Below, in pieces: positions 1-18,994 of a stretch of DNA of 18,994 nucleotides; the first letter of the stretch is position 1; every line of letters begins with the position of its first letter. The DNA is from Planctomycetales bacterium (GTDB lineage: Bacteria; 4484-113), in contig JBBIJQ010000037.1 in NCBI GenBank assembly GCA_037445915.1, positions 1 to 18,994 on the forward strand, written 5' to 3'. The notes beneath the pieces are model-generated. The model was not told where the DNA came from, did no database searches, and worked only from the letters and a program-made list of their open reading frames with translations. A program made the position numbers and the translations under genes.

Positions 1-551
1 CAGAGGTCCGGCGCAGGTAGCTCAATCGTCGGCCTGTCCTTGCCAGCAGGCTCGCCGCCCGCATCGGCAAGCAACGGCAACTTTACTCCGCCGCCGCATG
101 CGACGGCTGCTTCGCGCGCAATGCCAAGGTGCGAGAGCAGGTCGCCACGGTTGCTGACGACTGCGAAATCAATCACGCAGTCGGCTTCCACATCAGCCTT
201 CGCCTTGCCGTCGGGAATGCACAGCGGAAAGCGCACAGGCGCAATGCCCAGCTCGTCAAGCGTGGGTATTGCATCGCCGGTGGCAAGCACGTTGTAGCCA
301 TTGGGGATGTTTCCGGCGCGCGAAGCAAGCGTAAACGGCTTGCCGCAGCCGCATTCAACTTCGTAGCTAAACTGCGCTTCATCACCCGGAAGCCTGCGCA
401 ACACTTTCACCGCCTGCAACGGCCCTGCTGCGTCCGCAAGCGGCGTGATGACTTCTGCCTCAACGCCGCGCTCGGTGAGCATCTTCGCAAGCTCAGCCGC
501 GCCCGGCAGGCCGTCAACGAATTCCGCAAGCCATGAGTAAAGTATCCGCAT
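1..551 (-). CDS. pheT: Phenylalanine--tRNA ligase beta subunit, N-terminal part (runs off the window start)
   Basis: Manual translation from ATG at 551 gives MRILYSWLAEFVDGLPGAAELAKMLTERGVE...DELGI...VIDFAVVSNRGDLLSHLGIAREAA...ELPAPDL. This matches the PheT N-terminus (SWLxEfv) and the NRGD(C/L)LSxxGIARE motif. The frame is open to position 1. Confidence 0.9.
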   Translation of the reverse strand, partial: MRILYSWLAEFVDGLPGAAELAKMLTERGVEAEVITPLADAAGPLQAVKVLRRLPGDEAQFSYEVECGCGKPFTLASRAGNIPNGYNVLATGDAIPTLDELGIAPVRFPLCIPDGKAKADVEADCVIDFAVVSNRGDLLSHLGIAREAAVACGGGVKLPLLADAGGEPAGKDRPTIELPAPDL

Positions 552-570
552 ATGCAGCCCCTAAACCGCG

Positions 571-579
571 ATTATACCA
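571..579 (-). promoter_or_regulatory. Extended -10 promoter for pheT
   Basis: The minus strand reads TGgTATAAT about 19 nt upstream of the pheT ATG, with an AGGGG SD-like sequence in between. Confidence 0.6.
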
Positions 580-624
580 GAGCGGCACCGCTGTGTTATC
601 TGCGAGGTGCGCTATCATAATCAA

Positions 625-1152
625 ATGGCCGACAACACGATGAACCCTGACTTGAATTACATCTACCGCCGCAGGAGCATCCGTAAATACGACTCCTCGC
701 GCCCGGTGGAGTCGGAGAAGGTCGCCGACCTCCTCAAAGCCGCGATGGCTGCGCCGACCGCGCGCAACACGCAGGGCTGGCGCTTCATCGTCGTGGACAA
801 GCGCGAAGACCTGGACGCACTCGCCGACCATTACCCCAACGCGGCGATGCTGCGAGAGGCAACGCTGTGCATCGTGCCGGTGGGCGACGCCAACGACTTT
901 TACCACCACCAAAACTGCGCCGCCGCGACGCAAAACATCCTCCTCGCGGCGCCCGCGCTCGGCCTCGGCACGTGCTGGTGCGGCGTGAACCCCGACCGCC
1001 ACGGCTGGGCGCACGAATTCTTCGGCGTGCCCGAAGGCTGGTGGGTCTTCGCCCTCATCGCCGTCGGCTACCCCCTTGAGGAGAAACCACCGAACACCTG
1101 GTATGAGCCTGCGAAGGTCTTTCACGGCAGGTGGGATAAGGGTCGGGAGTAG
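625..1152 (+). CDS. Nitroreductase family protein
   Basis: Motifs RRSIRKY, AMAAPTARNTQGWRFIVV, QNILLAA..LGLGTCW and IAVGYP. ATG 625 lies 6 nt after TATCAT. ATG 640 is an alternative start. Confidence 0.93.
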   Translation: MADNTMNPDLNYIYRRRSIRKYDSSRPVESEKVADLLKAAMAAPTARNTQGWRFIVVDKREDLDALADHYPNAAMLREATLCIVPVGDANDFYHHQNCAAATQNILLAAPALGLGTCWCGVNPDRHGWAHEFFGVPEGWWVFALIAVGYPLEEKPPNTWYEPAKVFHGRWDKGRE

Positions 1153-1201
1153 GTAGCAACACGCGTTTGGTATTGTATTCATAATTGAAAGGGGAGATAG
1201 G

Positions 1202-1852
1202 ATGAAACCCAACTTACTGATAGCTACATTGCTCTTGGCAGGCAGCTTGTTTATTACTACAGCCGCGCGCGCTGACTCGCCGGTGACATCAACGCCGTTC
1301 GCGAATGCATATCTGGATCTGGGCGTTGTCTCAAATTCGCTGGAGACGGGGATGCTGTCGCTGGAGACGGCGCAGTTCCTAAGCTCATGGGACGTGCCCG
1401 TGGACGCGAAGGCCGCGGTGTGCAACGCGCTTGGATGGGACTATGAAGGCAAGAACAACGCCGTGCGCTTTGGCTGGTACTTGTCCTTAAAATACTGGGG
1501 CGAGGTGCAAGTGCCGCTCACGCTAAACGAGCGGACGAAAGAGTGGCTTAGCGCCGACGAGTTGATGTGCGTAGGCTATCTCATGGCTCTGGACGATTAC
1601 TTTCACCCGGGGCGCGCCCTAGCGTGGCTACAAGCCGCCCGCGAGAAGCGCCCCGAAAGTTACACTATCGCAATGATTGAAGCTATCGTCAGCGGCCAAA
1701 TTAACTTTGACAGCGACTGGCCGTCGATCTGGAACGGCGTTGAAATCGTACTCAACAACGAATCGCTGAAGATGGACATGCGCCCCGAAGCCATCACCAT
1801 CATCTGCGACTACATGATCCTCTACCAGGACGAGAACGGCCCCAAGGGGTAG
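1202..1852 (+). CDS. Secreted hypothetical protein
   Basis: SD GGGGAG upstream. Sec-type signal peptide MKPNLLIATLLLAGSLFITTAARA|DSP, followed by a mostly helical-looking acidic body. Confidence 0.8.
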   Translation: MKPNLLIATLLLAGSLFITTAARADSPVTSTPFANAYLDLGVVSNSLETGMLSLETAQFLSSWDVPVDAKAAVCNALGWDYEGKNNAVRFGWYLSLKYWGEVQVPLTLNERTKEWLSADELMCVGYLMALDDYFHPGRALAWLQAAREKRPESYTIAMIEAIVSGQINFDSDWPSIWNGVEIVLNNESLKMDMRPEAITIICDYMILYQDENGPKG

Positions 1853-2026
1853 GGTCGTTCGCGCAGCGCCTGTTATGTAATGGCCTTCGCAACGCTATAA
1901 TTGAAATGTGCTTGGGAATCAGCCCCACCGCCTGAGCTTTACCTGAAGTAATACCTACACAAGTGTTTTCATCGCTGTTTGGTGGTAGAATACACCAGGC
2001 CGATAACCATGCGGCCTTGGTGACAT

Positions 2027-2629
2027 ATGGGACTGCCGAAAGCAGCGAAAAAAGGTATCTTCAGCATTGAGGGCGACTGGAACCCTGACTTGCGGAAACA
2101 CTACTCCGTAGAGGCGGGCCTGCGCCTGCTCAAGGAAGCGGAGGGCATTCCCTACATCCACCGCCGCGTGGGAACCGCTGAGGAGTTTGAGTACTACCTC
2201 CACCAGTGGACGCTCAAGAAATACGAGGGGTATCCAATCCTCTACCTGTCGTTTCACGGCGGGCCTGAGGGCTTCTGGCTGCCCGAAGACAAAAAGCGCC
2301 GGAACACTGTGACGCTGGATATGCTCGGCGACCTGCTTGAGGACAAGTGCCGTGGGCGCATCATCCATCTCGGCGCATGCGCGACGATGGCGATGCACAA
2401 TTCGCGTCCCAAGAAGTTTATGCAGAAAACCAGCGCGCTGGCGGTGTGCGGCTACACCGAAGAAGTTGGCTGGACGGTGAGCACCGCGTTTGAAGTAATC
2501 CTGTTTTACAGAATGCAGCGCCGCGCCTTCAACCGCGCAGGCGCCCAGCGCATCCACCGCGACGTGGACATGCTCGCCAAAGGCCTCGTGCAGAAGCTCG
2601 GCTTCAAGATGAAGGTCCGCTCAGCCTAG
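2027..2629 (+). CDS. DUF6642-like protein, predicted caspase/CHAT (clan CD) fold
   Basis: Motifs IFSIEGDW, YIHRRVGTAEEFEYYL, ILYLSFHG (H77), IIHLGAC (C118) and VCGYTEEVGW. Family recognised from memory. Confidence 0.7.
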   Translation: MGLPKAAKKGIFSIEGDWNPDLRKHYSVEAGLRLLKEAEGIPYIHRRVGTAEEFEYYLHQWTLKKYEGYPILYLSFHGGPEGFWLPEDKKRRNTVTLDMLGDLLEDKCRGRIIHLGACATMAMHNSRPKKFMQKTSALAVCGYTEEVGWTVSTAFEVILFYRMQRRAFNRAGAQRIHRDVDMLAKGLVQKLGFKMKVRSA

Positions 2630-3697
2630 TTACTTCCCCTCCGCGGCCTTTCCGAAGGCCTGCCAGAAGGGGTCAACGCGCGGATGAACTAGCTCGCGCT
2701 TCATGCCGCCCTCAAAGACGTTCATACCCTCAGCCTTGGGCACGACTTCGCCCACGATGGACGATGGAATGCCCTTGGCGCTCAGGCGCTGCACGACTTC
2801 ATCAGCCTTGTGCGGACGGCATGTGACTATGAGCGTGCCTTCGCTGATGCTGGAGTATGGGTCAATGCCGAAGAGATTGCAGACCTTCGCGATGATGGGC
2901 TGGAGGATAATGTCGTCCTTGTAAATCGCCATGCCGACGCCGGACGCCTCGGCGACTTCAAACAGGCCGCCCCAGATGCCGCACTCCGTTGCATCGTGCA
3001 TTGATGTGACGCCGTCGCCGCGTACTCCGGCTTCCACCGCTGTGAGCGCGTCGTCAACGACGCTCATCTGCCAGAAGACCTCCTCGGCCTCGCGCGCCGC
3101 CGCTTCGCCGTAAGCCGCAGCCACGCGCTGCGGGTAGGTGCAAGCGAACAGGCCGGCAGCTTCAATGGCTGCGCCCTTAGTGATGATGACGCGGTCGCCC
3201 ACGCGCGCCATTGTGGGCGTGACGTATTTGTCCGCGTCGCCGATGCAGATAACCGTCGCACCGCCAACCATGGGATAGCCGCAGCCCTCGTAACGGCCAG
3301 TGTGGCCAGAGACTATGGCCATGCCTATCTTGTCGCACTCGCGATGGATGACGCGCCACATCTCGTCTAGCTCGTCGCGCGTGATGGTCATCGGTAGGTT
3401 TAGGTCAATGGTCATATAAGTAGGTGCTAGGCCAGAGGTCACGGCGTCGCTGGCGAGGATGTGCACTGCGAACCATGCGCTGCGCTCCCAGCCATACGGC
3501 GGGACGATAAACACGGGGTCGGTGGTAGTGACCATTACGCGCCCACCGCCGATATCGCATACACCGATGTCAACTCCGTGCTGCGGGCCTACGAGGACTG
3601 TGTCGCGCCTGCGCCCGAGCTGGGGCAGGAATATCTCGTTGAATATCTCCGGCGACACTTTGCCGATGGCGGGAAGGTTAGATTTGCCGTTGCTCAT
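2630..3697 (-). CDS. AIR synthase-related (PurM/ThiL/HypE/SelD fold) ATP-binding protein, TPP-riboswitch controlled
   Basis: Motifs GPQHGVDIG, TTTDP, ILASD, SGHTG, ITKG, MHDATECG and SEGTL. SD AGGAG upstream. The HypE C-terminal PRIC motif is absent. Confidence 0.88.
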   Translation of the reverse strand: MSNGKSNLPAIGKVSPEIFNEIFLPQLGRRRDTVLVGPQHGVDIGVCDIGGGRVMVTTTDPVFIVPPYGWERSAWFAVHILASDAVTSGLAPTYMTIDLNLPMTITRDELDEMWRVIHRECDKIGMAIVSGHTGRYEGCGYPMVGGATVICIGDADKYVTPTMARVGDRVIITKGAAIEAAGLFACTYPQRVAAAYGEAAAREAEEVFWQMSVVDDALTAVEAGVRGDGVTSMHDATECGIWGGLFEVAEASGVGMAIYKDDIILQPIIAKVCNLFGIDPYSSISEGTLIVTCRPHKADEVVQRLSAKGIPSSIVGEVVPKAEGMNVFEGGMKRELVHPRVDPFWQAFGKAAEGK

Positions 3698-3749
3698 AAC
3701 GCGCTCCTATGCGAAATTGTGCCGCAGGGGAGGGGAGTTTCATACAGTG

Positions 3750-3826
3750 CCGTGTTCCCTACGCCGGTATTATCCGGATCAGGTGCAAAGGGTTAATCTC
3801 AGCCTTTGAGGGCTCCCCTAACGACC
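3750..3826 (-). ncRNA. TPP (THI-box) riboswitch aptamer
   Basis: The minus strand reads TAGGGGAGCC-CTCAAA-GGCTGAGA-TTAACCCTTTGCACCTGATCCGGATAATACCGGCGTAGGGAA. It has the hallmark GCTGAGA, ACCTGAT, P5 CCGG/TAAT/CCGG and GCGTAGGGA elements. Confidence 0.95.
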
Positions 3827-3832
3827 GTTGCG

Positions 3833-3861
3833 AGTCTATCACTAACTCAGATAGAAGACAA
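3833..3861 (-). promoter_or_regulatory. Sigma70 promoter driving the TPP riboswitch transcript
   Basis: The minus strand reads TTGTCT-17 bp-TAGACT with a TG extension. The predicted TSS near 3826 coincides with the aptamer 5' end. Confidence 0.7.
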
Positions 3862-3869
3862 GCGTGGGC

Positions 3870-4967
3870 TTAGCGGTTGCGGACGCGCATCAAAATGATG
3901 CCCGACAAGAAGACTGCGCCGTTGGGAATCCATGCAGCGACTGAAGGCAATATCATCCCCCCGCGCCCCATCTGCATTGATAGAGTGTAAAGCAGGAAGT
4001 AGAGTAGGACGATGAGCAGGGACAAGCCCATGCCCATAGAGGTTGACGAGCGCAGGGGTATGATGGCCAGTGGCACACCAATGAGGACAAAAAAGAGCGG
4101 CGAAAATGGGATGGAGAATTTAAAGAAGTACTCAACCTGGAACCGGCGGATCGTCCGTGCGTCCATTCCCGACTCTTTTTGATAGCTGATAATTTTACGC
4201 AGGTCAAAGACGGACAGCTCGCCGGGGTTTTTGCTCTTGAGCGCGATGTCGGCGGGGCTGAGGTCAAAGTCCGGCACTACCCACTCGTCAAACTTCGTGG
4301 TTACAACACCTTCGCTGAGGAAGCTATGCACCTTGCCACTGTAGAAACTCCAGCGCGAGCCATCCCATCGGGCGTTCTGCGCTTGCAAATGCCAAGAGTA
4401 TTCATGGGTTCGAGGGTCAAATGAGAGCAGGTTCAAGTCTTTGAGGTTTGCGTTTTCCAGCCTGTCCGCAAGCAGCAAATAGCTCAAGTAGCCTTGCCGG
4501 TAAAAATTGAGGCTGACCTTGTTTTGCGCAACCCGCCCGGTCTTTTCCTGGATGATGCGCTGCTTGATTGTCTCGAAGCGGTAATTGGCATATGGGGCAA
4601 TCTGCTCGTTGAGGATAAACGTGATGAGCGAGAGCACTAAGGCGAAAAACAGTATTGGCAGGGTAATGCGGTAAAGGCTGACACCTGCGGCGCGCAATGC
4701 CGTAATCTCAGAATCCCCTGAAAGCCTACCGACAGCGAGCAACGTCCCGCTAAGCATCGCCATAGGAAACGTGTAAACAACCCATTGAGGCAGGGATAGC
4801 AGCAGGAGTTCCAGGAAGACATCAGCGCCTACGCCGTACTTAATGATGAAATCCAAAAGCGGCTTTAGAAGAGCCGCGCCTATTATAAGAACTAGAAAAG
4901 CGAATGTGGCGAACAGGAACGGCGGAGTTAGCTCAATCATCACCAGCCGGTCAATGCGCTTCAACAC
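3870..4967 (-). CDS. LptF/LptG family LPS export permease
   Basis: Three N-terminal TM helices, RLSGDSEITALRAAGVSLYR, a periplasmic beta-rich segment (AQNARWDGSRW) and three C-terminal TMs ending AAWIPN. Start placed at GTG 4967. Confidence 0.9.
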   Translation of the reverse strand: MLKRIDRLVMIELTPPFLFATFAFLVLIIGAALLKPLLDFIIKYGVGADVFLELLLLSLPQWVVYTFPMAMLSGTLLAVGRLSGDSEITALRAAGVSLYRITLPILFFALVLSLITFILNEQIAPYANYRFETIKQRIIQEKTGRVAQNKVSLNFYRQGYLSYLLLADRLENANLKDLNLLSFDPRTHEYSWHLQAQNARWDGSRWSFYSGKVHSFLSEGVVTTKFDEWVVPDFDLSPADIALKSKNPGELSVFDLRKIISYQKESGMDARTIRRFQVEYFFKFSIPFSPLFFVLIGVPLAIIPLRSSTSMGMGLSLLIVLLYFLLYTLSMQMGRGGMILPSVAAWIPNGAVFLSGIILMRVRNR

Positions 4968-4973
4968 GGCGCG

Positions 4974-4998
4974 ATTGTAGCACAGCACCTGCTATACT
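4974..4998. promoter_or_regulatory. Back-to-back extended -10 promoters for lptF/G (-) and mutM (+)
   Basis: Minus strand TGcTACAAT (4982-4974) lies 6 nt before the GTG. Plus strand TGcTATACT (4990-4998) precedes SD AGGAG and ATG 5019. Confidence 0.6.
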
Positions 4999-5018
4999 CT
5001 TTAGCCCTAGGAGCGCTA

Positions 5019-5849
5019 ATGCCCGAACTTCCTGAAGTTGAACAAGTGCGAAGGACACTCAGCTCTAAGCTGACCGGCCAGCTTGTTGCTTCCGTGCGCC
5101 TATTTTTCCCGCAAAGGGTGTTTGCAGTGTCGCCAACGGAGTTTCGCAAGGGGATTGCAGGCGCGCACGTGAAGAAGCTGGCACGCCGAGGCAAGGTGCT
5201 ACTGCTCCACATGGACAACCAAAAGACAGCGCTCATCGGGCTTGGCATGACAGGGCGGTTTGCAGTTGAGACTTCGCTGGAGCCGGTGGACCACTTGCTG
5301 GCTGCCTTTACGATAGGACACAACAAGTTTGTGAAGCTTTATGACATGCGCCGTTTCAGCCGCCTGTCGGTCGCTAACACCCAGCAGCTAGACGAACACT
5401 CATTTATAAGAGGCCTTGGTTGGGAGTTTGACGACCGCCGCCTGAACCCGCATATGCTTTACAAGGAGATGCAGCGCTTCCGCAAGAAGAGCATCAAGGA
5501 AGTCCTGCTTGACCAGTCGGCTATCGCCGGCATCGGCAACATTTACGCCAACGAGATATTATTCGCCGCGAAGATAAACCCGGAACGCGAAGCTAACACG
5601 CTGAACCAAGACACATGCAGCGTGCTGCTTGGGCACACTCGGAAAATACTTCGCCGCGCTATTGAGCTTGGCGGTTCAACTGTGCGCGACTTCCGCGACG
5701 CTGATGGGCATGAAGGCAAGTATGCGAAGGAACTGCATGTGTACCTGATGGAAGGCGCGCCCTGCCCGCGCTGCGGCAAGGGAAAAGTAATAGTACGAAT
5801 CGTTCAAGGCGGCCGCAGCACTTTTTGCTGCAAAAACTGCCAGCGCTGA
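5019..5849 (+). CDS. mutM: Formamidopyrimidine-DNA glycosylase / AP lyase (Fpg)
   Basis: N-terminal MPELPEVE, RRGK, LGMTG, the H2TH motif LLDQ..IAGIGNIYANE and a C-terminal zinc finger CPRC...RSTFCCKNCQ. Confidence 0.95.
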   Translation: MPELPEVEQVRRTLSSKLTGQLVASVRLFFPQRVFAVSPTEFRKGIAGAHVKKLARRGKVLLLHMDNQKTALIGLGMTGRFAVETSLEPVDHLLAAFTIGHNKFVKLYDMRRFSRLSVANTQQLDEHSFIRGLGWEFDDRRLNPHMLYKEMQRFRKKSIKEVLLDQSAIAGIGNIYANEILFAAKINPEREANTLNQDTCSVLLGHTRKILRRAIELGGSTVRDFRDADGHEGKYAKELHVYLMEGAPCPRCGKGKVIVRIVQGGRSTFCCKNCQR

Positions 5850-5859
5850 GGCTAATTCA

Positions 5860-6759
5860 ATGCAACAGAACTCTCCTGTCTTAGTTATCCACGCGGGCGC
5901 GGGCCCTATATCTCCTGAACATTATGCTAGAAATCGTCCCGGTGTAGGCGATGTGCTGGCCAAAGTTGCTCCGCGGCTTGCATCTGGCGCGCCGGCAATG
6001 GAGGCGGTCGAGTTAGCAGTGCGGATGCTTGAAGATGATCCGCGTTTCAACGCTGGCATCGGGTCTTCATTGCGCCTGGACGGGAGCATCCGCTTTGACG
6101 CCTCAATAATGGATGGCTCAGAGTTAAAGGGCGCAGGCATCGCCGCTGTTCGCGGTGTGCCGAACCCAATTTCGTTGGCGCGCTTAGTTCTGGAACGCAC
6201 ACCTCATGTTTTACTAGCTGGAGAGAATGCCGCTGAATTTGCGGTTGATTGCGGCATTGACTTGCTCCCCGACAATTACTTCATTACCGAGGAGCGGCGA
6301 AAGCTTTGGGAAAAGAAGTTGATGGCAGGCGAGACACCTGGTGACCAGGTTTACTCAAGCGGTGGGACGGTGGGCGCGGTGGCGCTAGACAGGCAAGGAA
6401 GGCTCGCAGCCGGAACCTCCACTGGCGGGCTGATTATGTCCATGGCTGGTCGCGTGGGCGACTCTCCGATACTCGGCGCGGGCACTTATGCTGACGATGT
6501 AGCCGCTGCGTCGTGCACCGGCGTCGGCGAATCCATCATGCGCATCTTAATGGCGAAGACCGCATCTGACTATGTGCGACAGGGAATGAGCGCGCAGGAA
6601 GCATCTAGCGAAGTAGTCAAGCTGCAAAAAGAGAAGACGCCCGGAACCTCTGGGCTGATATTGCTCAGCGCTGAAGGCGGCATAGGAATTGCATTCAATT
6701 CATTGGCGATGAACAGGGGTTACTGGACTGAGAGCGAAGGCGTGATTGTGCCCGAGTAA
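5860..6759 (+). CDS. iaaA: Isoaspartyl peptidase / L-asparaginase (Ntn hydrolase)
   Basis: Motifs IHAGAG, LEDDPRFNAG, DASIMDG, G|TVGAVA (nucleophilic Thr), STGG, GRVGDSP and TGVGE. Confidence 0.9.
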   Translation: MQQNSPVLVIHAGAGPISPEHYARNRPGVGDVLAKVAPRLASGAPAMEAVELAVRMLEDDPRFNAGIGSSLRLDGSIRFDASIMDGSELKGAGIAAVRGVPNPISLARLVLERTPHVLLAGENAAEFAVDCGIDLLPDNYFITEERRKLWEKKLMAGETPGDQVYSSGGTVGAVALDRQGRLAAGTSTGGLIMSMAGRVGDSPILGAGTYADDVAAASCTGVGESIMRILMAKTASDYVRQGMSAQEASSEVVKLQKEKTPGTSGLILLSAEGGIGIAFNSLAMNRGYWTESEGVIVPE

Positions 6760-6761
6760 GG

Positions 6762-8336
6762 CTAGCTCTCAAGAAGCGAACGGCCGTCCATTTCAGGAGG
6801 ATGCTCCATAGACCACAAATCAAGGAGTGTCGGGACGATATCCCGCAGCGCTTGGCCGTGTGTGTCAGCAAATACATCCTCAGGCTCCTCTGAGTAGGCG
6901 AAGCGCAGCTTGCGCAAAGTCCCAACGACGGCAAGAGGGACTGGGTTCAGAGAATGGGCAGTGTAAGTATTCCCGGCGGAATCACGCATACGCTCGCAAT
7001 TGCCATGGTCTGCAGTTACGATGAGATATGCCTTCTTGCCGTAATCTACAGCCTCTAGGATTCTTCCTAAGCTCTTATCAACCGCTTCAACTGCTTTTGC
7101 CGCTGCCTCAAGGTTGCCGGTGTGGCCCACCATATCTCCATTAGCAAAGTTGATGACGGTTAAAAAACACCTGCCGGAATTAATCATGTCCACGGCGGCA
7201 TTAGTTACTCCCATTACGCTCATCTCAGGCTTTAGGTCGTATGTGGAGACTTTCGGCGAAGGAATGAGCACGCGGCGTTCGTCCTTGAATGGCTCTTCGC
7301 GCCCGCCATTTAGGAAGTAGGTGACGTGGGCGTACTTTTCGGTTTCCGCGACTTTGCAGACGCAGTGGCCGCGCTCGCTCAGGTATTCAGTAATGGAGTT
7401 TCCAAGCGCATTCTCCTCCAGGACAACGGGGTTGTTAAACTCATCGGAGTAGCGCGAAAAGCTAATGAAACGCTTGATGATAAACGGGCGCTCAAAGGCG
7501 GCGAAGTTGTCCAGGTAAAGGGCGCTAGAAAGCTCCCGCGCGCGGTCTTCGCGGAAGTTGAAGAATATGACAGTGTCGTTAGCCTGTATCTGCAAGGGCA
7601 GCTCGCCCGATTCCTCCACAACGCAGTAAGGCTTAACAAACTCGTCCGTTTCGCCGCGCGCGTGGAGCACGCCAAGAAAATCAATGGGGTCGCTGGTAGT
7701 TGAGCCTTGGCCTTGGACGATTGCCCGGTATGCTGGCTCAACGCGCTCCCACCGCTTGTCGCGGTCCATCGTATAGTAACGGCCTGATACAGTGGCTAGG
7801 CGAGCCTCGTGCGGGTAATCCGCCAGCTTCCGCAACAGCCCATGCAAAAAACCCTTGCCTGCATATGGGCTTGTGTCGCGTCCGTCTAGTATTGCGTGGA
7901 CAGCAAGTTTCCTGATGCCTAACTTCGCTGCTGTATCTATCAACGCGAAAAGGTGGGAGATATGGGAGTGAACGCCGCCATCGGAGAGCAGCCCAATGAG
8001 GTGCAACCGGGTATCCGCTTCTACTACGCCTTGCATCGCCTTCACAAGCACCGGATGGCGCAAGAATTCCCCGCGCGAGACCATCTGATCTAAGTGCGCC
8101 AACGGCTGCACAACGCGCCGCCCTGCGCCTATGTTCAGGTGGCCGACTTCGCTGTTGCCCATCTGGCCGGGCGAAAGGCCGACGGCAACGCCCATGCAGT
8201 CTAGGAGCGTCCATTGGTTTTCCCTGAGCAGCCGGTCGTAATTGGGAGTGTGCGCCAGGCGCGTGGCATTCGCAGTTGGGTCAAAGCGATAACCCCAACC
8301 GTCAAGGATAAGAAGCACACCCGGCTTGCGTTCCAT
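6762..8336 (-). CDS. gpmI: 2,3-bisphosphoglycerate-independent phosphoglycerate mutase
   Basis: Motifs LILDGWG, MGNSEVGH, SDGGVHSH, DGRD, GRYYTMDRD, NFREDRARE, ETEKYAHVT, DMVGHTG and TADHGN. Start taken at MERKP. Confidence 0.96.
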   Translation of the reverse strand: MERKPGVLLILDGWGYRFDPTANATRLAHTPNYDRLLRENQWTLLDCMGVAVGLSPGQMGNSEVGHLNIGAGRRVVQPLAHLDQMVSRGEFLRHPVLVKAMQGVVEADTRLHLIGLLSDGGVHSHISHLFALIDTAAKLGIRKLAVHAILDGRDTSPYAGKGFLHGLLRKLADYPHEARLATVSGRYYTMDRDKRWERVEPAYRAIVQGQGSTTSDPIDFLGVLHARGETDEFVKPYCVVEESGELPLQIQANDTVIFFNFREDRARELSSALYLDNFAAFERPFIIKRFISFSRYSDEFNNPVVLEENALGNSITEYLSERGHCVCKVAETEKYAHVTYFLNGGREEPFKDERRVLIPSPKVSTYDLKPEMSVMGVTNAAVDMINSGRCFLTVINFANGDMVGHTGNLEAAAKAVEAVDKSLGRILEAVDYGKKAYLIVTADHGNCERMRDSAGNTYTAHSLNPVPLAVVGTLRKLRFAYSEEPEDVFADTHGQALRDIVPTLLDLWSMEHPPEMDGRSLLES

Positions 8337-8380
8337 CTCAGTTATTCTACAACAGATACAGCTCAATGAAACGCGGCAGG

Positions 8381-9280
8381 TTAGCGCGCCTTAGGTTTGA
8401 CGAGTTTTAGCAAATGAGCGAGGTTGGCGTCTTTACGTATTACAGGCTTGATAAGCCCTTTGGCGCTAGTCATTAAGCTGGTAGCGCCTGGGCCGTGCCC
8501 TGCAGTATGGCAAACGCCATGCACAACGACAGCAATAGTTACAGCGCCGGTTAGGTAGGTGCGGCCAAATGTAGTGTCAGCGTTAATTATCGCCACTATA
8601 TCGCCGAAGCGAAGAGTATCCAGGCCATACTTTTTTACGATAACTGGGTCAAAAAGCTGAATGTCGTAATCGCCGGTATGGGCGCTGTCTTTGCCAATGC
8701 CGCTAGCCATCACGGCGGCAGGGACAATATGGGTAACACCAACCTCAATGCTCTTGCCCGTTACTTGAGGAGACATTGCTTTGAGCAGGCGCGGGCTTAA
8801 GTTCATAAGCTTCACGCCCTCAAAGCTGGTAAAAGCCAAGCCAGCACCAATGGCGCGAATCTGCACCTTGTCGCCAACAACTAGCTTGTCGCGGACTTCG
8901 GGCTGAAAGTCCAGGATAACGTGTTCAATCCCTCCGTGCTTGCCTGTGACAACTCCTTTCTTGCCCTTCGCCTCGCCAGTGGCGACTGTTGCTTCATTGC
9001 CAATGCAAGAAAACACCGTCAGGCCAAACTTGCCCGCGTCGCGGCCGATGCTATCGTTGAAGTTGCTGACTGAAACGCCTGGTTCAACATGGTCGCCGAC
9101 GATGTCAATGCAGTTATCGCCGACGCGGTGCGTATAGTTAATTCCGCCCATGCCGGGGAGAATTAAGGGCTCGCCGGTAATCGCGGAGACTATGTAGTGC
9201 TTTTGGCCTGATGGCGGGTTTGTAATTTCAGCGAGAAGCGCTTTCTCAACGAGCTTTTTCTCATTAGTGGCAAGTTTCAT
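8381..9280 (-). CDS. DUF4438-like protein of unknown function
   Basis: Motifs LPGMGGINY, GDHVEPGVS, SCIGNEA, TGKHGGIEH, DYDIQ, LRFGDIVA and GHGPG. SD GGAG upstream. Family recognised from memory. Confidence 0.8.
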   Translation of the reverse strand: MKLATNEKKLVEKALLAEITNPPSGQKHYIVSAITGEPLILPGMGGINYTHRVGDNCIDIVGDHVEPGVSVSNFNDSIGRDAGKFGLTVFSCIGNEATVATGEAKGKKGVVTGKHGGIEHVILDFQPEVRDKLVVGDKVQIRAIGAGLAFTSFEGVKLMNLSPRLLKAMSPQVTGKSIEVGVTHIVPAAVMASGIGKDSAHTGDYDIQLFDPVIVKKYGLDTLRFGDIVAIINADTTFGRTYLTGAVTIAVVVHGVCHTAGHGPGATSLMTSAKGLIKPVIRKDANLAHLLKLVKPKAR

Positions 9281-9322
9281 CGGGAGACTCCAAGTTTAAG
9301 TTTAACGAAGAATGACTTCAGG

Positions 9323-9664
9323 TTATTCTTCGTCGTAGAAAATCGAACTGCCGCCAGTATCGCCGTGATGCCCGGCGCCGCGCTCTCGGAACATCCGCCT
9401 TTCGTGGACGCCCTCGCACTCAACATGGGCGCGCGCAATCATCTGGTCAAGCATTGCAGTTCTACCAACTTCCAGTATGTCGCCGCCATAAGCGCCGCCA
9501 TATGCGTCGTCAAACGACGGGAATAAGCCAAGCAGACGGCTCGTATGCCCCTGCTCAAAGTAGTATTTTAGTTCAGCCAAAAGTAAAGCAGTCGCAGTGC
9601 TAACGAGCAGGCCCACGCCCAGGCCGGTTAAGAAGTCCAGTGTATTTGCACAACGTCTTGTCAT
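9323..9664 (-). CDS. Small membrane-anchored hypothetical protein (YtxH-like N-terminal helix)
   Basis: Single TM segment DFLTGLGVGLLVSTATALLLA. The ORF fills the gap between genes and has a near-consensus promoter upstream. Confidence 0.6.
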   Translation of the reverse strand: MTRRCANTLDFLTGLGVGLLVSTATALLLAELKYYFEQGHTSRLLGLFPSFDDAYGGAYGGDILEVGRTAMLDQMIARAHVECEGVHERRMFRERGAGHHGDTGGSSIFYDEE

Positions 9665-9698
9665 AATTGAATACTATACGCCCGTGACGGGCGGCATG

Positions 9699-9727
9699 AT
9701 TATAAGCATGGCGCTCTAGAGCGTCAA
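9699..9727 (-). promoter_or_regulatory. Near-consensus sigma70 promoter for the 9664 ORF / DUF4438 / gpmI unit
   Basis: The minus strand reads TTGACG-17 bp-TATAAT. Confidence 0.75.
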
Positions 9728-9739
9728 GAAAGCTTAATC

Positions 9740-9768
9740 TTGCATTCCGCAATAATTCAGCTTAGAGT
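9740..9768 (+). promoter_or_regulatory. Sigma70-like promoter for the dehydrogenase-dxr-tldD unit
   Basis: TTGCAT-17 bp-TAGAGT upstream of SD AGGAGG. Confidence 0.5.
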
Positions 9769-9791
9769 CTGAAGACTTGAAGGAGGGAGCG

Positions 9792-10634
9792 ATGGAACTA
9801 CGAACAATCGGTATTGCAGGCTTCGGAACAATGGGCAGTGAAATAGGATTGCTCGCCGCCGCCGCAGGCTACGACGTGCTGGTGTATGAACCGGCGCAGA
9901 ACGTGTTTGGAGAGAAGATGCAGCGGCTTCCCAAGCTTTTGCGCATGCTCCAAAAAGAAGCGACCGACGAGCAGCGTGCGGCTATCATCGCGCGCATAAA
10001 GCAGGTTGAAAGCCCAGGCGGGTTTGCGGAGTGTGACCTTGTCCTTGAAGCCGCATTGGAGAATCTTGAGGTCAAAACCAACCTATTGACGGAACTCAAC
10101 GAGAAGTGTAAACCTGATGCTATCCTGGCTTCAAACACTTCAAGCATAGGGATTACCGAGCTGGCCAGGATTAGCGGACGTCCTGAGCGCTTTATCGGCC
10201 TACATTTCTTCAACCCCCCGAGTCAGATGAACCTGGTAGAAGTAGTGCCAGGCCTGTTGACCGCCACAGAAGTCTGCGATGCAGGCGTGGAGTTCATCAC
10301 TAAGCTTGGAAAGAAGCCGTACGTGTTCAAGGAGACACCTGGCTTCGTCGTTAACCGCGTATTGATGGCGATGGCGGTTGAAGCAATGGCGCTTGTGGAA
10401 GAAGGCATTGGCGACCCGAAATCAGTTGACGAGGCCCTAAGGCTTGGGGCAGGCTGGCCGCTTGGCCCGTTCAAGTTGATGGATCTTGTAGGGCTGGATG
10501 TGTTTCTTCACGCGTGCGAAGGGCTTTATGCTGCGCATGGGCATGATAAGTTTCGCCCGCCTTTTATCCTCAGGCAAATGGTACAGGCTGGCAGGCTCGG
10601 TCGGAAGTCCGGCGGCGGCTTTTACGATTACTAA
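9792..10634 (+). CDS. 3-hydroxyacyl-CoA (3-hydroxybutyryl-CoA) dehydrogenase
   Basis: Rossmann motif GFGTMG plus EAALENLEVK, ASNTSS, GLHFFNP, PGFVVNR, GPFKLMDLVGLD and GRKSGGGFYDY. SD AGGAGG precedes ATG 9792. Confidence 0.93.
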   Translation: MELRTIGIAGFGTMGSEIGLLAAAAGYDVLVYEPAQNVFGEKMQRLPKLLRMLQKEATDEQRAAIIARIKQVESPGGFAECDLVLEAALENLEVKTNLLTELNEKCKPDAILASNTSSIGITELARISGRPERFIGLHFFNPPSQMNLVEVVPGLLTATEVCDAGVEFITKLGKKPYVFKETPGFVVNRVLMAMAVEAMALVEEGIGDPKSVDEALRLGAGWPLGPFKLMDLVGLDVFLHACEGLYAAHGHDKFRPPFILRQMVQAGRLGRKSGGGFYDY

Positions 10635-10649
10635 GCCTGCGGAGGCAGC

Positions 10650-11816
10650 GTGCAAAAGAATCTTTGCATTTTAGGTTCCACTGGCAGCATTGGCCAAACT
10701 ACACTGCGCGTCGTCCGCGCACACTCCAAGCGCTTTGGCGTTTCAGTCTTAGTTGCGAAATCGCGCGGCGATTTGCTGCTTGAGCAGGCGCGAGAGTTCT
10801 CTCCGAAAGTCTGCGTGCTAACCGACCAGCAGGCGGCAGTAAAGTATTGCAGTAAGTTTAACGAGCTCGGCGTTGAGCTGCTTGCAGAAGAAGAAGCCAT
10901 CCCACTCATTGTCTCGCTGAAAGAAGTAGATACTGTCGTTTGCGCGATGAGCGGCGCCGCAGGATTGCGGCCGTTAGAGGCAGCGCTAGCCTCACGCAAA
11001 GAAGTCCTATTTGCAAATAAAGAAGCGCTAGTGGTCGGCGGCGATTTTATAATGAGCCTGGCAAAGGGAACTGGTTCGCGGTTTATCCCGATAGATAGCG
11101 AGCATTCTGCGCTTTACCAATGCCTGCTAGCCGGAGAGAGAAATGATCTGCAAAGCGTTACAATCACCGCCTCCGGCGGGCCATTCCTGCGCGTGCCGCC
11201 TGATGAAGCTGCGAATGCCGGGTTAGAGCACGTGCTGGCGCATCCCGTTTGGAGCATGGGGCCGGAAGTAACCGTAAATTCCGCGACAATGATGAATAAG
11301 GCGCTGGAGGTCATTGAGGCGCACTTTTTATTCGGATTGTCTCCTGCAAATATACGAGTGCTCGTCCACCCTCAAAGCATTATCCATGGCATGGCGCACT
11401 TTGCTGATGGTTCCACAATCGCGCAGATGGCCCTGCCTAACATGGCGGTGCCCGTGCAGTACGCACTGTGCGCGCCCGAACGCCCGCAAGGGCTTGTAGC
11501 GACGCCTGATTTGGCTTCCATTGGAAAACTGGAATTCCTTACGCTGGATGAAACAGCTTTTCCGCTGCTGAGGATGGGATACGAAGCGCTTCAAGGAGAG
11601 TGGTGGGAGACTGTGGCGCTGAACGCCGTGAATGAGATGGCCGTTCGCCGCTTCTTGAAAGGCGAAATGAAATACGGCGCGCTTGTTGAGCTAGTTCAGA
11701 AAGCATACTCCACGCGGGGTGCTGCGGCAAAAGCTGGCAGCCTGCCAGACAAGCCGCGCGCTTTGGCGGACATTCTTGAAGCTGATACAATCTTTCGGCG
11801 TTTGGCTGCGACTTAA
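10650..11816 (+). CDS. dxr: 1-deoxy-D-xylulose-5-phosphate reductoisomerase (MEP pathway)
   Basis: Motifs GSTGSIG, ANKE, PIDSEH, TASGGPF, HPVWSMG, SATMMNKALEVIEA and HPQSIIH. SD GGAGG precedes the GTG. Confidence 0.95.
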   Translation: MQKNLCILGSTGSIGQTTLRVVRAHSKRFGVSVLVAKSRGDLLLEQAREFSPKVCVLTDQQAAVKYCSKFNELGVELLAEEEAIPLIVSLKEVDTVVCAMSGAAGLRPLEAALASRKEVLFANKEALVVGGDFIMSLAKGTGSRFIPIDSEHSALYQCLLAGERNDLQSVTITASGGPFLRVPPDEAANAGLEHVLAHPVWSMGPEVTVNSATMMNKALEVIEAHFLFGLSPANIRVLVHPQSIIHGMAHFADGSTIAQMALPNMAVPVQYALCAPERPQGLVATPDLASIGKLEFLTLDETAFPLLRMGYEALQGEWWETVALNAVNEMAVRRFLKGEMKYGALVELVQKAYSTRGAAAKAGSLPDKPRALADILEADTIFRRLAAT

Positions 11817-11849
11817 CATGCAAGCGCGAATTTTCATTTGAGGTGCACT

Positions 11850-13253
11850 GTGAGCGATTTCATCAACCGCTTGGACGATAACCTAAAACTGCGAGTTTGG
11901 GAGAAAGCGCTGTCGCGCGGGGGCGACTTCGCAGAGATATTCATTGAAGACACAGACACGCTGGGCTTCCAGCTAAAAGACGGCAAAGTGGCAGACTTGT
12001 CACAGGGACGCAGGCAGGGAATAGGCGTACGGGTCGTAGCCAACGACGTGTTCGGCTATGCGTGGATGGATGGTTTTGACGAAAAGAACCTGCTTGAAGC
12101 TGCCACGACAGCGGCGCAAATCGCAGAAAGCGGCACTCCCGCCGTCGCGCAAGTGCGCAAACTTGAGATTGGCAGCTATTATCAGGTTGACCATCCTGCT
12201 TCGGAATTAGACTTCGGGCGAAAGATGGCGCTGTTGCATGATTCAGACGACGCATTGCGCGCGCATGACTCACGCATTGCCCAAGTGGGAATTGGTTATG
12301 CCGAGAGCATGCGATCTATCCGTGTTGCGACGACAGACGGCGTTGATGTGTTTGATATCCAGCCGCTTATTCGTATCGGAGGATTTGCCATCGCCACTGA
12401 AGGCGACAAGCGTGTAATGGGCATTTACGCCTACGGCGGAAGGGTAGGGCGCGAGCTGCTAGACAAGCACCCGCCTTCCGTGGAAATGGTGCGCGCAGCA
12501 AAGATGGCGATTGTGAACCTTAGCGCCAAGCCCATCAAAGGCGGCCCTATGCCGGTCATACTTGGACCTGGATGGGGCGGCGTGCTGCTGCATGAGGCTG
12601 TTGGACACGGGCTGGAGGGCGATTTTAACTATAAGGGCGCAAGCATATTTTCCAATCGCATTGGCCAGAAAGTAGCCAGCGACTTGGTGACGGTAATTGA
12701 CGATGCGACGATACCCAACCACCGTGGCAGCATCAATGTGGACGATGAAGGCACGCCGGGAATGCGCAATGTGCTTATTGAGAATGGCATCCTTCGCGGC
12801 TACATGCACGACCGCATCAGCGCGAAGCAGCTTGGGCTTCCACTGACTGGCAATGGCCGCCGCGAGACTTATATGAAACCGCCAATCCCCCGCATGACTA
12901 ACACGTTTATGCTCGGCGGGGCAACACCGCTTGAGGAAATAATCGCGGCGACGAAGGATGGCTTTTACGCGAAGCAGCTTGGCGGCGGGCAAGTGGACAT
13001 AGCCAGCGGCGACTTCGTCTTTGAAGTTTCCGAAGGCTACCGCATTGAAGACGGGAAGGTCACGACGCCGGTGGAAAAGGCCACGCTGATTGGCAACGGG
13101 CCGCAGACGCTCAACAAAGTGGATATGGTCGCTAACGACTTTAGCCTGTGCCCAGGAGTGGGAAGCTGCGGCAAGGACGGCCAGGCTGCGCCGGTCGGCA
13201 TCGGCCAGCCATCGCTGCGCATCAGCGAAGTCACGGTCGGCGGAAGGGGATAG
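11850..13253 (+). CDS. tldD: TldD metalloprotease subunit
   Basis: Motifs LLHEAVGHGLEGD, DDEG, TGNGRR, PRMTNT and CGKDGQ..PVGIGQP. SD GAGGTG precedes GTG 11850. Confidence 0.93.
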   Translation: MSDFINRLDDNLKLRVWEKALSRGGDFAEIFIEDTDTLGFQLKDGKVADLSQGRRQGIGVRVVANDVFGYAWMDGFDEKNLLEAATTAAQIAESGTPAVAQVRKLEIGSYYQVDHPASELDFGRKMALLHDSDDALRAHDSRIAQVGIGYAESMRSIRVATTDGVDVFDIQPLIRIGGFAIATEGDKRVMGIYAYGGRVGRELLDKHPPSVEMVRAAKMAIVNLSAKPIKGGPMPVILGPGWGGVLLHEAVGHGLEGDFNYKGASIFSNRIGQKVASDLVTVIDDATIPNHRGSINVDDEGTPGMRNVLIENGILRGYMHDRISAKQLGLPLTGNGRRETYMKPPIPRMTNTFMLGGATPLEEIIAATKDGFYAKQLGGGQVDIASGDFVFEVSEGYRIEDGKVTTPVEKATLIGNGPQTLNKVDMVANDFSLCPGVGSCGKDGQAAPVGIGQPSLRISEVTVGGRG

Positions 13254-13261
13254 TGAAACTA

Positions 13262-13289
13262 TTCACAATCATCTTTTTGCCAGTATAAT
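13262..13289 (+). promoter_or_regulatory. Putative sigma70 promoter for pruA
   Basis: TTCACA-16 bp-TATAAT in an AT-rich intergenic stretch. Confidence 0.5.
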
Positions 13290-13378
13290 AAGAGCTTTGT
13301 GTAGCCGCGTCGGCGGCATCTCTTGGCTTATCAAAGCCATAGGCTTTAATCATCGCTAATCTGGAGGAACGATTACTA

Positions 13379-15013
13379 ATGCTAAACGGACGTCCGAACA
13401 TTCCGGTTCCGGTGAACGAGCCCGTCAAGCCGTATTCGCCGGGAAGTCCCGAGCGCAAGTCGCTGCAAGAAGAGTTGAAACGGCAACTGCGCAGGGAAGT
13501 GGAGATACCGGTCATCATCGGCGGGAAGCGCATCCGCACTGGCAACCTCTGTGATTGCCGCTGCCCGCACGACCACAAGCACATTCTTGGGCGTTACCAC
13601 AATGCCGGCCAAAAGGAAGTTGAACTTGCCGTGAAGTCGGCTTCGGACGCATGGCACGACTGGTCTAGGATGCCCTGGGAGCAGCGCGCGTCCATTTTCC
13701 TTCGCGCGGCCGAAATGCTTGCAGGCCCTTGGCGCGACAGGGTGAACGCCGCGACTATGCTCGGGCAAAGCAAGAATGTATTCCAGGCTGAAATAGACTC
13801 CGCATGCGAGCTGGTAGATTTCTGGCGCTTCAACCCCTGGTATGCGCAGAGGATTTACGAAGAGCAGCCGCCCGTGTCACCGCGCGGGATGTGGAACTAC
13901 ACCGAACAGCGAGCGTTGGAAGGCTTCGTTTTTGCAGTAACGCCGTTCAACTTTACCAGCATCGCCGGCAACCTACCAACTGCGCCTGCGCTAATGGGCA
14001 ACACAGTGATTTGGAAGCCCGCGAGCAGCGCCGTTTACAGCGCCTACCAGCTTATGCTCCTGCTTGAGGAAGCCGGCCTGCCGCCGGGCGTCATCAACAT
14101 GGTCATTGGCTCAGGCTCAACTATTGGCGAGCCTGTAATGAAGAACCCAGCGCTCGCAGGCATTCACTTTACCGGCTCAACGGCGGTCTTCCAACGCATG
14201 TGGCGGACTGTGGGTGAAAACATCGCAGGCTACAGAACCTACCCGCGCATAGTAGGCGAAACCGGCGGTAAGGACTTTATCATGATCCACAATTCTGCCG
14301 AGGTAGATTACGCCGCGGTGGCGATGCTGCGCGGCGCGTTTGAGTACCAAGGGCAGAAATGCTCGGCCGCTTCACGCGCGTATGTTCCTGCCAGCATGTG
14401 GGAAAAGCTGCGCAAGAAGTTCCTTAGTATGCTGGATACGGTGAAGATGGGAGACGTTACAGACTTCACCAACTTCATGAACGCAGTCATTGATAAAGGC
14501 GCGTTTAAGGAGATATCAGGCTTTGTTGATCACGCTAAGAAGTCCAAAGACGCGAACATTATCTACGGCGGCAAATGTGACGACAGTAAGGGCTACTTTA
14601 TTGAGCCGACCGTGATTGAGGCGAAAAAACCTGATTACCTCACGATGTGCGAGGAAATATTCGGCCCGGTGCTCACGGTATTTATTTACGAGGACCGCGA
14701 CTTTGAGAAGATTCTCCGCATATGCAACGAGACATCAACGTATGCCTTGACTGGAGCGGTGCTGGCGAAGGACCGCAAAATAATCAACCAAGCATACGAT
14801 AGGCTCTGGCAGTCGGCCGGCAATTTCTACATCAACGACAAGCCGACGGGTGCGGTCGTAGGCCAACAGCCGTTTGGCGGCAGCCGCGCAAGCGGAACCA
14901 ACGACAAGGCGGGCAGCATGTTGAACTTGCTTCGCTGGGTGAGCCAGCGCGCGGTTAAGGAAACTTTCGTTCCGCCCACCGACTACCGCTACCCATTCCT
15001 GGCCGAGGACTAA
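13379..15013 (+). CDS. pruA: L-glutamate gamma-semialdehyde (P5C) dehydrogenase
   Basis: Motifs NEPVKPY, QAEIDSACELVDFWRFN, PFNFTSI, FTGST, GETGGK, EYQGQKCSA, EEIFGP and NDKPTGAVVGQQPFGG. SD GGAGGA. Confidence 0.95.
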   Translation: MLNGRPNIPVPVNEPVKPYSPGSPERKSLQEELKRQLRREVEIPVIIGGKRIRTGNLCDCRCPHDHKHILGRYHNAGQKEVELAVKSASDAWHDWSRMPWEQRASIFLRAAEMLAGPWRDRVNAATMLGQSKNVFQAEIDSACELVDFWRFNPWYAQRIYEEQPPVSPRGMWNYTEQRALEGFVFAVTPFNFTSIAGNLPTAPALMGNTVIWKPASSAVYSAYQLMLLLEEAGLPPGVINMVIGSGSTIGEPVMKNPALAGIHFTGSTAVFQRMWRTVGENIAGYRTYPRIVGETGGKDFIMIHNSAEVDYAAVAMLRGAFEYQGQKCSAASRAYVPASMWEKLRKKFLSMLDTVKMGDVTDFTNFMNAVIDKGAFKEISGFVDHAKKSKDANIIYGGKCDDSKGYFIEPTVIEAKKPDYLTMCEEIFGPVLTVFIYEDRDFEKILRICNETSTYALTGAVLAKDRKIINQAYDRLWQSAGNFYINDKPTGAVVGQQPFGGSRASGTNDKAGSMLNLLRWVSQRAVKETFVPPTDYRYPFLAED

Positions 15014-15071
15014 GGCCGAAATCAGGCGTGTCCTGCGCATGGAGGCGCAGGGCGCGCAGATGGAGGAGAAT

Positions 15072-15851
15072 ATGCACGAGAGGCTGAAGGGGAAAACAGC
15101 CGTGATAACGGGCGCGTCTGCAGGCATCGGCGAAGCGACGGCGCGGCTGTTAGCGGAATGCGGATGCAACATTGCTTTAGGCGCCCGCCGCGCTAACAAG
15201 CTTGCTGAGATACATGCTGATATCAAGCGACAGCACCCCCACATAGACATCGCGGCGGCGGCGCTTGACGTGCAGGACTCGCAGATGGTTGACAGCTTTG
15301 TAAACATGGTGCGCGACAAGTTCTGCACAGTCAATATCCTTGTGAATAACGCCGGGCTTGTGCGCGGGCTTACGCCGCTCGCAGAAGCTGCTGAAGCAGA
15401 CTGGCGAGTCATGATTGAGACCAATATAGTCGGCGTGATAAGGATGACGCAAGCGATGATGTCTATGCTGATGGCTTCGGGCGACGGGCACATCGTAAAT
15501 GTCGCGAGCCTCGCGGGGTGGTATGCGTATCCCGGCGGGAGCGTGTATTGCGCGACAAAGGCCGCAGTGCGCTTCCTTTCGCAGGCAATGCGCGTGGAAA
15601 TCGTTGATAAGCCGGTTCGCTTGACAGTGATTTCGCCGGGGATGGCGGAGACTGAGTTCTCGGAAGTGCGCTTCCACGGCGATAAGGAGAAAGCGAAAGC
15701 CGTGTATAAAGGCGTTGATCCGCTGATTGGAGCTGACATCGCCGACTGCATAGCGTGGGCTGTGTCGCGCCCGAAGCACGTGAACGTTGACGAGATACTC
15801 GTAACGCCGCAGCAGCAGGGCGGAATTATCAGAACTTACAGGCGGGAGTAA
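15072..15851 (+). CDS. NADP-dependent short-chain dehydrogenase (YdfG / serine 3-dehydrogenase-like)
   Basis: Motifs TGASAGIG, ARR, NNAG, YCATK, PGMAETEFSEVRFHGD and P.HVNVDE. SD GGAGGA precedes ATG 15072. Confidence 0.88.
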   Translation: MHERLKGKTAVITGASAGIGEATARLLAECGCNIALGARRANKLAEIHADIKRQHPHIDIAAAALDVQDSQMVDSFVNMVRDKFCTVNILVNNAGLVRGLTPLAEAAEADWRVMIETNIVGVIRMTQAMMSMLMASGDGHIVNVASLAGWYAYPGGSVYCATKAAVRFLSQAMRVEIVDKPVRLTVISPGMAETEFSEVRFHGDKEKAKAVYKGVDPLIGADIADCIAWAVSRPKHVNVDEILVTPQQQGGIIRTYRRE

Positions 15852-15870
15852 GCCGCCGAAGGGACGGGCA

Positions 15871-16779
15871 ATGGAAGGCGCAACGCACATTGTCACCGGC
15901 GCTTACGGTTTCACCGGCAGCCATGTCGCACGGATGCTTTTGGAGAAAGGGCGGAGCGTCAAAACGCTGACGAACCATTCGCGCAAAGACGACCCGTTCG
16001 CAGGGAAAGTTGAAGCGCTGCCGTTTAGCTTCGGCGAGCCAGCGAAGCTCGTTGAATCGTTGAAGGGCTGCGAAGCTCTCTTCAACACTTATTGGATACG
16101 CTTCCCCGGAAAAGGCGTTACGTTTGAGCAAGCCACGGCGAACTCGTTGACGCTGCTCAAGTGCGCTCAGGATGCGGGTGTGCAGCGCATTGTGCACATA
16201 AGCATTACCAATCCAAGCCTTGATTCACGGCTACAATACTTTAAGGGCAAAGCTGTTGTGGAAGATGCGATTATCAAGAGCGGGATGTCTTATGCTATCT
16301 TGCGCCCGGCGGTTATCTTCGGCGATGAGGGCATTCTAATCAACAACTTGGCGTGGATGCTGCGCCATCTTCCCGCATTCGGCGCGCCGGGTAATGGGCG
16401 TTACAAGCTGAGCCCAATCTTCGTGGAAGACCTTGCGGCCGCAATGGTGCGCGAGGGCGAAAGCCGCGAAAACAAGGTTCTTGACGCGCTGGGACCGGAG
16501 ACGTTTACATACGACGAGCTTGTGCGCGCGATCGCTAATGCGATAAGCGTACGCAGGCCGCTCGTGCACATGCCGAATTGGATGGTGTTTCTGGCGGGGT
16601 GGGGGCTTGGGCTCATGCTGCGCGATGTTGTGCTCACCTGGGACGAGGTCATAGGGCTTACCGCTGGGCTGCTTTCCACTAACTCGCCGCCGCTTGGAAC
16701 AACGAAGCTCACCGGTTGGATGCAGGAGCACTGCGACACGCTCGGTAAGCGCTACATGTCGGAGCAGGCGCGGCGGTAG
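15871..16779 (+). CDS. Atypical SDR / NAD(P)-binding epimerase (NDUFA9-like)
   Basis: Motifs VTGAYGFTG, HISIT, YFKGK, ILRPAVIFG, PIFVEDLA and GPETFTY. Confidence 0.85.
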   Translation: MEGATHIVTGAYGFTGSHVARMLLEKGRSVKTLTNHSRKDDPFAGKVEALPFSFGEPAKLVESLKGCEALFNTYWIRFPGKGVTFEQATANSLTLLKCAQDAGVQRIVHISITNPSLDSRLQYFKGKAVVEDAIIKSGMSYAILRPAVIFGDEGILINNLAWMLRHLPAFGAPGNGRYKLSPIFVEDLAAAMVREGESRENKVLDALGPETFTYDELVRAIANAISVRRPLVHMPNWMVFLAGWGLGLMLRDVVLTWDEVIGLTAGLLSTNSPPLGTTKLTGWMQEHCDTLGKRYMSEQARR

Positions 16780-16865
16780 CGGAATGACGAAGACAATTCA
16801 GCGTTAGCGGCGTTCGCGGAAGCCTAGATACAAGCTAAAATAGTCATATCCCTAAGGAGGGTCTT

Positions 16866-18389
16866 ATGCCATACCCATTTTTGAAGAAACTTGGAATTGA
16901 GAAACATAACCTAGGCGGGTTCGCCGGCAAGTGGTTCGCGCACGGCGAAGACCTTGACGTGTTTACGCCGATTGACGGCTCACTCATTGCGACGGTGAAG
17001 CAGTGCACGGCGAAGGATTATGCAAAAGCGTCCGCCGCCGCCGCCGAAGCTTTTGAATACTGGCGCGAAATTCCTGCGCCCAAGCGCGGTGAAGTCGTGC
17101 GCCAACTAGGGAATGAGCTGCGCGAGCACAAGCAGGAACTCGGGAGCCTGGTTTCGCTGGAGATGGGCAAGATACTCCCCGAGGGCATCGGCGAAGTGCA
17201 GGAGATGATTGACATCTGCGACTTCGCCGTCGGCTTGTCGCGCCAGCTCTACGGACTGACCATCGCCTCCGAGCGCCCCAAACACTTCATGATGGAGCAG
17301 TGGCATTCGCTTGGAACCGTCGGCATTATCAGCGCGTTCAACTTCCCTGTCGCAGTATGGGCGTGGAACGCTGCGCTTGCGGCGGTGTGCGGTGATTCAA
17401 TGATATGGAAGCCCGCTTCCAAGACGCCGCTCACTGCAATCGCGGTGACGAAGATCGCCGCGCGCGTGCTCCGGCGCAACGGCGTGCCGCCTGCATTAAT
17501 GAGCCTAACTATAGGACCCGGCTCCACCGTCGGCGAGGCGATGCTTAAGGACGATAGCGTGAAGCTAGTTTCGCTGACCGGCTCAAGCAAGGTGGGGCAT
17601 CATGCGGCGCAGGTTATCGCCGAGCGCTTCGGCAAGGCGATACTGGAGCTTGGCGGAAACAACGCCATCATCGTTACGCCCAGCGCCAATATGGACCTGG
17701 CGGTTCGCGGCATCCTCTTCGGAGCTGTCGGCACGACCGGCCAACGCTGCACTTCGACGCGCCGCATCATCGCGCACAAATCTGTGAAAGCTAAACTTGT
17801 GGCTGCGCTGATGAAAGCCTATGGGCAGGTGCCAATTGGCAACCCGCTGAAGGATGGAACGCTGATGGGCCCGCTGGTGGATAAGCGCGCGGTTGAAGAC
17901 ATGATGGATGCAATCGAGCGCGCTAAGTGTGAAGGCGGGAAAGTCGTCTGCGGCGGCAAGAAGCTGAGCGGGAAAGGCTATCCAGGCGGCTGCTATGTAA
18001 CGCCGTGCATAATGGAAGTGCCGCGCCAGGTGCCGATGGTATGCGAGGAGACTTTCGCGCCTATTCTCTACGTGATGTCATATGACAAGTTGGACGAAGC
18101 CATCGCGATACATAACGCGGTGCCGCAAGGGCTTTCCTCCGCGATGTTCACCAACGATTTGCTGGAGGCGCAACGGTTCCTTAGCGCAACCGGCAGCGAC
18201 TGCGGCATCGCAAACGTGAACATCGGCACGAGCGGCGCGGAAATCGGCGGAGCGTTCGGAGGCGAGAAGGAAACCGGCGGTGGGCGCGAGAGCGGCTCGG
18301 ACGCTTGGAAGGCTTATATGCGCCGCCAGACTAACACCGTGAACTGGAGCCCCGACTTACCCCTCGCGCAAGGCATCAAGTTCGGGTAA
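16866..18389 (+). CDS. Aldehyde dehydrogenase family 7 (piperideine-6-carboxylate / aminoadipate-semialdehyde dehydrogenase-like)
   Basis: Motifs GEVQEMIDICDFAVGLSRQLYG, ISAFNFPVAVW, LELGGNN, GTTGQRCT, NIGTSGAEIGGAFGGEKETGGGRESGSDAWKAY and PLAQGIKF. SD AAGGAGG. Confidence 0.93.
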   Translation: MPYPFLKKLGIEKHNLGGFAGKWFAHGEDLDVFTPIDGSLIATVKQCTAKDYAKASAAAAEAFEYWREIPAPKRGEVVRQLGNELREHKQELGSLVSLEMGKILPEGIGEVQEMIDICDFAVGLSRQLYGLTIASERPKHFMMEQWHSLGTVGIISAFNFPVAVWAWNAALAAVCGDSMIWKPASKTPLTAIAVTKIAARVLRRNGVPPALMSLTIGPGSTVGEAMLKDDSVKLVSLTGSSKVGHHAAQVIAERFGKAILELGGNNAIIVTPSANMDLAVRGILFGAVGTTGQRCTSTRRIIAHKSVKAKLVAALMKAYGQVPIGNPLKDGTLMGPLVDKRAVEDMMDAIERAKCEGGKVVCGGKKLSGKGYPGGCYVTPCIMEVPRQVPMVCEETFAPILYVMSYDKLDEAIAIHNAVPQGLSSAMFTNDLLEAQRFLSATGSDCGIANVNIGTSGAEIGGAFGGEKETGGGRESGSDAWKAYMRRQTNTVNWSPDLPLAQGIKFG

Positions 18390-18457
18390 CTTCCAACGAT
18401 ACTATACAGCTAGTTCTAGTAGAATACTTCGTACCTAGGCTGTAGACGGAGGTAACG

Positions 18458-18661
18458 ATGAATACCGGTCCCGAAAACTGCCGGACATGCAAGTACTTCG
18501 CCATCAGCTTCGCCAACGGAATGGCGGAAGGGCACTTTGTGATGGGGGAGTGCGTCAACCCTGAAAGCGACTACGAGCACCGCATCGTTGACGCGGCATT
18601 TTGCTGTGAGCAGCACGAATCACGGCAAGAGCTTTATACACTGGGAGATTTGGTAGAATAG
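18458..18661 (+). CDS. Small Cys-rich putative metal/Fe-S binding protein
   Basis: Strong SD GGAGGT. Cys pattern C8xxC11...C32...C49C50 plus H53 in 67 aa. Confidence 0.65.
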   Translation: MNTGPENCRTCKYFAISFANGMAEGHFVMGECVNPESDYEHRIVDAAFCCEQHESRQELYTLGDLVE

Positions 18662-18667
18662 CCTTCC

Positions 18668-18994
18668 GTGATAACGCTGCTTCTTCATACAAGAGGCCCG
18701 GTACTTACGCTGCGCGAGCCGCACCACGCGCCTAAGCGGGGGCATGCACTCGGCGACTTAGATATTCTCTTTGGCGGCTATGTCGGGATTGACGCCGTTA
18801 GCGGAAAAATAATTTACCTGAGCCAACAGGAGCCAGACCCATCGCTTACGAACGGGCAGTGCGTCCGTTGCGATGTAGGCGACCACGTTATCATGCCCGG
18901 CTTTGTTGACTGCCACAACCACCTTCTCTGGTCGGGATCAAGGGCGCACGAGTTTTTTGCACGCTGCCAAGGGGCTACTTATCACGAGATAGCG
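18668..18994 (+). CDS. hutI: Imidazolonepropionase, N-terminal part (runs off the window end)
   Basis: Manual translation from GTG 18668 gives MITLLLHTRGPVLTL...PKRG...VIMPGFVDCHNHLLWSGSRAHEFFARCQGATYHEIA, matching the HutI signature PGxVDxHxH...GxRxxEF..R..GxxYxEIA. Confidence 0.9.
   Translation, partial: MITLLLHTRGPVLTLREPHHAPKRGHALGDLDILFGGYVGIDAVSGKIIYLSQQEPDPSLTNGQCVRCDVGDHVIMPGFVDCHNHLLWSGSRAHEFFARCQGATYHEIA

Follow-up and report, generated by a model that had tools for sequence, protein, structure and literature searches.

The window considered here, an 18,994-nucleotide stretch of a Planctomycetales bacterium contig (JBBIJQ010000037.1), carries on its reverse strand a TPP riboswitch and, downstream of it, a gene that we call X (Table 1). 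Because a convergent gene abuts the X stop codon, X is the sole open reading frame under riboswitch control. The first-pass annotation of this DNA had likewise described a single regulated PurM-fold gene.

Table 1. Features of the riboswitch–X locus (positions in the window)
Feature	Position	Strand	Evidence
Gene X, 355-aa PurM-superfamily protein (AIRS/AIRS_C), thiamine-linked uncharacterised family	2630..3697 (stop codon included)	-	ORF list, translation, Pfam
DUF6642 gene, convergent; boundary of the riboswitch-controlled unit, not part of the system	2027..2629	+	ORF list; Pfam 64.8 bits
TPP riboswitch aptamer (THI element), short P3 stem	3738..3829	-	Rfam RF00059
C-rich switching segment CUCCCCUCCCC	3727..3737	-	In silico folding
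Shine-Dalgarno AGGAG	3704..3708	-	Direct reading; 6 nt 5' of the ATG at 3697

The compact aptamer that had been read by eye at about 3826-3750 is recovered by the Rfam TPP covariance model at 72.7 bits, above the gathering score of 54.3 (E = 6.5e-13). The alignment spans model positions 1-105, the full length of the model, with a shortened P3 stem. A whole-genome Rfam scan identifies this element as the single TPP riboswitch in the 1.79-Mb genome. Its 3' end lies 41 nt from the ATG of X, in leader position upstream of a thiamine-related gene, and the same layout, with a riboswitch above the Rfam threshold directly upstream of X, occurs in 21 of 43 orthologous loci; our own model adds one more. 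The Shine-Dalgarno sequence noted earlier is also present. The predicted expression platform is one of Shine-Dalgarno sequestration. Specifically, in silico, CUCCCCUCCCC has two alternative partners, the aptamer sequence GGGGAG and the Shine-Dalgarno sequence. In the predicted free minimum-energy fold, 3732-3727 pairs with 3813-3818; when the aptamer pairs are enforced, 3732-3729 (CUCC) is predicted to pair with 3707-3704 (GGAG). Once TPP binds the aptamer, the freed CUCC would base-pair with the Shine-Dalgarno sequence and turn translation off. The promoter proposed at 3861-3833 was not confirmed: a consensus scan of positions 2400-4000 returned one site, which lies inside the aptamer (3796-3769; 0.6 sites expected by chance), and the proposed hexamers agree with 8 of 12 consensus positions when read by eye, under the scan threshold.

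The X protein scores 44.9 bits against Pfam AIRS (threshold 24) and 78.1 bits against AIRS_C (threshold 23.1). Its AF2 model (pLDDT 96.8) adopts the PurM fold, and the best Foldseek matches are HypE, ThiL, SelD, and PurM, with E values down to 1e-22. HypE, an ATP-using enzyme of this fold, is the closest family: it is the best structural match (TM 0.77-0.82), the nearest group in the tree, and the best-scoring curated family, although the 79.6 bits that X obtains on TIGR02124 lie far under the cut-off of 251.6. X also scores under the cut-offs for ThiL (TIGR01379, 66 versus 184.15 bits; 66-90 bits among X proteins) and SelD (TIGR00476, 53.7 versus 125 bits). Motifs set the protein apart as well. 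X carries GHTGRY and MHDATECG; the counterparts are GD(S/T)K and RDxTRGG in HypE, and GGNL and IDxSDG in ThiL. The first-pass annotation had the X motifs right, but the GGD that it ascribed to ThiL is absent from the ThiL sequences compared. X ends in AAEGK and, as had been noted, lacks the C-terminal PRIC in which three of three true HypE proteins end, that of the same genome included. With SelD, X has in common an N-terminal Gly-Lys loop and a GGH(S/T)-like motif; unlike in SelD, the loop of X (IGKVS) contains no Cys/Sec. The acidic residues that typically bind ATP in the superfamily are nearly invariant across the X family.

In a phylogeny, reported here as a quick tree only, X forms a group separate from HypE and ThiL. 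The genome of the window encodes a true HypE (383 bits), a true SelD, and PurM at other loci. The exclusion of both classical HypE and ThiL in the first-pass annotation is thus supported by family cut-offs, tree, and co-occurrence with the true enzymes. The family to which X belongs is uncharacterised, highly conserved, and large, with 336 representative clusters at E ≤ 1e-30; the records of this branch of the PurM superfamily carry the labels of at least 10 groups, among them Chloroflexota, Actinomycetota, Bacillota, KSB1, and Calditrichota.

We surveyed 114 X loci, 43 with orthologues of 69-95% identity and 71 from other phyla. The locus scan used a smaller alignment (A2), the broad alignment (A1) being too variable, and neighbors were assigned by Pfam and local HMM matches. 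The gene thiE lies beside X in 50 of the 114 loci, and thiD, tenA, and thiL are also recurrent neighbors. Among the 43 orthologous loci, the same-strand neighbors are thiE (27), thiD (10), thiL (8), and tenA (7). Of the 71 further loci, 23 have thiE next to X and 27 contain a TPP element, with 9 of 14 rechecked elements above the Rfam threshold; in 37, no thiamine gene or TPP element lies within 5 kb. The TMP-TENI proteins adjoining X score above the ThiE cut-off and below that of TenI. Where X operons contain a second AIRS gene, it is true ThiL in six of six cases tested (299-312 bits versus 184). TPP-controlled TonB receptors adjoin X in two loci (L043 and L080), which suggests that an imported compound is used. 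In Actinomycetota loci, PfkB and Indigoidine_A lie downstream of X, as do radical SAM/BATS and aminotransferase genes in L063; these neighbors look unrelated.

X is also found fused to thiamine proteins. Specifically, three of nine odd-length representatives scanned are fusions with ThiN (X-ThiN or ThiN-X), and the five long relatives found comprise two ThiD+X, two isochorismatase+ThiN+X, and one TonB-plug+X. The joining of X to a TMP synthase has a parallel in yeast THI6, which is a ThiE-ThiM fusion.

Phyletic patterns extend the connection. ThiM is present in 0 of 93 X-bearing genomes, a count that leaves out one genome with a split X relic. In the first set, ThiM exceeds its cut-off in 1 of 44 genomes, namely the one whose X is that relic (49% identical), and in further X-bearing genomes it is present in 0 of 50. 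By way of background, 80 of 301 genomes in a sample from one phylum and 6 of 14 control genomes carry ThiM. Each of 24 genomes of the window's phylum has either X (8 genomes) or ThiG (16 genomes), never both; ThiE occurs in 23 and ThiM in none. As ThiM is likewise missing from the 16 genomes without X, and as the X genomes represent perhaps a dozen independent lineages, its absence is weaker evidence than the raw counts imply. In the window's phylum, X thus has the distribution to be expected if it provided thiazole phosphate in place of ThiG or Thi4. It has no sequence or fold relation to either, and 16 of 44 X-bearing genomes also encode ThiG. Of these 44 genomes, 33 have ThiL, including all seven close relatives of the window's genome. 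In the window's own genome, we find ThiC and a ThiD2-ThiE fusion. The assembly, which is 90% complete, yielded no ThiG, Thi4, ThiM, ThiS, ThiH, ThiO, TPK, or ThiL; the check for thiM and thiL suggested with the first-pass annotation thus found neither. Taken with the riboswitch, the neighbors (thiE, thiD, tenA, and thiL), and the ThiN and ThiD fusions, these patterns strongly support the link to thiamine drawn at the outset.

On the basis of context, fusions, and phyletic patterns, the most likely role of X is to supply thiazole phosphate to thiamine-phosphate synthase. This proposal builds on features that are directly established: the riboswitch, the fold, the separation of the family, the gene neighborhoods, the fusions, and the phyletic patterns. 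Our preferred reading of the activity, to which we assign a probability of about 0.5, is that X is an ATP-dependent HET kinase, a PurM-fold, non-orthologous replacement for ThiM. We infer the HET substrate and the kinase chemistry from the gap in the pathway. X would use ATP to phosphorylate salvaged 4-methyl-5-(2-hydroxyethyl)thiazole (HET) or a close derivative, and the resulting thiazole phosphate would pass to ThiE or ThiN. The organisms concerned have no ThiM and, often, no ThiG or Thi4 either. In the window's genome, ThiC would make HMP-P, the ThiD2-ThiE fusion would convert it to HMP-PP and couple it to thiazole phosphate, and ThiL, which is seen in close relatives, would complete TPP. 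X would be the single step of this pathway under TPP feedback.

ThiM, a protein of ribokinase-like fold (PF02110, HK family), has the role proposed for X, provision of thiazole phosphate to ThiE, and both genes occur under TPP riboswitches and in operons with thiD and thiE. In sequence and fold the two are unrelated, and the ThiM family has no Pfam match in X; the likeness to this putative kinase would be one of functional analogy only. ThiL offers another comparison. It binds the thiazole-ethyl-phosphate part of TMP, and by analogy a related pocket in X could hold HET. The first-pass annotation had proposed a kinase in place of ThiM, ThiK, or ThiL. Replacement of ThiM fits best, given the 0 of 93 genomes; a thiamine kinase fits poorly, and replacement of ThiL is rejected. 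Several considerations count against a HET kinase. No PurM-superfamily enzyme is known to phosphorylate an alcohol. Moreover, a plain kinase does not explain the sulfur-gene neighbors and conserved cysteines of X described below, features not known for ThiM. Finally, if X is a kinase, many ThiC-bearing genomes, that of the window included, belong to thiazole auxotrophs, which would be an unusual lifestyle.

The thiamine pathway is considered solved, yet many uncultured and anaerobic lineages that possess ThiE with no known thiazole source are scored as auxotrophs in vitamin-exchange models. X would be one conserved gene family that fills this thiazole gap. In the freely accessible article text searched, we found no paper describing the X family, and none linking a TPP riboswitch or thiE with AIR synthase, linking a thiazole kinase with PurM, or reporting a non-orthologous ThiM. 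The relevant passages of the OarX paper do not mention PurM, HypE, or AIR synthase (PMC11223231), and those of the Caldithrix abyssi genome paper describe thiamine synthesis as incomplete with no mention of gene X (PMC5317091). Among the matches listed for Dehalococcoides, none is relevant. Either HET phosphorylation or sulfur-dependent thiazole formation, if true, would alter auxotrophy predictions for many genomes.

Sulfur-dependent thiazole formation, rather than a plain kinase activity, is the possibility raised by the sulfur-transfer neighbors of X. Of the 114 loci, 15 have a NifS-like gene no more than 3.5 kb from X, in six cases on the same strand and directly upstream; four of the upstream genes exceed the NifS cut-off (592-603 bits versus 530.75). 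In Dehalococcoidia-type loci, true NifS cysteine desulfurases are encoded directly upstream of X. In other lineages, the genes beside X encode NifU, MnmA, a ThiI-like protein, MOSC, rhodanese, PALP/cysteine-synthase-like, and Cys/Met-PLP proteins, so that sulfur genes accompany X in several phyla. Across 110 X sequences, C273 is conserved in 100%, C139 in 95%, and C121 in 90%. These observations fit a second reading, less likely than the kinase but a serious rival to it: X may be an ATP- and sulfur-dependent enzyme that forms or completes thiazole phosphate, a third thiazole synthase beside ThiG and Thi4. ATP would activate a carbonyl oxygen, as in PurL, PurM, and HypE, and the sulfur would come from a NifS persulfide or sulfide, possibly via the conserved cysteines or an Fe-S cluster. 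The perfect complementarity of X and ThiG in the 24 genomes of the window's phylum is consistent with such a synthase, as are the genomes with a NifS-X locus, in which ThiE is present in five of five and ThiG was found in none of the five. So are the relatives of X. HypE, the nearest of them, acts on a cysteine-bound thiocarboxamide, and SelD, with which X has the GGH(S/T)-type motif and the N-terminal lysine loop in common, obtains selenium from NifS-like enzymes, a delivery that the X-NifS pairing recalls. That the window's genome retains the costly ThiC is also easier to reconcile with a complete pathway than with auxotrophy for thiazole.

Set against a synthase is that neither its carbon precursor nor its reaction can be named and that thiazole assembly usually takes more than one dedicated protein. 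A synthase would be redundant in the 16 genomes that also possess ThiG, and X is often part of an evident salvage operon, alongside tenA and thiD, in a genome that lacks ThiC. The cysteines are ambiguous: C139 is missing from the more distant ThiN-fused members, and E. coli HypE likewise has a cysteine at the position of C273, which may therefore be a structural residue. The Dehalococcoidia NifS-X layout may reflect one evolutionary event. Co-folding of NifS and X from locus L086, run without controls, gave a score of 0.00 and weighs neither way on binding. If X were a synthase, it would represent new enzyme chemistry in the PurM superfamily; any organism encoding ThiC, X, ThiE, and ThiL would be a full thiamine prototroph, and so would many anaerobic lineages to which current scoring assigns thiazole or thiamine auxotrophy.

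Some loci bring to mind a role in repair. The tenA genes and TPP-controlled TonB receptors that adjoin X, the triple fusions of an isochorismatase-type hydrolase, ThiN, and X, and the co-occurrence of X, there without a riboswitch, with ThiG in 16 of 44 genomes would all suit an enzyme acting on another thiamine-related compound. X could, for example, drive with ATP the repair or recycling of a thiazole or thiamine derivative that is damaged or has an opened ring, a thiazolone or the thiol form for instance, to yield the ThiE substrate. HypE and PurM act on S-C(=O)-N and N-formyl groups, and damage products of this kind are similar to these. We consider this role unlikely: it leaves the thiazole source unfilled where ThiE is present but ThiG, Thi4, and ThiM are missing, and no result indicates a specific substrate.

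A ThiK-like or ThiL-like function for X, as a kinase of thiamine or an additional kinase of thiamine phosphate, is more improbable still. X and ThiL share a superfamily, the thiamine pathway, and often an operon; X proteins obtain some score on the ThiL model, X is under a TPP riboswitch, and ThiL was not found in the window's 90%-complete genome. Nonetheless, X differs from ThiL in score, active-site motifs, and position in the tree, and the two co-occur. Specifically, true ThiL shares the operon with X in six loci and is present in three-quarters (33/44) of X-bearing genomes, which contradicts replacement of ThiL by X. X is also complementary with ThiG, and it is tightly coupled or fused to ThiE, ThiN, and ThiD, whose steps a thiamine kinase bypasses.

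Finally, a HypE-like role for X in hydrogenase maturation, as the top curated score of X, its top structural match, and many database labels would have it, is contradicted by the HypE cut-off, the missing PRIC cysteine, the separate tree group, the true HypE elsewhere in the genome, and the absence of hyp genes beside X in the 114 loci with annotated neighbors, and we regard its probability as negligible. The labels themselves had been foreseen in the first-pass annotation, which warned that automated pipelines might name a hydrogenase maturation factor here: source databases usually call members of the X family "HypE" or "AIR synthase family protein," and the protein atlas clusters matching X are all named only "AIR synthase family protein."

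The simplest reading of X, the 355-aa PurM-fold protein encoded downstream of the window's TPP riboswitch, is that it is a candidate non-orthologous kinase of 4-methyl-5-(2-hydroxyethyl)thiazole (HET). Specifically, X would phosphorylate HET, giving thiazole phosphate for thiamine-phosphate synthase. The thiamine connection proposed in the first-pass annotation extends to homologous loci, which we collected in two sets. Set 1 holds 43 X loci (proteins 69-95% identical, except one 49% relic). Set 2 holds 71 further unique loci, from at least 600 matching stretches (593 confirmed as relatives) with record labels including Actinomycetota, Bacillota, Chloroflexota/Dehalococcoidia, Thermomicrobia, Spirochaetia, Eisenbacteria, Aminicenantes, Zixibacteria, and others. 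Counting genes that share X's strand within the locus, a TPP element or any thi gene accompanies X at 39 of 43 set 1 loci (TPP element upstream, 22; thiE, 27; thiD, 10; tenA, 7; thiL, 8) and, among the matches listed, at 34 of 71 set 2 loci (27, 23, 7, 4, and 2, respectively). Immediately upstream of X, 21 of the 22 set 1 elements reach the Rfam threshold (12/20, 3/13, and 6/10 by source). The remaining one was detected solely by a covariance model built here, as were all 27 set 2 elements among the matches listed; Rfam confirmed 9 of 14 rechecked, the other five, from high-GC Actinomycetota, falling under threshold.

The operons take several forms: riboswitch-X-tenA-thiE-thiL-thiD, riboswitch-thiE-X (Actinomycetota), riboswitch-X-thiD (Bacillota), and X-thiE with no riboswitch (the Deferrimicrobiaceae type). 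TMP-TENI proteins adjoining X score above the curated ThiE cut-off (207-231 bits versus 145) and not above that for TenI. At many loci X and thiE are ~7 nt apart and translationally coupled, and three of nine odd-length representatives scanned are X-ThiN or ThiN-X fusions, ThiN being an alternative thiamine-phosphate synthase. Coupling and fusion together argue that thiamine-phosphate synthase uses what X makes. Five X relatives of at least 623 aa (E <= 1e-30) comprise two ThiD+X, two isochorismatase+ThiN+X, and one TonB-plug+X protein. The triple fusions P0275 and P0276 (756-757 aa), one from a Bacillota record, have an isochorismatase-family hydrolase as their third partner beside ThiN and X.

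Genome content narrows the substrate. HMP-PP can come from ThiD or ThiD2; known genes leave the source of thiazole phosphate unaccounted for. The 44 genomes behind set 1 contain ThiE in 40, ThiL in 33, ThiC in 29, Thi4 in two, and ThiG clearly in 16, every one a Deferrimicrobiaceae-type genome without the riboswitch; ThiM, the known HET kinase, passes its cut-off in one. ThiM was found in none of the 50 set 2 genomes covered (among the matches listed; 20 of the set's loci lie outside this sample). Its background is 80/301 genomes in an even sample of one phylum containing X-bearers and, with the threshold unchanged, 6/14 model genomes. In the window's phylum (24 species genomes), every genome has either X (eight) or ThiG (16) and never both, alongside ThiM in 0 and ThiE in 23; within the window's family, the sole genus without X carries ThiG. 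The window's own genome carries ThiC and a ThiD2-ThiE fusion, and ThiG, Thi4, ThiM, ThiS, ThiH, ThiO, and thiamine pyrophosphokinase were not found in its 90%-complete assembly. The first-pass annotation proposed checking this genome for absence of thiM or thiL, among others: neither was found, but we ascribe the ThiL gap to the missing 10% because all seven close relatives have ThiL. The ThiM, ThiG, Thi4, and ThiE patterns leave X as the sole candidate for supplying thiazole phosphate, with the genome counts overstating the statistics, as relatives are not independent (we estimate about a dozen independent lineages).

In the one ThiM-positive genome (G043; L048), true ThiM (277 bits) adjoins thiE, and X is represented only by a 49%-identical relative, its match split across two frames, which may be a decaying copy. 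The ThiD2-ThiE fusion of the window's genome, 353 aa (Pfam ThiD2, 98 bits; TMP-TENI, 150 bits), is its thiamine-phosphate synthase; canonical ThiD was not found in that genome. Four Dehalococcoidia genomes with NifS-X loci have ThiE in frames of similar length (~360 aa).

A HET kinase would explain the mutual exclusion of X and ThiM, why certain genomes carry X alongside ThiG (E. coli likewise combines ThiM with ThiG), and the grouping of X with tenA, thiD, and TPP-controlled TonB receptors in salvage-type operons. It would likewise explain the X fusions, which resemble yeast THI6, a ThiE-ThiM fusion. It leaves unexplained the sulfur-trafficking neighbors at set 2 loci lacking thiamine neighbors. 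At 15/114 loci (set 2 part among the matches listed), X has a NifS-like gene no more than 3.5 kb away. At six Dehalococcoidia-type loci (among the matches listed) it is just upstream on the same strand, four of the six exceeding the NifS equivalog cut-off (592-603 bits versus 530.75). NifU, MnmA, a ThiI-like protein, MOSC, rhodanese, cysteine-synthase-like PALP, and Cys/Met PLP enzymes also neighbor X in several lineages, the last in the window's own clade too (L009). These X proteins look like part of one family, as by HMM score they are mixed in among the thiamine-linked members, and they face the same pathway gap, since a search of five such genomes found ThiE in every one and ThiG in none.

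Dedicated cysteine desulfurases typically adjoin their sulfur acceptors. Thus, X could instead use ATP and NifS-derived sulfur to form thiazole phosphate, which would make it a categorically new thiazole synthase; ThiC-bearing small genomes like the window's then need not be thiazole auxotrophs. Among 110 X sequences, C273 is invariant and C139, C121, and C239 are conserved in 95%, 90%, and 82%. However, distant ThiN-fused members lack C139, and E. coli HypE also has a cysteine at the C273 position. We consider such a synthase a serious possibility, less likely than the HET kinase.

X has Pfam AIRS and AIRS_C domains, and its confident AlphaFold model (pLDDT 96.8, pTM 0.94) adopts the PurM fold, the top solved matches being HypE (E 1e-22, TM 0.77-0.82, ~20% identity), then ThiL, SelD, and PurM; HypE is also the closest solved structure by sequence (E 5e-13). 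Yet X fails every curated equivalog cut-off: hypE (79.6 versus 251.6 bits), thiL (66 versus 184), and selD (53.7 versus 125). In a 43-sequence maximum-likelihood tree from a quick search, with HypE sampled by three only, X and its wider family form one group (SH-aLRT 91), whose sister is HypE (94), with ThiL (99), SelD, and PurM standing apart. HypE's C-terminal PRIC is missing from X, and at two motif sites X reads GHTGRY and MHDATECG, against GD(S/T)K and RDxTRGG in HypE and GGNL and IDxSDG in ThiL. The initial view that X is neither classical HypE nor ThiL is thereby upheld. A HypE label is rejected on score, the missing PRIC, and a true HypE (383 bits) elsewhere in the genome, which also encodes true SelD (311 bits) and PurM (327 bits). 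Among the kinase roles first proposed, ThiM replacement agrees with the X/ThiM exclusion, whereas ThiL replacement fails, the second AIRS protein of X operons being true ThiL (299-312 bits versus 184; 6/6 tested).

The genome's true hypE directly precedes a PP-loop family gene (PF01171; 453 aa, its frame extending past the stretch examined). Several genomes, including G023, G017, and G035 (L150-L152), carry SelD twice, once as a domain of a 742-766-aa frame and once stand-alone with one in-frame TGA, likely selenocysteine.

Coordinates of features in the window, in other contigs of its genome, and at homologous X loci
Feature	Location	Strand	Basis or note
TPP riboswitch RF00059	window 3738-3829	-	Rfam covariance model, 72.7 bits (gathering score 54.3), E 6.5e-13
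Shine-Dalgarno AGGAG	window 3708-3704	-	sequence
X, 355 aa, sole ORF of riboswitch unit	window 2630-3697	-	ORF list, translation
DUF6642 gene, convergent, abutting X stop codon	window 2027-2629	+	Pfam DUF6642, 65 bits
DUF4438 gene	window 8381-9280	-	N- and C-terminal domains, 167 and 147 bits
hypE	contig C90, L003:19-1071
PP-loop family gene	contig C90, L003:1084-2442		PF01171
ThiD2-ThiE fusion	contig C45, L053:2531-3589	-	Pfam
TPP riboswitches with long P3 insertions	L037:5741-5928, L038:1056-1232, L030:1646-1788		143-188 nt in total
Second TPP riboswitch	L043:9335-9458
TonB-dependent receptors	L043:9519-11984, L080:1766-3562
Receiver-LpxC fusion	L016:7732-9033, L012:9447-10748, L021:7101-8402, L047:8413-9714

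In the window, Rfam recovered the compact aptamer of the first-pass annotation, covering RF00059 end to end with a shortened P3 stem; a consensus scan did not recover the promoter placed at 3861-3833, its sole match falling within the aptamer. A genome search found no second TPP riboswitch in the 1.79-Mb, 90%-complete assembly. The convergent DUF6642 gene confirms X as the only regulated ORF, and an LptF/LptG permease gene lies upstream of the unit. The aptamer ends 41 bases before the X start. Folded in silico without constraint, C-rich 3732-3727 pairs with aptamer GGGGAG (3813-3818); imposing the aptamer pairs instead brings CUCC (3732-3729) together with Shine-Dalgarno GGAG (3707-3704). This modeling suggests a translational OFF switch; the entire leader folds no better than shuffled sequence (z = 0.78).

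The family is large. Of 8000 candidates scored in a word-indexed search, 5811 proved to be relatives at E <= 1e-3; the best 120 of these span 349-389 aa at 70-94% identity, with the source names "HypE," "hydrogenase maturation factor," or "AIR synthase family protein." When 50%-identity representatives were searched exhaustively, 3285 matched at E <= 1e-3 and 336 at E <= 1e-30, and 41 orthologues from several phyla share 119 invariant positions. No description of the family was found in the main text of open-access papers. We rate X a new enzyme family for an already known pathway step.

Finally, some loci have unusual features. Three TPP riboswitches upstream of X carry very long P3 insertions, that of L037 being under the Rfam gathering score and detected solely by the model built here. 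TonB-dependent receptors follow X directly at L080 and, behind a second TPP riboswitch, right after the X operon at L043, which suggests outer-membrane import of a thiamine-related compound. The window's DUF4438 protein, like DUF6642, is of unknown function. Just downstream of X-thiE, Deferrimicrobiaceae-type loci encode an unusual 434-aa fusion of a response-regulator receiver and a full LpxC deacetylase.
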